This document shows, piece by piece, positions 1-64,000 of a stretch of DNA of 64,000 bases (positions within the stretch are counted from its first letter, which is position 1; every line of letters begins with the position of its first letter). This DNA comes from an uncultured Fibrobacteraceae bacterium. Lineage in GTDB: Bacteria > Krumholzibacteriota > Krumholzibacteriia > LZORAL124-64-63. The notes beneath the pieces are model-generated. The model was not told where the DNA came from and did not search any database. It saw nothing but the letters and a program-made list of their open reading frames with translations. The translations under genes and the position numbers were made by a program. Location of the stretch: NCBI GenBank assembly GCA_964384055.1, contig CAYLIV010000008.1, forward strand, positions 25,166 through 89,165, written 5' to 3'.

Positions 1-78
1 ACGCTGCCCGACGAGGTGCATCGCTGTTTCCGCTTCGATAGGGATTTCTGGGCGGCGAAGACGGAAGCGTTGAAGTAG
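1..78 (+). CDS. 3' end of an upstream CDS (partial; ...TLPDEVHRCFRFDRDFWAAKTEALK*)
   Basis: Frame 1 is open from the window edge to TAG at 76-78, with GC-rich third codon positions; unidentifiable from 25 aa. Confidence 0.3.
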   Translation, partial: TLPDEVHRCFRFDRDFWAAKTEALK

Positions 79-375
79 GGCTGGCGGCGTTTAGCCGTCC
101 GAATCCCATGCGAGGAACTCGCGTGTCCCCAATTGACATCGACTGTCCTTGCGGGTACACAGATCGTAGCGTGGGTTTTTGGTTGTCGGATTTCGCCGCT
201 CATTTGCCATACCGCTTATCTTGCCAGTTATCAACGTATTAGCGGGACGTCTTCAAATAACACATCAAACGCCAGATATCACCGGCGCTGGTACCCTTCC
301 TGCAATTACCTGGGTCGTGATCCGGCCCCCCGGCCGTTGCCACCCCGAGATCCGACCCGATCAGGGAGAGAATCG

Positions 376-1080
376 ATGGAATACCGTACTCATCAGCTCC
401 GGAAATCCGCGCTGGCTTTGGTCCTGCTGACCCTTGGCCTGGTGATGGTGGCCGAGACGCAGAACGCACTGGCCGGACCCTGGCGCAAACACTCCAGGCG
501 ACCGCATACCTTGGCGCCGTACGAGTTCGTTCTCGAAGGCGCGCTGGTGCAGCCGGGCGACGAGCCCGCCGGAGATTACTGGACGACCGACCACGGTTTG
601 AGCACGGAGAACGGCTGGCAACTCGGTGGCCGGATTCGGTACTACGTCACCGGCAACTTCACTGTCTCGCCGTCCTTCCACTACACCGATTTCGGTGATT
701 TCACCGATATAGCCGATTTCGAGGATATCGGTACCGACCTCGGCTTCGAGATCTCCACGGCCATCGCCCGCTACGGGCTCGACTTCCAGCAGTTCCTCGG
801 CCGGCCCGGAGCCGAGATACGCCCCTACGTGACCGCCGGATTCGCCCTGTGCCACAACCGTTACCGCGACTGGATCGAAACCGACGGCACCTACAAGACC
901 AGCATGAACACCCTGGGCTTCGGCTTGGGGCTGGGGCTCAAGCTGGGCGGCATCGAGGTCAGCGGCGTCTACAACATCAATCGCTTCGATACCATCCGGC
1001 TGCCCTCGGCGAGCAATGACACGAACTACAACTGGGACAACGTCGTCGTCAGAGTCGGTTTTTCGCCCGTCTGGTTCTGA
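376..1080 (+). CDS. outer-membrane beta-barrel protein (OmpW/OmpA-like small barrel)
   Basis: RBS agggagag before ATG at 376. Signal peptide MEYRTHQLRKSALALVLLTLGLVMVAETQNALA. Alternating amphipathic beta-strand pattern with a C-terminal ...GFSPVWF (terminal Phe typical of OMP barrels). The ORF-track start at 133 is rejected: no signal peptide there. Confidence 0.6.
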   Translation: MEYRTHQLRKSALALVLLTLGLVMVAETQNALAGPWRKHSRRPHTLAPYEFVLEGALVQPGDEPAGDYWTTDHGLSTENGWQLGGRIRYYVTGNFTVSPSFHYTDFGDFTDIADFEDIGTDLGFEISTAIARYGLDFQQFLGRPGAEIRPYVTAGFALCHNRYRDWIETDGTYKTSMNTLGFGLGLGLKLGGIEVSGVYNINRFDTIRLPSASNDTNYNWDNVVVRVGFSPVWF

Positions 1081-1155
1081 GCCGCCGACGGCTTCACCTG
1101 GGAATGAGTGGTCCGGCCAGCAGAACAACGTAGCACAACAACCGCGTCGGACCAC

Positions 1156-2292
1156 TCAGCGCCAGCCCAGCAGATGACATGAAACGCGCCAGTACCCGAA
1201 ATGTCCGTCCGCATCGAGCGGGCGGATGTTTTCGATACGGTAAGTGATGGTATGTCGCCCGGGCGTGAGATAAGGACTCAGGTCCGTTTGTTCGGGCAAT
1301 ACCACATCGCTCGGGCACCAGCCGCTGCGGCTGTAGTCGCTGGACCAGGAACCGTCGGACCAGCGCCGGCAGTATGGATTCAGTTCCCGGAATCGCCGGC
1401 AATCATCGCGCCAGGGCCGCCAGCGCAACATCTCCCGGCCGTCGACCAGCACGACGTTGTCCTTGGTGATGAACTCGTCGGCGTCCCGGCCGTCGGTGCA
1501 GTGCCCGGAGACGAGCGCGTGGAGGTAGACGCGGCGCGTGCCCTCGGGAACAATGATCTCGGTGCTCATCTCCGGCGCCACGGCCGTCAGTCCCTTTTCG
1601 CTGAATAGCACTCCCTGCGCCCAGGCCGGATTGTCCAGGCATTGCGCCGACTCGAAACGCAACGAGAAATCCAGTTCCCAGGCCGGCGAAACCCAGGTGT
1701 CGATGAAGGCCTCGAACTCGCAGTGCCCCTGCAGCAGCGGCGCCAGGTGCGAGACGTCGACCTCGTGTTCGATGCGCCCGCCGTACGCGGTCATGAACTT
1801 GACGATCTCCACCGGCGCGCCGGGCTCCACCGATTCCGAGTGCCCCCCGGGGGGCGGCGCGGGCGGCAGCAGTCGGATGTGCCCCGCGCGGTCCCAGCGA
1901 TCGACCACCTCGGTGATGTTCTTGACGATGGGCCGCACGACGAGGTGGGCCGTGATCCGCACCGGACGCGGACGCGGCGGCAGCTCGAGGTAGGTGCGCA
2001 GCACGCGCCCCTTGTCCCGCGCCGAGACCATGGCGGTGTCGTGGCGGGTCGTGTCCTCCGGTGTGAAGTGCAGGACGTTGTCGTGGAAAACGGTCAGGGT
2101 CTCGCCGGTCGGCGCTTCGATGCGTTCGCCACAACCGCCGAGAGTCGCCGACAGCAGGCCGACGAGCAGTAGTGCGCGAGCTATCGCGCGGCTCACGCGA
2201 CGTGTCGCAGCCGGCGCCGCCACACACAGCGGATTCCCGGCCGGTATCGGGTTCGTATTCACGGCCGGATCCGGCTTCGCTGTCAGAGGCAT
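1156..2292 (-). CDS. PNGase F-like (peptide-N4-(N-acetyl-beta-glucosaminyl)asparagine amidase F family) lipoprotein
   Basis: Lipoprotein-type signal ALLLVGLLSATLGGCG. The C-terminal motif SRSGWCPSDVV resembles the PNGase F 'DRAGWCPGMAV' region, and two beta-sandwich-sized halves (~150 aa each) fit the family. Start uncertain: 26 aa precede the signal. Confidence 0.5.
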   Translation of the reverse strand: MPLTAKPDPAVNTNPIPAGNPLCVAAPAATRRVSRAIARALLLVGLLSATLGGCGERIEAPTGETLTVFHDNVLHFTPEDTTRHDTAMVSARDKGRVLRTYLELPPRPRPVRITAHLVVRPIVKNITEVVDRWDRAGHIRLLPPAPPPGGHSESVEPGAPVEIVKFMTAYGGRIEHEVDVSHLAPLLQGHCEFEAFIDTWVSPAWELDFSLRFESAQCLDNPAWAQGVLFSEKGLTAVAPEMSTEIIVPEGTRRVYLHALVSGHCTDGRDADEFITKDNVVLVDGREMLRWRPWRDDCRRFRELNPYCRRWSDGSWSSDYSRSGWCPSDVVLPEQTDLSPYLTPGRHTITYRIENIRPLDADGHFGYWRVSCHLLGWR

Positions 2293-2544
2293 GATCGAGC
2301 GCTCCCTCGGTTCGGTTCGTCAATGTCAACGCGCTTCATACTACAGCAAGTCGCCGGAAAGCCCACCTGCTTTGCACATCTCCCAGCGTCGGCTATCGAT
2401 TGCCCCGGGGCAACGACACAGGCCGGAAACAGGTCAACAACCGGCAGCCGTGCCTGCGACCGAGCCTTGCTCCCGGGCCAGGGCGATGCTAGGGTGCGGA
2501 ATCGATGCATACGCTCCGCGTCCATGAATGAAGGAGTACCGACC

Positions 2545-3846
2545 ATGTCCGACGTCGCGCACAGCCTGCCCGAGTCGAGCGGCAAGCAACCGTCCCGCGT
2601 CTATCGCTGGATCGTGCTGGTCCTGATCAGCCTGGCCATGTTCGGCAACTACTACATCTACGACAGCATCAGTCCGCTGGCCGACGTGCTGAAAACGCAG
2701 CTCGGCTTCACCGACGCCAACATCGGCTGGCTGCAGGCGATCTACAGCATCCCCAACATCTTCATGGTCCTGATCGGCGGTCTGATCATCGACTATCTGG
2801 GCACGCGCAAGGCGACGCTCATATTCGCCGCGCTTTGCCTGGCGGGTGCGGTGGTGACCGTGCTGAGCGGGCAGCTGTTGAGCATGGCTGCTGGACGACT
2901 GATCTTCGGACTGGGCGCCGAGTCCCTGATCGTCGCGGTCACTACGGCTCTGGCCAAATGGTTCCGCGGCAAGGAGCTCAGCCTGGCTTTCGGCGTGAAC
3001 ATGACCATCGCGCGGCTCGGATCGTATGCCGCCTTCAAGTCGCCGACCTGGGGCGCGGCGCTCTACGACGACTGGCGGATGCCGCTGTTGATCTCGGTGG
3101 GCATGGGTGTGATCTGCGTGACCGGCGCGGTGTGCTACTGGCTGCTCGAAGCCCAGGCCGAAAAGCGGTACACCCTGAGCGAGGCGGACGAGACCGACAA
3201 GGTGCGTTTCTCCGACCTGTTCCGGTTCGGGACCTCGTACTGGTACGTGGTCCTGCTGTGCATCACCTTCTACTCGGCCATCTTCCCCTTCCAGACCTTC
3301 GCCGTGAAGTTCTTCATGGAAGCCCACGGTGCGACACGCCAGTACGGCGGCGACCTCTTGAGCCGGCTCACCCTGTTCGCCATGATCGGTACACCGCTGT
3401 TCGGCTACCTCGCCGACCGCATCGGGAAGCGGTCGCTGCTGATGATGTTCGGTTCGCTCAGCCTGGTCCCGGTGTATCTGCTCATGGCCTACAGCGATGT
3501 CCACCTGATGGTGCCCATGGCGATCATGGGCATCGCCTACTCCCTGATCCCGGCGGTCATGTGGCCGTCGGTGGCCTACCTCGTGGACCAGTCCAAGCTG
3601 GGGACCGCCTACGGCTTGATGACCATGATCCAGAACATCGGCCTGGCGGGGTTCAACGTCCTGATCGGCTGGTCCAACACCCACTGGGCCGCCAGTCCGG
3701 AGAATCCCGTCGGCTACAATCCCGGCATGTGGATGTTCTCGGGTCTCGGCGTGCTGGGTCTGTTGTTTGCGTATCTGCTGCGCCGCGCCGAGACAGGGCC
3801 CAACGCCCGCGGGCTCGAGACGATCACCGTCAAGAGCAGCGACTGA
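2545..3846 (+). CDS. MFS transporter
   Basis: RBS gaaggag 6 nt before ATG at 2545. 12 predicted TM helices with MFS-like loop motifs (GGLIIDYLGTRK, GYLADRIGKR). The ORF-track N-terminal extension (2323-2544) is Arg/Gly-rich and not coding. Confidence 0.8.
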   Translation: MSDVAHSLPESSGKQPSRVYRWIVLVLISLAMFGNYYIYDSISPLADVLKTQLGFTDANIGWLQAIYSIPNIFMVLIGGLIIDYLGTRKATLIFAALCLAGAVVTVLSGQLLSMAAGRLIFGLGAESLIVAVTTALAKWFRGKELSLAFGVNMTIARLGSYAAFKSPTWGAALYDDWRMPLLISVGMGVICVTGAVCYWLLEAQAEKRYTLSEADETDKVRFSDLFRFGTSYWYVVLLCITFYSAIFPFQTFAVKFFMEAHGATRQYGGDLLSRLTLFAMIGTPLFGYLADRIGKRSLLMMFGSLSLVPVYLLMAYSDVHLMVPMAIMGIAYSLIPAVMWPSVAYLVDQSKLGTAYGLMTMIQNIGLAGFNVLIGWSNTHWAASPENPVGYNPGMWMFSGLGVLGLLFAYLLRRAETGPNARGLETITVKSSD

Positions 3847-3869
3847 CCTGTACGTTTACCGGCGCGGTC

Positions 3870-3900
3870 GTCAGGGGTCGGCTCGGTCACGACCCCTGAC
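3870..3900 (+). terminator. GC-rich hairpin after the MFS gene (11-bp perfect stem gtcaggggtcg/cgacccctgac, 9-nt loop; no U-tract)
   Basis: Perfect inverted repeat 24 nt after the stop codon at 3846; U-tract-less terminators are common in high-GC genomes. Confidence 0.3.
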
Positions 3901-4016
3901 CATCGCGCGACCACGGTCGGCGACTCATACGCACCGAACAAAACGCGACCACCTCTCGTAACATCCACTCTGATCCGTATCCCGTTCCGTGTCGATCCAT
4001 CCCCGGGAGGAAGACC

Positions 4017-4493
4017 ATGAAGAATCCGTTACGTATCCCGCTCGCGTGCGTTCTGCTGATGGTGTCGATCTCGCCGCTGCTCGCCGACGAGCATCCCGAT
4101 GCTACCGGCACGACCGACAACGCCGACGCGGAACTGGCGGCGATCGAAGCGACTGCCCGCGACTACATCGACGGCTGGTACGAAGGCGATGCCGAGCGCA
4201 TGGAACGCGCGTTGCACCCGGACATGGCCAAGCGAACTGTCCGTGCCCTGCCGAGCGGCGCCGAGATCCTGAACACGGTCACCGCCAGCAACATGGTCGA
4301 ATACACCCGCGCCGGTTTCGGCAAGCAGAGTAAAAAGGAAGACCAGCACAACGAGGTGCAAATCCTCGACGTACTGACCAACACGGCCAACGTCAAGACG
4401 ACCTCGCACGAGTTCATCGACTACTTGCAACTGGCAAAGATAAACGGTAAGTGGTGGATCGTGAATGTGCTCTGGGAACCGAACGACGGCTAG
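4017..4493 (+). CDS. NTF2-like / SnoaL-like fold secreted protein
   Basis: RBS gggagg before ATG. Signal peptide MKNPLRIPLACVLLMVSISPLLA. The ...DYIDGWYEGDAERMERALHPDM... and C-terminal INGKWWIVNVLW stretches are typical of the NTF2-like superfamily. Confidence 0.55.
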   Translation: MKNPLRIPLACVLLMVSISPLLADEHPDATGTTDNADAELAAIEATARDYIDGWYEGDAERMERALHPDMAKRTVRALPSGAEILNTVTASNMVEYTRAGFGKQSKKEDQHNEVQILDVLTNTANVKTTSHEFIDYLQLAKINGKWWIVNVLWEPNDG

Positions 4494-4528
4494 AACGACT
4501 GAGCGGCCGACAGCGGACCACGCCGAGT

Positions 4529-5089
4529 TCAGTCGAGACTCACGCTGACGACCTGGCGGACAACCGCCTGTTCGATCTCGAAGAACTCCTCGGGAGCGAA
4601 GCCGAAGGCGCCGGCGATCAGATTCGACGGAAAGACCTCGATGCGGGTGTTCAGATCGCGCACGTTGGCGTTGTAGAAGCGACGCGCCGCCTGGATTCGA
4701 TCTTCGGTGTTGGCGAGCTCGCGCTGCAGTTCGAGAAAGTTCTCGTTGGCCTTCAGATCGGGATAATCCTCCGAGACCGCAAGCAGCCGGCGCACCGTGT
4801 CGACCAGCACTTTCTCGTCGGCGGCCTGGACACCGGGCGAGCCCGTCGACGCCAGCGCCCGCGCCCGCGCCTCGGTGACCGCGGCCAGCGTCTCGCGCTC
4901 GTGGGCCGCGTAGCCCTTGACCGTGTCGACCAGGTTGGGAATCAGGTCGTAGCGGCGCTTCAACTCGGTGTCGATGCCGGCCCAGGATTCGCGGCACATC
5001 TGGCGGGTACGGACCAGTACGTTGTAGGTCAGGACGACCCAGCCGACGACCAGTACCACGATGCCCAGCACCACATACAGCATGGTCAC
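4529..5089 (-). CDS. lemA: LemA family protein
   Basis: N-terminal TM helix followed by the conserved LemA core (RRYDLIPNLVDTVKGYAAHERETL...ENFLELQRELANTEDRIQAARRFYN). Confidence 0.85.
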   Translation of the reverse strand: MTMLYVVLGIVVLVVGWVVLTYNVLVRTRQMCRESWAGIDTELKRRYDLIPNLVDTVKGYAAHERETLAAVTEARARALASTGSPGVQAADEKVLVDTVRRLLAVSEDYPDLKANENFLELQRELANTEDRIQAARRFYNANVRDLNTRIEVFPSNLIAGAFGFAPEEFFEIEQAVVRQVVSVSLD

Positions 5090-5784
5090 TCCTCACCCGC
5101 GCCACGGTCGCGGCTCTGGCCCTTGATCTCGCGCACGACGTACTCCGGAATCCGTTTATCGACGCCCCGCGCCAGCTTTATCGCGGCGTCGAAATCGGCG
5201 ACGTCGAAGCGACGCGTGCGGTAGACTATGATGTGGTCGAGCGCGAATTCGATGCGGAAGCGCGGCTGTGCCAGCAAGTACTCCATCATGCGGCCGTGGA
5301 TCACATCGTAGGCCCAGCGCTTGTCCGGCGAGCTGACGTGGAAGGTGCGGCTGAACTCGGCCGATTCGAAATCGATGTCGTCCAGGCCGATGAACTCGCC
5401 GACCCTGTCGAACATGTTCTCCGGCCGGATGAACAGCGGAACCAGGGGAATCCGGCTCCGCACGAACACCAGGGACAGGCGGTGCGTGTGCCGGTTCTTG
5501 CCGTGTCCGGTGGTGTACTCGTAGTCGCAGGCAGTCAGCTCGCGACCACCCAGCGCGCCGGTGATGATGTTCCTGGCGAAACGACTGTGGCCCTTGTGGA
5601 GTATTTTGACCGCGGGAAAGAGACGGCGGAATTCCTTGTCCTTGGTGGACTGGAATTGCAGCTTGCGCCCCATGGCCCAGGCCTTGAGCCGCCGACGCCG
5701 CTTCTTCTCCGCCTGGTAGTGGGCGTAGGCCAGCGCACCGAATATCAGTACCGCCAGCAGAAACAGAACAGGCCGAAAATCCAC
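5086..5784 (-). CDS. LemA-associated membrane-anchored protein (possibly DUF3137-like)
   Basis: Overlaps the lemA start by 4 nt (operon). N-terminal TM helix MDFRPVLFLLAVLIFGALAYA followed by a soluble domain. This matches the usual LemA + partner gene arrangement. Confidence 0.45.
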   Translation of the reverse strand: MDFRPVLFLLAVLIFGALAYAHYQAEKKRRRRLKAWAMGRKLQFQSTKDKEFRRLFPAVKILHKGHSRFARNIITGALGGRELTACDYEYTTGHGKNRHTHRLSLVFVRSRIPLVPLFIRPENMFDRVGEFIGLDDIDFESAEFSRTFHVSSPDKRWAYDVIHGRMMEYLLAQPRFRIEFALDHIIVYRTRRFDVADFDAAIKLARGVDKRIPEYVVREIKGQSRDRGAGEE

Positions 5785-5921
5785 GCTTCGCCTCCGGAAC
5801 GGTCACACCAACGAGTGGTCGTCCCCTGAATATCGTCGATTCAAGGCCAGGCCTAACCCGGAGACAAGGATTTTATTGCGCGGGCGGTCCGGGCTCTCGC
5901 CCGAGCAGCCTGCAGCCACGG

Positions 5922-6575
5922 CTAGTCCAACCGGAATCGGAACGGTAGTGCCATCCATACCGCCACCGGCATTTCGCGCTGCATGCCGGGACTGAAACGG
6001 CACCGCCGGGCGGCATCCACCGCTGCCCGGTTCAGCAGCGGGTGCGCACCCTGGGCAATGCGCGTCTCCTTGATCAGTCCGTTTTTCCCGACGCGCACCT
6101 CGACCGTTACCGTGCCTTCGATCCGGGACAGGCGTGCGATCTCCGGATAGTAAGGTTGCGGACAGAAGACGAGTTGCGGTTTTGTGTAGGAAACCCTGAA
6201 TTTCGAACCCCGGTTGCCCGTTCCGATTTCACCGGGATCGCGCAGTGGCTCATCGGGGAGCAAGAACGCGTCCCAGTCGATATCGTCTTCCATGAACGCC
6301 GGATCGTCAACGGGCTCGACGATCTGCGGTATGGTCGGTGCCGGCAGCACCTCCTCGGGCAACTCGATCGCCTCCGGGAAGGGAATGATCTCGATCACGG
6401 TCTGGCGCAATGTGTACGGTGCAGGCGTGTACCGCGGCGACAGGAAGAAGATCGCCAGGGTGGCCAGTACCGCGACCAACGCGGCCCAGCGCAGATACCG
6501 GTTGTACCGGAGCTTGAACAGATCGTTGGCGGACAGCAGCGACTCGCTGCGCAGCGTGCATGCGGACATGAACAA
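5922..6575 (-). CDS. tonB: energy transducer TonB (C-terminal domain protein)
   Basis: N-terminal TM anchor, a Pro-rich linker (PEEVLPAPTIPQIVEPV), and a C-terminal TonB domain (YPEIARLSRIEGTVTVEVRVGKNGLIKETRIAQGAHPLLNRAAVDAARRCRFSPG). Confidence 0.7.
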   Translation of the reverse strand: MFMSACTLRSESLLSANDLFKLRYNRYLRWAALVAVLATLAIFFLSPRYTPAPYTLRQTVIEIIPFPEAIELPEEVLPAPTIPQIVEPVDDPAFMEDDIDWDAFLLPDEPLRDPGEIGTGNRGSKFRVSYTKPQLVFCPQPYYPEIARLSRIEGTVTVEVRVGKNGLIKETRIAQGAHPLLNRAAVDAARRCRFSPGMQREMPVAVWMALPFRFRLD

Positions 6576-6808
6576 CTCGCTTCGTGTGGTGTGGGGTTTT
6601 CGGCTACGTGGGTTCGACGCGGACCGGGTGGGATCGTGCGCGAGTCGCTCGTCCTGGTCTTGTGGGTGCGACCAGCCCCTATCAATATTCGAAGATCGCC
6701 GCCTCCGGGCAACCTTGGACTGCTATTTAAGTGATGGTTGAATTAGCCGAAGCGTGTACACTGAGCCGCATCCGAGTCCTGTGGTACACGAGAACGGGAG
6801 AATCGAAC

Positions 6809-7501
6809 ATGGAGTATTCAGCCGAAATCGAGGAAATGTGCGTTGTCGCCAAGGGACCCGATCACGGTCCGGCGCCGATCCCGCAGGAGGGAACCTGGGT
6901 GCAGGCCAAGGGCGTCAAGGACATCTCCGGCCTCTCGCACGGGGTCGGCTGGTGCGCCCCCCAGCAGGGCGCCTGCAAGTTGACGCTGAACGTCAAGAAA
7001 GGCATCGTCGAGGAAGCGCTGGTCGAGACCGTGGGCTGCACCGGCATGACCCATTCGGCCGCGATGGCCTCGGAGATCCTGCCGGGCAAAACAATCCTGG
7101 AAGCCATGAACACCGACCTGGTCTGTGATGCGATCAACGTCGCCATGCGCGAGCTCTTTCTGCAATTCGCCTACGGCCGCTCGCAGACGGCCTTCTCCGA
7201 GGGTGGACTGCCCATCGGCGCGGGGCTGGAAGACCTGGGCAAGGGCCTGTGCAGCGTCACCGGCACCATGTACGGCACGTCGGCCAAGGGTCCGCGCTAC
7301 CTGGAGATGGCCGAGGGCTACGTTACCAAGCTCGCTCTGGACGGCAACGACGAGGTCATCGGCTACGAGTTCGTCAAGCTCGGCGTGATGATGGAGCAGA
7401 TCAGCAAGGGAGTCGATCCGGGCCAGGCACTGCAAGACGCCACGGGGACCTATGGCCGCTTCGCCGATGCGACCAGGACCATCAATCCCCGTCACGAATA
7501 G
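6809..7501 (+). CDS. NifU/IscU-like Fe-S scaffold domain protein with a ~100-aa C-terminal extension
   Basis: RBS gggaga. Three conserved Cys align with IscU: CAPQQGACKLTL ~ APACGDVMKLQI, VGCTGMTHSAAMASEIL ~ FGCGSAIASSSLATEWL, LVCDAINVA ~ LHCSMLAEDA. Confidence 0.6.
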   Translation: MEYSAEIEEMCVVAKGPDHGPAPIPQEGTWVQAKGVKDISGLSHGVGWCAPQQGACKLTLNVKKGIVEEALVETVGCTGMTHSAAMASEILPGKTILEAMNTDLVCDAINVAMRELFLQFAYGRSQTAFSEGGLPIGAGLEDLGKGLCSVTGTMYGTSAKGPRYLEMAEGYVTKLALDGNDEVIGYEFVKLGVMMEQISKGVDPGQALQDATGTYGRFADATRTINPRHE

Positions 7502-7515
7502 AAAGGACCAGGACG

Positions 7516-8514
7516 ATGGCTACATTCGAAGGATATGAACGTCGCATCGACCATATCGATACGGTGCTCGAGCAGCACGGCATGAAGGATCTCGAGCAGG
7601 CCAAGGCCATGTGCGACGAGGTCGGCGTCGATGTGGACGCGATCGTCAAGGGCGTCCAGCCCATCTGTTTCGAGAACGCCTGCTGGGCCTACACTCTCGG
7701 CGCGGCGATCGCGATCAAGAAGGGCCAGAAAGCGGCGGCCGAGATCGCCGCCACCCTCGGCGAGGGCCTGCAGGCGTTCTGCATTCCCGGATCGGTCGCC
7801 GACCAGCGCCAGGTGGGTGTCGGTCACGGCAACCTCGCCTCGATGCTTCTGCGCGAGGAGACCAAGTGCTTCGCCTTCCTGGCCGGGCACGAATCGTTCG
7901 CCGCCGCCGAGGGCGCGATCGGTCTGGCCCGCTCGGCCAACAAGGTCAGGCGGGAGCCGTTGCGCGTGATCCTCAACGGCCTGGGCAAGGACGCAGCGCA
8001 GATCATCGCCCGCGTCAACGGTTTCACCTATGTCCAGACCAGGTTCGACTACGCGAGTGGCGAACTCGAGATCGTCAAGGAGATCGTCTACTCGGAAGGT
8101 GAGCGCGGCAAGGTGCGTTGCTACGGCGCGGACGATGTCCGCGAAGGGGTGGCGATCAACCATCTCGAGGGAGTCGACGTGTCGATCACCGGCAACTCGA
8201 CCAACCCGACCCGCTTCCAGCATCCGGTTGCCGGCACCTACAAGAAAGAGTGTGTCGCCGCGGGCAAGCAGTACTTCTCGGTCGCCTCGGGCGGTGGTAC
8301 GGGCCGGACGCTGCATCCGGATAACATGGGCGCCGGGCCGGCATCCTACGGCATGACCGATACGCTCGGCCGCATGCATTGCGACGCCCAGTTCGCCGGC
8401 TCGTCCTCTGTGCCGGCCCACGTGGAGATGATGGGGTTGATCGGCATGGGCAACAATCCCATGGTCGGCGCCTCGGTAGCGGTCGCCGTGGCGGTGGAGC
8501 AGGCGATGAGTTGA
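7516..8514 (+). CDS. GGGtGRT family protein (conserved protein of unknown function)
   Basis: RBS gaaagga. Contains the family's namesake motif SGGGTGRTLHP. Lies 14 nt downstream of the IscU-like gene, a recurrent pairing. Confidence 0.7.
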   Translation: MATFEGYERRIDHIDTVLEQHGMKDLEQAKAMCDEVGVDVDAIVKGVQPICFENACWAYTLGAAIAIKKGQKAAAEIAATLGEGLQAFCIPGSVADQRQVGVGHGNLASMLLREETKCFAFLAGHESFAAAEGAIGLARSANKVRREPLRVILNGLGKDAAQIIARVNGFTYVQTRFDYASGELEIVKEIVYSEGERGKVRCYGADDVREGVAINHLEGVDVSITGNSTNPTRFQHPVAGTYKKECVAAGKQYFSVASGGGTGRTLHPDNMGAGPASYGMTDTLGRMHCDAQFAGSSSVPAHVEMMGLIGMGNNPMVGASVAVAVAVEQAMS

Positions 8515-8565
8515 ACCGCGCGGGCAGGCGAGACCGAATTCTTCGACACCGCCGCCAGCATTAAA

Positions 8566-8600
8566 AGAGGGAGAGCCTATACGGGCTCTCCCTCGATTTT
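8566..8600. terminator. bidirectional rho-independent terminator between convergent genes
   Basis: 11-bp perfect stem gagggagagcc/ggctctccctc with a 6-nt loop, followed by TTTTT on the + strand and flanked by AAAA (TTTT on the - strand). Confidence 0.6.
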
Positions 8601-8666
8601 TCGGCAGGACGTTTTTTCGACCTAACCGACAATACCCCAGGCACTTTCCTGGCCTGGTTTACGGCT

Positions 8667-11600
8667 TTACTTCAACAACACCATCTTCCGCGTCAGCACC
8701 TCGTTAGCGAAGCTCAGACGGCTGAAATACAGACCGCTGGACATCTGGCGGCCGTCGTCGTCACGGCCGAGCCAGACCACGTGGTGGCTGCCGGCAGCGA
8801 GTTCGCCGCTGACCAGTGTGGCCACCTGACGGCCCGACAGATCGAAGATGGTCAGATCCACCTTGCCTGTCGCCGGCAGATCGAAGGCGATCGTCGTCTT
8901 GGGATTGAAGGGATTCGGGTAGTTCTCACCCAGCGCGAGCTTGGTCGGCACGCGCTCGGCGCCGTCATCCACAGCGGTCTCCAGCTGGCGCTCGGCCACG
9001 AGCAGGAAGTCGTCGACACCCGCCTCGACCAGTGAAGGATTGACGCTATCATCGGCGATGAACCGGATCTGTACGCGGTTGCTCAAGGTGATGTAGGCGG
9101 TCAGATCGAAGCTCATCTCCGTCCACACGGCCGCGGTGGCCTGGGTGGCCTCGAGGGGCACCCAGTCGATGCCGTTGCTGGTCACGTCGACGCGCCACCA
9201 GTCCTCGCCGGGGTTGTTGCCGGCGTTGTTGGTGTACCAGCGCCAGTAGCTGACCGAGGCGGAAACGGCGTCGGACAGATCGAAGATGGGCGACAGCAGC
9301 GTCGTCTTGCCGCCGTCCACGTCGTTGGCACCGGCAGTGCCGCCCGGTGAACCGTTGCCGGTCACGTAGCAGTTAACGCCGGGCGCCGGTGTGTGATCGT
9401 CCTCCATCTGCACGACGACGCTGTTGTAGGTCGTACCGACGGGATCGACCCGGTCCCAGATACCGCTGCTGGCATTGTCACCGAGTGCGCCGACGGTCCA
9501 GCCCAGATCGGTTTCCATGTCGTCGAACCAGCCGCCGACCGCCACCGTGAAGTCGAACTCGGCCTGGTAGCCGTTGCCGGCATCGACGACCATGTGCACG
9601 GTCAGGCTGGTCGGGGACGGACACATGGGCGAAACCTGGAGCGTGAACATTCCGGCCGTGCCCTGACCGCCGAGAACAATCGCTTCGCAAGCGGCCGTTC
9701 CGGCGAGGATGGTCAGATCCATCTCGTCGCTCGTGATCGTAGCTGTGCCGGCTTCGCTGTCTGAATGTCCCGTGTTGTCCAGGCCGACCCACAGCTGGAA
9801 GCTCTCGCCCGGCTCGATCACACCGTTGGCATTGCCGCCGTTATCCACGATATCCAGCATGCCGTTGGCCGTCAGCACCGGAGCCTGCGCCTGCAGCCCG
9901 AAGTTCATCTCCCAGATGTCGCGGCCCGCCGTGGCGGTCAGCGTGAAGGGAATGATGTAGCCGTCGGGCACATCGCCGGCCACCTCGACGGCGAAGGGCG
10001 CATCACCGGTGGCCAGGCCGCCGGCGGGAATGTCGGGGTAGGTGGCGCTACCGTCGACGACGGTGACATTGGCGTCAGCCGAGCTCAGCACCGCACTGAC
10101 CGCCGTTGCCGGCTCCACACCCACGTTCTCGAGGCTGATCTCCAGATCGGCCGACTCGCCCTCGTCCAGCTCGCCGTCGACATCACCGTCCGGATCCATG
10201 ACCGTACAGGTGTTCAGCACCAGGTACGGGCCCTCCGGCGGCAGCGCCGGCACCTCGTTCTGCACCGTGACCATGTTGTAGGCGGTCACCGTCAGGGTCA
10301 GGGTGACCACGGTTGCCGGCGGCTCGTCCATCACGATGGTCGTGTTACCCGAATGATCGGTCACGCCCGTGCCGTAGAGGATGCCGTCCGCGTAGAGTGC
10401 ACACAGGGCGCCGGTGACGCCGGGCACCGACACATCGTAGGTGTTCTGGCCGATGATCAGGGCGCCGGCGTGGTTGACGGTCATCACCTGCGCGGCCTTG
10501 GTGCGCACCGCGATCGAGGGATCACCGAAGATCGTCCAGTTCAGGAACTCGTTCTCTCCGGAGGTCCCGTACTCGTCCATCATGAGGCAGGAACCGTTGA
10601 ACCACAGGCCGCCGATCGTGCGCATCTGATCGGCGACGAGCAGATCGACCGCCTCGTCCTGGGCGGCCATGGGCGGATTCCAGGACTGGCTGATGTAGGA
10701 CATGTAGCTGGCGATGGCGCCGGTGGGCGTACCGCCGTTGGTCGCCCGCTGCCAGGCCTCGGCGAAACAGGTACCGGAATCGAAGGTACCGTTGTTGCAG
10801 GCCACGCTAACGATGAACGGCAGCATGTTGTCGTTGACCAGAGCGTTCACGTGCGTGTTGCTGAATCCGGTCGAGCCCCACGAGGTCTGGCTGCCGTGGC
10901 CGGTGTAGTTGACGATGCCGCGACCCGTGTTGAGGCCCGCGGTCACCTGCGCCGCGGTGCCGGACGGATCGTAGATCTGGTCGACGCCGAGGTACCCGTA
11001 GTTGAGCAGCTTCTGACGGATCACGTCCTCGTGTTCGTCGTCGTATTCGCCGTCGTCGCCGGGCCCCTGGTTGGAGGCCACGCCCATGCCATACTGGGGC
11101 CAAACCCCGCCGGCCATCTGGTCACGTTCGTAGGTGATGGTCCGTTCGACCTGGGTCTGTACCTGGGTGGCGTTCTCGGCGCTGAATCGGCCGACGAACA
11201 GTTCGGGATAGTTGTCGCCGCCGACCAGAGTCGAGTAACCGGGATCCGAATCCGAACCGTAGCGCGGCAGCTGCGCGGCATCACCGATCAGCAGCACGTA
11301 GGACGGTTCCCAACTGGCGAATTCGGTGCCGATGTAGCTCTTGATCTGCGAGTAGGATGAACCAGTCTCGGACAGGGTGGCCAGCTTGGTCGGGATGCCC
11401 TTCTGCATCTTCCACTCGACGAGCGGCTGCACGTACGGTGCGAAGGCGTCGTAGGAGATGATCAGCAGGCCACCGTCTTCCAGAACCGGCGTGTAGCGGC
11501 TGCCCTGATAGTTGATGAAGTGATTCTGGTACAGCTTCACGAACTGCGGATCCATCTTGGCCGGCAGGCTGTTGCGCTCGAGTACGTTTACCGTACCGGA

Positions 11601-12215
11601 CCCCACCGGTGCGACCTCGATGCGCACCCGGGTATAGACCCGCAGGGTCTCGGTGGCCGGGAAGTACTGAAACGAATTGCAGCCCACGACCATACCCCGA
11701 AAATCGCGCACGATGTGCGGATCGTCGGCGGCGACCGTCGCGGCCGGATAGACACCCGAGCCCTGGTAGAATGCGTCGAAGACGTAGGGCACGGTGGCCG
11801 GATCCACGCTCCGCAACAGGTTGCCTTTGGACGGCGCGACGGGCAGATCGGGAACATCCACGTATTCCGACGCGATGATGGTCACTGCCATCTGCCGGTC
11901 GTCGGGAATGATCAGACCGCGACGCAGGCTGGGTAGCGACGGGAAGCCGGCGTCCAGCGAAATACCCTCTCGTTCGAGTGTGATCTCGAAATAGGTACGG
12001 CCGTCGATCTCGACCGGTTCGGCATCGAAGCCGCCGACCGAGACCTCGTACACGGTTCGCTGTCCGTCGTATTCGATAACGTCGACGGCAACCGGTGCGC
12101 CGCCGAGATCGAACCATTCCGCGCTGGCCAGTGTGGGGATCAGTCCTGTAAGCACAACAATCAAGCAGAGTTGCCAGCCACAGAACCTGGACTGGAATCT
12201 TTCACGGAAATACAT
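8667..12215 (-). CDS. peptidase C25 (gingipain-like cysteine protease) with T9SS C-terminal sorting domain
   Basis: Strong RBS aaaggggggg. Signal peptide. Catalytic His/Cys motifs NYTGHGSQTSWG and FIVSVACNNGTF, typical of C25. Ig/CARDB-like repeats. C-terminal YPNPFNP...SGLYF...VLLK matches a T9SS type-A CTD. Confidence 0.85.
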   Translation of the reverse strand: MYFRERFQSRFCGWQLCLIVVLTGLIPTLASAEWFDLGGAPVAVDVIEYDGQRTVYEVSVGGFDAEPVEIDGRTYFEITLEREGISLDAGFPSLPSLRRGLIIPDDRQMAVTIIASEYVDVPDLPVAPSKGNLLRSVDPATVPYVFDAFYQGSGVYPAATVAADDPHIVRDFRGMVVGCNSFQYFPATETLRVYTRVRIEVAPVGSGTVNVLERNSLPAKMDPQFVKLYQNHFINYQGSRYTPVLEDGGLLIISYDAFAPYVQPLVEWKMQKGIPTKLATLSETGSSYSQIKSYIGTEFASWEPSYVLLIGDAAQLPRYGSDSDPGYSTLVGGDNYPELFVGRFSAENATQVQTQVERTITYERDQMAGGVWPQYGMGVASNQGPGDDGEYDDEHEDVIRQKLLNYGYLGVDQIYDPSGTAAQVTAGLNTGRGIVNYTGHGSQTSWGSTGFSNTHVNALVNDNMLPFIVSVACNNGTFDSGTCFAEAWQRATNGGTPTGAIASYMSYISQSWNPPMAAQDEAVDLLVADQMRTIGGLWFNGSCLMMDEYGTSGENEFLNWTIFGDPSIAVRTKAAQVMTVNHAGALIIGQNTYDVSVPGVTGALCALYADGILYGTGVTDHSGNTTIVMDEPPATVVTLTLTVTAYNMVTVQNEVPALPPEGPYLVLNTCTVMDPDGDVDGELDEGESADLEISLENVGVEPATAVSAVLSSADANVTVVDGSATYPDIPAGGLATGDAPFAVEVAGDVPDGYIIPFTLTATAGRDIWEMNFGLQAQAPVLTANGMLDIVDNGGNANGVIEPGESFQLWVGLDNTGHSDSEAGTATITSDEMDLTILAGTAACEAIVLGGQGTAGMFTLQVSPMCPSPTSLTVHMVVDAGNGYQAEFDFTVAVGGWFDDMETDLGWTVGALGDNASSGIWDRVDPVGTTYNSVVVQMEDDHTPAPGVNCYVTGNGSPGGTAGANDVDGGKTTLLSPIFDLSDAVSASVSYWRWYTNNAGNNPGEDWWRVDVTSNGIDWVPLEATQATAAVWTEMSFDLTAYITLSNRVQIRFIADDSVNPSLVEAGVDDFLLVAERQLETAVDDGAERVPTKLALGENYPNPFNPKTTIAFDLPATGKVDLTIFDLSGRQVATLVSGELAAGSHHVVWLGRDDDGRQMSSGLYFSRLSFANEVLTRKMVLLK

Positions 12216-12567
12216 CGGCCCCCCCTTTTTCGGGTTACAGTTTCACGAAACACCAGTTATTGGCTCTCTCTAATGAGCATTTTGTACCCTAATTTTACCA
12301 CAAAAACGCTGGCGACTCAAAGACAAGCACCGCTAAATCGTAGTGAGGGTTTATTTTAAGAGAGTTTTAGTCTTGTTTAACGGCGCACGGCATACTTGCC
12401 GGCGCGGCACACGATCGATTCCCGAGACAGGTCGTGCCCTCGCTGCCGTTCTGTGGAAGAATCGAACGGCAACCGCGAGAAAACCTCAACGCTCGAACCG
12501 CCGGACCGGTATCACCCTGTAGACAGCGGGAGCCGGAGATCGGCGTATTCAGACACGGGATCTACAG

Positions 12568-13163
12568 TGAACGAGGATCGGGAACTCATCCGGCGCGCGC
12601 AGTACGGAGACGATCAGGCTTTCGCCGCGATCGTTTCGACGTACCAGCGAAGGATCGTCTCGATCGCGCTGCGGCTGCTCGGCAACCGGGACGACGCCCT
12701 CGATGTCGCCCAGGAGGTGTTCATCCGTTTGCACCGTTACTTGCCACAATACGACCGGCGCCGGCCGTTCTTCACCTGGCTCTACCGCATCGTGGTCAAT
12801 GTCTGCCACGATCAGCTGCGCAATGCGCGCCCGTGGCGCGACGCGGTGCCGCTTGGTGAGGTTCCGCCGGGGGATCTGCCGCGGTGCCCTCCCCCGGACC
12901 ACGCCGGTGGGGAGATCGGCGGGCGGGTGCGGGAGTTGACTGCGCGGCTGAGCGACACCCAGCGTCTGGTTTTCTTGTTGCGCGAGATGGAAGGGTTTTC
13001 CTGCGGACACATCGCGCAGACGATGGATCTGCCCGAGGGCACGGTTCGCAGCCACCTGCACCACGCCCGCAAGAAACTGAGCACCCTGCTGGCGAAGCAC
13101 TACCCTGAACTGATCGAGGGCCTGCACGCCGGCCGCAGCAAGGACAGAACCGATGCACTGTAA
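12568..13163 (+). CDS. RNA polymerase ECF sigma factor (sigma-70 family)
   Basis: Sigma-70 region 2 (DVAQEVFIRLHRYLPQYDRRRPFFTWLYRIVVNVCHD) and region 4 (LSDTQRLVFLLREMEGFSCGHIAQTMDLPEGTVRSHLHHARKKL). A GTG start at 12568 is proposed; the ORF-track N-terminus at 12396 is non-sigma-like. Confidence 0.8.
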
Positions 13164-13671
13164 CAAAGCTCGAGAACAGCTGCCGCTGCTGAGCGGACGG
13201 GACCTGCCCTGGCTGCAGACGCTGGCGGTGCGCCGCCACCTTCGGCGCTGTCCTGAATGCCGGCGGGAACTCGTTCGACTCGAGGCGGCGCGGGACGTTT
13301 TCGGTACGGCGCTCCGGCAACCGGTGGACGACGAACTGGTCGCCGCCGTGTGGCGGCGGGTTCGCGGCAGCCTGCCGGCGCGGCCAGCCCTTGCAGTGCC
13401 CCAGCATAACGAAATATCAGGTGGTCCTCGGTGGCCTCGATTCGCGATCCCGGCGCTAGCAGCCGCGGCGGCACTGGCGTTGATCCTGGCACCCGGTCTA
13501 CGCGACGGCGGACACGGGGGCCGGCACACTACCGATATGTCGACACCGACGGCGACCGTGGAAGGTCCGCACGAGCCGGGTACGACAGTCTTGACGTTTC
13601 AGAACGAGAATCCCGACGTGACCATCATCTGGTTTTTTTCGGATGGCTCTGTAACAGAAGGAGAGGTTTGA
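13153..13671 (+). CDS. zinc-finger (ZAS/HC2-type) anti-sigma factor, single-pass membrane protein
   Basis: Start overlaps the sigma gene stop. HxxxCxxC motif HLRRCPECRREL, a TM helix FAIPALAAAAALALILAP, and a short extracytoplasmic tail. Confidence 0.6.
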   Translation: MHCNKAREQLPLLSGRDLPWLQTLAVRRHLRRCPECRRELVRLEAARDVFGTALRQPVDDELVAAVWRRVRGSLPARPALAVPQHNEISGGPRWPRFAIPALAAAAALALILAPGLRDGGHGGRHTTDMSTPTATVEGPHEPGTTVLTFQNENPDVTIIWFFSDGSVTEGEV

Positions 13672-13672
13672 A

Positions 13673-14635
13673 ATGCGATACAGGAATGCCGCGACACCAT
13701 CGATCGTACTGCTCGTGATCTGCTGTCTGGCGGCAGCGGCGCTGGCGCAGGGCGTTACCGGACGCGTCACCGACTCCCGCACGGGCGAGCCGATCGCCGA
13801 TGCGAAGATCATCTTCAACCACACCGGGCAGTCCCATCTGGTCTACGGCGTCAAGTCCGACGCCGACGGTTACTTCGATACCGGGGAAATCACCGAGCGA
13901 TTCGAGCACAAGGCCGGCGACATCGTCATCGTGACGGTCACCGCCCGCGGCTACGGCCAGATCGACTCGCAGGTGATCCTCGAACGCGGGGTCAGCCAGG
14001 AGAATTTCCAGCTCTACTCGATCCAGGAGCGGATACAGCGGGTGTTCACCCTGCAGCACCGGAAGGTCGAGGACCTGTTCGACATGCTCCGACCCTACGT
14101 GATCAACATGCAGGACATCGGCATCTCCGAACAATTCAATACGATCACGGTCAAGGAATCGCCGGAACAACTGCAACGGATCGCGCAGGTGATCGACGAG
14201 TTCGACACGCCGCTGAAGCAGATCTGGCTCGAGGTGATCCTCGTGCTCGCCTCGGGCGATGGTACCCGCGGGGCGGAATTCCCGCCCGAACTGGCTGACG
14301 TCGTCGCCAAGCTCGGACCGCTTTTCGTCTTCGACCGCTATCGAATCATCGGCCGGGCCAACGCCATGGGACTCGAGGGATCGACGCTGGTCTTCTCGTC
14401 CGGTACCGATGATGCCGAGTCTGCCGATTTCCAGGTCCTCGTCGAAGGTCTCGGTTACGCGAACGGGATCGTCAAGCTCGAGGATCTGCGCATCGACGTG
14501 CGCAAGCCTACCAGCAAACACATCAAGACCACCGTCAACGTGACCGCGGGCGAGATGGTGATCCTCGGCGCCTCCAGCGGCGACGCAGCCGAGGGTTCGC
14601 TGATCACCGTGGTGACAGCGCGAATCGGTTCCTGA
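13673..14635 (+). CDS. secreted protein with carboxypeptidase-regulatory-like domain plus secretin_N and secretin-like C-terminal region (mini-secretin-like)
   Basis: RBS aggagag. Signal peptide. GVTGRVTDSRTGEPIADAKIIF fits CarbopepD_reg. IQRVFTLQHRKVEDLFDMLRPYV...NTITVKESPEQLQRIAQVIDEFD resembles a secretin N-domain. KQIWLEVILVLA...TTVNVTAGEMVILGA...GSLITVVTARI resembles the start, middle and end motifs of a secretin domain. Confidence 0.45.
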   Translation: MRYRNAATPSIVLLVICCLAAAALAQGVTGRVTDSRTGEPIADAKIIFNHTGQSHLVYGVKSDADGYFDTGEITERFEHKAGDIVIVTVTARGYGQIDSQVILERGVSQENFQLYSIQERIQRVFTLQHRKVEDLFDMLRPYVINMQDIGISEQFNTITVKESPEQLQRIAQVIDEFDTPLKQIWLEVILVLASGDGTRGAEFPPELADVVAKLGPLFVFDRYRIIGRANAMGLEGSTLVFSSGTDDAESADFQVLVEGLGYANGIVKLEDLRIDVRKPTSKHIKTTVNVTAGEMVILGASSGDAAEGSLITVVTARIGS

Positions 14636-14679
14636 ATTCGTGTGCTGGGTCCGGCGCTCCCGGATCAGGCACCGACGAC

Positions 14680-14714
14680 AATGGGCCTGCCCCGAACGGG
14701 AGCAGGCCCATTGC
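14680..14714. terminator. hairpin between convergent genes (12-bp perfect stem caatgggcctgc/gcaggcccattg, 11-nt loop)
   Basis: Perfect inverted repeat in the 114-nt convergent intergenic region. It is followed by ccttcttc on the + strand. The - strand lacks a clear U-tract. Confidence 0.4.
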
Positions 14715-14749
14715 CTTCTTCGACGTTGTCCGACCGAGTCCCGAAGGAA

Positions 14750-16780
<2,031 letters not shown>

Positions 16781-17096
16781 GCTGGCACTTTCCTCCTGGT
16801 AGAATGAAGGCCCGTACTGCACGTACGAACCCGGAGCAAACACCCAGGCCAACCCCCTGTCGCACAGAACGCAGGCGAAAAACGCCCTTACGCACACGGT
16901 TCCGAACGCTGGAAAGTCGGCCCACGAGAACCTATCGGAAATCGGCGAGTGCCGATTCGCTTCGGCGTCGAAAATAGCTCCCGTAGCGAGCGTGAGCAAG
17001 GAATTGTCAAAAAAATCACAGCAAGTAGTAAAGAGACGGGAATAGCTGAAATACACCCGGATCACCGCTGCCCGTGCGCGCGGGGAAGCGGCGGAA

Positions 17097-17888
17097 TCAG
17101 GCGCCGACTTTTCGGAGGATCTCTATCAGCTCGACCTCGAAGATCAGCGTGGTGGCGGGTGGCACGATCACCTCGCCGTCCTGCAACGCGCCGGTGTGGC
17201 CGTAGCCCAGTTCGGGCGGGATGGTCAGGATGGACTTGCCGCCTTGCTTCATGCCCACGACCCCCATGTCGAGGCCGGGAATGACCTCGTCCGCGCCGAC
17301 GGTGATCTGAATCGCCGACCCACGGATGAGTGAACTGTCGAAGCGTTCCTTCTTCTCGCCGTTCTCCGCGATCCAACCGTCATAATGGATCAGCAGCATG
17401 TCTCCCACGACGGCGGATCTTCCCTCGCCGCGCTCCAGAATCTCACGCTCGACCAGCGGCACTTTCAACAGCTCGATCTCGGCGATCAGGGTAGTGTTGG
17501 GCGGCACGCGTTCATTACCGGTCGCCCCGAAGGCCAGTTCAGGCGGGATCACGAGTCGCCGCTTGCCGCCGACCCGCATACCGGTGATCCCCCGCTCGAG
17601 TCCATCGAAAACCATGCCCTTGCCGAGCTGGAACATGGGTGAATGCTCCAGATCGTGCGTATCCTCGAGCACCTCGCCCGGCCGGCCGTCGACCGCCAGC
17701 CAGCTCGCGACGTTGACGACGACGAAATCCCCGTCCGTCGCCAGGGTGCCATCACCGATTGCCAGGTCGGTAACCTGTAAAGTCGCCGATCCGACCGACG
17801 GCGTCTGGTCTCGCGTACCGCACCCGACCAACGCCGAACAGAGCGTCACCAGTATCCAGACCGGTGTTACACGGAATCGCGTCATCAT
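17097..17888 (-). CDS. FKBP-type peptidyl-prolyl cis-trans isomerase, tandem FKBP domains, lipoprotein
   Basis: Lipobox LVGCG. Two FKBP domains ([13 protein letters not shown]...[36 protein letters not shown] and a second copy). Confidence 0.8.
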
Positions 17889-17936
17889 CCAACCTTTCTC
17901 AGGACACCTCGTCGCAGCGACGGCTTCGGTCTGCGT

Positions 17937-19280
17937 TCACCGTCGTATGGACGCCGTGATAGCGTGTTTGTTCCGAGAAAAATACTCGACGGCGAGCACG
18001 AAAAAGAGCGCGGCGAGGAAGGCCAGCACCGTCAATATGGTCGTCGCCCGCAGTTTCCGCGGCCGAACCGGCTTGTTCGTGACGCTGATGGCGCCGATCG
18101 TCTCGAGCGGCGACAGCAGCCCCAGACGAACGTGTTCCGAGTTGATGTTCTGCTGGAGTTGCTGATGCTGGTAGGGCAGGTCGTGTTCGATCTGGATCTC
18201 GAAATCGCCGATCTCCCGGTCGGCATCGACGGCCCGCATCCGCAAGGCGAGATCGCGCTCCGTCCGCAGCGTCTCGATCTCGTGCATGGTCCGTTGGATG
18301 CCGATTTGCAGGGTGTCGGCCATGACCTGGACATCCAGGATGTGTCGGCTCATCTCGTTGACGGTCAGCAACAGCTCACCAGCTCGGGCAACCGCCGCCG
18401 GCGATTCTATCTGCTCTATGCTGGCGGCGAGATCCTGCGGCTCGCCTGCCGGCGACGGGTCGCCGCTCTCGGTACGCAGATAACGCGCCAGAGCGGCTTC
18501 AGCACCGACCAGCCGCCGGCGCGCCGTCGTGATCTCCGAGTGCGCGGCATCGACGATTCGTTGCCGGGCGTCGTTCATCTTTTCCAGCGCCGCCACATCG
18601 GCTGCGATCTGTTCGCGTTCCAGAGCGATCAGCTCGAGTTCCCGTTGCTTCATGCGGATCGAGTGTTCCAGTAGCGCTCGCTCGCCAAGCAGTTTGCTCT
18701 GATCACCCTCGAACATCGCGATCCGGATCCGCGCGCCGCCCCTGGTCAGATGCAACGTACTGCCGAGGCTGTCCGACGCCGCCTGGGCGTTGAACGCAGC
18801 GATGGCCTGATCGAGTATCAGCTTCGCTTCAGCGGGATCGCGAGCGAGATTCTCCAGCATGATGACGTCGCCGCCCTCGACATACTGCGGTCCCTGCGGT
18901 ATGAACTCCGCCGTGACGACGGGTGCTCTTTTGTAGCTGTCGAACGCCGGCTGCGCTTGCATGTCGCTCCAGTAGAGCTCGGTGCGGAACCAGCGGACGA
19001 TGTCTTTGAGATGCCACTCGCGCACCGGCGCGCCGTAATCGGTATAGCTCACGATACCGGGACGAACCTGGGCGGTCGCCCGATAGAGCGGCCTGGTAAG
19101 AAAGCTGTAGGCCAGGCCGGCGACCACGCCGAGCACCGTGATCAGCAGGATGGTCCAGCGGCGTCGCCAGAAGACGTTCAGGATCTGCGTGAACGAAAAA
19201 ACGTTCTCGCTCGCGACTCGGTCCGGGACCGGACGACCGGCGCCGGAACCAACAGCAGGTGTATCCGTCGACAAGGCCAC
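17937..19280 (-). CDS. Wzz/GumC-like polysaccharide chain-length determinant (no kinase domain)
   Basis: N-terminal TM helix after a Wzz-like motif (FSFTQILNVFWRRRWTILLITVLGVVAGLAYSF), a long coiled-coil periplasmic region, and a C-terminal TM helix. Confidence 0.7.
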   Translation of the reverse strand: MALSTDTPAVGSGAGRPVPDRVASENVFSFTQILNVFWRRRWTILLITVLGVVAGLAYSFLTRPLYRATAQVRPGIVSYTDYGAPVREWHLKDIVRWFRTELYWSDMQAQPAFDSYKRAPVVTAEFIPQGPQYVEGGDVIMLENLARDPAEAKLILDQAIAAFNAQAASDSLGSTLHLTRGGARIRIAMFEGDQSKLLGERALLEHSIRMKQRELELIALEREQIAADVAALEKMNDARQRIVDAAHSEITTARRRLVGAEAALARYLRTESGDPSPAGEPQDLAASIEQIESPAAVARAGELLLTVNEMSRHILDVQVMADTLQIGIQRTMHEIETLRTERDLALRMRAVDADREIGDFEIQIEHDLPYQHQQLQQNINSEHVRLGLLSPLETIGAISVTNKPVRPRKLRATTILTVLAFLAALFFVLAVEYFSRNKHAITASIRR

Positions 19281-19348
19281 TCCTTTGACAGGTCAACTCG
19301 GCAACGCGGTTCGGCCGGCCACGGCTTCAGCAGACGCCGTCCTCGCGT

Positions 19349-19918
19349 TCACCCCCCGATCAACCGCCCCAAGTTCTTTTCCGAATCGGCCAGCACCTGC
19401 GCGTGCAGCGATTTGCCGTGGGAATCCATGGTCACCACGACCGGGAAGCGCTCGACCCGGAATTCCCAGATCGCTTCCGGCGAGCCGAATTTCTCCAGGA
19501 AATGCACATCGGGCACCTCGACCACCCGCTCGGCCAGCACCTGGGCGGCGCCGCCGATGGCATGCAGGTACACGCCGCCGACCTTCTGGCAGTATTCCAG
19601 CGTCTTTGGTCCCATACCGCCCTTGCCGATGACGGCGCGGATCTTGTACTGCTCCATCAACGGCCCCTGGTAGGGTTCCTCGCGGATGCTGGTCGTGGGG
19701 CCGGCTGCCTTGACGACCCACTTGCCGCCCTCTTGCACGACAACCGGACCGCAGTGATAGATGATACTGTCGGTCAGGTCGACCGGCGGCCGGCCGCCGT
19801 CGTGCAGATATTTGTGAACGGCGTCGCGCCCGGTGTATATCATCCCCGTGATCTCGACGCGGTCGCCGACCCGGAGGCTGCGGATTTTCTTTTCGGTGAA
19901 CGGTGCTTCCAGCAGCAT
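19349..19918 (-). CDS. class I fumarate hydratase / L(+)-tartrate dehydratase beta subunit
   Basis: RBS aaggagg before ATG at 19918. C-terminal fumarase domain motifs (MIYTGRDAVHKYL, AVIGKGGMGPKT, VGGVYLHAIGGAAQ). The 135-codon ORF-track extension is Arg-rich and rejected. Confidence 0.8.
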   Translation of the reverse strand: MLLEAPFTEKKIRSLRVGDRVEITGMIYTGRDAVHKYLHDGGRPPVDLTDSIIYHCGPVVVQEGGKWVVKAAGPTTSIREEPYQGPLMEQYKIRAVIGKGGMGPKTLEYCQKVGGVYLHAIGGAAQVLAERVVEVPDVHFLEKFGSPEAIWEFRVERFPVVVTMDSHGKSLHAQVLADSEKNLGRLIGG

Positions 19919-19950
19919 GACTGCCTCCTTTTCCGTGGACGTGGCGTGCC

Positions 19951-20838
19951 TTACTCGTAGAGCCAGCGGGTGATCTTGCCCGATCGCGACAGCCGGAATC
20001 CGTTGCGCCGGAAGGCCCAGCACATGTACGACACGGACACGAAAAACGACGCCGGCACGCGGTTGCGGTGCGTGATCTTCAAGCCGAGCAAGGTGGTGGC
20101 GCCGCCAAAACCCATGGGGCCGATATCGAGGCTGTTCGCTTCCTTGAGCCACCGTTTCTCGAACCGGGCCAGTTTCTTGTCCTCGTTCACATCGTCCAGC
20201 GTGCGGAAGAACTGCTCTTTGGCCGCCAGGTAGCCCGAGCCGCGGTCGCCGCCGATACAGACGCCGAGGATGCCGGGTCCACAGGCTTTGCCCTGTGCCT
20301 GGAAGGTGGCGTCGAGGACGCACTTGCGTACGCCGTCCAGATCGCGGCCGGCGCCCAGCCGGTTGTCCGGCAGCGCATACTGGGTGCTCATGTTCTCACT
20401 GCCACCGCCCTTGAGCATCATGCGTACGGTGAGGCTTTTCGCCTTGGTGGCATGCACGTGAACGGTCGGGCTGCCCGGGCCGAGGTTCGTCCCCGAGTTC
20501 TTACCGGTGAGCGAATCGACCGAGTTCTGGCGCAGATAGCCGACCTTGGTGGCCTGGACCACGGCCCGTTCGAACGCGCTGGTAAAACTGAACTCATCGA
20601 GCCACGCCGGCAGCGCCGCGTGGCAGATTATCGTTCCGGTATCCTGGCAAATGGGCTGCGATTTCTCGCCCGCCATCTGGAAATTGTCCTTGATCACCTG
20701 CAAAGCATACTTGCTCGACGAGTCCTTCTTCTCCTTGCGCAGCCCCTTTTCCAGAGCCTTGATCACGTCGACGGGTAGTTCGGCCGAGGTTCGACGGATC
20801 AGTTCAAGGAGGTTTTTCTGCAGAACCTTGCCTTCCAT
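19951..20838 (-). CDS. class I fumarate hydratase / L(+)-tartrate dehydratase alpha subunit
   Basis: RBS aaggag before ATG at 20838. Fe-S hydrolyase alpha domain motifs (CQDTGT, KGGGSEN, Cys ligands). Confidence 0.8.
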   Translation of the reverse strand: MEGKVLQKNLLELIRRTSAELPVDVIKALEKGLRKEKKDSSSKYALQVIKDNFQMAGEKSQPICQDTGTIICHAALPAWLDEFSFTSAFERAVVQATKVGYLRQNSVDSLTGKNSGTNLGPGSPTVHVHATKAKSLTVRMMLKGGGSENMSTQYALPDNRLGAGRDLDGVRKCVLDATFQAQGKACGPGILGVCIGGDRGSGYLAAKEQFFRTLDDVNEDKKLARFEKRWLKEANSLDIGPMGFGGATTLLGLKITHRNRVPASFFVSVSYMCWAFRRNGFRLSRSGKITRWLYE

Positions 20839-21171
20839 TGACGGCTCCTTTAACACGATGTACGTGAACACGCAGCAGCCGGGGATAACCGTAGGCGCCG
20901 CGTCGGTGCGACGATACACGGACCGCACCCGGGGCGCAGTGAACGGTGTCGTTCCCGATAACCGGCGCTGATACTAACGGTCACACCGCCTGAGGTCAAA
21001 ACGTTCCTGCGCTCGGAACGTCGAAATCCCGGCTGGGTCGCCCGGCGAAAAAACCCGTTTTCGAGTCGTTCTGGATCGTTGCCGCTGCCGGACCTAACGT
21101 GTAGACTGGCGACCGTATCGCCGCGCCACAGCCGAAACCCATCCGAGCCGTCCCCTCGAGGAAGGATAGCC

Positions 21172-22809
21172 GTGAGCAGACAAACAACGTCGAACACGCA
21201 GCCCACGCGGGGCGAGCCTTCCTCCCCCGCCGAGCGTCCGTCCGCCGGGCGCTACTGGTGGCTGGTCCCGGTGCTCGTCATCTTGCTGGTCCATGCGCTG
21301 AGCTTCCGCTTCATCATCGACGATGCCTTCATCACCTTTCGCTACGCGCGCAATCTGATCGACGGCCACGGTCTGGTCTTCAACGTCGGCGATCGCGTTG
21401 AAGGGTACAGCAACTTCCTGTGGGTTCTGCTGAGTGCCGTCGGCATGCAGTTACGCCTCGACCCGTTGCTCTGGACCCGTTTTCTGGGCATGTTCGCCTG
21501 CGCAGGCGTGTTGTTGATGCTGCCGCGGCAGGTGCGCGTACTCGCCCCGAAAACGGCCACGCCGCAGTGGGCGGCGCCGTTACTGGCGGCGCTTTGCGGG
21601 CCAATCGCCTGCTGGGCCCTGGCCGGTCTGGAAACACCCTTGTTCGCCCTGTTGACGGTGCTGGCCTGGCGTGCCGCGACAGCACGCAGACCGCTGGCCG
21701 CCGGGGTTGCCGGTCTGGCCCTGGCGCTCACCCGACCGGACGGGCCGCTGCTTGCGGTATCGTTTCTCGCCTGGTCGCTGCTGCCGACGGGGCCGCAACA
21801 GGTTCCGGCACCAAAAACCGGCGCCGCGCGGGCGCCGCATGACGACGAGCCGACACCGGCGGCGGACGGCGCGCCGGTCTGGCAGCGGTGGGTGGGCCCA
21901 GCAGTGTTCGTCGGCGGCGTTCTCTGTCACCTGCTGTGGCGGCACACATACTACGGAGAGTGGTTGCCGAACACCTACTTCGCCAAGACCGGCGATCTGG
22001 CGGGACAGCTACGCACGGGTCTGCCCTATGGAGCCGACTTTCTGCGCAGCTACCTGGCACCGGTGGCCGGACTGCTGATCTGGGCCGGGGTCACACGAGG
22101 CCGCCGGCTACTGCGGCACCGCGAGTTGAACTACACGCTGCTGGTGTGTCTGCTCTGGTTCGGCTACACGGTGGTGGTGGGCGGCGACATGCTGGGGATG
22201 TTCCGGTTCTACGTACCGATTCTGCCGCTGGTGATCGTAGCGGCCGTGGCCGTTTACGGCAGTGTCACGCAGACGATCGCTCACGCAGACGCCGGCCGTC
22301 CCGCCCTCTGGGTCATGCTGGTGCTGGGTTTCTTTTTCCTGTTGCCCTCGACGGTGGGCAAGGAACGACGATTGATCGGCGTGCATACCAGCCAGCAGAA
22401 TCTCGGCGGCTGGCTCCTCGCCGGCGACGCGATGGCGCGCGTGTTGCCGCCGGGCACGACCATTGCTCTCGGACCGGCCGGCTACATCCCGTACAAGACC
22501 GGTTTCAAGACCTACGATCTGTACGGCATCACCGACCGGCACATCGCGCACCGGGAAATGGCCTTCCAGCAAGGCTACGCCGGACACGAGAAACACGATG
22601 GCGACTACATCATCGGGCGTCGTCCCGATTATATCTTGCTCGGCAACGTCGATGTCACCGATCAGCCGCGACGCGGCCTGATCCCACCGTTGAACCGCGA
22701 GGTGGACATCGTTCAGAACCAGACCTTCCGGCAGGACTACGAGATGGTCAACATACCTCTGGCCGATGGCAAGTTCCTGAACTGTTTCAAACGGAAAGGC
22801 GCTCCCTGA
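21172..22809 (+). CDS. polytopic membrane protein, GT-C-fold glycosyltransferase-like (ArnT/PMT-like), with C-terminal soluble domain
   Basis: RBS gaagga before GTG at 21172. >10 TM helices. Conserved first-loop motif IIDDAFITFRYARNLIDGHGLVFNVGDRVEGYSNFLW, reminiscent of the D-E/D...RYA motifs of lipid-linked sugar transferases. The exact family is not resolved. Confidence 0.45.
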   Translation: MSRQTTSNTQPTRGEPSSPAERPSAGRYWWLVPVLVILLVHALSFRFIIDDAFITFRYARNLIDGHGLVFNVGDRVEGYSNFLWVLLSAVGMQLRLDPLLWTRFLGMFACAGVLLMLPRQVRVLAPKTATPQWAAPLLAALCGPIACWALAGLETPLFALLTVLAWRAATARRPLAAGVAGLALALTRPDGPLLAVSFLAWSLLPTGPQQVPAPKTGAARAPHDDEPTPAADGAPVWQRWVGPAVFVGGVLCHLLWRHTYYGEWLPNTYFAKTGDLAGQLRTGLPYGADFLRSYLAPVAGLLIWAGVTRGRRLLRHRELNYTLLVCLLWFGYTVVVGGDMLGMFRFYVPILPLVIVAAVAVYGSVTQTIAHADAGRPALWVMLVLGFFFLLPSTVGKERRLIGVHTSQQNLGGWLLAGDAMARVLPPGTTIALGPAGYIPYKTGFKTYDLYGITDRHIAHREMAFQQGYAGHEKHDGDYIIGRRPDYILLGNVDVTDQPRRGLIPPLNREVDIVQNQTFRQDYEMVNIPLADGKFLNCFKRKGAP

Positions 22810-22952
22810 CGTGAAAGGGTTCCGGGCTACCGAGCAAGGCACCACCCGCGCCGGTCGGCGGGTGCGGCCGTGTTTTCTCGCACCTGGATATTCCCTATAT
22901 TGCATAACGACCTCCACGCGATCCGCCGCCGCATCCAAAAAGGTCCGTCGCA

Positions 22953-25322
22953 TTGTCTAGATCGTTGCGTCAAAACGATTCGCCCAACGACTTTCCACTG
23001 CCCTTTCGTCTGGGCGAATTTCTCGTGCAACCGGCGCTGAACCGTGTTTCGGGTGTGGATGAGATGGCCCAGGTCGAACCGCGCGTGATGCAGGTGCTGT
23101 TATGTCTGGCCGACAGCGACGGCGAGGTCGTTTCGCGCCATGCCCTGATGGACATGGTCTGGACCGACACCATCGTCGGCGAAGAAGTGCTCACACGTGC
23201 CGTCTCCGAACTCCGGCGGATCTTTCGCGACAAGGCTCGCTCACCCCGGTACATCGAGACGATTCGCAACCACGGCTACCGCCTGCTGGTGCCGGTCGTT
23301 CCGGAAGCGCCGACCGGGCGCGAAAGCGAGCCGCGGCGCGGCGGCCAGACCGCCGCCGGCCCCGACGAGGACTACGCAGAGGATGACGGACTCGACGACG
23401 ACGGACCGCTAGGCGACGGTGTCGACGACACCGAGGTTCCGGGCCGGCAGCCGGCTGTCGACAGAAACGCTGCCGGGAGTCTCGACGGCGGCAGCCGCGA
23501 AACCGCCGGCCGCGGAACCGCCCGACACGACACGGACAGACCGGGCGACGATGTTTCGCAGGTGGCCACTCACCACGCACCGTTGCTGTCGACCGGTACT
23601 TCGCGAACAAGAAGAATGGCGTATCTGCTGGCACTGGTGCTGGTACTCGCCGCCGGGTATTTCCTCGTGCAAACCGGATTCTGGAACCGGCCGGCAGTGG
23701 TCCCCCACGCGGAAACCCCGTACACGAACTACGCGGGTCTCGAGAGCAACCCCGCTCTGTCGCCCGACGGGACCAAGGTGGCGTTTTCCTGGCGTGGCCG
23801 GCACGGTGACAACCTCGACGTCTACATCAAGCAGCAGAACACGGAGATACCGCTGCGCCTGACCACGGATCCGGGCTGGGACGGCGCGCCGGTATGGTCG
23901 CCGGATGGCAGCGAGATCGCCTATATCAACGGGACAGCTCGAGAATCGCGGATCTTCACGGTGGCGGCCATCGGCGGGCCGCCGCGGCAGATCTACAGCT
24001 CGCCGACGTGGATCCAGGGCATCGACTGGTCGCCGGACGGACGAACCCTGGCCCTGTCGGCCCGCGGCAATTCCGACGAGCCGTTCCGCATCCATCTGCT
24101 GGATCTGCACACCCGCGAGCTCTCGGCGCTTACTTCGCCGGTGGAGTCGGGTTACGCCGATTTTGCGCCTCGCTTCTCGCCCGACGGCCAGACCGTTGCC
24201 CTGGCGCGGTATGACCTTGCAAACCGCGGCGATCTCTTCGTCGTTCCCCGTGACGGCGGCGATCCGCGTCAGGTCACGACCGGTCTGCTGTCCATCCAGG
24301 GGCTGAGCTGGTCGGCGGCTGGCAGCGACCTGATCTGTGCCGCGGGCGGCGCCGGCATCTCCAGTCTCTGGCGCATCTCCGTGGCCGACGGTGCGCGTTC
24401 CTGGATCCCGCTACGCGCCGACTACGTGCGCAATCCCACCATCGCCCGCGCCGGTGGCGCACTGGTATTCGAGAAGCTGACCCAGCGCATCGATGTTGTG
24501 CAGATTCGTATCCTGCAACGCGAACCCTTCCGTCTCGAAACTTCACCCTTCATCACGTCTACCCGCTGGGATTTCGGCGCACATATCGATCGCGAGAGCC
24601 AACGTGTCGTTTTCGCCTCCTCGCGTTCGGGACATCCGGAAATCTGGATGTGTGACGCCGACGGCGATAATCCCTCCCAGCTGACCTTTTTCGAAGGCCT
24701 CCACGTCAGCCCTCCGCGCTGGTCACCGGACGGTCGGCAGATCGCCTTCAGCGCCAATCTGGACGGCCACGCGGTTGTCCACCTGCTCGACGCGGCAGGC
24801 GGACCGCCGCGCGCGCTGGTCGGCGACGGTTATCACGATGCGTTCTGCGGCTGGTCGCGCGACGGCGCCTGGCTGTATTTCGGTTCGGACCGCAGCGGAA
24901 CCTGGCAGATCGCCAGGATGCATCCAGACGGCGCCGGTCTGGAAACGGTCACCAGCGGCGGCGGTTATCTCGCCCAGGAATCCCAGGACGGCCACATCCT
25001 TTATTTCACCAGACCGGACGCGCCCGGAATCTGGTCCACGCCGACGGCTGGCGGCTCCGAGGAATTGCTCATCGATTCTCTGTTACCCCAGGACCGCAGC
25101 AACTGGGTCGTGCACGCGGACGGTATCTATTTCATCTTCCGCGGTGATCGAGACAACATGTTGTGTTTCTACGAGTTCGCCTCTGCCGAGACGCGCCTGT
25201 TGACCGGCATCGGCCATATCACCGAGGGTGGCCTGAGTTGCTCGCCCGACGGTCAGACCATCTTGCTCGCCCAGACGGAATACCTGGCCGGCGATCTCGT
25301 GCTGGTCGAGGATTTTCGCTGA
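22953..25322 (+). CDS. CadC/OmpR-family winged-helix transcriptional regulator fused to a TM helix and a periplasmic TolB-like beta-propeller
   Basis: TTG start. N-terminal trans_reg_C wHTH (FRLGEFLVQPALNRV...RHALMDMVWTDTIVGEEVLTRAVSELRR). A TM helix MAYLLALVLVLAAGYFLV. Repeated WD40-like/TolB-type PDG motifs (WSPDGSEIAY, WSPDGRTLAL, FSPDGQTVAL, WSPDGRQIAF). Confidence 0.7.
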   Translation: MSRSLRQNDSPNDFPLPFRLGEFLVQPALNRVSGVDEMAQVEPRVMQVLLCLADSDGEVVSRHALMDMVWTDTIVGEEVLTRAVSELRRIFRDKARSPRYIETIRNHGYRLLVPVVPEAPTGRESEPRRGGQTAAGPDEDYAEDDGLDDDGPLGDGVDDTEVPGRQPAVDRNAAGSLDGGSRETAGRGTARHDTDRPGDDVSQVATHHAPLLSTGTSRTRRMAYLLALVLVLAAGYFLVQTGFWNRPAVVPHAETPYTNYAGLESNPALSPDGTKVAFSWRGRHGDNLDVYIKQQNTEIPLRLTTDPGWDGAPVWSPDGSEIAYINGTARESRIFTVAAIGGPPRQIYSSPTWIQGIDWSPDGRTLALSARGNSDEPFRIHLLDLHTRELSALTSPVESGYADFAPRFSPDGQTVALARYDLANRGDLFVVPRDGGDPRQVTTGLLSIQGLSWSAAGSDLICAAGGAGISSLWRISVADGARSWIPLRADYVRNPTIARAGGALVFEKLTQRIDVVQIRILQREPFRLETSPFITSTRWDFGAHIDRESQRVVFASSRSGHPEIWMCDADGDNPSQLTFFEGLHVSPPRWSPDGRQIAFSANLDGHAVVHLLDAAGGPPRALVGDGYHDAFCGWSRDGAWLYFGSDRSGTWQIARMHPDGAGLETVTSGGGYLAQESQDGHILYFTRPDAPGIWSTPTAGGSEELLIDSLLPQDRSNWVVHADGIYFIFRGDRDNMLCFYEFASAETRLLTGIGHITEGGLSCSPDGQTILLAQTEYLAGDLVLVEDFR

Positions 25323-25488
25323 TTCTTCCCGCCGATCCAGCTGCACCATCGAGACTGATTATTCATATTTTTGCAGTATTCTCACACCTTTAGACAACCC
25401 TTCGCCAATCCTACGCTCGTCTTCAGGCATCGCCTGCTGGAATACCGTTAGATAAACCCCGTTGACACCTGCAACAGGGGACGGAATC

Positions 25489-28287
25489 GTGGCGGAGACA
25501 GAGCAACAATTCGGCGCGGAATCGAGGTCCCACGGCTGCCGGTCAGCCAGCTCCCTCCATCCTTGGCTGTCCGGTAGCCGTTGCTTGCTGGCGCTCATCG
25601 CCTGGTGTGCCTGCGCTCCGATACCTGTCCGCGCCGCGACACCCGCCGGCGTCGCACCAGAGCGAAACGTTCCCGACGGGGTGCACGTGACCGACGGCTC
25701 GTTTGTCCTGACCGCCGGCCAGCTACAGGTAAACATCTCCAACTTCGGCATGATCGGCTCCCGCTATTCGACATTGTCGGACTATTCCCATGCACCCTCG
25801 GCGCAGTGGCCCGGCGGCTCGGGCAACGAATATCTCTACTGTGCCGGCTTGTGGATCGGCGCCGTTCAGCTTGGCGAGACGCTCTGCTCGACCGGGCAGT
25901 TCGAAAGGGAACTCCGCCCCCGGCCCGGGCTGGAGGCGACCATGTACGAATCGATGGACGGCAAGGTCACACGACCCCTGGCCAATCCGCAGACCACCGG
26001 TCGCCGGCATCCTTCGGCGGAAGCCGACGACGACGACGATGAGCGAGTCGACGAGGAGATTCTCAACGGGCTCGACGACGATACCGACGGCGCTGTCGAC
26101 GAAGACATCGGCCAGATCGGCAACCAGATGATCGTGTGTACCATGTACGACAACACCCGGGTCGCCGCCGAGGAGTATCCGGATCACAACCCGTTGAATC
26201 TCGAGATCGTCCAGCGGGCCATCGCCTGGGAGAGCCCGGAAGCGGAAAATTTCGTCGGCTTCCAGTTCGACATCACCAACGTCGGCGTTATCGACCTGAA
26301 CGACGTCTACATCGGCCTCTTCGCCGATTGCGACATCGGGCCACGCGGCGTTCCCGGCGCTTTTCAGGACGACATGGCCGGTTTTTACGAGGGTATCGTG
26401 CGAGCCCGGAACGGCAGCTACGTGAGCATCTCGGTCGGGTACATGTACGACGCCGCGGAGCAGGACGCGCTGCCCGGATACATCGGTGTCCTCTTCCTCG
26501 GCGATCCCTTCGATCCCGGGGGCAGGATACGCTCCTTCCAGTCCTTTTCGCAGCAACAGCCTTTCTTGGACGGTGGCGACCCGACGAGCGATGACGAACG
26601 CTACATCCTGCTGAGCGCCGAGGAACACGATCGCAATACGCCCGAAGGCCGCCAGAACGACTTTCGTTTCCTGGTCTCGGCCGGTCCCTATACCAGTCTC
26701 ACGCCGCACCAGACGATCCGCTTCAACGCCGCCCTGGTAGTCGGTGACGGCTTCGACGGTATGTTGCAGGTCTGCGCCGAAGCAGCACAGACCTTCGCCG
26801 GCAGCTTCTTCGACGTGGACAACGACCCGCTGACGGGCGTCGCCGGCCGGGAGACCAAGCTCTGCGTCGAAGACCTACCTACGCTGGATGACGGCACGAG
26901 CTGGCTCTACAACCAGGTGGCCGCCTCCATGGACCGGACCTGCGTGGGCATGAGCACGGATTTCATCACGCCCGACGACCTGTTCATCGACGCGAGCGGC
27001 AAGCATTGCGTCTACGTGAACATGGACAACTGCTTCGAATGCGAACGGATCACCGGCGAACCGTGCACCGTGGAAAACGGCCTGTTCGCAGCGCGCTGGA
27101 ACTGTGACGACGGGGTCGCCACCGAGGAGGAACTGGTCAGTTGCACTGGCGTACTCGGCAAGGAGACCAACGTCGACTGGATCGTGTCCATGGCGCCACC
27201 GCCACCGGCGATGCGGCTGTGGCCGCGCAACAACGCCGTGCACATCTACTGGAACGATTTGAGTGAGCACAGCCCGGATCTGCGCCACAACGAGATAGAT
27301 TTCGAGTCCTATCGACTCTGGCGGGCCGACAACTGGGATCGGCCATTCGGCAGCTCCCTGGAAAACGGTCCGCAGGCCACGCTGTGGGACCTGATCGCCG
27401 AGTTCGACCTGGTCAGCCACTACTGGCGCGAACTGGACGTCGGTGACAACACCGTGCGGTTGGATTCACTGGCCCTGGGTTCCAACACCGGTTTCGACGG
27501 CATCCGCTACACCCCCGCTTGCCTATTCGACGCCCGCTTCGCCGGACTCGAAGAAGCGATGCAGGATGTCGTCGACGCCGACGTCCATAACCGATACCGG
27601 CAACTGCCGCCGCTGCGGCAATCCGACGGTACCCCGAACGCCGACCTGGTCGGCCTGCTCTATTGGGAGAGCTATCCGGCGGTGCTGGACACGTTCTTCT
27701 GGACCACGCAACGAGACGCCGATCCGGTCAACGACGTGATCGGTAAGCGTGCGGTCGGCTTCTACGAATACGTGGACCACGATGTTCACAACGGGTTCCT
27801 CTACTTCTACTCGATCGTCGCTACCGATCATCAACTCGATTTCCACGACGGTGCTCCGCTGGTGTCCGGCGCCGGGCAGGCCGGTTCGCCGAACAACGCC
27901 TTTGCCTGGGTGAGCCCGGCCCCGGCTGCCCAGTCGGCCGACGAACGCAAGGCGTGCGGTTCGAACATCTACGTGTATCCCAATCCGGCCACGCGGCAGT
28001 CGCTGGCCGAGTTCCAGCAACTGCACCCCAACGAGGACGATCCCACGGGAGTGCGGGTCGTGTTTGCCAACCTGCCGGAGGCGACCAACACGATCCGTAT
28101 CTTCACGCTTGCCGGGGATCTGATCGAGAGAATCGAACACGACGGATCGGTAGGATACGGCCAGACGTCCTGGAATCTGGTCAGTAACAATGGTCAGGAG
28201 ATCGTCAGCGGCGTCTACCTCTACGCGGTGGAGTCCGCGGATACGCGATTCGAGGACCATATCGGAAAGTTCGTGGTGATCAGGTAG
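25489..28287 (+). CDS. large secreted protein of unknown function with T9SS-type C-terminal sorting domain
   Basis: GTG at 25489 with RBS aggggacgg (the ORF track starts at TTG 25462). Signal-like CLLALIAWCACAPIPVRAA. Poly-acidic stretch EADDDDDERVDEEILNGLDDDTDGAVDED. C-terminal YVYPNPA...SGVYLYAV...VVIR resembles a T9SS CTD. Confidence 0.6.
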   Translation: MAETEQQFGAESRSHGCRSASSLHPWLSGSRCLLALIAWCACAPIPVRAATPAGVAPERNVPDGVHVTDGSFVLTAGQLQVNISNFGMIGSRYSTLSDYSHAPSAQWPGGSGNEYLYCAGLWIGAVQLGETLCSTGQFERELRPRPGLEATMYESMDGKVTRPLANPQTTGRRHPSAEADDDDDERVDEEILNGLDDDTDGAVDEDIGQIGNQMIVCTMYDNTRVAAEEYPDHNPLNLEIVQRAIAWESPEAENFVGFQFDITNVGVIDLNDVYIGLFADCDIGPRGVPGAFQDDMAGFYEGIVRARNGSYVSISVGYMYDAAEQDALPGYIGVLFLGDPFDPGGRIRSFQSFSQQQPFLDGGDPTSDDERYILLSAEEHDRNTPEGRQNDFRFLVSAGPYTSLTPHQTIRFNAALVVGDGFDGMLQVCAEAAQTFAGSFFDVDNDPLTGVAGRETKLCVEDLPTLDDGTSWLYNQVAASMDRTCVGMSTDFITPDDLFIDASGKHCVYVNMDNCFECERITGEPCTVENGLFAARWNCDDGVATEEELVSCTGVLGKETNVDWIVSMAPPPPAMRLWPRNNAVHIYWNDLSEHSPDLRHNEIDFESYRLWRADNWDRPFGSSLENGPQATLWDLIAEFDLVSHYWRELDVGDNTVRLDSLALGSNTGFDGIRYTPACLFDARFAGLEEAMQDVVDADVHNRYRQLPPLRQSDGTPNADLVGLLYWESYPAVLDTFFWTTQRDADPVNDVIGKRAVGFYEYVDHDVHNGFLYFYSIVATDHQLDFHDGAPLVSGAGQAGSPNNAFAWVSPAPAAQSADERKACGSNIYVYPNPATRQSLAEFQQLHPNEDDPTGVRVVFANLPEATNTIRIFTLAGDLIERIEHDGSVGYGQTSWNLVSNNGQEIVSGVYLYAVESADTRFEDHIGKFVVIR

Positions 28288-28378
28288 CTTTCCCCCCAGT
28301 CAGCGACCCGTCACCAAACAGCAGGGTCCCCCATTCCGGCGGGAGGGGGATCCTGTGTTTCCAGTCTGATTCGTGCTC

Positions 28379-29191
28379 TCAGCGCGAGGTGAGTATCTCC
28401 TCGAACAGATCCAGCACACGCGGGCTCTCCGACTCGGCCAGCCAGAACAGAGCCGACCGACGTAGTTGCGGATGCCGGCTCTCGAGCGCAATTCGCGACA
28501 GCGCGTCGAAGCGCCGCCCGCTGTCACGATTGTGCAGCGCGAAGATGGCCGCCTCGCGGAGCTGGAGTTCCTCGTCGTCGTCGTCGACCAGCGCTGCGAG
28601 CCCGGCGGTGACCTTGTCGCCGACCTGCTGACCGAGCCAGAATACCGCCGAGCTGCGCACTTCGTCGTCGAGCTGCCGGTCGCGAGCGATTTCCAGCAGT
28701 TCGGGCCAGACGACCACATCGCGCGCCAGCGTGGCGGGCAGTATGCAATCCTCGGCGACCGAACGCCGCGCCTCACGGGTCAACCGCAGCAGATAGTCGG
28801 CCGCCGCTTGTGGTTCCACTTCGCCGAGGTCGAGAACGTCGCCCCGGGCCCGACGCCACTGCCCGGCGACCCAGTAGCGGATCTTGTTCACCCTACCGTC
28901 GCGTACCCGCATCGAGATTCGTACCGGACCTTCCTCGCAGTCTTCCCGCCAATCGTTCTCATCGTCGTCGCAGCTGATGTAGTGGGTGCCGTGGATGCGC
29001 GTCAACGAACCGTCGACGACGATTATCGAGCCGCCGTCGCCGAAGACGCCGTCACGCGACGCGAATTCGAAACGCACCTCGCCGGACTCGAAATCGGCTA
29101 TCTGCTGGGCCAGGTCGCTCGCCTGCGCCAAGCCCGTCCCGGCGACGGCCAGTAGAACGACCAGTGTCACGTGCCTTCCCGGTTTGTACAT
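28379..29191 (-). CDS. secreted HEAT/PBS-lyase-repeat protein
   Basis: Signal peptide LVVLLAVAGTGLAQA. Repeated VRSSAVFWLGQ / LREAAIFALHN / LRRSALFWLAE HEAT-like units. Confidence 0.7.
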   Translation of the reverse strand: MYKPGRHVTLVVLLAVAGTGLAQASDLAQQIADFESGEVRFEFASRDGVFGDGGSIIVVDGSLTRIHGTHYISCDDDENDWREDCEEGPVRISMRVRDGRVNKIRYWVAGQWRRARGDVLDLGEVEPQAAADYLLRLTREARRSVAEDCILPATLARDVVVWPELLEIARDRQLDDEVRSSAVFWLGQQVGDKVTAGLAALVDDDDEELQLREAAIFALHNRDSGRRFDALSRIALESRHPQLRRSALFWLAESESPRVLDLFEEILTSR

Positions 29192-29203
29192 GCCGTCGCC
29201 TCC

Positions 29204-30547
29204 TTATTCCTCGATGATCTCCAGCAGTACCGCTTCCGCCTCCGGATCGTCGAACTGCCCGATCCAGAAAACCGCGTTCGAGCGTAATTCGGTGTCGCGC
29301 TCGTTGCGCACGATCTTCACCAGCTCGTGCAACGCCTCCTTGCCGCCACGGTTGGAGAGCAGGAAGATCACCTGCTCTTTCATTTCCCGGTCGGCGCCCT
29401 CATAGAACGCCATGATCTGCGCGATGGGCAGGTCGTGATTCTGACCGAGCCAGAACAGCGCCGTCTTGCGCAGCTCGATGTCCTCGTCCTCGTCGCCGGC
29501 GATACGCACCAACCACTCGCCGGCGTCATCGTGATCGGATTCGGAGATCGAGAACAGCACGTTTTCCCGCAGGTCCGCGTCGAGGTCGTCATACAGTTGC
29601 ATCAGGAACTCGATCTCGCTGCGCCCGCCGCGCTGGCCGATCCAGAAGATGGCGTTCTCGCGCACTTCTTCGGGTTGGTTGCGGTCGCGCGCCACGTCGC
29701 GTAGAATTTCGGCGGCGCGGTCGCTGTCGTGTTCCTGCAAGGCGAACAGCGCGTTCGTGCGTTCCTCGTCGTCTTCCGCGGTGGTGACGACCTCTTCGAG
29801 TATGGCAAGCGTCTCGTCGCCCGGAACCTGCGAGAGCCAGAAGATGGCGTTCTGCCGGACTTTAGGGTCGGGATCGTTGCGGTAGACTTCCAGCAAGGTG
29901 TCGGCCACCTCGTCGGTTTCGCCGTGCTCGGCCAGCAGGAAAACGGCCTGGCAGCGTAGCTCGGCACTGCTGTCCGTCTGCGTCAAGACCTTCTGCAGCA
30001 ACGGCACGGCGCGGTCCGACTTCATGTTCAGCAACGCTTGCAGCGTGGCCATCTTGAGTTCCTCGTCATGCTGGGTTTCGTGTTCGGCCGCGCGGGCGAC
30101 CCGCTCCGCCGCGTCGGCGTCGCCGCGCCTGGCGAGTTCACCCCGCAGGCGAGTCGCCAGATCCCGGGCTTCGTCTCGCATGGCCGCCTCGGGGAACCTT
30201 TCGCGCCGCAGTTCGAGCGCTTCGAGCGCCCGCCGCAGGTACTTGGATCGGTCCAGCCGATACAGCGCGAAGGCGCGCCAGTAGAGCGCATCGGCCGCGT
30301 AACGCGAGGATTCGTACTCCTCGTACACGTTCCGGAAGCGAGTGGCCGCCCGGCGGTACTCGTCCTCGTTGAGGGCCTGTCGTGCCTGTTCGTACAGTTC
30401 CTGCGCCAGCACATTTTCGTCGCTCTCCTGGGCCCGCCCGGTGCAGGCACCGCCCAGGGAGACGACCAAGATGATCAGCGTCAACCAGCATGCAGTCTGG
30501 AAACGGTGTGTCGTGCTTCCTCTGTCGTACATTTTCTTCCTCCTCAC
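29204..30547 (-). CDS. HEAT/PBS-lyase-repeat protein (paralogue of the downstream gene), N-terminal signal/anchor plus TPR-like segment
   Basis: At least 6 repeats of the [VL]R.NA[IV]FW[IL][GS]Q motif. Overlaps the upstream anti-sigma gene by 4 nt. Confidence 0.7.
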   Translation of the reverse strand: MRRKKMYDRGSTTHRFQTACWLTLIILVVSLGGACTGRAQESDENVLAQELYEQARQALNEDEYRRAATRFRNVYEEYESSRYAADALYWRAFALYRLDRSKYLRRALEALELRRERFPEAAMRDEARDLATRLRGELARRGDADAAERVARAAEHETQHDEELKMATLQALLNMKSDRAVPLLQKVLTQTDSSAELRCQAVFLLAEHGETDEVADTLLEVYRNDPDPKVRQNAIFWLSQVPGDETLAILEEVVTTAEDDEERTNALFALQEHDSDRAAEILRDVARDRNQPEEVRENAIFWIGQRGGRSEIEFLMQLYDDLDADLRENVLFSISESDHDDAGEWLVRIAGDEDEDIELRKTALFWLGQNHDLPIAQIMAFYEGADREMKEQVIFLLSNRGGKEALHELVKIVRNERDTELRSNAVFWIGQFDDPEAEAVLLEIIEE

Positions 30548-31290
30548 AGTCCGGCCACGGGTGCGCCGGCGGGGATGCTGTCGCGCAACCGGGGCAAGAT
30601 GGCGCGCTTGTCGAGACCTTTTTCGATCCAGTCCCGGTCGGTGTCGTGTGCTTCGCTCGTCACGGAGATGATCTGGGTGAGTACCAGTTCCAGGTCGGTC
30701 AACAAACGTCCGAGCCGCGGATCGTCGGCAGCCGGTGAATCGAGCAGCAGACGGGTTCGCGTGAGCAGATCGCCGGCGCGCTCGGCATAGGTCGGCGTCG
30801 CGACGCCGTCACCTCGGGTGAAACGGTACTCGGTCAGCAGCGCTTCGGCGCGCCCGAACAACGGCGCGGCGGCGAACTGGAAGATCGCGGAGCCGTCGTC
30901 CGCCCGCCGCGGCCGCCGGCGTTCGGTTTCACTCGCCACCGGGTGATCTGCGCGTTCGGGCACGACGACCGCTGCCGGGTCGGACGTGGCACCGGACATG
31001 GTGGCGACATCGCCGGCAGGTCGCAGCGGCATGGTCCAGCGGCCGATGACGATCCCGATCAGCAACACCGCAGCCGCCGCGACTGGCCACCAGAAACGGC
31101 GCGACCGCCAGAAGCCGGAGTGCGCAAGCGCAGCTCTTCGTCCACCGCGGGTACGTCGCTCGTCTGCTGCGCGGGTCGCCGTACGTTCCGCCGCGATACG
31201 CGTCCACAGGCGTTCGCGAGGTGTCGGTGGCGGCAGGTTGTACGCCTGCAGCGCGTCTTCGTAGTGCTTATCTGGTTTCGCGTCGTTCAT
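30544..31290 (-). CDS. anti-sigma factor (single-pass membrane protein; cytoplasmic N-domain, periplasmic C-domain)
   Basis: Immediately follows and overlaps the ECF sigma gene. Start taken at MNDAKPDKHY (ATG 31290). TM helix WWPVAAAAVLLIGIVIG. The ORF-track upstream extension is rejected. Confidence 0.55.
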   Translation of the reverse strand: MNDAKPDKHYEDALQAYNLPPPTPRERLWTRIAAERTATRAADERRTRGGRRAALAHSGFWRSRRFWWPVAAAAVLLIGIVIGRWTMPLRPAGDVATMSGATSDPAAVVVPERADHPVASETERRRPRRADDGSAIFQFAAAPLFGRAEALLTEYRFTRGDGVATPTYAERAGDLLTRTRLLLDSPAADDPRLGRLLTDLELVLTQIISVTSEAHDTDRDWIEKGLDKRAILPRLRDSIPAGAPVAGL

Positions 31291-31849
31291 GACCTCGCCT
31301 CTCGGCCTCGTCCGGACGGAGTCCGCCCAGCGCCTCGCGCAGCCGCCGCCGCGCCCGCGACAACCGCGATTTTGTCGTTCCCGCCGGTACGTCGAGTATC
31401 TCCGCGATCTCTCGATGCCGGAAACCCTCGATATCGTGCAGGACGAACACCAGCCGCAGATCATCGGGTAGCTCGTCGATTGCCGCGTGGATCCATCGTT
31501 TCAGATCCAGATCGCGAAAGGTGCCCAGCCGCGCCGCCCCACCCGCGCCGCCCAACAGCTCGAGATCGATCTCGCGCGAGCGGATGCGGGTGATCTTGCG
31601 CAGGCCGTTGATCACCACGGTAACAGCGATGGCGTGCAGCCAGGTCGAGAGCGCCGACCGACCCTCGAAACGGTCCATGGCGCCATAGGCACGTATGAAT
31701 GTCTCCTGGGTGAAATCCTCGGCCATGGTCTCGTCGCCGGTCATGCGATACGCCAGCCGGAAAATCCGGTCGACGTGAGATTCGAAGAAAGCCCGCTCGG
31801 CAGCGGGATCGCCCTTCAGAATGCCACGTATCATCTGGTGTTGTCGCAC
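31268..31849 (-). CDS. RNA polymerase ECF sigma factor
   Basis: RBS aggag 6 nt before GTG at 31849. Region 2 (FTQETFIRAYGAMDRFEGRSALSTWLHAIAVTVVIN) and region 4 (DLRLVFVLHDIEGFRHREIAEILDVPAGTTKSRLSRARRRL). Confidence 0.8.
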   Translation of the reverse strand: MRQHQMIRGILKGDPAAERAFFESHVDRIFRLAYRMTGDETMAEDFTQETFIRAYGAMDRFEGRSALSTWLHAIAVTVVINGLRKITRIRSREIDLELLGGAGGAARLGTFRDLDLKRWIHAAIDELPDDLRLVFVLHDIEGFRHREIAEILDVPAGTTKSRLSRARRRLREALGGLRPDEAERRGHERRETR

Positions 31850-31887
31850 ATTCGGCTCCTGGATCGCATCGCGTCACTCGCTGTATC

Positions 31888-31925
31888 GATCAATGAGACA
31901 CTGGCCACAGGCGGATGGTTCACGG
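31888..31925 (-). promoter_or_regulatory. putative ECF-type autoregulatory promoter (-35 TGAACC, 16-nt spacer, -10 TGTCTC) upstream of the sigma gene
   Basis: The minus-strand sequence gtGAACCatccgcctgtggccagTGTCTCatt lies ~40 nt upstream of the start codon. It resembles the GGAAC-N16-GTCT consensus of RpoE-like ECF sigma factors. Confidence 0.3.
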
Positions 31926-32196
31926 CGTTACGCAAAAATCCGCTGACCGGTCGAATATTTCTTTTCGGGCCAGGCACCTGCGGCGAGAAAAACCGGGCAA
32001 CGGGTCGCGCGAACGTTACTTTTTCTGCAACAATCGACCAGCGCATGCGTAAATCTCTCCATCTACAGAATGCACGGAAGTACGCAATAGCCGTACATTG
32101 AAGAACGGCCGGGCCATTTTCCTGAACCAGATGGGATCCCCCTTGCTCATCTGGTTGGTCCGGCCAAAATATTTGGCCTCCGGTCAACCGTTCGGC

Positions 32197-32236
32197 ACAA
32201 AAAGAAGACGGCCACGGCGAGTGACCGTCTTCTTTT
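32197..32236 (-). terminator. rho-independent terminator downstream of the C1 peptidase gene
   Basis: Stem aaaagaagacgg/ccgtcttctttt with a 13-nt loop, followed on the minus strand by TTTTGTG; 20 nt after the stop at 32257. Confidence 0.5.
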
Positions 32237-32256
32237 ACGTCCGCTCGCCGACTGAC

Positions 32257-33552
32257 TCAGGGCAACAATCCCTGCATGCGATCCTTGTGCACCAGGAAGC
32301 CGAGCATCTTCAGCTTGATGAAGTCGCCGTCGAAGAAGTAGATCCCCTCGAAACGGCCCAGCCGGCTGCTGCGGTTGCTGTCCTTGATCAGGAACCAGTC
32401 GCGGCCGCCGTAGCGCGTGAACCCGACGACGTGGACCCCGTGATCGTCGGTGGTCGTGCCGTTGACGATGCGTAGTTCACGGCTGGCCTGATTGATGTGC
32501 TCGGAGGGAATGTCCCAGCTGGGAATGATCGCCGCGTCCTGTTTGCCGTCGCGGCCGGGTTCGCTGACGTCACCGCCGATGACCACCGAGTAGCCGTCCT
32601 GCACGGCATCCTTGATGACCCGGTAGAACTCGACCAGGGGCAGGTTGTAGTAATCCGTCTTGCGCCGCCAATTGTCCGGTACGTCGAGCAGCACCCAGGT
32701 GTGGAACGGTTCGTCGAGCCGCGAGACGCAGCTGACGTAATCGTCGAGCTCGAGGCGCAGAACCTCGGCCAGGAAAGCCCGTGGATCGTAGGTCGCGCCG
32801 TCCCACTCGACGGTTTCCGGCGGCCGGCCGAGGTGCTTGTCGAGGATCGAACGGACCACGAGTAGATTCTGCGACTCGTCCCAGGTCTTGGTCTCGCGCA
32901 CCCATTCGAGATACCCCTTGAGCTCCTTCATGAGCGGCGCGTGGTCGTGCCAGCCGTTGCGGTTCAACACGCCGGGGTAGGCCGCCGCCGGCACCGCACC
33001 GTACAGCTTGAAGACCTCGAGCGTGCCGTGGTCCTGGCCTCCCTGCGCGACCAGCGAGTGGCCGTACTCGCGCAGATATCGCCGGGCTTTCTCCACGTAT
33101 TCCCAGTAGACGACCCACATCTCCGAGAGCTTGCACTGCACGTCCTGCAGGCGATTGGCTTCGGATTCCAGGAAGGAAACCGAGCAGAAGGCCCAGCAGC
33201 TTCCGGTGTAGTACTGGGCCACCGGCGGTGTGTGCCAGATCTGCTCGAACGCTTCGGGACCGGTCGGCACGTCCACGTCGGACCAGTCGATCCGCAGCTC
33301 GCGCTTCGTGTCGTCGGCCGCTCGCTGCTGCTCGGCATACCGGGCGTCGACGAGCCCCTGCAGAGAATCGCGCTCGGCCTGCCGCTCGTCGCGGTCGTCC
33401 TTGATCGCCTCCAGAATCGGGTATTCGTACTCGGGGACGTAGACCGGATCGTCCTCGCGCTCGGCGGCGCTCGCATCCGGCGCCGGCGTGAAGGCGAACA
33501 GACAGGCGAGCACAGTGGCGATGACCGCCGACTTCGTGTTGGGCAAACCCAT
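32257..33552 (-). CDS. papain-like cysteine peptidase (C1 family), secreted
   Basis: RBS gaggagg before ATG at 33552. Signal peptide MGLPNTKSAVIATVLACLFAFTPAPDASA. Catalytic Cys context QYYTGSCWAFCSVSFLES. His in DHGVHVVGF. The ORF-track N-terminal 193 codons belong to another gene or frame. Confidence 0.75.
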   Translation of the reverse strand: MGLPNTKSAVIATVLACLFAFTPAPDASAAEREDDPVYVPEYEYPILEAIKDDRDERQAERDSLQGLVDARYAEQQRAADDTKRELRIDWSDVDVPTGPEAFEQIWHTPPVAQYYTGSCWAFCSVSFLESEANRLQDVQCKLSEMWVVYWEYVEKARRYLREYGHSLVAQGGQDHGTLEVFKLYGAVPAAAYPGVLNRNGWHDHAPLMKELKGYLEWVRETKTWDESQNLLVVRSILDKHLGRPPETVEWDGATYDPRAFLAEVLRLELDDYVSCVSRLDEPFHTWVLLDVPDNWRRKTDYYNLPLVEFYRVIKDAVQDGYSVVIGGDVSEPGRDGKQDAAIIPSWDIPSEHINQASRELRIVNGTTTDDHGVHVVGFTRYGGRDWFLIKDSNRSSRLGRFEGIYFFDGDFIKLKMLGFLVHKDRMQGLLP

Positions 33553-33596
33553 GAAAACCTCCTCGGCGCCTGGTACCAGCGCGCCAGCCGACGGCG

Positions 33597-34131
33597 TCAG
33601 AACCTGATGACCGAACCCAGTCCGATCAACGACAGGACAAACGCCGCCAGGGTGAAAACGACCCAGCCGATCAGGCAAACCAGAATGGCTCTGCCGGTAC
33701 TCTCGTAGTCCAGCGCCTGGCGGACCGCGATGACCATCGCCACCAGCATCCAGCAATTGGCGACCACGAAGATGAAGAAGCCGATGAGAGGAATGAAAGA
33801 GAAGAGCCGAATCACACCCGGTGCCGCGCTGAATCCAACCGTGCGCAGCACCTGACCCAGGTCCGCTTGCGTGCGGGCGCCGGGCAAGAACCGCGTACCC
33901 ACGAAGAAAATGGTCAGCGACCAGATCAGCCAGCCGACCAACGCCGCCACCGTGCCGCCGATCAGACCGAGCACGCCCCCGGATATGGCGCCGCCGATGC
34001 CGGCGGCGACGCTGGAAAGCGCAACCACGGCCGCAGCCTGGCCGGTCGCCGTCGGCATCGGCCTCCACCTCCTCGTAGAGCAGGGGATCGAGCTTCGCGG
34101 CTCTCATCATCCGGTCGACCAGTTGTGACAT
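33597..34131 (-). pseudogene. Yip1-like multi-pass membrane protein, apparently split by a frameshift near 34058-34070 (or a sequencing error)
   Basis: Frame A from ATG 34131 encodes a Yip1-family-like N-terminus MSQLVDRMMRAAKLDPLLYEEVEAD, then degenerates into Arg-rich sequence. Frame B from ATG 34058 encodes 153 aa with 5 TM helices and high GC3 through to the stop at 33597. Confidence 0.4.
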
Positions 34132-34383
34132 GATCCTGGACCTCCGCGATCGGGTTTGTGGATATCGTCGCGATCGTCGTGACGCACAAGCGGCGCGCCG
34201 ACGTGGGGACTGCCGCCATTATAGCGCGGTCGCCGAATCGAGCAAGGATCCATGATACTCCCTGCCGCGGACGTCGCCGGCGTCGTGGCGGACGGTATCC
34301 GGGAAATCCTGTTTTCTTGCGGCGCGGCATGCTATTTTTCGGGGCGCGAAACAGTGATCGCGAAACAGCCAGGAGGACCGGTT

Positions 34384-36459
<2,076 letters not shown>

Positions 36460-36478
36460 TCCGTACCGAGGAGCAAGC

Positions 36479-37420
36479 ATGGAACCCCAGAAAGACGAAC
36501 AACGCGCCGAGCAACTTCCCCGACCGCGCGTCGCCGCCCTGGACGAGATCCTGGGCAAGCCTTTCCCGGTTCTGGACGACGGTCTGGTGCGCGTCGTCGA
36601 TTACATGGGCGACGACGCAGCAGTGGTCCAGGCCGCTCGTGTCAGCTACGGCGCAGGCACCAGGAAGGTCAGCGACGATCGCGGTCTGATCCGCTACCTG
36701 CTGCGCAACCGCCACACGACGCCCTTCGAGATGTGCGAGCTGAAACTCCACGTCCGGGTTCCCATGGACGCCTGGCGCCAGTGGATCCGACACCGGACCG
36801 CTTCGGTCAACGAATACAGCACCCGCTACTCCGTGGCCATCGACGCGGCCCAGCGCACCGAACCCGATCAGTGGCGCAGCCAGTCGATGAGCAACCGGCA
36901 GGGCAGCACCGGTCTGCTCGACGGTGAAACCGGGCATCAGCTGACCCGCGCCGAGGCCGATCTCCAGGACCACGCCCGTCGTGTCTACCAGGAGCGCATC
37001 GACGTAAATGTCGCCCGGGAGGTCGCGCGCAAGGACCTACCCCTTTGCACCTACACCGAGGCCTACTGGAAGATCGATTTACATAACCTATTACATTTCT
37101 TGTCGTTGCGTATGGATGTTCATGCACAGCAGGAGATTCGCGCCTACGCCACGATCATCGGCGAACAGATCGTCTCGCGCTGGGTTCCCCTGGTCTGGGA
37201 AGCCTTCCAGGACTACCGCATGGGAGCGCTGTTTTTGAGCCGGATCGATCGCGAGGTGATCGCGGCGCTCGGTGCCGGGGACACCGTCGCGGCCATCGAT
37301 ATCGTGACGGCGGCCGGCTGGCTCAAGGAGGGCAAGAAAGGGCTGCTGCGCAACCGCGAACGCGCCGAGCTCGAGGCCAAGCTCGAGCAGTTGAATCTAC
37401 GCATCCCGTGGCGCGATTGA
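36479..37420 (+). CDS. thyX: flavin-dependent thymidylate synthase
   Basis: RBS gaggag. ThyX signature RHRTASVNEYSTRY plus the upstream RHTTPFE motif. Confidence 0.9.
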   Translation: MEPQKDEQRAEQLPRPRVAALDEILGKPFPVLDDGLVRVVDYMGDDAAVVQAARVSYGAGTRKVSDDRGLIRYLLRNRHTTPFEMCELKLHVRVPMDAWRQWIRHRTASVNEYSTRYSVAIDAAQRTEPDQWRSQSMSNRQGSTGLLDGETGHQLTRAEADLQDHARRVYQERIDVNVAREVARKDLPLCTYTEAYWKIDLHNLLHFLSLRMDVHAQQEIRAYATIIGEQIVSRWVPLVWEAFQDYRMGALFLSRIDREVIAALGAGDTVAAIDIVTAAGWLKEGKKGLLRNRERAELEAKLEQLNLRIPWRD

Positions 37421-37456
37421 GGCGACGCGTGGCTTCATGTTCGTCTGCCGAAACTA

Positions 37457-38491
37457 CTAGAACACCAACTTCATGTATACCGGTCGGTGATCGCTGATAT
37501 CGGCATCGTAGGTCTGCCAGCCGTAGGGCAGCAGGTAGGTGTCCAGGCGCAGGGTACGTACCTCGGAGCCTTCGCGCTCGAAATCGGCGAAGAGTTCGTT
37601 GCTGATCAGGATATGATCGAGATGGCTGGGCCAGCCGGGAAATGACCAGTAGATGTTGTTGCCCCGGGCTATATCCAGGTCCACGAAGCGGTACTCGTCC
37701 GGGGCGTCCAGAAAGACCTGGAACACATTGTAGGCCTCGCCGTCGGTCAGCAGATCGTTCAGGTCACCGAGCAGAATCACCCGCGAGTCGGTGTAGTGGT
37801 TTTTGATGTACGCGTCGAGCGAGTCGCAGCCTGCACGACGCCGGGTTTCGTTCTCCGTACCGCCGCTCGCCTTGAGGTGGTTATTGATGATTACCAGGTG
37901 GGTATCGCCGAAAAGGCACTCCATCACTAGCGGAGTTCGCGGAAACACATACCAATCACCCGCATTGATTTCGTAAATCCCCCGACCAGCGAGGTCTATC
38001 GCCGCGTCCTTGTAGAGGTACGCTAGGTTGATGTAGCGGTCGCTGCTTGCCCGGAATCCGGACCAGCCGTCGAGACTATCGACCAGGTTCATGAAGTACG
38101 ATACGCTGCTTATTTCCTGCAGGGCGATGACATCGGGATCGAGCGCCTCTACGGCCTGTGCCACGTAGTCGACCGTCACGCTGCCCGACTTGGCGAAATT
38201 CTCGATATTCCAGGTGAGAATCTCGAAGGACGCCTCCTCGCCGACCTTGGCGGCGACGAAGGGATTGGTCGCTGCGGGTCCCGGACCGTAGGGAAGATGT
38301 TCCGACTTCCCGCAACCGCCGAGCACGAGGGGGAAAGCGAGTACGAGCGCCACGACGCTCAGGACGATGCGTCTGCACAGCGATCCTGCGCCCGACCAGC
38401 TGCGCGCTACCGGGGCGCGGCGAACAGCCGCATCCGGCTGGCGAATGTGATCAGTATTTCGACTCGATGCTATCCGGGTTGCCGCTACCAT
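37457..38491 (-). CDS. endonuclease/exonuclease/phosphatase (EEP) family lipoprotein
   Basis: RBS aagga before ATG at 38491. Lipobox LVLGGCG. EEP motifs (ILTWNIENF, IALQEI, VILLGDLND, SDHRPV). The position of the start within the ORF is uncertain. Confidence 0.65.
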   Translation of the reverse strand: MVAATRIASSRNTDHIRQPDAAVRRAPVARSWSGAGSLCRRIVLSVVALVLAFPLVLGGCGKSEHLPYGPGPAATNPFVAAKVGEEASFEILTWNIENFAKSGSVTVDYVAQAVEALDPDVIALQEISSVSYFMNLVDSLDGWSGFRASSDRYINLAYLYKDAAIDLAGRGIYEINAGDWYVFPRTPLVMECLFGDTHLVIINNHLKASGGTENETRRRAGCDSLDAYIKNHYTDSRVILLGDLNDLLTDGEAYNVFQVFLDAPDEYRFVDLDIARGNNIYWSFPGWPSHLDHILISNELFADFEREGSEVRTLRLDTYLLPYGWQTYDADISDHRPVYMKLVF

Positions 38492-38626
38492 CAATCCTTG
38501 CGTCCCTTCCCCGCTGAGCCGTCGGTCCCGACCAAGAATACCATAAATTTGCGGCCTGCGCTGCGGTCTCGCAACCAGTAAGGCGGTGCGGAACGCAAAC
38601 GACACCGCGCCGCCCGCCGGCCCTGA

Positions 38627-39547
38627 TCAGGTTTCAGATCGCGAAGCCCGCGCCTCGGCCTCGATGAAGACCTTCTTGACATCGCCGAACCGGCTCTTGA
38701 TCCGCCGGTCGATGACCGCGATCGCCTTCTCCACCTGGCCCGCGGAGGCTAGATCGTCGAAATCCACGCTCACGTTGACGAGGATGTAGTGCGGTCCGAC
38801 GTGCATGGTCAGCACCTCGTTGATGTGCTGGATCTCCGGCAGGGCCACCGCCAGCTCGCGGATGCCGGCAACGACCTCTGGATCCGCTGCCTCGCCGATC
38901 AGCAGACTCTTGGTCTCGACGGCGAGCCAGACCGCCGTTCCGGCGAGGATCAACCCGATCACCACCGAAGCGGTGCCGTCCCACCACGCCTGCCCGGTCA
39001 GCTGCCCGAGCAGGATGCCCAGGAACGCCACCACCAGGCCGAGCAATGCCGCCGAATCCTCGAACAGCACGATGAAGGTCGACGGATCCTTGCCCCGTTT
39101 CACCGCGTCGATGATGCTGCGCTTGCCCCGTACACGCGAGAATTCCTTCCAGGCGAAGAGCCAGGCGACGCCCTCGAAGATCATGGCCAATCCGAGCACG
39201 ATGTAGTTGACGAGCGGATCCTCGATGGGATGCGGATGCAGCAGGTGCCGGATGCCCTCGAAGATCGAGACGCCCGCCCCGACCGCGAAGATGCTGATGG
39301 CGACCACGAAGCCCCAGAAGTAGATCTCCTTGCCGTGCCCGTAGGGGAAACGTTCGTCGGGCGGGCGCTGGGCCCGGCGCAGACCCAGCAGCAGCAGGAC
39401 CTGATTACCCGTGTCGACGACCGAGTGAATCGCCTCCGAGAGCATGGCCGCGCTGCCGGTCAAGGCTGACGCGATGAACTTGGTCACGGCGATCAGTGCA
39501 TTACCGATCAGGGCCGCTATGATCACCTTGCGCGAAGAGCCGGCCAT
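38627..39547 (-). CDS. cation diffusion facilitator (CDF) family transporter
   Basis: 6 TM helices with the CDF signature (SEAIHSVVDTGNQVLLLLGL, HxxxD sites) and a C-terminal cytoplasmic domain. Confidence 0.85.
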   Translation of the reverse strand: MAGSSRKVIIAALIGNALIAVTKFIASALTGSAAMLSEAIHSVVDTGNQVLLLLGLRRAQRPPDERFPYGHGKEIYFWGFVVAISIFAVGAGVSIFEGIRHLLHPHPIEDPLVNYIVLGLAMIFEGVAWLFAWKEFSRVRGKRSIIDAVKRGKDPSTFIVLFEDSAALLGLVVAFLGILLGQLTGQAWWDGTASVVIGLILAGTAVWLAVETKSLLIGEAADPEVVAGIRELAVALPEIQHINEVLTMHVGPHYILVNVSVDFDDLASAGQVEKAIAVIDRRIKSRFGDVKKVFIEAEARASRSET

Positions 39548-39550
39548 CGT

Positions 39551-40774
39551 TCACTCCTTTGCTGGATCGAGCTTGCCTGGATCGTCCGCGCCCGGCCGCG
39601 GCACCCGGATTCGCAGACACACAAAAAATCCCACAACAGCGATGGTTCCCGCCAGCACAAAAACCCACTGGTGGCCGTGATGATCCCAGAGATAGCCGGA
39701 TAGAATCGGCAAGGTCATCGCCACCACGTGGTCGATGGTGATGCCCAGCGAGATCGTCGGCGTGATGTCCGCGGGATCCCGGGCGATTTTCTTCAGGTAG
39801 GTGGTGCGTGCCACCCGCAGCGCGAACAGGATATGGTCGAGCACATACGCACCGTACAGCAGGTACAGATCGTACGGCGCCGCCAGCAGCTCGGACGCAA
39901 AGGCGTAGATCAGGCAGACCACCAGCAGCATCAGCTCGTCCACCGCCAGAACGACCCGTTCCCCGAGCCAGTCGATCACGTCGCCGAGCAGGGGCCGCAG
40001 CACAACGCCCAGACACGAGGCGATGAAGTACAGCATGGCGATGGTAGCCACCGGCACGTCGTGCAGCGAGACGAGTACCCACGAACCGAAAACCAGGAAG
40101 ATCTGCTTGCGGATCCCGAACAGCGCGCTGATGGCGTAGAACAGTTTGTACCGGCGGCGCAGGACGAAGGTACGCGACGGCGCTTCGCCGCGGCCGAGCC
40201 CGAGCCGGAAGTAGCAGTACCCGGCAAGCACCGCGAAGACGGCCGCGACCACGTAGAAGGCGTCGTACCGATCGCCCCAGAAACGAGCCAGCAAGTAGAT
40301 CAGACCCACGCCGGAGATCGTACCCAGATTGCGGGCGCCGCCGAGCTGCCCGAGCCGGTGGCCCTCGTTGCCGTCGGCCGCGGTCTTGAGTCCCAGGGGC
40401 CCTTCGACGGCGAAAATGATGTGATCGCCCAGCGACCAGACGACGATGAACACGACCAGCAATGAGGTGGCGCTGGAGAGATAGGCCAGCCCCAGGGCGC
40501 CCACCGCGGAGCAGACCATCGCCACGACCGCGATCCGGCTCTCGCGCAGGCGCAGGAGCAGCGCGCCGACCACGAAGAAGATCAGGAATCCCGGCAGCTC
40601 CCGCGGCAGTTCGAGCCAGCCGCGCGCCGCGGCGCTGAGCTGGTGCACCTCGGCCAGGTAGTTGTTCAGTGTTGCCAGGAAGATGCCGCCGGTGGCGCCG
40701 AAAAACAGTGTCGCCAGCAGAACACGGCGGAAGTCACGGCGGGCAGCGGTGTGGTCGTGAAGCTGGCTGTTCAT
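39551..40774 (-). CDS. MFS transporter
   Basis: Start at MNSQLHDH (ATG 40774). 12 TM helices. Lies 3 nt upstream of the CDF gene. Confidence 0.7.
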   Translation of the reverse strand: MNSQLHDHTAARRDFRRVLLATLFFGATGGIFLATLNNYLAEVHQLSAAARGWLELPRELPGFLIFFVVGALLLRLRESRIAVVAMVCSAVGALGLAYLSSATSLLVVFIVVWSLGDHIIFAVEGPLGLKTAADGNEGHRLGQLGGARNLGTISGVGLIYLLARFWGDRYDAFYVVAAVFAVLAGYCYFRLGLGRGEAPSRTFVLRRRYKLFYAISALFGIRKQIFLVFGSWVLVSLHDVPVATIAMLYFIASCLGVVLRPLLGDVIDWLGERVVLAVDELMLLVVCLIYAFASELLAAPYDLYLLYGAYVLDHILFALRVARTTYLKKIARDPADITPTISLGITIDHVVAMTLPILSGYLWDHHGHQWVFVLAGTIAVVGFFVCLRIRVPRPGADDPGKLDPAKE

Positions 40775-40932
40775 GGGCCGAAGGTAGCGCCACGACCGGT
40801 GCCGCGCAAACACTTCGCCGGCCGCTCGCGCCGCTTGCAGCATCGTCGTTCGTGTTCTACTCTCGCGAGGCGCTCTCGCCGCGCGCCCCGCAATGCCGCG
40901 GCTCTCTGACGCCATCGACACCGGGACAGCCC

Positions 40933-42012
40933 ATGCAGAAACGTCGTCTCGCCACAAACCTGCTCAAACTGCTGGCCGCCATTCTGGCGAGCCTGCTGGT
41001 CCTCGAGCTGGGCATCCGCCTGCTGGCTCCCATGGACCATTTTTCGTTCATACCCAACACCTACGATCCGGTGGTCGGCATACGGCAGGTTCCGAACGCA
41101 CGCGGCTTTCTCAGCTGCCCCGAGTACGACATCGAAATCCGGATCAACGCGCAGGGATTGCGCGACCGCGACTATCCCTACGGGAAACCTGCCGGTGTGC
41201 GTCGGATTCTCTGCCTCGGCGATTCCTTTACCAACGGTTTCGGCGTGCATCGCGAGGAGACCTTCGCCACATTGCTCGAGCAGGCGCTCGGCGGATCGCC
41301 GGGCGCGGCGGACGCGGCGGACGTGATCGATGCCTGGGAAGTGCTCAACGCCGGCGTGGCCGCCACCGGTACCGCCCAGCAACTGGCCTACTTCGAGCAC
41401 GAGGGGTATCGCTACGAACCCGACCACGTAGTGCTCGCGGTCAGTCCCAACGATTTCGTGGACAACGCCATCAGCGGTCTGTACACCCGGAACGACGCCG
41501 GACGGCTGATCAAGCATCGCGCCCCGCGCAGCCGGACGCTGAAGCTCCTGCGCTTCACCCGGTACCTGCCCGGTTACACGACGCTCTTCGCCCGCTCCCA
41601 TCTGCTCAACACCATCAAGATGCGTTTCGCCACCCGCCACCACGGCAATCTGGAGGCGGCCAGCCGCAGCGGCGCCGACGAGCGGGCGGCCAGCCGGCGC
41701 AACGTCGAGCTGACGCAGGCGCTGATCACGCGACTCGACGCGGCCTGCGACGAGCGATACTGCCGCTTGACCGTGATGATCATTCCACCGCTGCCGGGCA
41801 GTGGCCTGGTCGAGCGTGAAATGGACGAACTGGTGAACCAGGTGCTGGAGAGCGGTATCCCGTGCCTGGATCTGCGCGCGGATTTCGCGGCACTGAGCGA
41901 GCGCGGCATTGTCACCAATTACCCATACGACGGCCACTGGAACGCCACCGGACACCACGCGGCAGCAGATCGGCTGGTGGAGTTCTTCAGGGGGTCGCAC
42001 GGGACTCGTTGA
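40933..42012 (+). CDS. SGNH/GDSL-like hydrolase (AlgX/AlgJ-like) with N-terminal membrane anchor
   Basis: ATG at 40933 (MQKRRLATNLLKLLAAILASLLVL). Block I RILCLGDSFTNGFG and catalytic block DGHWNATGH. The antisense 409-aa ORF is rejected. Confidence 0.7.
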   Translation: MQKRRLATNLLKLLAAILASLLVLELGIRLLAPMDHFSFIPNTYDPVVGIRQVPNARGFLSCPEYDIEIRINAQGLRDRDYPYGKPAGVRRILCLGDSFTNGFGVHREETFATLLEQALGGSPGAADAADVIDAWEVLNAGVAATGTAQQLAYFEHEGYRYEPDHVVLAVSPNDFVDNAISGLYTRNDAGRLIKHRAPRSRTLKLLRFTRYLPGYTTLFARSHLLNTIKMRFATRHHGNLEAASRSGADERAASRRNVELTQALITRLDAACDERYCRLTVMIIPPLPGSGLVEREMDELVNQVLESGIPCLDLRADFAALSERGIVTNYPYDGHWNATGHHAAADRLVEFFRGSHGTR

Positions 42013-42232
42013 CGGGCGTGAACCTGGTCGCCACGCACAGGTGTTCGCCTACCCGATCGAGGTAGTCGGTCAGTTCGTACGAATCGCCGCAGCCGAGGAG
42101 CCATTCGAGGTTGCTGGGATCCAGAAGCTGCCAGCCGTAGCAGTAGAGATAGTACGCGACGCCCGGGGCGCAGAACTAGCCGGCGCAGAACGGTTCGCCG
42201 CTGAGCAGCGAGCGCGCGGGCCGGAATCTCAT
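41986..42232 (-). pseudogene. small Cys-rich ORF (ancestral ~75 aa) interrupted by an in-frame TAG after codon 18
   Basis: RBS agagga 5 nt before ATG at 42232. GC by codon position on the minus frame is about 62/45/86% across 41988-42230, a canonical coding signature. The TAG at 42177-42179 lies between two copies of the 10-bp direct repeat ggcgcagaac (15-bp period). No alternative start exists downstream of the TAG. Confidence 0.4.
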
Positions 42233-42263
42233 GGGAATCCTCTGAACGAGCAACCATCCACGG

Positions 42264-42971
42264 TCAGGTCACGTTGATCTTCCGCACGACCGCATCGCCC
42301 ATATCACGCAGTGCGCCGGCGGGAAACAACGCCACGAGATCCGCGACCAGCGCCGTGGCGGTCCGGTAGGCCCACTCGGCGACGCCGCGGGAACGCACGA
42401 CGGTGAACCACCTGTCAGCCGACGATGCGTCTCGCGCGATCAAGCCGCGGTCGGCGAGTTGATGCAGCAACGACGTCAAGCCGGCGGCCGGATCCCGAAC
42501 GGCTGTCAGGCGTTCGGGCGCGCGGGACGGGCTGATCGGGCTGATCGGGCTGATCGGGCTGATCGGTGACGACGACCGCGAATGCAGCACTGCATTGCGC
42601 AGACGCAAGAGCAGAACGAATTCCTGGTAGGGTCCGGTCCGGCGATCGTACGGCTCGCCGGCCAGCAAGGTGCGCATGGTCTGGACCTGTGCTATCACGT
42701 TGGCGCGGCTTTTCTCCAGTTCGGCAGCCACCGCTGCGAGTTGCCGCACCGAGGCCGCGACGCCGACCTGCTGCGCCTCGCCGGCGATCAAACACAGTGC
42801 ATCGTTGACGAAGGACTCGATACCGGCCGCCGCGAAAACCACCGTAACGAGATCGCCGTCCGGTGATGGCCGGCTGTCGCGGTGCCCCGAATGCGCCCGG
42901 CGCGCGATCCCGAAGAGCTCGCTGCACGGAAGATCCGCATACGCGGCGTTGTCCGGCTCGCGGTCATTCAT
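42264..42971 (-). CDS. hypothetical protein containing an (SPI)4-5 repeat
   Basis: The start codon forms an ATGAATGA overlap with the malQ stop, indicating translational coupling. GC3 is high (~80%). No recognisable domain. Confidence 0.45.
   Translation of the reverse strand: MNDREPDNAAYADLPCSELFGIARRAHSGHRDSRPSPDGDLVTVVFAAAGIESFVNDALCLIAGEAQQVGVAASVRQLAAVAAELEKSRANVIAQVQTMRTLLAGEPYDRRTGPYQEFVLLLRLRNAVLHSRSSSPISPISPISPISPSRAPERLTAVRDPAAGLTSLLHQLADRGLIARDASSADRWFTVVRSRGVAEWAYRTATALVADLVALFPAGALRDMGDAVVRKINVT
42529..42566. repeat. 9-bp tandem repeat gggctgatc x4.2 inside a CDS, encoding SPISPISPISPISP
   Basis: Read directly from the sequence: cgggctgatcgggctgatcgggctgatcgggctgatcgg. Confidence 0.9.
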
Positions 42972-44586
42972 CTCGACACGCCATATCCACACCCGCGTCG
43001 AGATCGTCGTCGTCCCCTTCTTGGTCCTGCTGGTCGGGCCGGCGGCGGTAGAGCCAGGTCAGCCGCTCGAGACGTCGGCTGTCCACGGTCGCCAGCCAGT
43101 CGGACGCGAGGCGCCAGTCCCAGTTTCCCGACTCCACGCCCGGCTGGTTCATGAATCCTTCACGATCGAGCCCGAGTACATCCTGCATGGTGGCGATGCA
43201 GGTGTGGGCCGGGGACATCATGCCCTGGCGGATCATCGTCCAGTGTGGTTCGGTGACCCGCCGGTCGAGGTACTCCTCGATGAACACGCGGCTCGCGGCG
43301 TCGAGTTCGTCGCGCCACCAGGCCCGCGTCGGCGCGTTGTCGTGGGTCCCGCTGTACACGACGCAGTTGGTCGGATGGCTATGGGGCAGGAAGGTGTTTT
43401 CGGGGTCGCTCCAGGCGAATTGCAGAACCTTCATGCCGGGCAATCCGAAGCGGTCGCGCAGGCGCTCGACACGGCGGGTGATCACACCCAGATCTTCGGC
43501 GATGAAGGGCAGGTCGGTGAAGTGCTCGCCGATGACGGTGAAAAAGTCCGCACCCGGTCCCTGCACCCAGCGCCCGTCGACGGCCGTGCCGGCGTCGCCT
43601 GGTACCTCCCAGTAGGCCTCGAACCCGCGGAAATGGTCGAGCCGGACAATGTCCACCTGGGCAAGACTCGCCCGCAGGCGGTCCAGCCACCACCGGTAAC
43701 CGTCGGCAACCATCCGCTCCCAGTCGTACAGCGGGTTGCCCCAGAGCTGGCCCGTGGCGCTGAAGTAGTCGGGCGGCACGCCGGCCTGCACCTGCAGCGA
43801 GCCGTCGGCGGCGAGCTGGAACTGCCGCTGATTCGCCCACACGTCACAGCTGTCGTGGGCCACGAAGATGGGCAGGTCGCCGATGATCCGGATAGCCCGC
43901 TCGTTGGCGTAGGCCTTCAGTTCGAGCCACTGGGTAAAGAAGATCCACTGCCGGAAACGGTACTCCTTGAGCTGTGCCGCGTGCTGCTCGCCAAGCTGCG
44001 CGAGGGTCGTCGCTTCGGCCCGACGCTCATTCTCGGGCCAGGAAGCCCAGGCGTTGCCGGTGAAACGATCCTTCAACACGCAGTACAGCGCGTAGTGGTC
44101 GAGCCAGCCGGCCTGCTGCTCGCACCAGAGCGCAAAGGCGTCCTTCTGTTCGCCGGTGGCACGAACGACAAAGTTCGTGAAGGCATCGCCGAGCAGATCA
44201 TTCTTGTACTTGATCACCCAGCCGAAGTCCACACGGTCGACGGGGAAATCGGGCGGGTTGTCGAGATCCTGTCGGTCGAGCCAGCCACCGTCGACCAGTT
44301 TCTCGGGGCTGATGAGATTGGTGTTGCCGGCGCACGAGGACAGGGTCTGGTAGGGCGAATCGCCGTAGCTGGTCGGGCCTAGGGGTAGGACCTGCCAGAG
44401 GCTCTGTCCGGTCGTTACCAGCCAGTCCACGAAGGCGTAGGCCTGCGGTCCGAAATCGCCGATCCCGAAGCGTCCCGGCAGCGACGTGGGGTGCAGCAGG
44501 ATGCCGCTGGAACGCGGGAACAGCTCGCTGTGGCTGCTGCCGTCGCCGGCGCTGTCTTTAACGGTATCGCTCATCTCGTTGTTCAT
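42964..44586 (-). CDS. malQ: 4-alpha-glucanotransferase (amylomaltase, GH77)
   Basis: GH77 motifs SSGILLHPTSLPG, GDLPIFVAHDSCDVW, WGNPLYDW, DIVRLDHFRGFEAYWEV, IAEDLGVIT. The 570-aa antisense ORF is rejected. Confidence 0.9.
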   Translation of the reverse strand: MNNEMSDTVKDSAGDGSSHSELFPRSSGILLHPTSLPGRFGIGDFGPQAYAFVDWLVTTGQSLWQVLPLGPTSYGDSPYQTLSSCAGNTNLISPEKLVDGGWLDRQDLDNPPDFPVDRVDFGWVIKYKNDLLGDAFTNFVVRATGEQKDAFALWCEQQAGWLDHYALYCVLKDRFTGNAWASWPENERRAEATTLAQLGEQHAAQLKEYRFRQWIFFTQWLELKAYANERAIRIIGDLPIFVAHDSCDVWANQRQFQLAADGSLQVQAGVPPDYFSATGQLWGNPLYDWERMVADGYRWWLDRLRASLAQVDIVRLDHFRGFEAYWEVPGDAGTAVDGRWVQGPGADFFTVIGEHFTDLPFIAEDLGVITRRVERLRDRFGLPGMKVLQFAWSDPENTFLPHSHPTNCVVYSGTHDNAPTRAWWRDELDAASRVFIEEYLDRRVTEPHWTMIRQGMMSPAHTCIATMQDVLGLDREGFMNQPGVESGNWDWRLASDWLATVDSRRLERLTWLYRRRPDQQDQEGDDDDLDAGVDMACRDE

Positions 44587-44867
44587 ACTCCGGTTCGTGT
44601 TGGCGAGGCGGCATCCGGGCTCGTGCCAGTATCAACAGAAACGCGTGATTTGGAAACACTCATTTTCGTGGCTCGTTTTCGTGGTCGACCGGCCGGAAGC
44701 GGTCCCGACATCATGTTTACGGATCGCCTGGCGTGGGCCATAATCGCCGCCGGCGCGGGATGCTCTGTTTTTCCGTCTTGGCCCCGGCCGACGTGCTACG
44801 CCCCGGCCCGTGCGCGCCCGGGGAAACTGCGATGCGACCGGCCGTACCGACAAGAGGAGCGACGCGG

Positions 44868-46151
44868 ATGCGGAACGATTACTTTGGACTCGCCGCACAT
44901 CGGACCAGCGCACGCACCGAAGTCATCGCCGGTGCGACCACCTTCATGACCATGGCCTACATCCTCGCGGTCAACCCGAATATCCTGGCCGAGACCGGCA
45001 TGGACCGCGGCGCGGTATTCACGGCGACGGCCCTGTCGGCGGGTCTGGCGACGCTGGTGATGGCGCTCTACGCGCGCCTGCCCTTCGCCCTGGCGCCGGG
45101 CATGGGACTCAATGCGTTCTTCGCCTACACGGTCTGTATCGAAATGGGCTATCCGTGGCAACTCGCGCTCACGGCCGTGTTCATCGAGGGGCTGATCTTC
45201 CTGGCCTTGACCTTTCTGAACGTGCGCGAGGCGATCGTCAACTGCATCCCGGCCAATCTCAAACGGGCCATCGCCGTGGGCATCGGCCTGTTCATCGCGG
45301 TGATCGGACTTTCGGGCGCCGGCATCGTCGTTCAGGGGGCCGGTACCATCGCCGCGCTGGGCGATCTGACCGCGCGCGAACCGCTGCTGGCACTGATCGG
45401 CCTGTTGCTGACCGGCGCCTTGCTAGCGTTTCGGATCAAGGGCGCGCTCCTGATCGGTATCGTGCTCACCACGGTGATCGGCTGGCCGCTGGGCATCACC
45501 GCGGCGCCCGGCGGCTGGGGAGCGCCGCCGTCGCTGGAACCGATCTTCTGGCAGTTCGACTGGAGCCGCGTGCTGTCGGTAGACATGCTCGTGGTGCTGC
45601 TGACCTTCCTGTTCGTGGACATGTTCGACACGGCCGGTACCCTGATCGGCGTGGCGACCAAGTCGGGTATGCTCGACGCCGACGGCCGCTTGCCGCGCGC
45701 CCGCCGGGCGCTGCTGGCCGACGCCCTGGGCACCACGGCCGGCGCCTGCCTGGGTACGAGCACGGTGACCGTCTACGTGGAAAGCGCCGCCGGGACGGCC
45801 GAGGGCGGCCGCACCGGCCTGACGGCGCTGACCACGGCGTTCCTGTTCCTGGCCGCCCTGCTGGTGTGGCCCCTGTTTCTGGTCGTTCCGAGCGCCGCCA
45901 CCGCGCCGGCCCTGGTCCTGGTTGGCCTGTTCATGGTTTCGCCGATCAAGGACATCGACCTGGACGACTTCACCGAGGCGATTCCTGCGTACCTGACCAT
46001 CATCGCCATGCCCCTGGCGGGCATCGCCAGCGGCATCATGCTGGGTATGCTGTGTTACATCCTGCTGAAGGTGCTGACTGGACGCTGGCGTGAGGTGTCG
46101 CCGGTGGCGTACGGAGTCGGTGGGTTCTTTCTGCTGAAGTTCCTGGTCTAG
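44868..46151 (+). CDS. NCS2 family purine permease (AzgA/PbuG-like guanine/hypoxanthine permease)
   Basis: RBS agaggag before ATG at 44868. N-terminus MRNDYFGLAAHRTSARTEVIAGATTFMTMAYILAVNPNIL is typical of AzgA-like permeases. ~12 TM helices. Confidence 0.85.
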   Translation: MRNDYFGLAAHRTSARTEVIAGATTFMTMAYILAVNPNILAETGMDRGAVFTATALSAGLATLVMALYARLPFALAPGMGLNAFFAYTVCIEMGYPWQLALTAVFIEGLIFLALTFLNVREAIVNCIPANLKRAIAVGIGLFIAVIGLSGAGIVVQGAGTIAALGDLTAREPLLALIGLLLTGALLAFRIKGALLIGIVLTTVIGWPLGITAAPGGWGAPPSLEPIFWQFDWSRVLSVDMLVVLLTFLFVDMFDTAGTLIGVATKSGMLDADGRLPRARRALLADALGTTAGACLGTSTVTVYVESAAGTAEGGRTGLTALTTAFLFLAALLVWPLFLVVPSAATAPALVLVGLFMVSPIKDIDLDDFTEAIPAYLTIIAMPLAGIASGIMLGMLCYILLKVLTGRWREVSPVAYGVGGFFLLKFLV

Positions 46152-46211
46152 CCAGCCGTGGAGTGGCGTCTCCCGTCGCCACTGTGCGGACACCGGCAGC
46201 GCCGGCCGCGT

Positions 46212-48380
46212 TCATCGTTCGCGGGTTGCCGCCTCGCCCAGATCGGCAACCACACGCGCGAGTTCAGGCAGTGGTCCGGGAAAGAGGTCGTCGGACACGG
46301 CGCCGGCAGCGGGCACGATCGACTGCAGCGCCGTCACGTCCCGCAACCCCGCGCGCAGATGCCGCCAGCACAGCGGGATGTAGCGGCGAAATCCCGATTT
46401 ACCCTTCACCTCGGACAGGTAGCCGAAGGCGCCCAGCGCCTGCATGCTACGCTGCAGTCCGGCGACCGTCGCCATGACCCGCAGCACAGTCGGATCGAGA
46501 TCAGGGCCCCCATGTGTCGCCAGCTGCCGGCGGTAGTATTCGCGCAACGAGTCGATGGCCGTCTCACCGAGGTCGACGTAAGCGTCGCGCAACATCGACA
46601 TCAGATCGTAGGCGATGGGACCACGCCGCATGCCCTGGAAATCCACGAGCCCGATCCGCGGCGGCGCGGCGTCCCCTGCGCCGGAGACGACGATGTTCTG
46701 GGACTGGAAATCGCGGTGTATCAGTACGACCGGCTGCGCGAGGGCGGCCTCGGCCAGGCGGCGGAAATCGTCGTCGAGGCACTCGAGATCGGCCGGCGGC
46801 AGACCGATCACACCGTGCAGGAATCGCCGGCGGAAGTAGTCGGTCTCCCAGCGCAGGGTCTCGTAGTCGAGCTGGCGGTCGCAGGCTTCGGGGCAGGCAT
46901 CCATCATGGCGGTGCCGCGAACCTGCAGTTCGACGAGCAGATCGATCACCGGCCGGTACAGGTGGTCGGGCGCCGTCGTGGCTGCCGCTGACGCGACACA
47001 CAGCGTCCGCCGCCCGTGATCGGTCATCAGAATCTGGCGGTCGACGTGATCCGCAGCCAGAATGTCCGGGCCGCCCAGTTCCTGCTCGTGCAGGAAACGG
47101 CCGATGGCAACGAAGCGGTCGAACTCCTCGTCCGCGGGCGGCGATTGCATGAGGACCGCTCGGCGGTCGCCCGCGCGCAGGCGCCAGAATCGGCGATCCG
47201 AACCGTGGCCGGTGATGGGCGTGACGGTACAGGCGTCGCCTTCGGGATCATCTGCGGCGCCACACTCGCCGAATCCCGCCTCGTTGACGATACGCGCGCC
47301 CAGCACGTCGTTCTGCTCGCGCGTCACCACGAAATCCGAACCGACGATCGCGTCCCGCAGCTCAGTACCCGGTTCGATATCGGCACCTGGCAGGACGACA
47401 CAATCGACCAGGCGGCAGTCGGCGCCGAGTGTCGCCCCACCGTCGACGAAGCAGAAGCCTTCGAGTGTCGCTCCGGGGTCGAGGCGGGCGCCGGCAGCGA
47501 CCAGAATCGGCGTTTTCGCCGGTGCCCCCCGGGGGGTCATCGCACCGCCCCCGGCCCCGGTTTCAGGCCCGACAGGATCTGCGATCTCGCGTTCCGCAAG
47601 CAGGCGCCGGGCAAAGCGCGGCCGCCGCCCGCCGAGCAGCTGTCGGTGCACGTCGAGCAGCCGGCCCACCGTACCCAGGTCGTTCCAGTACAGATCGTCG
47701 GGCGCCAGACCGCGTACCGCGTCGACACGCGCCCGCAACGTGGCCACGAGGGCATCGGCGAGCGACGAAAAACCGGCCGGCAGGTAATCGAAGATCTCGC
47801 GTGAAAAAGCCGCGATGCCGGTGTAGGTCAAGGGGCGATCGCCGGCCGACGGCGCTGCGCCGAGCTTGCCGGCAATCTCGCCGATGGTGCCGTCGGACCT
47901 CAGAACGACGGAATTCACCCGGGGCCAGTCCGTCAGGACCAGCGTCGCCACCGCGCCCGTTCGCGCTCGGTTGCGACGGTGTTCGTCCAGCAGCAGCCGC
48001 AGATCGAGATCGCACAGCACATCGCCGTTGTAGAGCAGGAAATCGTCGTCTGTGTCCAGAAACTCGCGCGCGCCGACCAGTGCGCCGCCGGTGCCCAGAA
48101 TCTGCGGTTCGTGAAAGACCGTGAAGCGAGTGCCCGGAGTCTCGGCCGTCTGGCTGCCGGCCGAGGCGGTTTCCAGATACTCGGCGATCTGCTCCGACAG
48201 GTGGTGCGTGTTGACGGCGGCCCGCGTGATGCCGGCGGCAACGAACGCATCTGCGATGATGGACAGGAGCGGCCGGCCGAGCACCGGCAGTAGCGGTTTG
48301 GGCAGATACCGGGTCAGCGGACGCAGGCGCGTGCCGAGACCGGCAGCGAGGATCATGCCTGTCGTGCCGCGCTCACCCAT
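46212..48380 (-). CDS. bifunctional MurNAc/GlcNAc-1-phosphate nucleotidyltransferase (MurU-like, N-terminal) / aminoglycoside-phosphotransferase-fold sugar kinase (AmgK-like, C-terminal)
   Basis: Start overlaps the upstream stop (ATGGGTGA). N-terminal GxGTRL nucleotidyltransferase motif MILAAGLGTRLRPLTRYLPKPLLPV. C-terminal APH-like catalytic loop VLIHRDFQSQNIVV and a DFQ metal-binding motif. Confidence 0.7.
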   Translation of the reverse strand: MGERGTTGMILAAGLGTRLRPLTRYLPKPLLPVLGRPLLSIIADAFVAAGITRAAVNTHHLSEQIAEYLETASAGSQTAETPGTRFTVFHEPQILGTGGALVGAREFLDTDDDFLLYNGDVLCDLDLRLLLDEHRRNRARTGAVATLVLTDWPRVNSVVLRSDGTIGEIAGKLGAAPSAGDRPLTYTGIAAFSREIFDYLPAGFSSLADALVATLRARVDAVRGLAPDDLYWNDLGTVGRLLDVHRQLLGGRRPRFARRLLAEREIADPVGPETGAGGGAMTPRGAPAKTPILVAAGARLDPGATLEGFCFVDGGATLGADCRLVDCVVLPGADIEPGTELRDAIVGSDFVVTREQNDVLGARIVNEAGFGECGAADDPEGDACTVTPITGHGSDRRFWRLRAGDRRAVLMQSPPADEEFDRFVAIGRFLHEQELGGPDILAADHVDRQILMTDHGRRTLCVASAAATTAPDHLYRPVIDLLVELQVRGTAMMDACPEACDRQLDYETLRWETDYFRRRFLHGVIGLPPADLECLDDDFRRLAEAALAQPVVLIHRDFQSQNIVVSGAGDAAPPRIGLVDFQGMRRGPIAYDLMSMLRDAYVDLGETAIDSLREYYRRQLATHGGPDLDPTVLRVMATVAGLQRSMQALGAFGYLSEVKGKSGFRRYIPLCWRHLRAGLRDVTALQSIVPAAGAVSDDLFPGPLPELARVVADLGEAATRER

Positions 48381-49560
48381 AGTGGAGCGATCCTGCGATC
48401 TCGTCGGCAAAACCGGCGAGCCCCGCTTGCCAGGTCGCCGCTATCTCGAAGGGCGAGAGACCGGCCTCGATATCCCGGCGAAACCCGGCACCGCCCGCGA
48501 GGATGTCGATGGGCAGCTTCTGGGTCTCGTACTCGTAGGGCGGCTCAGTCCAGCACAGCGCATCCGGCCAGAGATCGCGTACCGCGCACAGGATGGCGGT
48601 GGTGGCGAGCACGGGCCGGAACGTTTCGCGATCGGTCACGTGCAGCTGCGCGCCGCCGCACAGCCGGCCGGCGTGTTTCTGAAAAGTCGGCTCGAAGTGC
48701 AGCGGGCGCCAGCGGCAGCCGGGCAACTCCCACTGCCGCAGCCGCGCGACGAGGCGCTGGGGATCGATCGGCGGCGCGCCGAAGATCTCGAAGGGACGCG
48801 TGGTGCCCCGGCCTTCCGACAGCTCGGTGCCTTCCAGCAGACACGCCCCCGGGTATACCAGCGCGCTGTCGGTGGTCGGCAGGTTGGGCGAGGGCATGAT
48901 CCAGGGCAGTCCGGTGTCCGTAAAGAGCATCGCGCGCCGCCAACCATCCATCCAGACGACCTCGAGTTCGACGTCGGCGGTTTGCGGCAAGCTGGTCTGG
49001 AAGTGCCGGGCGAGTTCGCCGATGGTCAATCCGTGACGCATGGGAATCGGCGCCAATCCCACAAACGAAGCGTACTCCGGCTGCAGTATCGTTCCTTCTC
49101 GCTGGACACCACCCAGGGGATTCGGCCGATCCAGCACCACGACCCGCTTGCCGTACCGCGCGCAGGCCTCGAGGCACAGCAGCAGGGTCCAGATGAAGGT
49201 GTAGTAGCGCGCACCCACGTCCTGCAGGTCGACGACCAGGGTGTCGATGTCGGCGAGCATCTCGGCCGTGGGCCGGCGCACGTCGCCATAGAGGGAGTAG
49301 GCCGGCAGACCGGTCGCGGGGTCACGAAAGCCCTGCCACTCGACCATGTTGTCCTGTGTCTCACCGCGCAAGCCGTGTTGCGGGCCGAACAGGCAGCGTA
49401 GATCGACCTGCTGCGCCGCCAGCAGCAGGTCGGTCGCGTGACGAAGCCGGCGATCGACCGAGGCCGGATGCACCAGCAGACCGACTCGCTGCCCGGCCAG
49501 GACGGTACAGTCGCTCCGGCAGAGCACCTCGAGTCCGGAGAGCACGGTGGCTGCGGACAT
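48373..49560 (-). CDS. DUF1343-family protein (NamZ-like exo-beta-N-acetylmuramidase candidate)
   Basis: Size, composition and conserved blocks (LFGPQHGLRGE, VVDLQDVGARYYTF, RPNPLGG) fit the YbbC/NamZ family. Genomic context with the MurU/AmgK-like fusion supports a role in MurNAc salvage. Confidence 0.55.
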   Translation of the reverse strand: MSAATVLSGLEVLCRSDCTVLAGQRVGLLVHPASVDRRLRHATDLLLAAQQVDLRCLFGPQHGLRGETQDNMVEWQGFRDPATGLPAYSLYGDVRRPTAEMLADIDTLVVDLQDVGARYYTFIWTLLLCLEACARYGKRVVVLDRPNPLGGVQREGTILQPEYASFVGLAPIPMRHGLTIGELARHFQTSLPQTADVELEVVWMDGWRRAMLFTDTGLPWIMPSPNLPTTDSALVYPGACLLEGTELSEGRGTTRPFEIFGAPPIDPQRLVARLRQWELPGCRWRPLHFEPTFQKHAGRLCGGAQLHVTDRETFRPVLATTAILCAVRDLWPDALCWTEPPYEYETQKLPIDILAGGAGFRRDIEAGLSPFEIAATWQAGLAGFADEIAGSLHYG

Positions 49561-49596
49561 GTTGGACCTCACTCGGCGATCATTTCTTGCCGGCAT

Positions 49597-50751
49597 TCAA
49601 CGCTCAGCCGCCAGTTCCTCGATGGTCTCGGCCAGCGTATCCCAGGAGTATTTCCGCTTTTCCCTGGCCACCTCGGCGGCGAAGGGCTCGGCCCGATCCT
49701 CATCGAAGAACCGGATGACGGCCGCGGCCAGCGCAGCCGCGTCCCGTGGCGGCACCAGATATCCGGTCGCACCGTCGTGAACCACTTCCGGCAAGCCGCC
49801 CACATCGGTGGTCACCACGGGTCGGTCGTAGTTGTAGGCGATCTGCACGATACCGCTCTGGGTCGCCGAGACGTAGGGCAGCACGACGAGATCGGCGGCC
49901 ACGAAATAGTCCTCCACCGTTTCGTCGGGCACGAAGCCGTCGTGCAGTTCGATGATGTCGTCCGCGCCGCTGGCGGCGATCCGGTCCAGATACGGCTGTC
50001 GGTCACCGTAGATATCGCCGACGATGGCCACGCGCACGCCTCGACCGAAGGCGGTCTTGAGCCGGGGCGCCGCGTCGATCAGGTACTCCACACCCTTGTA
50101 CGGTTTTATGAACCCGAAGAACAGGACCAGCCGCGCGTCCAGCGGCAGGTCGAGATCCTGTCGAGCCTGGCGACGGCTCTTGCGTTCGCGTCCCGGCGCG
50201 CCGAAATCGTACACCGGGTGCGGCGAGAGGACCACCGTTGCCGGATCAAGTGTCGGCAACACAGCGAACAGATCGTCGCGGACCTGCTGCGACTGGGCGA
50301 CGAAACCATGCCCCTGGCGCAATGCGAGTCGCGTCAGTACACGCCCCAGCGGATACTTCTCGTGGGGAATCACGTTGTCGAGAATGTACACGACGCGAAT
50401 GTTCGTCCGCCGGCGTAGCAGCCAGGTCACGGCAAAATAGCCCGGCGCAAAAAACGGGATCCAGTACTTGATCACCACCGCCGCGGGCGCCGCGGCCCGC
50501 AGATCCCGGTAACACCGCCACCAGCTCCAGGGCGACCAGGGTATGAACCGCGGCTGGTTCGCGTGCTGCAACCAGGACGCCGACTCGCCCTCCTGTTCCG
50601 TACCGGGAAACAGGAAACGCGGGTACTGCCGGCGAAAAGACGCCCAGAACACCTCGTGCCCGCGCGCTTCGAGAATCCGGATCAGCATGGCGAGGTAGGT
50701 GACGATACCGCCCCGCAGCGGCGGTGCCGGGCCAAGCACGGCCAGCTTCAT
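49597..50751 (-). CDS. glycosyltransferase family 4 (GT-B)
   Basis: Start MKLAVLGPAPP, with an ATGA overlap to the upstream stop. C-terminal GT4 motif EGFGLP-like (VGGLPEVVHDGATGYLV). Confidence 0.7.
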   Translation of the reverse strand: MKLAVLGPAPPLRGGIVTYLAMLIRILEARGHEVFWASFRRQYPRFLFPGTEQEGESASWLQHANQPRFIPWSPWSWWRCYRDLRAAAPAAVVIKYWIPFFAPGYFAVTWLLRRRTNIRVVYILDNVIPHEKYPLGRVLTRLALRQGHGFVAQSQQVRDDLFAVLPTLDPATVVLSPHPVYDFGAPGRERKSRRQARQDLDLPLDARLVLFFGFIKPYKGVEYLIDAAPRLKTAFGRGVRVAIVGDIYGDRQPYLDRIAASGADDIIELHDGFVPDETVEDYFVAADLVVLPYVSATQSGIVQIAYNYDRPVVTTDVGGLPEVVHDGATGYLVPPRDAAALAAAVIRFFDEDRAEPFAAEVAREKRKYSWDTLAETIEELAAER

Positions 50752-51821
50752 GGCTGCTCCAGCAGTTGCACGGCCGCTTCCTCCACCGTTGCCGGCCGGA
50801 GCGTCTCGAGACAGAAATTCTCGTTGGTACAGGTCGGCTGGAAAAAACAGGTGCACGTCTGCTCAGGCGCCAGAATCACGCCGCGACCATACAGTTCGAA
50901 CTCGTTGGGGTTGAATATGTTATTGAGCAAAACAAGTTTCTTGCCCAGTCCCAGCGCGATATGCATGGCCATGGTGACGGCGGTGACCACCAGATCGCAC
51001 CGGTCAACCAGTCCGATGAATGTCGGCAGGTCGAAATGCCCCGGATAGGTTGCGCCCGACGCCACGGCGAGCCGCTGGTTCTTCGCGTGCTCCTCCGGTC
51101 CGCCCAGCAGGACCACCGCATTGCCGCGTTTGCGGAGGGACTTGGCAAGATCGACCCAGTACATATCCGGCCAGCGACGGCTCACCCAGCGCCCACCGCA
51201 GCCGGTGTTCAAGCCGATGGTCGCCTTGCCCGTCGGCAAGCTGAACTGCGGCGCCGGCTGGGGACGGTCGATCCGGTACTCCTCGCCGTTGAATTCGTAG
51301 CCGCAGATGGCGAAGATCTCCTGCAGATACGACAGCCGGCACGCCTGGTTCACATCGTCGAACAGACCGGTCAGGAACTTGTCCTCCGCGGGCCCCGTGC
51401 CCAGCGGTCGGGGCAACCCGTCGCGTTCGAGCGAGAAACCGATCTTGCGATTCCCGACCACCTCGGCCGCCAGCGCGCAGGCCTGACGGTCCTTGTCGAG
51501 GTTGATCACCAGGTCGAATTCGGTGTGCCGCGCCCAGAGCACGGCGGCGGCGTCGAAACGCAGCGGATCGGACACCGTGGCCGGCAACAGCTCAGGATAG
51601 TCGGTGATCCAGGTCAACAGGTGCTGCGGATAGTCGCGCGTGAGCGGCGCGAGCAGGGGCGTGGTGCGGATCACGTCGCCGGCGGCGCCGAGCTTGATCA
51701 ACAGAATCCGACCCGCGCGCTCGACGAAATGGGGACAGTCGGTGCAGTGGACACCCTCGCGTTTGTGCGCCGCGCACGGAATGTGCCCCCGGAAGTGCAG
51801 ACAGTCTGGCCGGTAGTCCAT
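50748..51821 (-). CDS. glycosyltransferase family 9 (heptosyltransferase-like) with N- and C-terminal Cys clusters
   Basis: GT9 core (ILLIKLGAAGDVIRTTPLL...GATIGLNTGCGGRW...LGGPEE). N-terminal CxxxxxxC...CxxC (CLHFRGHIPCAAHKREGVHCTDCPHF) and C-terminal CTCFFQPTCTNENFC. Confidence 0.65.
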   Translation of the reverse strand: MDYRPDCLHFRGHIPCAAHKREGVHCTDCPHFVERAGRILLIKLGAAGDVIRTTPLLAPLTRDYPQHLLTWITDYPELLPATVSDPLRFDAAAVLWARHTEFDLVINLDKDRQACALAAEVVGNRKIGFSLERDGLPRPLGTGPAEDKFLTGLFDDVNQACRLSYLQEIFAICGYEFNGEEYRIDRPQPAPQFSLPTGKATIGLNTGCGGRWVSRRWPDMYWVDLAKSLRKRGNAVVLLGGPEEHAKNQRLAVASGATYPGHFDLPTFIGLVDRCDLVVTAVTMAMHIALGLGKKLVLLNNIFNPNEFELYGRGVILAPEQTCTCFFQPTCTNENFCLETLRPATVEEAAVQLLEQP

Positions 51822-52012
51822 GGTTCTCCGTACTCCGATTCTTCGCGCTCTGGTACGACCTCGGGTTGATCTCTGGACGAAGTCGCCTATACTCAGCAGG
51901 GAATGTACCGGATGATTCGATGGAACTCAAGCAAGCACGCGGGTCACAGCGATGATCCGCCAGCGATGCCAGACATACTGACCAGGCGACGGCGTCACGC
52001 GCCAAGAAAGGG

Positions 52013-53119
52013 TTGGCTGTGATTAACTCGGTACGCGGATGTTTATTTTGGTTCGGGCGGAAACCCGGATTCTGTTCACGCTGGCGCTGGCTCGGTTGCC
52101 TGCTCGGCTACATGCTGTGCTGTTGCGCCGGCGGTCTGATGGTCACGACGGCCAGTGCCGCCGCCGATCACGTCGATGTCACGGTCGAGATCGTCAACGG
52201 CACCGATCGTCAGCCCGGCCGGGCGGATCTGGTGGCGATCAGCGAGCTCGAAGCGACCGGACGGCAACTCGACAGCACCCGCGACGTGACGGGGCAGGTC
52301 GTATTCGCGCAGTTGCAGCTCGATGCAGCGAAACAGTATCTGATACACGCGCAGGCCGGCGGCGTCGATTACTACGCCCGCCGCAGCGGCGCGGATCTGG
52401 CCCGGGAACAGGCCATTGTGTACACCTTTTCCCACAGCTCGTCCCTCGACGGAGTGACGATCTCGGGCATGAACGTCGTGCTCCGGCGTCGGGAATCGAC
52501 GCTGGCGATCGAGTACATCCTGACCATCGAGAACCAGGCCCGACCCCAGGTGACGGTGGTGCCCGACCCCGCCACTCTCGAGCTCGCCTTCCCCGCCGGT
52601 TGCGGGGCGTTCAAAGCCGAGAACCTGCGTGGTCCGGAGCCGACGCCTGTAGCTTCGCGCCCGGGATCGAGCGCCGAGTTCACGGGATTCGCCCTGAACC
52701 TGATCCCCGGCTCGACCCAGGTCCGTGTCACCACGACGGTACACTACGGCGGCGAGCTCGGTCTGCCGATCGGCGCAAACCTGCCGGTGACCGAATGGAG
52801 TCTGCTGGCCTTCCCGCCGGATCTGGAAATAATCCACGCCGAATTCTCTCCGGGCACGATCAACGAGGCGCGGTCGTACCGACGTTTCGTCGGTTCGCCC
52901 CTCGATGCGGGCCGTGTCCTGCAGGTCCTGGTCGGCGGCGGCACGCCACCAAAAGTTGCCGAGCGCGTGTTCACGCAGGCGTCCGACGGTGATCCGGAGG
53001 CCGCGGCTGCCGGTGGTGAAAGCGCACTCGGAATCGGTTTCGGTCAGATTGCGGTCGTGCTCGTGCTGGCGCTCCTGGCCGCCGTTGTCGTGCGCGTCAT
53101 ACGTAGTCGACAGGGCTGA
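52013..53119 (+). CDS. hypothetical secreted protein with C-terminal TM anchor
   Basis: Long signal-like N-terminus. A beta-rich middle region. C-terminal hydrophobic helix IAVVLVLALLAAVVVRVIRSRQG. Start codon uncertain (TTG 52013, GTG 52019 or ATG 52112). Confidence 0.45.
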   Translation: MAVINSVRGCLFWFGRKPGFCSRWRWLGCLLGYMLCCCAGGLMVTTASAAADHVDVTVEIVNGTDRQPGRADLVAISELEATGRQLDSTRDVTGQVVFAQLQLDAAKQYLIHAQAGGVDYYARRSGADLAREQAIVYTFSHSSSLDGVTISGMNVVLRRRESTLAIEYILTIENQARPQVTVVPDPATLELAFPAGCGAFKAENLRGPEPTPVASRPGSSAEFTGFALNLIPGSTQVRVTTTVHYGGELGLPIGANLPVTEWSLLAFPPDLEIIHAEFSPGTINEARSYRRFVGSPLDAGRVLQVLVGGGTPPKVAERVFTQASDGDPEAAAAGGESALGIGFGQIAVVLVLALLAAVVVRVIRSRQG

Positions 53120-53225
53120 TACGCCGGCGGGTACCGCCCCGCCAACCGCAAGCGGCGATAAATGCTGAAACAACTTCGGCACAAGACGACGATTGCGGGA
53201 GACAACAAACGCAAGAGGTAAACGG

Positions 53226-55094
53226 ATGAACCTGCGTAAGGTCGTATTTAGCGGTCTGCTGCTCGTCCTTGTCGGTGCTGCGGCGCTGGTCGCGCTCAGC
53301 CTGAGCCGACGTTCGGCAAATGAGCCCGCGCCGCCCAGCGTGCAGCAGCTTCTGGCTGCCGCCGACACGCCGGGCCCGGCGGAAGTCGACCAGTTCCTGG
53401 CCGAGTACAACACCACCTACCGCATGCTCTGGACCGCAGCCGAAGGTTCCGCCTGGGACGCCAACACCGACATCAGCGAGGCGTCAACCCAGAAGCGCAT
53501 CGAGGCCAATCAGAACCTGGGCGACTACGTGGGCAGCCGGCTGATCATCGAACAGCTGCGCGAATATCGCGCCCGGCACGACCTGTCGCCGTTGCAGGAG
53601 CGGCAGCTCGAGGTCGCCTGGCAGCTGGCCGCCCACTACCCCGGCACGTCGCCGGCGACGGTGGAAAGTCTGATCACGGCCGAGGCCCTGCAGAACGAGA
53701 AGCTGTATGCCTTTACCTACCGGCTACAGACACCGGGGCGCGACACGCGGACGGTTACCCCCAACGAGATCGACGAGCTGCTCCAGAACAGCCGCAATCT
53801 CGAGGAACGCCTCGCCGTCTGGCAGTGCAGCAAAGAGGTCGGCCCCTCGCTGCAGGATGGTCTGGCCACGCTGCAACAGCTGCGCAACGCGGTCGCCCTC
53901 GAGATGGGCTACACCTCGTTCTTCGGTCTCGAGGTGGCCGATTACGGCATGAGCAGCCGCGAGATGCTGACACTGATGGACGAATTGATCGACGGTATCG
54001 CGCCCCTCTATCGCCAGCTGCACTGCTGGGTGAAACACGAATTGGCGGTGCGCTACGGTGTGGCGGTACCGCGTCGCATACCCGCGCACTGGGTCGGCAA
54101 TCGCTGGGCGCAGGAGTGGCCGGGCATTGTCCAGGGCATCGATCTGGACAGTCTGTTCCAGGGCCGCAATCCCCAGTGGATCGTCGAACAGGCCGAACGC
54201 TTCTACACCTCACTGGGGTTTGCGAATCTGCCCGTGACTTTCTGGGGCCGTTCCGATCTGTTCGAATTGCCCGCTGGCGCGACCCGCAAGAAGAACACCC
54301 ATGCCTCGGCCTGGCACATCGATCTCGACCAGGACGTGCGCAGCCTCATGAGCGTCACGGCCAACTACCGCTGGTTCACCACGACCCACCACGAGCTGGG
54401 GCATATCTACTACTACCTCGCCTACAGCCGGCCGGAGGTGCCCTCCATCCTGCGCACCGGCGCCAATCGCGCCTTCCACGAAGGCATCGGCACCCTGATC
54501 GAGCTGGCCAGCAACCAGATACCCTACTTCGTCCAGGTCGGTCTGCTGCAGGAGCACGAGGCGCCCGAGCAGATCCGTTGGCTGCTCAGCCAGGCGTTGC
54601 TGGGACCGGTGGTATTCATACCCTTCGCTTGCGGCACCATGACCCACTGGGAGTACGACTTCTACGAGCAAGGGCTGACGCCGGAGCAGTACAACGCCCG
54701 CTGGTGGCAATACGCGGGGCAATACCAGGGCATCGATGCGCCGGGAGAGCGGGGCGCCGAGTTCTGCGATCCGGCCACCAAGACGCACATCAACAACGAC
54801 CCGGCGCAGTACTACGACTACGCTGTGTCCCACGTGATCCTGCATCAGCTCCATCGACACATCTGCCGGAATATCCTGAAGACCGATGTGCGCTCGGCCA
54901 ACTACTACGGCAGCCAGAGTGTCGGCATGTATCTGCAATCGATCCTGGAACTGGGCGCCACTCGCGACTGGCAGCAGGTCATGCGCGACGCCACGGGACA
55001 GGAACTGTCCAGCCAGGCCATGATCGAATACTTCCAGCCGTTGCTGGAGTGGCTGCAGCAGGAAAACGCCGGACGGGATGTGCAGTTCGATTGA
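53226..55094 (+). CDS. peptidase M2 (angiotensin-converting-enzyme-like peptidyl-dipeptidase A)
   Basis: RBS agagg before ATG at 53226. Signal/anchor MNLRKVVFSGLLLVLVGAAALVALSL. Zinc motif TTTHHELGHIYYYLAY...RTGANRAFHEGIGTLIE aligns with ACE HHEMGHIQYY...GANPGFHEAIGD. Confidence 0.8.
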   Translation: MNLRKVVFSGLLLVLVGAAALVALSLSRRSANEPAPPSVQQLLAAADTPGPAEVDQFLAEYNTTYRMLWTAAEGSAWDANTDISEASTQKRIEANQNLGDYVGSRLIIEQLREYRARHDLSPLQERQLEVAWQLAAHYPGTSPATVESLITAEALQNEKLYAFTYRLQTPGRDTRTVTPNEIDELLQNSRNLEERLAVWQCSKEVGPSLQDGLATLQQLRNAVALEMGYTSFFGLEVADYGMSSREMLTLMDELIDGIAPLYRQLHCWVKHELAVRYGVAVPRRIPAHWVGNRWAQEWPGIVQGIDLDSLFQGRNPQWIVEQAERFYTSLGFANLPVTFWGRSDLFELPAGATRKKNTHASAWHIDLDQDVRSLMSVTANYRWFTTTHHELGHIYYYLAYSRPEVPSILRTGANRAFHEGIGTLIELASNQIPYFVQVGLLQEHEAPEQIRWLLSQALLGPVVFIPFACGTMTHWEYDFYEQGLTPEQYNARWWQYAGQYQGIDAPGERGAEFCDPATKTHINNDPAQYYDYAVSHVILHQLHRHICRNILKTDVRSANYYGSQSVGMYLQSILELGATRDWQQVMRDATGQELSSQAMIEYFQPLLEWLQQENAGRDVQFD

Positions 55095-55146
55095 GGTGAA
55101 CCGCGCCAGGGTGGTGCGGCGGGGTTATTTCCCGGTGGGTGATGTC

Positions 55147-55635
55147 ATGAGTATCGAGTTCGCAGCGATCGGACACGTGCGCAGTCCGTTTACCGATCCG
55201 GCAGGCATGCCGATCCAGCCGTCGCGCGCCCGCGATGTCGCCGGAACCGTTGAGCTCCTGCCCGAGTACGCCGAGGGCCTGGTTGATCTCGACGGCTTCT
55301 CGCACATCATACTGCTGTACCATTTCCACCGATCGTCCGGTTTCGCACTGAAGGTCACGCCGTTCCTCGACGACGTACCCCGCGGCCTGTTCTCAACCCG
55401 CGCGCCCAGACGGCCGAATCCCATCGGCCTGTCCATCGTCGAGTTGCGGAGCATCGAGGACACCGTCCTTTCCATCGTCGGCGTCGACATGCTCGACGGC
55501 ACGCCGGTACTCGATATCAAGCCCTACGTCGGCGAATTCGACGCCCGTACGCCGTCGCGCGGCGGCTGGTTCGACGAGGCGCGGTATCGCCGGCGACGGG
55601 TCGAGGCAGACGATCGTTTCCGTTCACCAGAATAA
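55147..55635 (+). CDS. trmO: tRNA (N6-threonylcarbamoyladenosine(37)-N6)-methyltransferase TrmO (TsaA/YaeB family)
   Basis: TsaA-like N-terminus SIEFAAIGHVRSPF and the conserved GTPVLDIKPY. Confidence 0.75.
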   Translation: MSIEFAAIGHVRSPFTDPAGMPIQPSRARDVAGTVELLPEYAEGLVDLDGFSHIILLYHFHRSSGFALKVTPFLDDVPRGLFSTRAPRRPNPIGLSIVELRSIEDTVLSIVGVDMLDGTPVLDIKPYVGEFDARTPSRGGWFDEARYRRRRVEADDRFRSPE

Positions 55636-55651
55636 CGCGGCTGGACCATTC

Positions 55652-56884
55652 ATGAAGATCCTCCACCTCCTGAGTCAACGGCCCGATTCGACCGGCAGCG
55701 GCATTTACGTCCAGGCGATGCTGCGCGCGGCAGCCGATCGCGGCCACACGAATCACCTGCTGGCCGGAGTCCCGGCCGACGAGGTACCGGACCCCGCCGG
55801 CTTCGCGGCAGCCGCCTGTTCCTTCGTGGGTTTCGGCAGCGACTCGCTGCCACTGCCCATCGTCGGCATGAGTGACGTCATGCCCTACCCGAGCGCGCGG
55901 TTCCGGGATCTTACGAACACCCAGATCGAGAACTATCGTGACCGATTTCGGGAGGTATTGCGTAAGGCGGTCGAAGCTTTCACGCCGGACCTGATCCACT
56001 CCCACCACCTGTGGCTGCTGACCGCCACGGCGCGCGAGCAGTACCCCGAGTTGCCGCTGGTGACGAGCTGCCACGGCTCGGACCTGCGACAGTTTCGTCA
56101 GTGTGCCGATCTGCGGCCGCTGGTCCAGGATCCGTGCCGCCGGCTGGACGGCGTGTTCGCCCTGAGCCGGGCGGCGCGGCGGGACATCGTCGAGCTGTAC
56201 GGTATCGATGCCGTGCGGGTGCATGTGGTCGGCGCCGGCTACAACGCGGCGCTGTTCCGCCCGGCGGAGCCGCCGGCGGACGATCGCCGTGCTGGACCCG
56301 TCCAGATCGTCTATGCGGGCAAACTGAGCCGGGCCAAGGGCGTGCCCTGGCTGCTACGGGCGCTCGCGACCATAGAACAGCCGGCGTGGCGGCTGCATGT
56401 GGTGGGTGGCGGCAGTGGCGAAGAGCGGCTGGAATGTCTCGATCTGGCCACCGAGCTGGGCGAGCGGGCGGTTGTGCACGGCGCGCTGCCGCAGCCGGAG
56501 CTGGCCGAGCTGTTGCGCCGGTCCCACCTGTTCGTTTTGCCCTCGCTCTTCGAAGGATTGCCGCTGGTCCTGCTCGAGGCGCTCGCCAGCGGCTGCCGGC
56601 TGGTGGCGACGGCGTTACCCGGTGTGCAGGAAGTGCTCGGGGATCTGGATGAACATTATCTGAGCCTGGTGCCCCTGCCGGCGCTGCGCGGCGTCGACAC
56701 CCTCGCGCCGGGCGCCGACGCGGCATTCACCGCGAATATCGCCGCGGCCCTCGCGTCGCAACTGCGGTGCGCCGAGCAGCAGCCGGTCGTCGACCTCGAT
56801 CCGATCACCGACCGGCTCGATACCTACACCTGGACACGGGTCTTCAGCCGGATCGAAACCGTGTACCGGGCGGTACGTCAGTAG
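55652..56884 (+). CDS. glycosyltransferase family 4 (GT-B)
   Basis: MKILHLLSQRPDSTGSGIYV N-terminus. C-terminal LPSLFEGLPLVLLEALASGCRLVAT is the E-x7-E GT4 motif. Confidence 0.7.
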   Translation: MKILHLLSQRPDSTGSGIYVQAMLRAAADRGHTNHLLAGVPADEVPDPAGFAAAACSFVGFGSDSLPLPIVGMSDVMPYPSARFRDLTNTQIENYRDRFREVLRKAVEAFTPDLIHSHHLWLLTATAREQYPELPLVTSCHGSDLRQFRQCADLRPLVQDPCRRLDGVFALSRAARRDIVELYGIDAVRVHVVGAGYNAALFRPAEPPADDRRAGPVQIVYAGKLSRAKGVPWLLRALATIEQPAWRLHVVGGGSGEERLECLDLATELGERAVVHGALPQPELAELLRRSHLFVLPSLFEGLPLVLLEALASGCRLVATALPGVQEVLGDLDEHYLSLVPLPALRGVDTLAPGADAAFTANIAAALASQLRCAEQQPVVDLDPITDRLDTYTWTRVFSRIETVYRAVRQ

Positions 56885-56942
56885 CCTCGGGATTGACCGC
56901 CCGCTGTTCCGCCGTCACAAATTCGCGGCATCGCGCTGCCTG

Positions 56943-57791
56943 CTAGCCCTGGACGTGCTCCATGGTCTCGTAGTCCAGGGTCGAGCCGTGCAGGCTGTGC
57001 GGGATGGCGAAGATCACCAGAGTGACCACCATCGCGGCAACCGCCCACCAGCGGCCGGGCGTACACCGGCTCGCCAGTTTCCCCTGGCTCGGGCGCGCGC
57101 GGGTTCGGACCACGGCGATCACCCAGAACAGCACCGCCACCGCCAGCTTGTTGTCGGTCAGATCCTCGCCCAGGGGCCAGCCGGTCCAGTAGGCATCGAA
57201 GGCATATTTCTGCACGACGGGGCCGAGCAACAGCCCCCCCACGCCGATCAAGAGCAGGGTGACCAGGGCCTGTCGGCGCAGCGCGGGCCCGCGAGCAAAG
57301 GCCTCGAAACCGGTGCGCAACGACCACAGCATGCCCAGGAACATGCACGCCACGTGGACGATCAGGACGGCGACCGGCACATCGCCCTTGAAGCGGGCGA
57401 CCGCCGTCTCATCGGCGGGCAGGACGAGTTGCGCGCCAGCCGCTTCCAGTTCAACACGATACTCGAGCTTGCCGGCGGCCGGCTGGGCGGGCAAGGTCGT
57501 GCGTAGCTCTCCCTGCTCGAGGACCAGCGCCTGTCGCGACCATTCATCGTTGGTCGGATAGCGTCGCCAGACGACCTCGCCGGTCACCCGATCGCTGCTA
57601 CCGTTGATCTCTATTCTGACCGGCAGGTCACCGTTGATACTATGCGTGCGCAGGAGCTTGCCCTTGATTTCCACCTGGCCGAGTTGCTCGCCGAACCGGA
57701 TCGGATAGGTCGGACCGGTCGTCTTCTGCCAGAAGGCCGACCCGAGTGTGATCAGGAAGGCGACAATCCACAAAACCGTGCTCTTTCGCAC
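56943..57791 (-). CDS. hypothetical polytopic membrane protein (N-terminal TM, periplasmic beta-rich domain, 4 C-terminal TM helices)
   Basis: Hydrophobicity pattern and coding periodicity; no recognisable family. Confidence 0.5.
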   Translation of the reverse strand: MRKSTVLWIVAFLITLGSAFWQKTTGPTYPIRFGEQLGQVEIKGKLLRTHSINGDLPVRIEINGSSDRVTGEVVWRRYPTNDEWSRQALVLEQGELRTTLPAQPAAGKLEYRVELEAAGAQLVLPADETAVARFKGDVPVAVLIVHVACMFLGMLWSLRTGFEAFARGPALRRQALVTLLLIGVGGLLLGPVVQKYAFDAYWTGWPLGEDLTDNKLAVAVLFWVIAVVRTRARPSQGKLASRCTPGRWWAVAAMVVTLVIFAIPHSLHGSTLDYETMEHVQG

Positions 57792-57870
57792 CGGAAACCT
57801 CGCTTGGATTGGGGGAAATTCGTATGAACGAGCTACATGGTAGTTGCAGGAGCGCGTTTTGACTAGTGGT

Positions 57871-60800
57871 TTACTTCAGCAAGGTCAACTTGCGCGATGA
57901 TACGTGATCGCCCGCTTCCAGTCGGAGCAGATACACACCCGACGAGACGGTATGCCCGCGATCATCATCGCCAAACCAGTCACGGCGATAGATGCCCGGC
58001 ACAAACTCGCCGCGAGCGAGCGTACGCACGCGCCGGCCGGCAAGGTCGTGAATCGTCAGCGTCAGGTGACGGCGCTGGTCGACCGAAAAACCGATCTCGA
58101 TCTGCGGATTTCCAGGATTCGGATACGGCGCCAGGAGTGCCAGTGCCGGGCCGGCTGGCTCGTCGACACCGGTCGTGGTCACGGAGTTCAACGCCGCGGG
58201 TGTGCCGTAGCCCGTCGAGGCAGCCCAGCTCGCGGCCACGCCGTTGTCCAGCGCCGGAGCGATCAGCTCGAGGGTCGGTCCGTTGCCGTCGGGTTCCGGC
58301 GGCCAGGGCGGCTCGTCGTCGTAACGGACCGAATCGGCGAGCGCGCCGGCGCCGTCGAACAGTCGCAGCAATTCGCCGCCCCCGGCGAAACCGAATCCCA
58401 GATCACCGATCACCTCGTTCACCGTCGGAAATACGGACGCAAAGGCTGCGTTGTCCTCACACAAAACCAGATAGCCGCCGGCGGGTAGGCTCGTCTCGTC
58501 AGGGATGACGAAGATGTGGTCGTCGTCTTCATCCTTGAAAATCCAGCCGGCGAGGTCGATCACCGTCGTGCCCGGATTGTGCAGCTCGACCCAGTCACCG
58601 GGATCCGTGCCGGCGAACCCGTTGTAGTTGATCTCGTTGATAACGACCGAATAGCTTCCGGCGCTCGGCTCGAAGATGGCCGTCAGTCCGTAGTCGCCTT
58701 CCGGTGCAATCTCGACCGTCGGCTGCTGGGGCAAAGTACCGTCGGACCAGCCTGCAAAGGCGTAGCCGGCCGCCGGTAACGCGGTCAAGGTGATCGGCAC
58801 GCCCAGGAAGTAGCTACCCGACCAGGTCGAATCGACAGCGATGGCCGCGAGCTGGATCCGTCCCGCGCCGACAGGGGTAATGTCGAGCGAGAGGGACACG
58901 TCGCCACCGAGACCGAATTGCTCGCGCAGGTGTTGCCGGGCGAACGCCGGACGCAGCTCGAGGAACTCGTAGATGATGTTCATCTGATCGTTCCAGGTTT
59001 CAACCGGACGCTCCCAGCGGGTCTGGTGCCGCGCTATCTCCGCTTCGATGCCGGCCGCGACCTGCTGCGCGATCGGCAAGGTCCGCGTCGGCAGGAAACT
59101 CGTATTCAGATGGTCGGCGTAACGATTGATGAACAGCCGCCGAAAGCTATCGTTTTCCACCAGACTGCGCAGCAGGTACGTCGAATGCGGCGGGTTGGGC
59201 CAGTCCTCGCCGTGGGGCTCGAGCGCGAAAGCCAGCGCATTGTCGAAGTACGCCGAGTAAAGACCCAGTCCGAAATCGGTATCGTAGATGATCCAGCGCC
59301 AACGACCTTCAGCCGTGCGTGGCCGCCAGTAGGCAATGTTGTTGCCGGGCCAGTCGAAGTTGGCGTAGAAGATCTCGAAGACCTCGTAGTCGGCGAATTC
59401 CTCGACATCCATCTGTGTCTGGATGTAGGCGTAGTCTGCCGGATCCGCCAGACCGTTCAGTACGATGTAGTATAGCATTGCATTGTAGTGCGCGGTGTCG
59501 CCCTCGTGGATCTCGATATAGTTTTTGATCAGATCGAGATTCTCCGGATCGACACCGTGCAACGAGGACAGGTAATCCTCGTCGATGCGTTCGCGGGTAT
59601 TCGCGATACCCCAGTATTCGCCGTTCAGGTAGATGCGGCTCGGCCGGTAAGCGAGCCGGTCGATGTCGGTATGAGCGAGCAAGCGATGCATCAGGCCGTC
59701 GCGCAGCATCGACTCGCACCAGTCATTGCCCGAGTTGCGCCAGACCAGTTGTTGAAACGAGCTGTAAGGACGCTCGTCGAAAAGCTCGTAGTCGAAGCTG
59801 CCTGCCCCGTAACCGGCACGGGCGATGAGCCGCACCGACTTCTGCGGAAAGGTGCGGGTCCAGCCCCCGTACACCTTCACGCCGGCATCCTGGGCAAAGC
59901 CGAGGGAACCGTCGGTCTCGTAGAATTCCACGTGCACGGGGCGTTCCCAGCCGGCCCAGAGGTTCTGCTCGACAAAAATGCCAGAGTCGGGATCCCACAG
60001 GTTCACCGGATCGGTTACCAGAGAAGTAACCGGCAAGGTGGTCAGGTCATCGATGACGTAGGTTGCGGTGGTGATCCGACTGGGGATCATGTCCGGCGCG
60101 TGCGCCCGCGCGCGCAGCACCGAGGTGGTTGGTAAATATATCGGGTTCGCGTACACGCTGGACGCCTCGTGGGGATCCGTACCGTCGGTGGTGTAATAAA
60201 TCGTCGCACCGGGATCGCTCGCGTTGATCGTTACGGTGACGGACGAGCCGTACAAGCCTCCCGGTACGGAGAATTCCGGTGATGCGGCATAGTCGAGAAA
60301 TCCGGTCTCGCCGTTGGTGGTCTCGGGCGTCGGTTCGCTGAAAAGCAGCCAATCGGGTCCGCCGTCGGGCGCCCTGCCTCGCGATATATCGGAAAACATC
60401 TGTCCCGTGGCAATCGCATCGAGCAGGTTGCCGCCATCATCGTGGAGCGAGAGATTCTCTCCCTCGGCAGAGAGCTTGAAGTTGGTATGCATGTGCGGCA
60501 GCAGCGGGCGGATGACTGCCGGCACGCCGGTGGCGTCCGGTGGTTCCTCGTCCAGTCCGAGGGTCAGGAAGGGAATCAGGGACATGTCCGACGACGCCAG
60601 TTCGACGTTATGCACCTCGATGGCCAGCACGTTGCTCCCTGGATTCAGCTGTATCGCACCCAGGTTGACCGCGAAGGTCTGCGGCCACCCGCCTCCGTAC
60701 ATCTGCGCTTCACGTTCTTCATTGGCCGGAAGATCCCAGGCAGGATCGCCAAAGCTGGATATGTTGCTGCGCGCGACCTCGACTTCATTGATCCAGGCGA

Positions 60801-61362
60801 TGAAAGCGTCGTCGTAATCGACATGCAGGTAAAGTTGCTGTACCCCCTCCGGATCGGATATGGAGAACAGGTGGCGCATGGATACCGAGATGCAGTTGGG
60901 AATGATCGTGGCGTCGTCATCATCGCCGTATCCGATGCCCGTGGGGCCCTCGGACCAGCTCGAATGGTCGAAACGTTCCGCGCGCCAGTCCTCCGGCGGC
61001 GCTGAGCTGTTGACGCGGTAGCGCCATGGATCACCGTGGTCGATCACCGTTTCCCAGTGCCCGACCGGCATGCCGCGGTCCTTGCCCGAGGCGAAGACGA
61101 GTACATGCTGTCTCGCCGGCACCACGGTGCGTGGGAAGACCCACTTGAAGGGCTCGGCCGGATCGTCGGATATGCCGTAGCCATCCAGATCGATATCGTA
61201 GGCAGCGACGTTGTACAGCTCGATCCAGTCCGAAGTATCACCGTCTTCATCGACCAGACCATTGAGGTTCGAGGACACGTATTCGTTAAGGACGATCTGT
61301 GCGTCGGTAGGCGTACTACAGGTAAGCGAGACGATCAATCCGACGCAGAGCAGCAACCACAT
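57871..61362 (-). CDS. CotH kinase-family protein with lamin-tail (LTD) domains and T9SS C-terminal sorting domain
   Basis: Signal peptide. N-terminal LTD IVLNEYVSSN...DWIELYN and a second LTD (VVINEINYN...DWVELHN). CotH-like core (YANFDWPGNNIAYWRP...WRWIIYDTDFGLGL). C-terminal YPNPGNP...SGVYLLRL...LTLLK CTD. Confidence 0.7.
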   Translation of the reverse strand: MWLLLCVGLIVSLTCSTPTDAQIVLNEYVSSNLNGLVDEDGDTSDWIELYNVAAYDIDLDGYGISDDPAEPFKWVFPRTVVPARQHVLVFASGKDRGMPVGHWETVIDHGDPWRYRVNSSAPPEDWRAERFDHSSWSEGPTGIGYGDDDDATIIPNCISVSMRHLFSISDPEGVQQLYLHVDYDDAFIAWINEVEVARSNISSFGDPAWDLPANEEREAQMYGGGWPQTFAVNLGAIQLNPGSNVLAIEVHNVELASSDMSLIPFLTLGLDEEPPDATGVPAVIRPLLPHMHTNFKLSAEGENLSLHDDGGNLLDAIATGQMFSDISRGRAPDGGPDWLLFSEPTPETTNGETGFLDYAASPEFSVPGGLYGSSVTVTINASDPGATIYYTTDGTDPHEASSVYANPIYLPTTSVLRARAHAPDMIPSRITTATYVIDDLTTLPVTSLVTDPVNLWDPDSGIFVEQNLWAGWERPVHVEFYETDGSLGFAQDAGVKVYGGWTRTFPQKSVRLIARAGYGAGSFDYELFDERPYSSFQQLVWRNSGNDWCESMLRDGLMHRLLAHTDIDRLAYRPSRIYLNGEYWGIANTRERIDEDYLSSLHGVDPENLDLIKNYIEIHEGDTAHYNAMLYYIVLNGLADPADYAYIQTQMDVEEFADYEVFEIFYANFDWPGNNIAYWRPRTAEGRWRWIIYDTDFGLGLYSAYFDNALAFALEPHGEDWPNPPHSTYLLRSLVENDSFRRLFINRYADHLNTSFLPTRTLPIAQQVAAGIEAEIARHQTRWERPVETWNDQMNIIYEFLELRPAFARQHLREQFGLGGDVSLSLDITPVGAGRIQLAAIAVDSTWSGSYFLGVPITLTALPAAGYAFAGWSDGTLPQQPTVEIAPEGDYGLTAIFEPSAGSYSVVINEINYNGFAGTDPGDWVELHNPGTTVIDLAGWIFKDEDDDHIFVIPDETSLPAGGYLVLCEDNAAFASVFPTVNEVIGDLGFGFAGGGELLRLFDGAGALADSVRYDDEPPWPPEPDGNGPTLELIAPALDNGVAASWAASTGYGTPAALNSVTTTGVDEPAGPALALLAPYPNPGNPQIEIGFSVDQRRHLTLTIHDLAGRRVRTLARGEFVPGIYRRDWFGDDDRGHTVSSGVYLLRLEAGDHVSSRKLTLLK

Positions 61363-61410
61363 GACTTCTCACCCAGAATCCGATATTAGCAGCATCAAAC
61401 CAACGTAGAC

Positions 61411-61447
61411 GAAGCCGATCACCTGCCATGGCAGGTGTATCGGCTTC
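61411..61447 (-). terminator. hairpin terminator downstream of the POT transporter gene
   Basis: ~17-bp stem gaagccgatcacctgcc/ggcaggtgtatcggcttc (1-nt bulge) with a 4-nt loop, 35 nt after the stop at 61482. Followed on the minus strand by T-rich gtctacgttggtttg. Confidence 0.45.
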
Positions 61448-61481
61448 CGGATTGTACCACATTTCGTACGATAAAATCGAC

Positions 61482-62870
61482 TCAGTCGGTGTAGTCGGCG
61501 TTCTCGGTGCCGGCGCCGCCCGCAGCATCCGTCGTCGATCGCGCGTCGATCTTCTTGGTCACATGAATATAGATGAGCATCGCCACCAGCGAGGTCAAGC
61601 CGACCAATGCGTAGGCGTACCACAGATAGTGGGCCTGGGCGTAGACCTCGGGCATGGGTCCCTGCCCCGCCAGCGCCGCCGCGTGCTGCGCCTGGATGTC
61701 GGCGTGCAGCGTGCTGGGCTGCGGACAGTACTTCTTGAGCAGCCAACCCGAGAAGGTGAAGCCGAAGATCCAGGCGAAGAAGGTGCTGATATGGGAGTAG
61801 CCGAGGAACACGCCCTCCTTGCCCTTCGGCGCTTGCTTGGACGCGAACTCCAGATACTTGGGGCTCAGGAAACACTCGGCCAGCCCCTGGATGGCGATGC
61901 CGATGATCATCATGGCCGTGATCGGGTGCAGCGAGATGCCGAACACGACGACGTTCTCGTGGATCCAGGCCGAGGCGGCCATGGTCAGGGCCGAGAACGG
62001 GATCAGGCACAGGGCGACCAGGATCGAACTCGCCGGCTTCCACTTGCGGACCAGGTGCGTGATCATCACCACGAAGATCACGACCACCAGTGGATTGATG
62101 TTGGCGTACCACTCGGGTTTGTAGGTCTCGCCGGCCAGGCGCAGCACGTAGTCGGGCATGGCCGCGTAGAGCTGACCCTGGATCGCCCAGAAACCCGCGA
62201 CGATCAGGATCAGGGTCAGGAAACGCAGATTGCTCATGGCCATCCACATGCTGTCGAGAGTCTCGCGCATGCTCTTGGGCTGGGCTTCCTTGTCCTCCTT
62301 GGGCCAGTACAGCAGCGCCACCAGGATCAAGGCCACCAGCGCCGCGCCGGCCGAGAAGAAGGGAACGTTCTCCACACCCATCTGGATGCGGATCGGCGCC
62401 ACGATGGTCTTGCCGGTGAACGAGCCGATGTTCACCACCATGTAGAAGATGCTGAAGGCGCGCGCCCGATGTGCCTCGTCCGAGGACTTCGAGACCGTGC
62501 CGGTGATGACCGGTTTTACGAAAGAACCGCCCAGCACGATCAGCGCCAGCCCGACCGACACGGGCCCCAGCGTGTGGAACACGCCGAGCGATCCGTAGCC
62601 CACCGTCAACAGCGCGAAGGCCAGCATGAGCGCGTTGCGAAATCCCATGCGGTCGGCCAGGGCGCCGGTAAAGAAAGGCACCAGGTAGATCCAGCCGCCG
62701 AACATACCGGCGATGATACCGGCCTGTACATCGTCCAGGCCGACGACGCGCAACAGGTAGGTGCGCAGGGCGATGAAGGTGCCGTAGTAGGCGGCGCGCT
62801 CGCACAACTCGGCCGAGTTGGCGGTCCAGAATTGACGCGGGAATCGCCAGGTAAGTTTGGTATCGGTCAT
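61482..62870 (-). CDS. POT/PTR2 family di-/tripeptide:proton symporter (DtpT-like)
   Basis: RBS ggaga before ATG at 62870. PTR2 signature GGWIYLVPFFTGALADRMGFRNALMLAFALLTVGY. 14 TM helices. Confidence 0.85.
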   Translation of the reverse strand: MTDTKLTWRFPRQFWTANSAELCERAAYYGTFIALRTYLLRVVGLDDVQAGIIAGMFGGWIYLVPFFTGALADRMGFRNALMLAFALLTVGYGSLGVFHTLGPVSVGLALIVLGGSFVKPVITGTVSKSSDEAHRARAFSIFYMVVNIGSFTGKTIVAPIRIQMGVENVPFFSAGAALVALILVALLYWPKEDKEAQPKSMRETLDSMWMAMSNLRFLTLILIVAGFWAIQGQLYAAMPDYVLRLAGETYKPEWYANINPLVVVIFVVMITHLVRKWKPASSILVALCLIPFSALTMAASAWIHENVVVFGISLHPITAMMIIGIAIQGLAECFLSPKYLEFASKQAPKGKEGVFLGYSHISTFFAWIFGFTFSGWLLKKYCPQPSTLHADIQAQHAAALAGQGPMPEVYAQAHYLWYAYALVGLTSLVAMLIYIHVTKKIDARSTTDAAGGAGTENADYTD

Positions 62871-63177
62871 AGCAGTCTCCAGGGTTGGGACACCGGACAG
62901 AGCGCGATTCCGAAAAACAAACACGGGCCGCGCAACGCAGCCCCGAGAATCACCTCATCGTTTCTACCGGTAGTTGGGCGGCGGATCAAGGACATTCTTG
63001 GGGTCGATCCTTCTGCTCATTTGACAACTTGCCTGACGACTCATCAACCACACTGCCAGGTCTCGTCAAAAACATGCTGTCGTTCGCCGATCGTCACTTC
63101 AGCGCCAGCACTCGAGAACGATTAAATAAACACGTTGTAATCCGAAACTGCAAACCGCCAGCCAGGACGAAACAAAG

Positions 63178-64000
63178 ATGGCGCGGACGAAAAAGAAGAA
63201 ACGAGCCCGGCAACACCGGCGCGTGACGCGGCCGCCCGCACCGACGGCCGGCACGACCGCCAGTCACCTGTACAACCAGGCGCTGGTCGCGAAACAGCAG
63301 GACGATTTCGCCCGGACCGTATCCTTGTGCCGCCAGGCGCTGAGAGTCGACCCGCACCACGGTCCGACCAACCATCTGCTCGGTTTGCTGCTGTTCCTGT
63401 CCGGCGACAACGACGCGGCTCTCGCGCTGCTCGAGCGGGCGGTGGCAGCAGCCCCGACCGAGGTACGTTTTCTCGTCGCGCTGGCCGAAGTGCAGTGCCA
63501 CGTGCAGCAGACCGGAGCCGCCCTGTCGCACCTGAACCGCGCCCTCGAACTCGAACCGCGTTCGGTCCCCGTACTCAACAGTCTCGGCACCGTATACCGG
63601 GCTTGCGGTCGACCGGCCGATGCCCTGCGCATCCTGCGCCGCGCGCTGACCATCGACCGCCACGATCCGACGACACTCACCCTCATCGGCGACGCGTGTT
63701 ACGACCTGGGCAAGACCGAACAGGCTGTTGCCAGTTTTCGACTCGCGCTCGAAATCGATCCCGACAACGCCACGATCTACTGCAGCCTCGGTCGACTCAT
63801 GCTGAGCATGCGCAAACGCGACGAAGCCAGGACCTTCCTGGAGCAGGCCGTAGCCCGCAAGCCGTCACTGGTCAGAGCCCACGCCTATCTGGCAACGCTG
63901 GATCCCGCACAACCCGACGATCCGCGTATTGCCGCCCTGGAAAAACTGAAGGATCACCAGCCGCAGACAGCCAAGGACCGGGCCCACGTACACTTCGCCC
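63178..64000 (+). CDS. TPR-repeat protein (partial, runs off the window end)
   Basis: ATG at 63178 with a basic N-terminus MARTKKKKRARQHRR, followed by consecutive 34-aa TPR units. Open to the window end. Confidence 0.6.
   Translation, partial: MARTKKKKRARQHRRVTRPPAPTAGTTASHLYNQALVAKQQDDFARTVSLCRQALRVDPHHGPTNHLLGLLLFLSGDNDAALALLERAVAAAPTEVRFLVALAEVQCHVQQTGAALSHLNRALELEPRSVPVLNSLGTVYRACGRPADALRILRRALTIDRHDPTTLTLIGDACYDLGKTEQAVASFRLALEIDPDNATIYCSLGRLMLSMRKRDEARTFLEQAVARKPSLVRAHAYLATLDPAQPDDPRIAALEKLKDHQPQTAKDRAHVHFA

What the first reader, a model, noticed from the sequence alone, without database searches (positions are those of the whole stretch)
12568..14635. ECF sigma / zinc-finger anti-sigma operon driving a 320-aa 'mini-secretin-like' protein
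Three genes are tightly packed: the sigma stop overlaps the anti-sigma start, and the third gene starts 2 nt after the anti-sigma stop with a strong RBS. The third product has a signal peptide and a carboxypeptidase-regulatory-like (Cna-B-like) domain. It then shows a secretin N-domain-like segment (RVFTLQHRKVEDLFDMLRPYV...NTITVKESPEQLQRIAQVIDEFD). Its C-terminal ~130 aa carry the hallmark start (KQIWLEVILV), middle (TTVNVTAGEMVILGA) and end (SLITVVTARI) motifs of a secretin pore domain. Canonical secretins (GspD, PilQ, pIV) are 420-750 aa with at least 2 N-domains. A ~290-aa mature protein with this architecture under dedicated ECF control is unusual. It could be a minimal outer-membrane channel or a periplasmic signalling module, and I am not aware of it as a described system. 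It sits divergently from a T9SS-secreted gingipain-like protease, sharing a 350-bp low-GC intergenic region.
Basis: partly seen in the sequence, partly recalled or inferred. Interest (0 to 1): 0.6.

Follow-up and report, generated by a model that had tools for sequence, protein, structure and literature searches.

The report
Mini-secretin coupled to ECF sigma switch
A three-gene unit recurs in hundreds of uncultured bacteria: a stress sigma factor, its membrane-bound inhibitor, and a small exported protein that keeps the core fold of secretin pores but lacks the parts that insert into the outer membrane. It looks like an undescribed envelope-signalling module rather than a secretion channel.

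The parts
12485..12513 (+). Putative autoregulatory ECF-type promoter, CTCAAC-N18-GTATC (-35-like and -10-like elements), 54 nt upstream of the sigma start codon
   Evidence: The pattern YTMRAC-N17/18-GTAY occurs 38-109 nt upstream of the sigma gene in 12/12 loci with upstream GC from 23% to 64%. Shuffled controls give 0.1 loci, maximum 2. The pattern was derived from these same loci. The stricter TCAAC-N17/18-GTATY occurs once in the 64-kb window, here.
12567..13163 (+). ECF (group IV) sigma factor, 198 aa, GTG start
   Evidence: Sigma70_r2 65.6 bits, Sigma70_r4_2 53 bits. TIGR02937 sigma70-ECF 81.7 bits against a cutoff of 42.9; no equivalog model reaches its cutoff.
13153..13671 (+). Single-pass class I (zinc-binding, ZAS-type) anti-sigma factor, 172 aa. 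The HxxxCxxC motif is at 13237-13260.
   Evidence: zf-HC2 28.8 bits. The N-terminal domain matches the anti-sigmas DdvA, RsiW and ChrR in the PDB. There is one hydrophobic helix, residues 98-116.
13441..13500 (+). Transmembrane helix of the anti-sigma factor (residues 97-116)
   Evidence: This is the best Kyte-Doolittle 19-residue window, score 2.14. An equivalent hydrophobic segment is present in the homologues.
13576..13638 (+). Conserved C-terminal periplasmic beta-hairpin motif of the anti-sigma factor (PGTTVLTFQNENPDVTIIWFF)
   Evidence: This is the best-conserved part of the anti-sigma in 14/14 loci: xTVxTFxTxDPxVxIVWFF[DE], with the Thermoanaerobaculia variant ATIVEVPTxxxDDVKIVMIFDE. 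It has no Pfam or PDB match.
13659..13668 (+). Ribosome-binding site (GAAGGAGAGG) of the mini-secretin gene, inside the end of the anti-sigma gene
   Evidence: Read directly from the sequence.
13673..14635 (+). Mini-secretin gene, 320 aa. The signal peptide is encoded at 13673-13750.
   Evidence: ORF. An identical protein is found on 16 metagenome contigs. The hydrophobic N-terminus ends ALA-QG.
13754..14014 (+). CarboxypepD_reg (transthyretin-like) domain, residues 28-114. It is optional in the family, with 0, 1 or 2 copies.
14033..14206 (+). Secretin_N (N3-type) domain, residues 121-178
   Evidence: Pfam Secretin_N 34.3 bits. A family profile matches the last N domain of PilQ/GspD at E = 7.5e-15 to 5e-10.
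14207..14632 (+). Stripped secretin-core domain, residues 179-320: the two-sheet secretin fold without beta-lip, amphipathic helical loop or S domain, and with short gate positions

Best explanation
This is a self-contained, self-regulated three-protein envelope-signalling module. The ECF sigma factor is held at the inner membrane by a zinc-finger, single-pass anti-sigma factor. That anti-sigma has a periplasmic part of only about 56 residues, ending in a conserved beta-hairpin. The third protein is exported to the periplasm. It consists of an N3-type secretin domain plus a secretin core that has lost the membrane-inserting beta-lip and amphipathic helical loop. I propose that it is the periplasmic partner of the anti-sigma tail. 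It would bind the hairpin, probably by strand addition to an open edge of the secretin core or the N3 domain. Through that contact it would control whether the anti-sigma is degraded and the sigma released. This is the role RseB plays for RseA, and the role the signalling domain of TonB-dependent transducers plays for FecR. The released sigma re-transcribes the operon from the conserved promoter, along with unknown unlinked targets. The variable loops at the gate positions and the optional CarboxypepD_reg domains are the likely input surfaces. What is shown: the gene structure, the domains, the predicted fold, the family-wide loss of lip and AHL, the invariant synteny, the conserved anti-sigma tail and the conserved promoter motif. 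What is inferred: periplasmic location, the physical contact, the direction of control, and whether the protein is a ring or a monomer.
Against: Tight linkage and co-transcription fit equally well with the protein being the main output of the sigma factor. The retained N3 + C-domain combination is the unit that suffices for secretin multimerisation (PMC4604470). A ring-forming structural role is therefore plausible, and it is compatible with or an alternative to signalling. The fold evidence rests on predicted, not solved, structure. Sequence-level similarity to the secretin domain is weak: there is no Pfam Secretin hit, and hhalign gives only 7% probability. The promoter pattern was defined from the same loci it is counted on.
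Confidence: 0.45

Rival explanations
1. The protein is a sigma-controlled effector. It assembles into a 12-15-mer periplasmic ring, in effect a permanent secretin 'prepore' or vestibule, possibly docked under the outer membrane or on another envelope complex. It is the main product the ECF system switches on. The anti-sigma senses the signal by other means.
For: The protein retains N3 plus the secretin core, which is the part of PulD sufficient for assembly. PulD multimerises into a prepore before membrane insertion (PMC4604470), and N3 is needed for pore assembly (PMC8134430). The first and last strands and the T.VN..GE.VVLGAS strand are the most conserved elements. The only promoter copy in 64 kb drives this operon.
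Against: The anti-sigma periplasmic part is tiny yet carries a strongly conserved terminal hairpin that needs a partner. No other structural or secretion genes are conserved nearby. Nothing shows that the protein oligomerises. A ring role does not exclude signalling.
Confidence: 0.25
2. It is a monomeric soluble beta-sandwich protein derived from a secretin. It acts as a binding or scaffold protein, for example for glycan or peptidoglycan via the CarboxypepD_reg domain. It is co-transcribed with the sigma/anti-sigma pair but plays no part in controlling it.
For: The C-domain is predicted as a compact, confident domain on its own (pTM 0.85). CarboxypepD_reg domains are common in surface and carbohydrate-handling proteins.
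Against: About two thirds of members lack the CarboxypepD_reg domain. The invariant adjacency and frequent 4-nt overlap with the anti-sigma gene across very distant lineages would be unusual for a passive cargo gene.
Confidence: 0.15
3. It is a true minimal outer-membrane secretin channel. It forms a small gated or ungated pore for export or uptake under ECF control.
For: It has the secretin-core fold, a signal peptide, and the host has an outer membrane, implied by the T9SS cargo next door.
Against: The beta-lip and AHL are absent in all 112 members examined. The strands are about 10-13 residues long, by DSSP on the model. No hydrophobic or aromatic belt is evident. There is no S domain, lipobox or pilotin gene. 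No partner secretion, pilus or phage-assembly genes occur in any locus. The Pfam Secretin model does not match.
Confidence: 0.07

Closest known systems
Canonical secretins (GspD/XcpQ, PilQ, InvG, RcpA, phage f1 pIV)
   Different: The core is 128-170 aa rather than about 225-240. There is no beta-lip, AHL, N0 or S domain, and the gate positions are short and variable. Pfam Secretin is not matched. The genes are never found with T2SS, T3SS, T4P, Tad or phage genes, and are always found with an ECF sigma/anti-sigma pair.
PulD N3 + C-domain minimal construct and its 'prepore' intermediate (PMC4604470)
   Same: The same two modules, N3 and the secretin C-domain, are retained. In PulD these suffice for multimerisation before membrane insertion.
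   Different: PulD keeps the insertion elements and ends up in the outer membrane. This family lacks them, so if it multimerises it would stop at a soluble or peripheral ring. Oligomerisation is untested here.
Mitochondrial truncated/split GspD, GspDL and GspDN proteins (PMC8134430)
   Same: They set a precedent for drastically shortened secretin-derived proteins, and for Secretin_N modules encoded as small separate proteins.
   Different: [quoted passage not shown] This family keeps the whole core minus the lip and AHL, and travels with transcription regulators.
RpoE-RseA-RseB / AlgU-MucA-MucB (sigma, anti-sigma, periplasmic co-regulator)
   Same: The gene order is the same: sigma, single-pass anti-sigma, then an exported protein. 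In the known systems that protein binds the anti-sigma's periplasmic part and gates its proteolysis. ECF02 context is mentioned in PMC7826278; the mechanism is from my own knowledge. This is what the module most plausibly works like.
   Different: The third protein has no sequence or fold relationship to RseB/MucB (no such Pfam hit). The anti-sigma here is ZAS-type with a much shorter periplasmic tail. The interaction is not shown.
Cell-surface signalling: FecI-FecR-FecA and the Bacteroidota SusC-like transducers (NTE + STN + plug + barrel)
   Different: There is no STN, plug or TonB-dependent barrel, and no FecR domain. The N domain is N3-type (PF03958), not N0/STN-type.

Membership tests
Secretin (PF00263-type outer-membrane secretins: GspD/PilQ/InvG/RcpA/pIV) | Sequence match to the Secretin C-domain model above its curated threshold | tested here: not met
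   The 320-aa protein gets no PF00263 hit even at E <= 1. No secretin equivalog in NCBIfam comes near its cutoff: GspD scores 37.6 bits against 351, and only over the N domain. One relative, P0034, reaches 16.5 bits against a cutoff of 27.5.
Secretin (PF00263-type outer-membrane secretins) | Two-sheet (outer plus inner barrel wall) secretin-domain fold | tested here: met
Secretin (PF00263-type outer-membrane secretins) | N3-type Secretin_N domain directly preceding the C-domain | tested here: met
   PF03958 scores 34.3 bits against a cutoff of 28.2, over residues 123-183. Profile matches to the last N domain of PilQ/GspD run on into the first C-domain strand.
Secretin (PF00263-type outer-membrane secretins) | Beta-lip hairpin extension that enters the outer membrane | tested here: not met
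   There are 8-16 residues (median 12) between the first strand and the conserved helix in 112 members. The true secretins P0132 and P0094 have 46-55, and the literature gives 36-80 residues for the lip (PMC8563730).
Secretin (PF00263-type outer-membrane secretins) | Amphipathic helical loop (VP.LG.IP.LG..F) before the last strand | tested here: not met
   There are 8-11 residues between ...VILGAS and the last strand in all 112 members, against 34-35 residues carrying the motif in P0132 and P0094 (sequences printed).
Secretin (PF00263-type outer-membrane secretins) | [quoted passage not shown] | tested here: inconclusive
   The Gate-1 position holds 9-35 residues (16 here) and the Gate-2 position 6-28 (9 here). 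The mapping rests on a low-probability hhalign alignment and on secondary structure. No coordinates were available for inspection.
Secretin (PF00263-type outer-membrane secretins) | Heat- and SDS-resistant 12-15-mer ring in the outer membrane | not testable with these tools
   This needs biochemistry or multimer structure prediction.
Secretin (PF00263-type outer-membrane secretins) | Genomic association with a T2SS, T3SS, type IV pilus, Tad or filamentous-phage assembly system | tested here: not met
   None of the flanks, examined 4-10 kb on each side where the contig allowed, carries such genes.
ECF (group IV) sigma factor | Sigma-70 regions 2 and 4 only, matching the ECF superfamily model | tested here: met
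   Sigma70_r2 scores 65.6 bits and r4_2 53 bits. TIGR02937 scores 81.7 against a cutoff of 42.9. No specific ECF equivalog is met.
Class I zinc-binding (ZAS) anti-sigma factor | N-terminal anti-sigma domain with HxxxCxxC, followed by a single transmembrane helix | tested here: met
   zf-HC2 scores 28.8 bits against a cutoff of 22.2. H29-x3-C33-x2-C36 is read from the sequence. PDB matches are DdvA, RsiW and ChrR. There is one hydrophobic helix at residues 98-116. Zinc binding itself was not tested.
Cell-surface signalling transducer (FecA / SusC-like) | STN signalling domain, plug and TonB-dependent beta-barrel, with a FecR-type anti-sigma | tested here: not met
   There are no STN, Plug, TonB_dep_Rec or FecR hits. 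Only the CarboxypepD_reg (NTE-like) domain is shared.
RseB/MucB periplasmic anti-sigma co-regulators | MucB_RseB domain fold | tested here: not met

The most novel reading that the evidence does not exclude
The module is a 'split' or minimal secretin used as a signalling device. The anti-sigma factor's conserved C-terminal beta-hairpin supplies, in trans, the strands missing where canonical secretins have the lip hairpin. A periplasmic secretin-like ring, or prepore-like oligomer, is then built jointly from the mini-secretin and many anti-sigma tails. Assembly, disassembly or ligand occupancy of that ring would set sigma-factor activity. This would be a new principle of trans-envelope signalling. 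It might also offer a view of what the secretin core looked like before it acquired membrane insertion.
Probability: 0.15. Interest if true: 0.9.

Novelty: new variant of a known kind. Interest (0 to 1): 0.68.

Why it matters
[quoted passage not shown] This family keeps the N3 domain and the secretin core, has lost every membrane-insertion element, and is wired to a transcription switch instead of a secretion machine. It comprises at least several hundred sequence clusters, many of them in Acidobacteriota of the class Thermoanaerobaculia, plus several unclassified lineages.

If the proposed role is right, three things follow:
- It adds a new type of third component to ECF signalling.
- It shows the secretin fold has a life outside secretion.
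- It gives structural biologists a roughly 200-residue soluble model of the secretin core and prepore, and a handle on how secretins evolved.

It also gives annotation pipelines a reason to stop labelling these proteins merely 'secretin N-terminal domain-containing' or 'carboxypeptidase regulatory-like'.

Tried and rejected
The start at 12568 is out of frame. It was corrected to GTG 12567.
- **Sigma-E-like motif.** GAAAC-N17-TCTAA at about 12246 was my first promoter candidate. I dropped it because it is not conserved in other loci. The conserved motif is at 12485-12513.
- **Link to the C25/T9SS protease.** The protease is absent from every related locus from another organism, so I rejected it as part of the system.
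- **SusC-like N-terminal fragment.** Rejected: there is no STN, plug or barrel. The family has a conserved C-terminus and length, and most members lack the NTE-like domain.
- **Pseudogene or fragment of a full secretin.** Rejected on the grounds of family size, conserved length and conserved synteny.
- **Sequence-level proof of secretin-domain homology.** Pfam Secretin gives no hit. PDB profile searches match only the first strand and a weak second motif. hhalign in local mode gives a collinear alignment at only 7% probability, and global mode fails.
- **Genome-contig scan.** A narrower alignment returned 5 loci, all unnamed MAGs, so the host taxonomy remains unknown. Cluster look-up gave no organism names either.
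- **afdb50 fold library.** It was not available.
- **Rfam.** There are no RNA families in the window.
- **Literature.** Searches for any description of secretin-like proteins in ECF operons found nothing relevant.
- **Anti-sigma tail.** It has no PDB or Pfam match.
- **Degenerate promoter pattern.** It gives six other hits in the window. Some chance hits are to be expected from so degenerate a pattern in 128 kb of two-strand sequence, but I made no estimate. I did not follow them up.
Full report
**1. What is in the sequence**

Three + strand ORFs are packed head to tail.
- The sigma gene starts at GTG 12567. It ends at TAA 13163.
- The anti-sigma gene starts at ATG 13153, inside the end of the sigma gene, an 11-nt overlap. 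It ends at TGA 13671.
- The third gene starts at ATG 13673, behind GAAGGAGAGG.
- The same three gene calls were made independently on identical metagenome contigs.

Pfam and NCBIfam give the following.
- The sigma is a generic ECF sigma (regions 2 and 4; TIGR02937 met; no equivalog met).
- The anti-sigma has a zf-HC2 domain with H29xxxC33xxC36.
- The third protein has a CarboxypepD_reg domain (33.8 bits, cutoff 32.3) and one Secretin_N domain (34.3 bits, cutoff 28.2).
- The Pfam Secretin pore-domain model does not match.
- The upstream divergent gene (8667-12215, minus strand) is a C25 peptidase with a T9SS sorting domain.
- The 351-bp spacer is about 52% GC, in a region of about 63% GC.

The anti-sigma has one hydrophobic helix (residues 98-116) and only 56 residues beyond it. 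The third protein's only hydrophobic segment is its N-terminal signal-like sequence, which ends ALA-QG.

**2. The C-terminal domain has a secretin-core fold**

AlphaFold2 with 13 homologues gave a confident full-length model (pLDDT 85). A model of residues 179-320 alone was very confident (pLDDT 89.7, pTM 0.85).
- In those hits 108-111 of 142 residues aligned at 3.0-3.8 A. The next fold scored 6.6.
- Foldseek agreed, with InvG, MxiD, GspD, PilQ and others at probability 0.96-1.0. Its alignments spread the 142-residue query over 215-273 columns, so about 90-120 target residues have no counterpart.
- A family profile aligns the N domain plus 'KQIWLEVILV' with the last N domain plus first C-domain strand of PilQ/GspD (E down to 7.5e-15). 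It aligns 'TTVNVTAGEMVILGA' weakly with PilQ's 'TQVLVNNGETVVLGG'.

**3. What is missing**

- The segment between the first strand and the conserved helix is the lip hairpin in real secretins. It is 46-55 residues there and 12 here.
- The segment between '...GGL' and the last strand carries the VP.LG.IP.LG..F amphipathic helical loop in real secretins. It is 34-35 residues there and 10 here (sequences and a collinear but low-probability hhalign alignment).

On an alignment of 112 diverse family members these lengths are invariant traits:

| Element | Length in the family |
|---|---|
| Lip position | 8-16 residues |
| AHL position | 8-11 residues |
| Gate-1 position | 9-35 residues |
| Gate-2 position | 6-28 residues |
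| Whole core | 128-170 residues |

There is no N0 domain, no S domain and no lipobox.

In canonical secretins the conserved core is an inner plus an outer beta-wall. The lip inserts into the outer membrane and the AHL sits at its inner leaflet (PMC10499894; PMC8563730). This protein therefore keeps the periplasmic core and has lost the membrane-engaging parts. That argues against an outer-membrane pore.

**4. Family and context**

A word-indexed search found few relatives. An exhaustive profile search was more productive.
- It found 102 cluster representatives at E < 1e-30.
- About 124 of the best 150 hits cover the full N3 + core and are 200-430 aa long.
- A second indexed search listed 787 proteins at E <= 1e-5. 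Nearly all of the 120 hits listed are 220-232 aa.
- Among those that carry an organism name, most are from Thermoanaerobaculia MAGs. These are annotated only as 'secretin N-terminal domain-containing protein' or 'hypothetical'.

Members carry zero, one or two CarboxypepD_reg domains.

I examined 14 independent loci: the window, L005, L007, L008, L009, L011-L014 and L015-L019.
- In all 13 loci long enough to show it, the order is ECF sigma, then a roughly 165-180-aa anti-sigma, then the mini-secretin.
- L018 is a short contig that is cut off. Directly upstream it still carries the anti-sigma's transmembrane helix and tail.
- These loci span 28-48% identity and roughly 23-64% upstream GC, and their flanking genes are unrelated.
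- The four Thermoanaerobaculia loci share flanks and are not independent of each other.
- The C25 protease occurs only in contigs identical to the window.
- The anti-sigma/mini-secretin junction ranges from a 4-nt overlap to a 37-nt gap.

**5. Two further conserved features**

- **Anti-sigma tail.** Every anti-sigma ends in the same periplasmic motif. In the window it reads PGTTVLTFQNENPDVTIIWFF. The consensus is xTVxTFxTxDPxVxIVWFF[DE], with a recognisable Thermoanaerobaculia variant. It is better conserved than the rest of the protein and has no Pfam or PDB match.
- **Promoter motif.** A promoter-like motif, YTMRAC-N17/18-GTAY, lies 38-109 nt upstream of the sigma gene in 12/12 loci scanned. 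Shuffles give 0.1 loci. The motif was derived from these same sequences. In the window it is CTCAAC-N18-GTATC at 12485-12513, and the stricter form occurs nowhere else in the 64 kb. This has the layout of an ECF autoregulatory promoter, a judgement from my own knowledge of ECF -35 'AAC' and -10 'CGT/GTA' elements.

**6. Mechanism**

The anti-sigma is a standard cytoplasmic ZAS-type sigma binder, with PDB matches to DdvA, RsiW and ChrR. Its periplasmic portion is too short to sense anything alone, yet it ends in a highly conserved hairpin. The only other invariant periplasmic component is the co-translated mini-secretin.

The most economical reading is that the two bind. The secretin-derived protein would then gate the anti-sigma's fate, as RseB does for RseA or the transducer signalling domain does for FecR. 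The sigma would amplify the operon from its own promoter. The variable gate-position loops and the optional CarboxypepD_reg domains are candidate input surfaces.

The contact, the direction of control and the oligomeric state are all inferred. Confidence is about 0.45.

The main rival (0.25) is that the protein is the regulated product: a soluble or peripheral ring. This is plausible because N3 plus the C-domain is the unit that suffices for PulD assembly, which proceeds through a prepore (PMC4604470; PMC8134430). The two readings can both be true.

A passive monomeric binding protein (0.15) and a true outer-membrane pore (0.07) are less likely.

**7. Comparison with what is known, and novelty**

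The protein has the secretin fold and an N3 domain. It fails four defining secretin features that I tested: the Pfam model, the lip, the AHL, and association with a secretion, pilus or phage system. It should therefore not be filed as a secretin, but as a secretin-derived family.

The closest precedents for shortened secretins are the engineered PulD N3 + C construct and the truncated or split mitochondrial GspD/GspDN proteins. Both are still pore formers. The closest functional analogues are the RseB-type and FecA-type third components of ECF systems, which are unrelated in fold.

Full-text searches found no description of this family or of a secretin-like protein in ECF operons. The ECF reclassification paper does not mention one in its main text, and its supplements were not available.

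I rate it a new variant of a known kind, with interest 0.68. The structural and comparative evidence is strong, and the functional assignment is open.

Noticed in passing
window 8667-12215 (-): A 1182-aa C25 (gingipain-family) peptidase with propeptide, Ig-like domain, FlgD_ig and a T9SS C-terminal sorting domain. This implies a T9SS-bearing diderm host. A sigma-70-like promoter match for it lies at 12320-12292 on the minus strand. It is not conserved next to the module in other organisms.
   Followed up: partly
protein ids P0030, P0046, P0083, P0087, P0089, P0114, P0120, P0130, P0131; P0066, P0068, P0072, P0096: The profile search pulled out very large proteins (up to 3999 aa) with 10-18 tandem matches to the Secretin_N region. 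The four 600-742-aa proteins I checked have 5-7 Secretin_N domains, some with an N0/STN domain, but no Secretin pore domain. These 'poly-N-domain' proteins without a pore domain may be another unstudied use of secretin modules, or they may be truncated gene calls.
   Followed up: partly
L007 876-4711: In the MAG JAFGRY010000009.1, a second ECF sigma / zf-HC2 anti-sigma pair followed by an 830-aa TPR-like protein lies immediately upstream of the mini-secretin module. A subtilisin-family S8 peptidase lies immediately downstream. ECF modules appear to be stacked in tandem.
   Followed up: no
window 14750-17065 (-): A membrane H+-pyrophosphatase gene converges on the mini-secretin gene, with about 115 nt between the stops. 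The mechanical ORF (771 aa) is longer than the metagenome gene calls (676-697 aa), so the true start is probably internal.
   Followed up: no
window about 7516-8514 (+) and about 22950-25320 (+): A GGGtGRT-family protein of unknown function lies upstream of the protease. Further downstream is a protein of about 785 aa that fuses a Trans_reg_C (OmpR-type DNA-binding) domain to Tricorn/PD40 beta-propeller repeats. Coordinates were mapped from the gene calls on the identical contigs L001/L002.
   Followed up: no
window 12246-12272 (+): A sigma-E-like GAAAC-N17-TCTAA match lies in the low-GC spacer. It is not conserved in related loci, so it is probably chance or belongs to another regulator.
   Followed up: yes
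window 11186(-), 18876(+), 26172(-), 29254(-), 50915(-), 63489(-): These are further matches to the degenerate promoter pattern YTMRAC-N17/18-GTAY. At least the first lies inside a coding region. Whether any is a real target of this sigma factor was not examined.
   Followed up: no
L005 5451-5963: The metagenome gene call for the anti-sigma in this locus (114 aa, from 5619) is too short. tblastn shows homology to the window's anti-sigma from 5451 onward, including the zinc-finger region.
   Followed up: yes

What the first reader, a model, noticed from the sequence alone, without database searches (positions are those of the whole stretch)
28379..31925. ECF sigma / anti-sigma pair co-transcribed with two paralogous secreted HEAT-repeat proteins
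Four minus-strand genes overlap by 4-23 nt: sigma, anti-sigma, HEAT-A and HEAT-B. Both HEAT proteins carry N-terminal signal/anchor sequences and many copies of an unusually regular [VL]R.NA[IV]FW[IL][GS]Q unit (PBS-lyase-type HEAT). HEAT-A also has a TPR-like head. A sequence resembling an ECF autoregulatory promoter (TGAACC-N16-TGTCTC) lies ~40 nt upstream of the sigma gene. Envelope stress modules normally control chaperones, proteases or transporters. A dedicated ECF module driving periplasmic alpha-solenoid scaffold proteins is not a described arrangement, and it suggests a stress-induced periplasmic binding or scaffolding function.
Basis: partly seen in the sequence, partly recalled or inferred. 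Interest (0 to 1): 0.5.

Follow-up and report, generated by a model that had tools for sequence, protein, structure and literature searches.

The report
Gemmatimonadota ECF sigma cassette with HEAT sensors
This is a self-activating four-gene stress-signalling unit (sigma factor, membrane anti-sigma factor and two exported HEAT-repeat proteins) that is conserved in hundreds of Gemmatimonadota species, has not been studied experimentally, and whose HEAT proteins look more like the unit's periplasmic sensors than like its products.

Summary
Window 28379-31922 (minus strand) carries, in order:
- a promoter, AACC-N16-TGTC
- an ECF sigma gene
- a single-pass anti-sigma gene
- HEAT-A (signal peptide, TPR-like head, 8 HEAT repeats)
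- HEAT-B (signal peptide, beta domain, 3 HEAT repeats)

Only the sigma/anti-sigma junction clearly overlaps.

The cassette recurs in at least 320 species genomes, mostly Gemmatimonadota, and the flanking genes are unrelated from genome to genome. In 80 loci fetched with the anti-sigma:
- sigma lies upstream in 74/74
- HEAT-A follows in 68/70
- HEAT-B follows in 53/57
- the promoter, with an exact 16-nt spacer, is present in 70/75 (0.4 expected by shuffling)

This supports autoregulation and co-conservation.

New findings:
- The anti-sigma has a short two-helix cytoplasmic part and a conserved periplasmic four-helix bundle. No Pfam family covers it.
- The HEAT-B module also occurs, in tandem, as the extracytoplasmic C-terminal region of two BlaR1-type M56 proteins encoded next to BlaI repressors.

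I therefore favour the HEAT proteins as the periplasmic sensing partners of the anti-sigma (RseB/CnrX/ExoR-like logic). The signal is unknown, and I found no paper describing this arrangement.

Verdict: a new variant of a known kind, of moderate interest.

The parts
31895..31922 (-). ECF-type autoregulatory promoter. -35 TGAACC is at 31922-31917, followed by a 16-nt spacer, and -10 TGTCTC is at 31900-31895.
   Evidence: Sequence. The family PWM scores it 17.7 bits, and the next best site in the window scores 8.9. AAC[CG]-N16-TGTC is present 35-67 nt upstream of sigma in 70/75 loci, against 0.38 in shuffles. Held-out loci also have it.
31268..31849 (-). ECF sigma factor, 193 aa, GTG start. An alternative ATG at 31834 would give 188 aa.
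   Evidence: Pfam Sigma70_r2, Sigma70_r4_2 and Sigma70_ECF. TIGR02937 sigma70-ECF scores 98 bits against a cut-off of 42.9. The closest solved relatives are Mtb SigE/SigH, B. subtilis SigW and E. coli RpoE, at about 78-89 bits.
30544..31290 (-). Single-pass anti-sigma factor, 248 aa. Its start overlaps the end of the sigma gene by 23 nt.
   Evidence: It lies immediately downstream of sigma in 74/74 loci. A 4-nt or 1-nt overlap is seen in 65/78 loci. 40/46 family members hit NCBIfam NF052375 'anti-sigma factor' below its cut-off. No Pfam family matches.
31093..31290 (-). Cytoplasmic part of the anti-sigma (aa 1-66). It has two predicted helices and the conserved motif YNxPPxTPRxxxWxRI. This is the presumed sigma-binding segment and is class II-like.
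   Evidence: Alignment A2. AF2 predicts helices at aa 6-18 and 24-59. No zf-HC2 match.
31033..31092 (-). Transmembrane helix of the anti-sigma (aa 67-86).
   Evidence: AF2 helix at aa 67-86. Conserved AAAAVLLxGIxIGR.
30577..30897 (-). Periplasmic four-helix bundle of the anti-sigma (aa 132-238). It holds the most conserved motifs of the protein, TRLLLDSPAADDP and DLELVL. A disordered linker of variable length (aa 87-130) precedes it.
29204..30532 (-). HEAT-A, 442 aa. Signal peptide aa 1-34 (30431-30532), BamD/YbgF-like TPR head about aa 40-135 (30128-30415), and 8 HEAT repeats aa 160-442 (29207-30055).
   Evidence: Pfam HEAT_2 4.1e-43 and YfiO 3e-04. NCBIfam YbgF 6.8e-11. Family consensus. More than 2000 homologues. 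It follows the anti-sigma in 68/70 loci.
28379..29191 (-). HEAT-B, 270 aa. Signal peptide aa 1-24 (29120-29191), beta domain aa 36-124 (28820-29086), and a helical region aa 127-268 (28388-28813) that contains 3 HEAT repeats.
   Evidence: AF2 pLDDT 86. HEAT_2 6.3e-07. Family alignment A1 shows invariant FW pairs and a Cys pair, 39/50 and 46/50. HEAT-B is downstream in 53/57 loci. The module occurs as the C-terminal region of M56 proteins.
28316..28360 (-). Possible terminator hairpin shared with the convergent gene 25462-28287. The evidence is weak.
   Evidence: The fold shows CAGGAUCCCCC...GGGGGACCCUG followed by UGUUU. It is not significant against shuffles and was not flagged by the scan.

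Best explanation
The region is a self-contained, positively autoregulated ECF signalling cassette that is characteristic of Gemmatimonadota.

Shown.
- One ECF-type promoter (AACC-N16-TGTC) precedes four tightly packed genes: sigma, anti-sigma, HEAT-A and HEAT-B.
- The four genes travel together across hundreds of species, while the flanking genes do not.
- Both HEAT proteins have export signals.

Predicted from models.
- The anti-sigma has a short two-helix cytoplasmic segment, one transmembrane helix, a disordered linker and a periplasmic four-helix bundle.

Inferred mechanism.
- At rest, the anti-sigma holds sigma at the membrane.
- HEAT-A and HEAT-B are periplasmic alpha-solenoid binding proteins that act as the sensing partners of the anti-sigma's four-helix bundle.
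- When they bind, or lose, an envelope-derived ligand or protein, the state of the anti-sigma changes. It is then probably exposed to regulated proteolysis.
- Sigma is released and transcribes its own operon. This replenishes all four components. In some lineages it also transcribes extra targets, such as CBM9/DUF5916 outer-membrane proteins.

On this view the HEAT proteins play the role that RseB plays for RseA, CnrX for CnrY, or ExoR for ExoS. They are not the end product of the response.
For: Cassette and autoregulation.
- Synteny is 74/74 for sigma, 68/70 for HEAT-A and 53/57 for HEAT-B in loci fetched with the anti-sigma.
- Sampling from the HEAT-A side gives 6/6.
- No other neighbouring gene family is conserved in more than 16 of 83 loci.
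- The promoter is conserved with an exact 16-nt spacer in 70/75 loci. PWM information content is 25 bits, and held-out loci are also positive.
- The motif fits the ECF hallmarks of AAC at -35, co-transcription with the anti-sigma and positive autoregulation (PMC8103513).

Sensor reading.
(1) The HEAT-B module is a full-length match to my HEAT-B HMM (iE 3.9e-32 and 1.4e-35). It occurs twice in tandem as the region C-terminal to the last transmembrane helix of two BlaR1-type Peptidase_M56 proteins, P0368 and P0500. Each is encoded right after a BlaI-type Penicillinase_R repressor. In BlaR1/MecR1 that position is the extracellular sensor domain (PMC7593790).
(2) The best-conserved part of the anti-sigma is its periplasmic bundle, which has no recognisable ligand-binding family.
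(3) The repeats are of the PBS-HEAT/alphaRep type, a protein-binding scaffold.
(4) In well-studied ECF operons, non-enzymatic periplasmic proteins encoded with sigma and anti-sigma are regulators. RseB binds the periplasmic domain of RseA (PMC8103513). CseA is another example (PMC8999054).
(5) Promoter-like sites in front of CBM9_1+DUF5916 genes in L014 and L021 show that the regulon need not end with the HEAT genes.

Export.
- N-terminal hydrophobic segments are found across both families.
- A conserved Cys pair is present in HEAT-B.
Against: - There is no direct evidence that either HEAT protein touches the anti-sigma. A complex could not be modelled with the tools available.
- The M56 fusions are only 2 of 356 cluster representatives, and they concern HEAT-B only. 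No fusion evidence exists for HEAT-A.
- In L021, HEAT-B has its own sigma-type promoter. This shows it is a regulated target, which fits the effector reading equally well.
- 4 of 57 loci lack HEAT-B nearby and 2 of 70 lack HEAT-A, so the partnership is not absolute at the locus level.
- The signal is unknown.
- Export rests on heuristics, because SignalP was not available.
- The anti-sigma function is inferred from position, topology and sub-threshold family hits only.
Confidence: 0.5

Rival explanations
1. Effector reading. The sigma/anti-sigma pair senses the signal on its own through the four-helix bundle. HEAT-A and HEAT-B are the induced output. They would be periplasmic scaffolds or chaperone-like binders that protect or organise envelope components. 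This would be analogous to effectors co-transcribed with sigV-rsiV (oatA) in Bacillus subtilis.
For: - The HEAT genes sit in the sigma-dependent operon.
- In L021 the displaced HEAT-B keeps a 21-bit copy of the promoter.
- No other target site was found in the 64-kb window.
- The HEAT-A head resembles BamD, YbgF and YfgM, which are periplasmic TPRs of envelope-biogenesis machines.
- The sigV-oatA precedent is from my own knowledge and was not checked here.
Against: - A response whose only universal product is two non-enzymatic binding proteins would be unusual.
- The HEAT-B module is used at the sensor position of BlaR1-type transducers.
- The periplasmic domain of the anti-sigma has no evident ligand pocket family.
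Confidence: 0.33
2. Cell-surface (trans-envelope) signalling. The HEAT proteins bridge an outer-membrane protein, such as the CBM9/DUF5916 barrel, to the anti-sigma. They would report on an extracellular polysaccharide or surface state, as FecA-FecR-FecI or the Bacteroides SusC-linked anti-sigma systems do.
For: - In two Longimicrobiales loci (L014, L021), a CBM9_1+DUF5916 gene with a promoter-like AACC-N16-TGTC site follows HEAT-A where HEAT-B is missing.
- The TPR head resembles TolA- and BamD-type interaction modules.
Against: - Only 2 of 83 loci show this.
- There is no DUF5916 gene or second promoter site near the window cassette.
- There is no TonB-box or FecR-type domain in the anti-sigma.
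Confidence: 0.1
3. The adjacency has no functional meaning. The HEAT genes merely lie downstream of an ordinary sigma/anti-sigma pair, and the promoter resemblance is chance.
For: None beyond the generic nature of HEAT repeats and of short bipartite motifs.
Against: - The four genes are linked in dozens of species with unrelated flanking genes.
- The promoter is present in 70/75 loci against 0.38 in shuffles.
- The gene junctions are tight.
Confidence: 0.02

Closest known systems
E. coli rpoE-rseA-rseB-rseC (sigmaE envelope stress operon)
   Same: - It is an autoregulated ECF operon.
- It has a single-pass anti-sigma.
- A periplasmic non-enzymatic protein, RseB, is encoded in the same operon, binds the periplasmic domain of the anti-sigma and gates its proteolysis (PMC8103513).
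- The sigma here is a moderate sequence relative of RpoE.
   Different: - RseA has a four-helix class I anti-sigma domain. Here only two cytoplasmic helices are predicted.
- RseB is a beta-rich protein (from my own knowledge), not an alpha-solenoid.
- Here there are two accessory proteins with HEAT repeats.
- Here the anti-sigma ends in a four-helix bundle.
- No Pfam RseB/MucB hit was found.
Cupriavidus metallidurans CnrY-CnrX-CnrH
   Same: - It has a short two-helix (class II) anti-sigma that wraps the sigma (PMC7406223).
- A separate periplasmic sensor protein is encoded in the same operon and signals through the anti-sigma (from my own knowledge).
   Different: - CnrX is a small membrane-anchored helical metal sensor, and CnrY has almost no periplasmic domain.
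- The gene order differs.
- Only 1 of 46 family members gives a weak hit to the CnrY/NccY model, at 0.0035.
BlaI-BlaR1 / MecI-MecR1 (M56 sensor-protease with repressor)
   Same: The HEAT-B module occurs in tandem at the C-terminal extracytoplasmic position of two M56 proteins encoded next to BlaI-type repressors. In BlaR1 that position carries the sensor (PMC7593790).
   Different: - The window has no M56 protease and no BlaI.
- Here the module is a free exported protein in an ECF operon.
- The classical BlaR1 sensor is a penicillin-binding domain, not HEAT.
ExoR-ExoS/ChvI of Sinorhizobium (periplasmic Sel1-repeat regulator of a sensor kinase)
   Same: It is a precedent for a periplasmic alpha-solenoid protein acting as the regulatory partner of a membrane sensor. 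This is from my own knowledge. Only the reference is listed in PMC7593790.
   Different: It is a two-component system, not an ECF system. It uses Sel1/TPR-type repeats, not PBS-type HEAT repeats. There is no sequence relationship.
PBS-lyase HEAT-like repeat proteins (CpcE/CpcF, NblB, YibA; artificial alphaRep binders)
   Same: The repeat fold and sequence family are the same. Pfam HEAT_2 and HEAT_PBS match. The best structural matches are alphaRep, CpcE/F and YibA.
   Different: - Those are cytoplasmic (from my own knowledge), and some are lyases.
- These are exported.
- These carry an invariant FW signature in alternate repeats.
- These are joined to a TPR-like head or to a beta domain.

Membership tests
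ECF (group IV) sigma-70 factors | Only sigma2 and sigma4 domains, joined by a short linker | tested here: met
   Sigma70_r2 covers aa 21-88 and Sigma70_r4_2 covers aa 118-170 of 193 aa. TIGR02937 scores 98.2 bits against a cut-off of 42.9.
ECF (group IV) sigma-70 factors | [quoted passage not shown] | tested here: met
   The anti-sigma is downstream in 74/74 loci, mostly with a 4-nt overlap. AACC-N16-TGTC is present in 70/75 loci. The -10 element reads GTGTC rather than CGT. Transcription itself was not tested.
A named ECF group of the Casas-Pastor 2021 classification | Score against the group HMMs, and the described genomic context | not testable with these tools
   The group HMMs and Supplementary Text S2 are not held. 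All NCBIfam equivalog hits are far below their cut-offs.
Class I anti-sigma domain (RseA, RsiW, ChrR; zf-HC2) | A cytoplasmic domain of about 100 aa with four helices, often carrying Hx3Cx2C | tested here: not met
   0 of 46 members hit PF13490 or any other Pfam family. Only two cytoplasmic helices are predicted within about 60 aa. There is no Cys/His motif.
Class II anti-sigma domain (CnrY/NepR type) | A short sigma-binding segment (<50 aa) of two helices | tested here: inconclusive
   There are two predicted helices, and the conserved core spans about aa 8-40. 1 of 46 members gives a weak hit to NF033790 CnrY_NccY. No complex model was made and no sequence membership was shown.
PBS-lyase type HEAT repeat proteins (PF13646/PF03130) | Tandem helix-turn-helix repeats of about 31 aa that match the family profiles above cut-off | tested here: met
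   HEAT-A scores 146 bits on HEAT_2 and 54 bits on HEAT_PBS. HEAT-B scores 30 and 21.9 bits. All four scores are above their cut-offs. The structure matches alphaRep and CpcE/F.
BamD/YfiO or YbgF(CpoB) TPR proteins | A profile match above the curated cut-off | tested here: not met
   PF13525 scores 21 bits against a cut-off of 25. TIGR02795 scores 42.8 against 90.1. TIGR03302 scores 38.6 against 81.4. The head is TPR-like only.
RseB/MucB periplasmic anti-sigma regulators | Sequence or fold membership in the family | tested here: not met
Sec-exported periplasmic proteins | A cleavable N-terminal signal peptide | tested here: inconclusive
   A hydrophobic N-terminal segment preceded by K/R is found in 112/120 and 95/120 homologues, together with AXA-like sites. 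A lipobox is rare. There is a conserved Cys pair, and the module occupies the extracytoplasmic position in M56 fusions. SignalP and LipoP were not available.

The most novel reading that the evidence does not exclude
HEAT-A and HEAT-B form a periplasmic alpha-solenoid receptor that docks on the four-helix bundle of a minimal (class II-like) anti-sigma and gates its proteolysis. This would be a new type of ECF input module. Its sensing unit (beta domain plus FW-type HEAT repeats) is interchangeable between ECF anti-sigma systems and BlaR1-type protease-repressor systems. It may be the main envelope-surveillance pathway of the phylum Gemmatimonadota.
Probability: 0.35. Interest if true: 0.65.

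Novelty: new variant of a known kind. Interest (0 to 1): 0.5.

Why it matters
Gemmatimonadota are abundant in soils and sediments, yet almost nothing is known about how they sense their envelope or surroundings. This cassette appears to be single-copy, is conserved across the phylum and is easy to recognise. Its promoter is sharply defined, so the regulon can be predicted genome by genome and tested in a heterologous host.

If the HEAT proteins are the sensors, this would add an alpha-solenoid receptor to the short list of known ECF input mechanisms. It would also show that one extracytoplasmic sensing module is shared between anti-sigma systems and BlaR1-type systems. The orthogonal sigma/anti-sigma/promoter set could also be useful as a synthetic-biology part.

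Tried and rejected
- A profile of the anti-sigma against PDB sequences found nothing.
- Pfam on all 46 anti-sigma family members found nothing meaningful.
- The afdb50 library was not available.
- Rfam on the whole window found no matches.
- The sigma-70 promoter and terminator scan of the operon found no promoter, and terminator-like sites were at chance level.
- The hairpin after HEAT-B is not significant against shuffles.
- Clustering of neighbouring genes gave only clade-specific housekeeping neighbours: upp, NUDIX, DUF218, holA, a TMEM260-like gene and a second sigma. I therefore dropped the idea of a larger conserved locus.
- I considered HEAT-A as a lipoprotein because of LGGAC in the window protein. 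I rejected this as a family feature, because only 7/120 homologues have a lipobox.
- Assignment to a named ECF group failed because the classification's supplement is not held.
- Seven literature searches found no description of an ECF/anti-sigma/HEAT operon or of HEAT-type BlaR1 sensors.
- The taxon of the window's organism was not determined. Its cassette is about equally distant from all the fetched loci (sigma 50-62% identity, the other three proteins 36-50%), and there is no shared flanking synteny.

Full report
**What is in the window**

On the minus strand of 28379-31922 there are four closely spaced genes behind one promoter-like site.
- Sigma (31268-31849, 193 aa) has only sigma2 and sigma4 domains and passes the ECF superfamily model. 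Its nearest solved relatives are Mtb SigE/SigH, B. subtilis SigW and E. coli RpoE.
- The next gene (30544-31290, 248 aa) starts 23 nt before the sigma stop codon.
- HEAT-A most likely starts at the ATG at 30532, which is preceded by AGGAGG.
- HEAT-B (28379-29191) follows after a 12-nt gap with its own GGAGG.

'Overlap by 4-23 nt' is therefore true for only one junction, or possibly two. The genes are nonetheless packed as an operon. The upstream C1-peptidase gene ends with a hairpin and a T-run that I read by eye as a terminator, at about 32199-32234. The automatic scan did not flag it. The intergenic space holds no Rfam family.

**The proteins**

HEAT-A (442 aa) has three parts:
- an N-terminal hydrophobic signal sequence
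- a TPR-like head that gives sub-threshold hits to BamD/YfiO and YbgF
- eight HEAT repeats that alternate between an FW[LI][GS]Q form and an F[AL]LS[QE] form, a pattern conserved across the family

HEAT-B (270 aa) has three parts:
- a classical signal peptide (AQA|SD)
- a beta domain of about 90 residues (AF2 pLDDT 86) with the conserved motifs GVCGDG and CxxGPVR, which form a Cys pair present in 39/50 and 46/50 homologues
- a helical region containing three HEAT repeats of the same FW type

The two proteins are related only in the repeat region.

The 248-aa protein matches no Pfam family. However, 40 of 46 family members give sub-threshold hits to NCBIfam's 'anti-sigma factor' model NF052375. 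The AF2 model shows:
- two cytoplasmic helices (aa 6-18 and 24-59) carrying the conserved YNxPPxTPRxxxWxRI
- a transmembrane helix (aa 67-86)
- a disordered linker of very variable length
- a confident four-helix bundle (aa 132-238) that carries the most conserved sequence of the protein, TRLLLDSPAADDP and DLELVL

**Is the arrangement conserved?**

Yes, strongly.
- HEAT-A has more than 2000 homologues at E below 1e-10, mostly labelled Gemmatimonadota.
- The anti-sigma and HEAT-B families each gave about 200 hits in the word-limited search.
- A scan of one genome per species with the anti-sigma alignment found 320 genomes with a relative, and I examined 80 loci. Eleven loci have an extra, longer HEAT-B-like gene in between.
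- Starting instead from HEAT-A, 6 of 6 sampled loci show the same four genes.
- Nothing else around the cassette is conserved in more than 16 of 83 loci, and those neighbours are clade-specific housekeeping genes.
- The sigma/anti-sigma junction is a 4-nt or 1-nt overlap in 65 of 78 loci.
- A few loci are labelled Krumholzibacteriia or Fibrobacteraceae.

The window's own lineage was not determined. Its cassette is about equally distant from all the others.

**The promoter**

- AAC[CG]-N16-TGTC, always with a 16-nt spacer, lies 35-67 nt upstream of the estimated sigma start in 70 of 75 loci. Shuffles give 0.38, and equally wide control windows give 0-4.
- The 38-nt PWM has 25 bits of information. 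Its consensus is CgnAACCcTTT...GTGTCAnA.
- In the 64-kb window, only the site at 31889-31926 scores well (17.7 bits, next best 8.9).
- Loci not used to build the matrix each have one strong site just upstream of sigma.
- This fits the classical ECF hallmarks of AAC at -35, co-transcription with the anti-sigma and positive autoregulation (PMC8103513).

In 938 kb of related loci there are only four further sites of at least 14 bits.
- One (21 bits) lies in front of a HEAT-B gene that in L021 has moved to the opposite strand. This is a natural experiment showing that HEAT-B stays under this promoter type.
- Two lie in front of CBM9_1+DUF5916 outer-membrane protein genes. These follow HEAT-A in two Longimicrobiales loci, L014 and L021; neither has HEAT-B downstream of HEAT-A.
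- One precedes a second sigma gene.

**What do the HEAT proteins do?**

The data allow that, but three things point elsewhere.
- First, the anti-sigma's own periplasmic domain is a conserved, featureless helical bundle. This is the kind of surface that binds a protein partner.
- Second, the HEAT repeats belong to the PBS/alphaRep type, a protein-binding scaffold.
- Third, and most telling, is a full search of 1.84 billion cluster representatives with the HEAT-B beta domain. It found 356 relatives, almost all with HEAT-B architecture. Two exceptions, P0368 and P0500, are BlaR1-type M56 proteins.

In those two proteins the region after the last transmembrane helix consists of two complete HEAT-B modules in tandem. 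My HEAT-B HMM gives iE 3.9e-32 and 1.4e-35 and covers 16-261 of 264 positions. Both are encoded immediately after a BlaI-type repressor. In BlaR1/MecR1 the C-terminal extracellular domain is the sensor that controls the cytoplasmic protease (PMC7593790).

So the same module sits where the signal enters in a second, unrelated transmembrane transcription-control system. This supports two conclusions: the module is extracytoplasmic, and it has an input role. I therefore favour the HEAT proteins as periplasmic sensing partners of the anti-sigma. They would be analogous in logic, though not in fold, to RseB with RseA, CnrX with CnrY, or the periplasmic Sel1-repeat protein ExoR with ExoS. As members of the autoregulated operon they are induced as well, which keeps the stoichiometry of the module.

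**Limits**

- No interaction has been modelled or measured.
- The fusions are rare and concern HEAT-B only.
- The signal is unknown.
- Export rests on heuristics, the Cys pair and the fusion topology.
- The ECF group could not be assigned, because the classification's supplement is not held.
- Searches of the held literature found no description of an ECF/anti-sigma/HEAT operon or of HEAT-type BlaR1 sensors. This is absence of evidence within that library only.

**Verdict**

Autoregulated co-transcription and export are supported. The scaffold-as-output part is not.
- This is a new variant of a known kind: an ECF sigma/anti-sigma module with a previously undescribed accessory pair and a previously undescribed anti-sigma family, conserved across a poorly studied phylum.
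- Interest is 0.5.

Noticed in passing
window 33597-34131 (-): A Yip1-family membrane protein gene looks frameshifted. Its N-terminus (MSQLVDRMMRAAKLDPLLYEEVEAD) is in the frame of the long ORF 32257-34131. The membrane body (MPTATGQAAAVVALSS...) is ORF 33597-34058, in another frame. The switch lies near 34045-34060. This is either an assembly error or a pseudogene.
   Followed up: partly
window 12396-13163 (+): There is a second ECF-type sigma gene in the window. It scores 64.8 bits against an HMM built from the cassette sigma. It has no AACC-N16-TGTC site.
   Followed up: no
L009, L015, L017, L019, L022, L024, L030, L033, L039, L041, L050, L063, L070, L071, L076, L093 (about 1.3 kb downstream of HEAT-B): In many Gemmatimonadales, the cassette is followed by DUF218 and NUDIX genes. 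After these come a second ECF sigma and a Cys-rich (zf-HC2-like) putative anti-sigma. In L066, a weak PWM site (15.7 bits) precedes a second sigma.
   Followed up: partly
L014 9437-12212 (+); L021 8600-10317 (+): CBM9_1+DUF5916 outer-membrane protein genes follow HEAT-A and carry promoter-like AACC-N16-TGTC sites (14.4 and 14.6 bits). Both are Longimicrobiales loci. L014 has no HEAT-B nearby; in L021 HEAT-B has moved to the opposite strand. These genes are candidate extra regulon members.
   Followed up: partly
P0368 (1034 aa), P0500 (926 aa); locus L094 860-4043: These are BlaI/BlaR1-type pairs. In each, the C-terminal extracytoplasmic region of the M56 protein is two tandem HEAT-B modules rather than a penicillin-binding domain.
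   Followed up: yes
P0205 (266 aa): The periplasmic four-helix bundle of this anti-sigma family is joined here to a zf-HC2 (class I, HxxxCxxC) N-terminus. The bundle therefore seems to be a module that can combine with different sigma-binding domains. The contig is too short to show the context.
   Followed up: partly
window 28379-29191 (-), HEAT-B aa 50, 74, 85: The window's HEAT-B has Phe in place of the family's usual Cys in GVCGDG (Cys in 39/50). It has an extra Cys74 in the variable loop, which could pair with the conserved Cys85.
   Followed up: partly
window 25462-28287 (+): This 941-aa ORF is convergent with HEAT-B and has no Pfam hit. By eye, its C-terminus resembles a T9SS/FlgD-Ig-type sorting domain. 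That is from memory and was not tested.
   Followed up: no
L084-L086 and 13 Gemmatimonadaceae loci (e.g. L053 4843-7068, -): A TMEM260-like (DUF2723-type) membrane protein gene of about 740-755 aa lies convergent to the cassette, directly after HEAT-B, in one clade.
   Followed up: no

What the first reader, a model, noticed from the sequence alone, without database searches (positions are those of the whole stretch)
41986..42263. Small Cys-rich ORF with proper RBS and strong codon periodicity, interrupted by an in-frame TAG between 10-bp direct repeats
On the minus strand, an ATG at 42232 is preceded by agagga at optimal spacing. Across 41988-42230 the GC content by codon position is about 62/45/86%, a textbook coding signature. 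No plus-strand gene covers this interval. Translation gives MRFRPARSLLSGEPFCAG-TAG-FCAPGVAYYLYCYGWQLLDPSNLEWLLGCGDSYELTDYLDRVGEHLCVATRFTPVNESRATP. The TAG sits in the 5-bp spacer between two copies of ggcgcagaac (42167-42176 and 42182-42191; 15-bp period, frame-preserving). The residues either side are duplicated (EPFCAG / FCAPG). There is no ATG, GTG or TTG downstream of the TAG. The data are therefore consistent with a recently disrupted small gene (a local duplication or slippage event), with stop-codon readthrough or recoding, or with an assembly artefact. The peptide is Cys/Tyr/Trp-rich and unlike anything I recognise. It lies 31 nt downstream of a malQ-coupled hypothetical gene.
Basis: seen in the sequence. 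Interest (0 to 1): 0.5.

Follow-up and report, generated by a model that had tools for sequence, protein, structure and literature searches.

The report
Broken orphan mini-gene in lineage-specific insertion
The stop-interrupted small reading frame is real and looks like true coding DNA, but it has no relatives anywhere and sits in a ~1 kb insertion unique to this lineage, so it is most likely a dead orphan gene remnant.

Summary
On the minus strand there is an ATG at 42232 with a GAGGA ribosome-binding motif, an in-frame TAG at 42178-42176, a TGA at 41989-41987, and GGCGCAGAAC twice on either side of the TAG. Codon periodicity is matched by 1 of 20,000 shuffles. Codon usage is host-like, higher than 99.8% of off-frame chunks. 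The TAG is not an assembly error: the sequence is identical in contigs from about six sample records built by three pipelines. TAG is an ordinary stop here, ending 9 of 41 long ORFs. No tRNA, Rfam family, stable RNA fold or terminator was found. No credible homologue exists in Pfam, NCBIfam, PADLOC, PHROGs, PDB, a 5.8-billion-protein word search or a full HMMER scan of 1.84 billion representatives. The new result is context. Four syntenic relatives have the SGNH hydrolase and malQ genes directly abutting. The roughly 1 kb carrying the orphan 235-aa gene and this ORF is therefore extra DNA in this lineage only. Best reading: a relic coding sequence, now cut by a stop, that can yield at most an 18-residue peptide. 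Readthrough or recoding is not excluded but nothing supports it. Ordinary, low interest.

The parts
41987..42232 (-). Interrupted small ORF: ATG, 18 sense codons, TAG, 62 sense codons, TGA
   Evidence: Periodicity matched by 1/20,000 shuffles. Codon log-odds 0.405 bits per codon, above 99.8% of off-frame chunks. No gene caller annotated it in any public contig.
42238..42243 (-). Shine-Dalgarno-like AGAGGA, 5 nt before the ATG
   Evidence: Similar GAGG/AGGA motifs precede about 9 of 12 called genes in the neighbourhood.
42179..42232 (-). 5' part, 18 codons (MRFRPARSLLSGEPFCAG): the only product expected from standard decoding
   Evidence: Codon log-odds is only 0.18 over this short stretch.
42176..42178 (-). 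In-frame TAG
   Evidence: Present in all independent assemblies. TAG is a normal stop in this genome.
41990..42175 (-). 3' part, 62 codons with the strongest coding signature and no usable start codon
   Evidence: Codon log-odds is 0.47, equal to the mean of true genes. The only in-frame GTG is at codon 67. A HMMER scan of 1.84 billion representatives gave one non-credible hit. AF2 pLDDT is 51.
42167..42176 (.). Copy 1 of the 10-nt direct repeat GGCGCAGAAC (plus-strand reading)
   Evidence: Chance estimate.
42182..42191 (.). Copy 2 of the 10-nt direct repeat GGCGCAGAAC
   Evidence: Not extended beyond 10 nt.
42264..42971 (-). Orphan 235-aa gene. Its start overlaps the malQ stop by 8 nt, and it shares the lineage-specific segment with the small ORF.
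   Evidence: Called in 17 public contigs, always in this context. No family or homologue found. AF2 pLDDT 38.8.
41990..43024 (.). Approximate extent of the DNA that is extra in this lineage relative to syntenic relatives. Boundaries are good to a few tens of nt.
   Evidence: blastn homology to L090 stops at window 41966 and resumes at 43025. The intervening stretch is 90 nt in L090 and 1058 nt in the window. Protein alignments place the ends in the last ~8 codons of SGNH and the last ~20 codons of malQ.
40933..42012 (+). SGNH/GDSL hydrolase gene, convergent. Its last 8 codons overlap the end of the small ORF.
   Evidence: Pfam PF13472, E = 1.3e-9. Gene calls.
42964..44586 (-). malQ (GH77 4-alpha-glucanotransferase), first gene of the malQ-orphan-small ORF string
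   Evidence: Pfam PF02446, E = 7e-171.

Best explanation
The interval is a relic of protein-coding sequence, now non-functional as a full-length protein. It lies inside a ~1 kb piece of DNA that this lineage alone carries between the convergent malQ and SGNH-hydrolase genes.

Shown:
- The segment holds one apparently intact orphan gene (235 aa, translationally coupled to malQ). 31 nt downstream is this second reading frame, with its own SD and ATG.
- The second frame keeps host-like codon usage and third-position GC.
- It is cut at codon 19 by a TAG that is fixed in the sampled population.

Inferred:
- The region is probably transcribed as the 3' end of the malQ-orphan mRNA.
- Ribosomes that start at ATG 42232 stop after 18 residues.
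- The following 62 codons are not translated and are drifting.

Open questions:
- Whether the ORF was once a complete ~76-81-residue gene, or only the 5' fragment of a longer foreign gene truncated at the insertion boundary. Its TGA lies just where ancestral SGNH sequence resumes.
- Whether the TAG arose by a 15-nt templated insertion or by a point mutation.
For: - Coding signature: periodicity is matched by 1/20,000 shuffles. Codon log-odds is within the true-gene range and above 99.8% of off-frame chunks; the other five frames are negative.
- Real TAG: identical sequence in contigs from about six sample records and three assembly pipelines, including one strain with a SNP nearby.
- TAG is a normal terminator: 9 of 41 long ORFs end in TAG.
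- No restart codon: the only in-frame GTG is 15 codons from the end.
- Lineage-specific segment: in L090, L096, L091 and L097 (SGNH 66, 60, 56 and 54% identical; MFS 81% and CDF 79% identical in L090) SGNH and malQ abut, at -11, +13, +52 and +68 nt. Neither the 235-aa protein nor the peptide gives a tblastn hit there.
- No homologue of the peptide in any protein resource. No paralogue in the window.
- No gene caller annotates the gap in any public contig.
- Atypical composition for a maintained protein: Cys 6.2% vs 1.1%, no Ile, no Lys. No confident fold.
Against: - No intact homologue was found, so 'pseudogene' rests on coding statistics only.
- Apart from the one TAG the frame is clean: no frameshift and no second stop in 81 codons. 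It has a good SD and ATG. That is also what a functional gene using occasional readthrough, or a very recent inactivation, would look like.
- All population samples are about 100% identical, so relaxed selection (dN/dS, polymorphic indels) could not be measured.
- Only 64 kb of the genome was visible, so a suppressor tRNA or pyl genes elsewhere cannot be excluded.
Confidence: 0.65

Rival explanations
1. A functional ~81-residue Cys/Tyr-rich small protein is made by TAG readthrough, suppression or pyrrolysine insertion.
For: There is only one interruption in an otherwise clean, well-signalled ORF. The TAG is fixed in all samples.
Against: TAG terminates 9 of 41 long ORFs in the window. There is no tRNA in the window. 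There is no stimulatory RNA structure (fold z = +1.28) and no Rfam hit. No homologue shows that the full-length product is maintained. The ORF is absent from all four syntenic relatives.
Confidence: 0.05
2. Only the 18-codon ORF (42232-42176) is the functional unit: a micro-peptide or leader-type sORF at the end of the malQ operon. The downstream 62 codons are irrelevant remnants.
For: SD plus ATG at typical spacing. The stop is fixed in the population.
Against: Codon log-odds of the 18 codons is weak (0.18, with one plus-strand frame scoring higher). No gene lies downstream on this strand for it to regulate, because SGNH is convergent. There is no conservation and no homologues.
Confidence: 0.08
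3. The interval was never coding: an intergenic spacer whose periodicity and open frame arose by chance in GC-rich DNA.
For: No homologue anywhere. A 62-codon open stretch is not rare at 64% GC. Amino-acid composition is odd.
Against: Periodicity is reached by only 1 of 20,000 shuffles. Codon log-odds exceeds 99.8% of 1,911 off-frame chunks and equals the true-gene mean after the TAG. No known process gives non-coding DNA a 60/51/85 pattern.
Confidence: 0.07
4. Assembly or sequencing artefact: the true sequence lacks the TAG and the gene is intact.
For: The TAG sits between short direct repeats, a place where assemblers or polymerases can err.
Against: The sequence is identical in JGI, ENA and Logan assemblies of several samples, including a strain variant. 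A 10-nt repeat is far below read length.
Confidence: 0.02

Closest known systems
Orphan (ORFan) pseudogene or disrupted CDS in a strain- or lineage-specific insertion
   Same: A coding-type signature is retained, a single premature stop is present, and the ORF lies in DNA absent from syntenic relatives. It is co-located with another orphan gene, and gene callers do not annotate it.
   Different: Pseudogenes are normally defined against an intact homologue. None exists here in about 1.8 billion representative proteins, so the ancestral product and its length are unknown.
Programmed stop-codon readthrough or pyrrolysine (UAG) recoding
   Same: An in-frame UAG sits inside an otherwise open, well-signalled frame.
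   Different: UAG is a common ordinary stop in the same window. No tRNA, pyl gene or downstream structure was found, and there is no conservation of the UAG-containing frame.
Short tandem duplications by replication slippage that create in-frame insertions
   Same: Two identical 10-nt copies lie 15 nt apart, preserving the frame. The inserted-looking 15 nt carries the stop. A true 9-nt x 4.3 tandem array lies 350 nt away in the neighbouring orphan gene.
   Different: The 5-nt stretches after the two copies share no bases, so this is not a simple tandem duplication. A filler-containing templated insertion or a point mutation in a pre-existing peptide repeat fits equally well.

Membership tests
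Pseudogene (disrupted protein-coding gene) | Reading frame with a statistically supported coding signature | tested here: met
   1/20,000 shuffles; codon log-odds 0.405 bits per codon, above 99.8% of off-frame chunks.
Pseudogene (disrupted protein-coding gene) | A disabling lesion that is real, not a sequencing error | tested here: met
   TAG at 42178-42176 is identical in assemblies from about six sample records.
Pseudogene (disrupted protein-coding gene) | An intact homologue or parent gene exists elsewhere | tested here: not met
   No credible hit in Pfam, NCBIfam, PADLOC, PHROGs, PDB, the 5.8-billion word-indexed search, the 1.84-billion HMMER scan, viral contigs, 97 fetched loci or the window itself.
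Programmed UAG readthrough / pyrrolysine recoding | UAG avoided or reassigned as a stop in the genome | tested here: not met
   9 of 41 long coding-type ORFs in the window end in TAG.
Programmed UAG readthrough / pyrrolysine recoding | Suppressor or Pyl tRNA and pyl genes present | tested here: inconclusive
   No tRNA in the 64 kb window. The rest of the genome is not available.
Programmed UAG readthrough / pyrrolysine recoding | Stimulatory RNA structure or conserved context after the stop | tested here: not met
   RNA fold z = +1.28, with 179 of 200 shuffles folding as well. Rfam gave no match. No relatives exist to test conservation.
RiPP / Cys-rich peptide precursor | Adjacent modifying enzyme (radical SAM, YcaO, Lan-type and the like) and a recognisable precursor family | tested here: not met
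   The neighbours are GH77, an orphan, SGNH, MFS and CDF. No family hit for the peptide.
GH77 (MalQ) N-terminal fragment | Significant similarity to the MalQ N-terminal region | tested here: not met
   tblastn hits to Lachnospiraceae MalQ N-termini reach only E = 0.06. Nothing against the window's own MalQ. An HMM of 82 MalQ N-terminal sequences scores 0.6 bits, and 130 of 2,000 shuffles do as well.
Immunoglobulin V-set-like domain | Consistent, significant alignment to the domain | tested here: not met
   PDB VH chains reach at best E = 0.005, among thousands of near-identical antibody entries. P0123 reaches E = 3.4e-4 only by summing 8 near-identical repeats, and it aligns to a different part of the Ig fold. 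Pfam V-set gives no hit.
Structured non-coding RNA / intrinsic terminator | Rfam match, excess folding energy, or hairpin plus U-tract | tested here: not met
HEPN-domain protein (for the neighbouring 235-aa gene) | Rx4-6H motif in a four-helix bundle, plus a family profile match | tested here: inconclusive
   An R125-N-A-V-L-H130 motif was seen by eye, and the AF2 model is all-helical. However, pLDDT is 38.8 and there is no Pfam, NCBIfam or PADLOC hit.

The most novel reading that the evidence does not exclude
The malQ operon of this uncultured, Anaerolineae-like bacterium has captured a two-gene orphan cassette. Its second gene would encode an ~81-residue Cys/Tyr-rich peptide made only by low-level UAG readthrough or suppression. 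That would be a conditionally expressed small protein of an entirely new family.
Probability: 0.04. Interest if true: 0.5.

Novelty: new member of a known kind. Interest (0 to 1): 0.15.

Why it matters
It matters little beyond annotation hygiene. It is a clean example of how strong GC3 periodicity in a high-GC genome can flag coding-derived DNA that gene callers skip. It also shows that synteny with relatives can reveal such DNA as part of a recent, lineage-specific insertion. If the orphan pair proved functional, it would add a new small-protein family to a sugar-metabolism operon, but nothing here points that way.

Tried and rejected
- Homologue searches for the peptide all came back empty or non-credible. 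Searched: Pfam, NCBIfam, PADLOC, PHROGs; the word-indexed 5.8-billion search; the full HMMER scan of 1.84 billion representatives; PDB; viral contigs; tblastn against all fetched loci and the window.
- The one HMMER hit, P0123, is a 794-aa protein with eight near-identical Ig-like repeats. Its summed score inflates the significance.
- The PDB antibody-VH hits (best E = 0.005) align a different part of the Ig fold, so I treat them as compositional noise.
- MalQ N-terminal resemblance is rejected.
- Both metagenome-contig scans returned nothing. One used peptide patterns. The other used a DNA pattern allowing 0-30 nt between the flanks, to catch alleles without the 15 nt. That collection evidently lacks the source contigs, so no allele survey was possible. 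The pattern itself was valid.
- The 235-aa neighbour gave no homologues: word-indexed search, genome contigs, viral contigs. It is not in the clustered collection.
- Single-sequence AF2 models had too low confidence for fold searches: pLDDT 38.8 for the 235-aa protein and 51.3 for the peptide.
- Reading through the 235-aa gene's TGA gives an Arg-rich frame that looks non-coding (log-odds -0.81). A fused longer gene is therefore rejected.
- The 122-aa plus-strand ORF 41909-42277 is the antisense shadow frame (GC 85/51/60, log-odds -0.05).
- No transmembrane segment: the maximum 19-residue Kyte-Doolittle mean is 0.87.
- A literature search on the sample and assembly accessions found nothing.

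Full report
**1. What is in the sequence**

Reading the minus strand:
- AGAGGA at 42243-42238, then 5 nt, then ATG at 42232-42230.
- 18 sense codons (MRFRPARSLLSGEPFCAG), then TAG at 42178-42176.
- 62 sense codons (FCAPGVAYYLYCYGWQLLDPSNLEWLLGCGDSYELTDYLDRVGEHLCVATRFTPVNESRATP), then TGA at 41989-41987.
- The 10-mer GGCGCAGAAC occurs at 42167-42176 and 42182-42191, on either side of the TAG.
- The ATG is 31 nt after the stop of the upstream 235-aa gene (42264).

All of this matches the finding. The corrections are small:
- One in-frame GTG exists after the TAG, at codon 67.
- The convergent plus-strand SGNH gene ends at 42012 and overlaps the last 8 codons.
- The repeat is exactly 10 nt, and the 5 nt that follow each copy are unrelated. 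It is not a clean 15-nt tandem duplication, and TRF does not call it.
- Such 10-mers at short range occur at 7 places in the 64 kb window. The association with the TAG is suggestive, at roughly 2-3% by chance, but not compelling.

**2. Is it more than chance?**

Yes.
- GC by codon position is 60/51/85%, like the window's genes. Only 1 of 20,000 shuffles gives as large a spread.
- A codon-usage log-odds score was trained on 37 long ORFs of the window against their five off-frames. It gives 0.405 bits per codon for this frame, and 0.47 for the 62 codons after the TAG.
- That sits inside the true-gene distribution (mean 0.47, sd 0.22). It lies above 99.8% of 1,911 off-frame chunks. The other five frames of the interval score negative.
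- SD-like motifs precede about 9 of 12 called genes nearby, so the GAGGA is typical for this organism.
- The interval is therefore coding sequence, or was until recently, and its codon usage is host-like.

**3. Is the TAG real?**

Yes.
- Exact-protein look-ups of the neighbouring genes recovered the same locus from JGI 3300009314, JGI 3300013117, ENA ERZ23498639, ENA ERZ23498983, Logan SRR8062346 and Logan SRR8062320.
- The 278-nt core is identical in all contigs that span it.
- The ERZ23498983 contig differs from the window by a SNP in the neighbouring gene, yet is identical over 41993-42263.
- Some ENA and Logan records may derive from the same read sets. Even so, there are several samples and three assembly pipelines.
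- No pipeline called a gene in the gap.

**4. Is recoding plausible?**

Nothing supports it.
- TAG ends 9 of 41 long coding-type ORFs in the window.
- There is no tRNA in the window and no Rfam match.
- The RNA folds no better than shuffles (z = +1.28).
- No terminator-like or promoter-like site lies in the interval.

**5. Relatives of the peptide**

None are credible.
- Pfam, NCBIfam, PADLOC and PHROGs gave nothing even at E of 1-10, for three reconstructions: TAG deleted, TAG read as Tyr, and one repeat unit removed.
- The word-indexed search of 5.8 billion proteins gave nothing.
- The index-free HMMER scan of 1.84 billion representatives returned one protein, P0123, at E = 3.4e-4. It consists of eight near-identical Ig-like repeats, so eight weak matches are summed.
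- PDB returned antibody heavy chains at E of 0.005 or weaker, aligned to a different part of the Ig fold. These two sets of hits are mutually inconsistent, and I treat them as compositional noise from a peptide rich in C, Y, W and G.
- A weak tblastn resemblance to MalQ N-termini failed a direct test. An HMM of 82 MalQ N-terminal sequences scores 0.6 bits, and 130 of 2,000 shuffles do as well. The window's own MalQ shows nothing.
- AF2 on the 62-residue part gives pLDDT 51.
- There is no transmembrane segment. Cys is 6.2% against 1.1% in the window's genes, with no Ile or Lys.

**6. The context, which is the informative part**

- MalQ's best genome matches are Anaerolineae MAGs at 59% identity, so no close genome is available.
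- Homologues of the SGNH hydrolase led to four syntenic contigs.
- L090 (NCBI GCA_024449895.1) has SGNH 66%, MFS 81% and CDF 79% identical. Its gene order is urocanase, thyX, EEP, CDF, MFS, SGNH, malQ, permease, the same as in the window.
- The other three are L096 (60%), L091 and its sister contig (56%), and L097 (54%).
- In all four, SGNH and malQ are directly convergent, at -11, +13, +52 and +68 nt. Neither the 235-aa protein nor the peptide is detectable there by tblastn.
- At DNA level, homology to L090 stops at window 41966 and resumes at 43025. The stretch between is 90 nt in L090 and 1058 nt in the window.
- Protein alignments put the boundaries in the last ~8 codons of SGNH and the last ~20 codons of malQ.
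- So roughly 41990-43024 is DNA gained in this lineage. With four relatives lacking it, gain is more parsimonious than four losses.
- The segment contains exactly two reading frames, both orphans: the 235-aa gene and the interrupted small ORF.
- No paralogue of the segment is in the window. Its GC, 66.7%, is close to the window's 63.9%.
- The small ORF's TGA lies just where ancestral SGNH sequence resumes. This is also what one would see if the ORF were only the 5' fragment of a longer gene truncated at the insertion boundary.

**7. Most likely explanation (confidence 0.65)**

- The interval is a relic of coding sequence that came with the ~1 kb insertion. It is now cut by a fixed TAG.
- It is probably carried on the 3' end of the malQ-orphan transcript.
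- Ribosomes starting at 42232 would release an 18-residue peptide, and the 62 downstream codons would go untranslated. These last two steps are inferred, not shown.
- The origin of the TAG is undecided. It could be a templated 15-nt insertion (5 nt of filler plus a 10-nt copy). It could equally be a single-base change such as TAC to TAG within a pre-existing FCA-x-x-FCA repeat.

Rivals:
- A functional full-length peptide made by readthrough or suppression (0.05).
- A functional 18-codon micro-ORF (0.08).
- Never coding, with chance periodicity (0.07).
- Artefact (0.02).

**8. Comparison with known things and verdict**

- It behaves like an orphan pseudogene in a lineage-specific insertion.
- It fails the formal pseudogene criterion of an identifiable intact homologue, so that label rests on coding statistics.
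- It fails every tested criterion for UAG recoding, RiPP precursors, GH77 fragments, Ig domains and structured RNA.
The object itself is ordinary: low interest, a new member of a known kind.

Noticed in passing
window 42264-42971 (-): The 'malQ-coupled hypothetical' 235-aa gene is itself an orphan. It has no Pfam, NCBIfam, PADLOC, PHROGs or PDB hit, and no homologue in the word-indexed search or in genome or viral contigs. Its start overlaps the malQ stop by 8 nt (ATGAATGA). An R125-N-A-V-L-H130 (Rx4H, HEPN-like) motif was seen by eye only, and a weak MarR-like stretch lies at residues 172-194 (E = 0.21). The AF2 model is all-helical but has pLDDT 38.8.
   Followed up: partly
window 42528-42566: A perfect 9-nt tandem repeat (CGGGCTGAT x 4.3) encodes SPISPISPISPISP in the middle of the orphan gene. 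This is a true slippage array, only ~350 nt from the 10-nt repeats of the finding. Copy number is the same in all public contigs.
   Followed up: partly
window 42472 (L009, ENA ERZ23498983): This is the only strain difference seen near the finding. A G-to-C change turns Ser167 to Trp in the orphan 235-aa gene, a non-synonymous change.
   Followed up: yes
window 42964-43024 / 44586: The last ~20 residues of MalQ (QQDQEGDDDDLDAGVDMACRDE) are unrelated to the tails in L090 and L091. They appear to be encoded by the inserted DNA, so the insertion remodelled the malQ 3' end.
   Followed up: partly
L014:6001-8708: In a more distant MAG (malQ 56% identical) malQ is followed directly by the MFS transporter gene (66% identical) with no SGNH gene between them. 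The SGNH gene may therefore be an older insertion at the same spot.
   Followed up: no
window ~32686-34026: Differences between the window and the ENA contig L002 are concentrated here: 9 mismatches in 1.3 kb plus an alignment break near 33972-34026. The following 11.6 kb has only 4 mismatches.
   Followed up: no
tools: metagenome contigs vs look-up of encoding contigs: The JGI contigs that carry this locus (3300009314, 3300013117) are retrievable by exact-protein look-up. Neither metagenome-contig scan found them, even with an exact DNA pattern that matches the window. The 235-aa protein is likewise absent from the clustered protein collection, although it is called on 17 contigs.
   Followed up: partly
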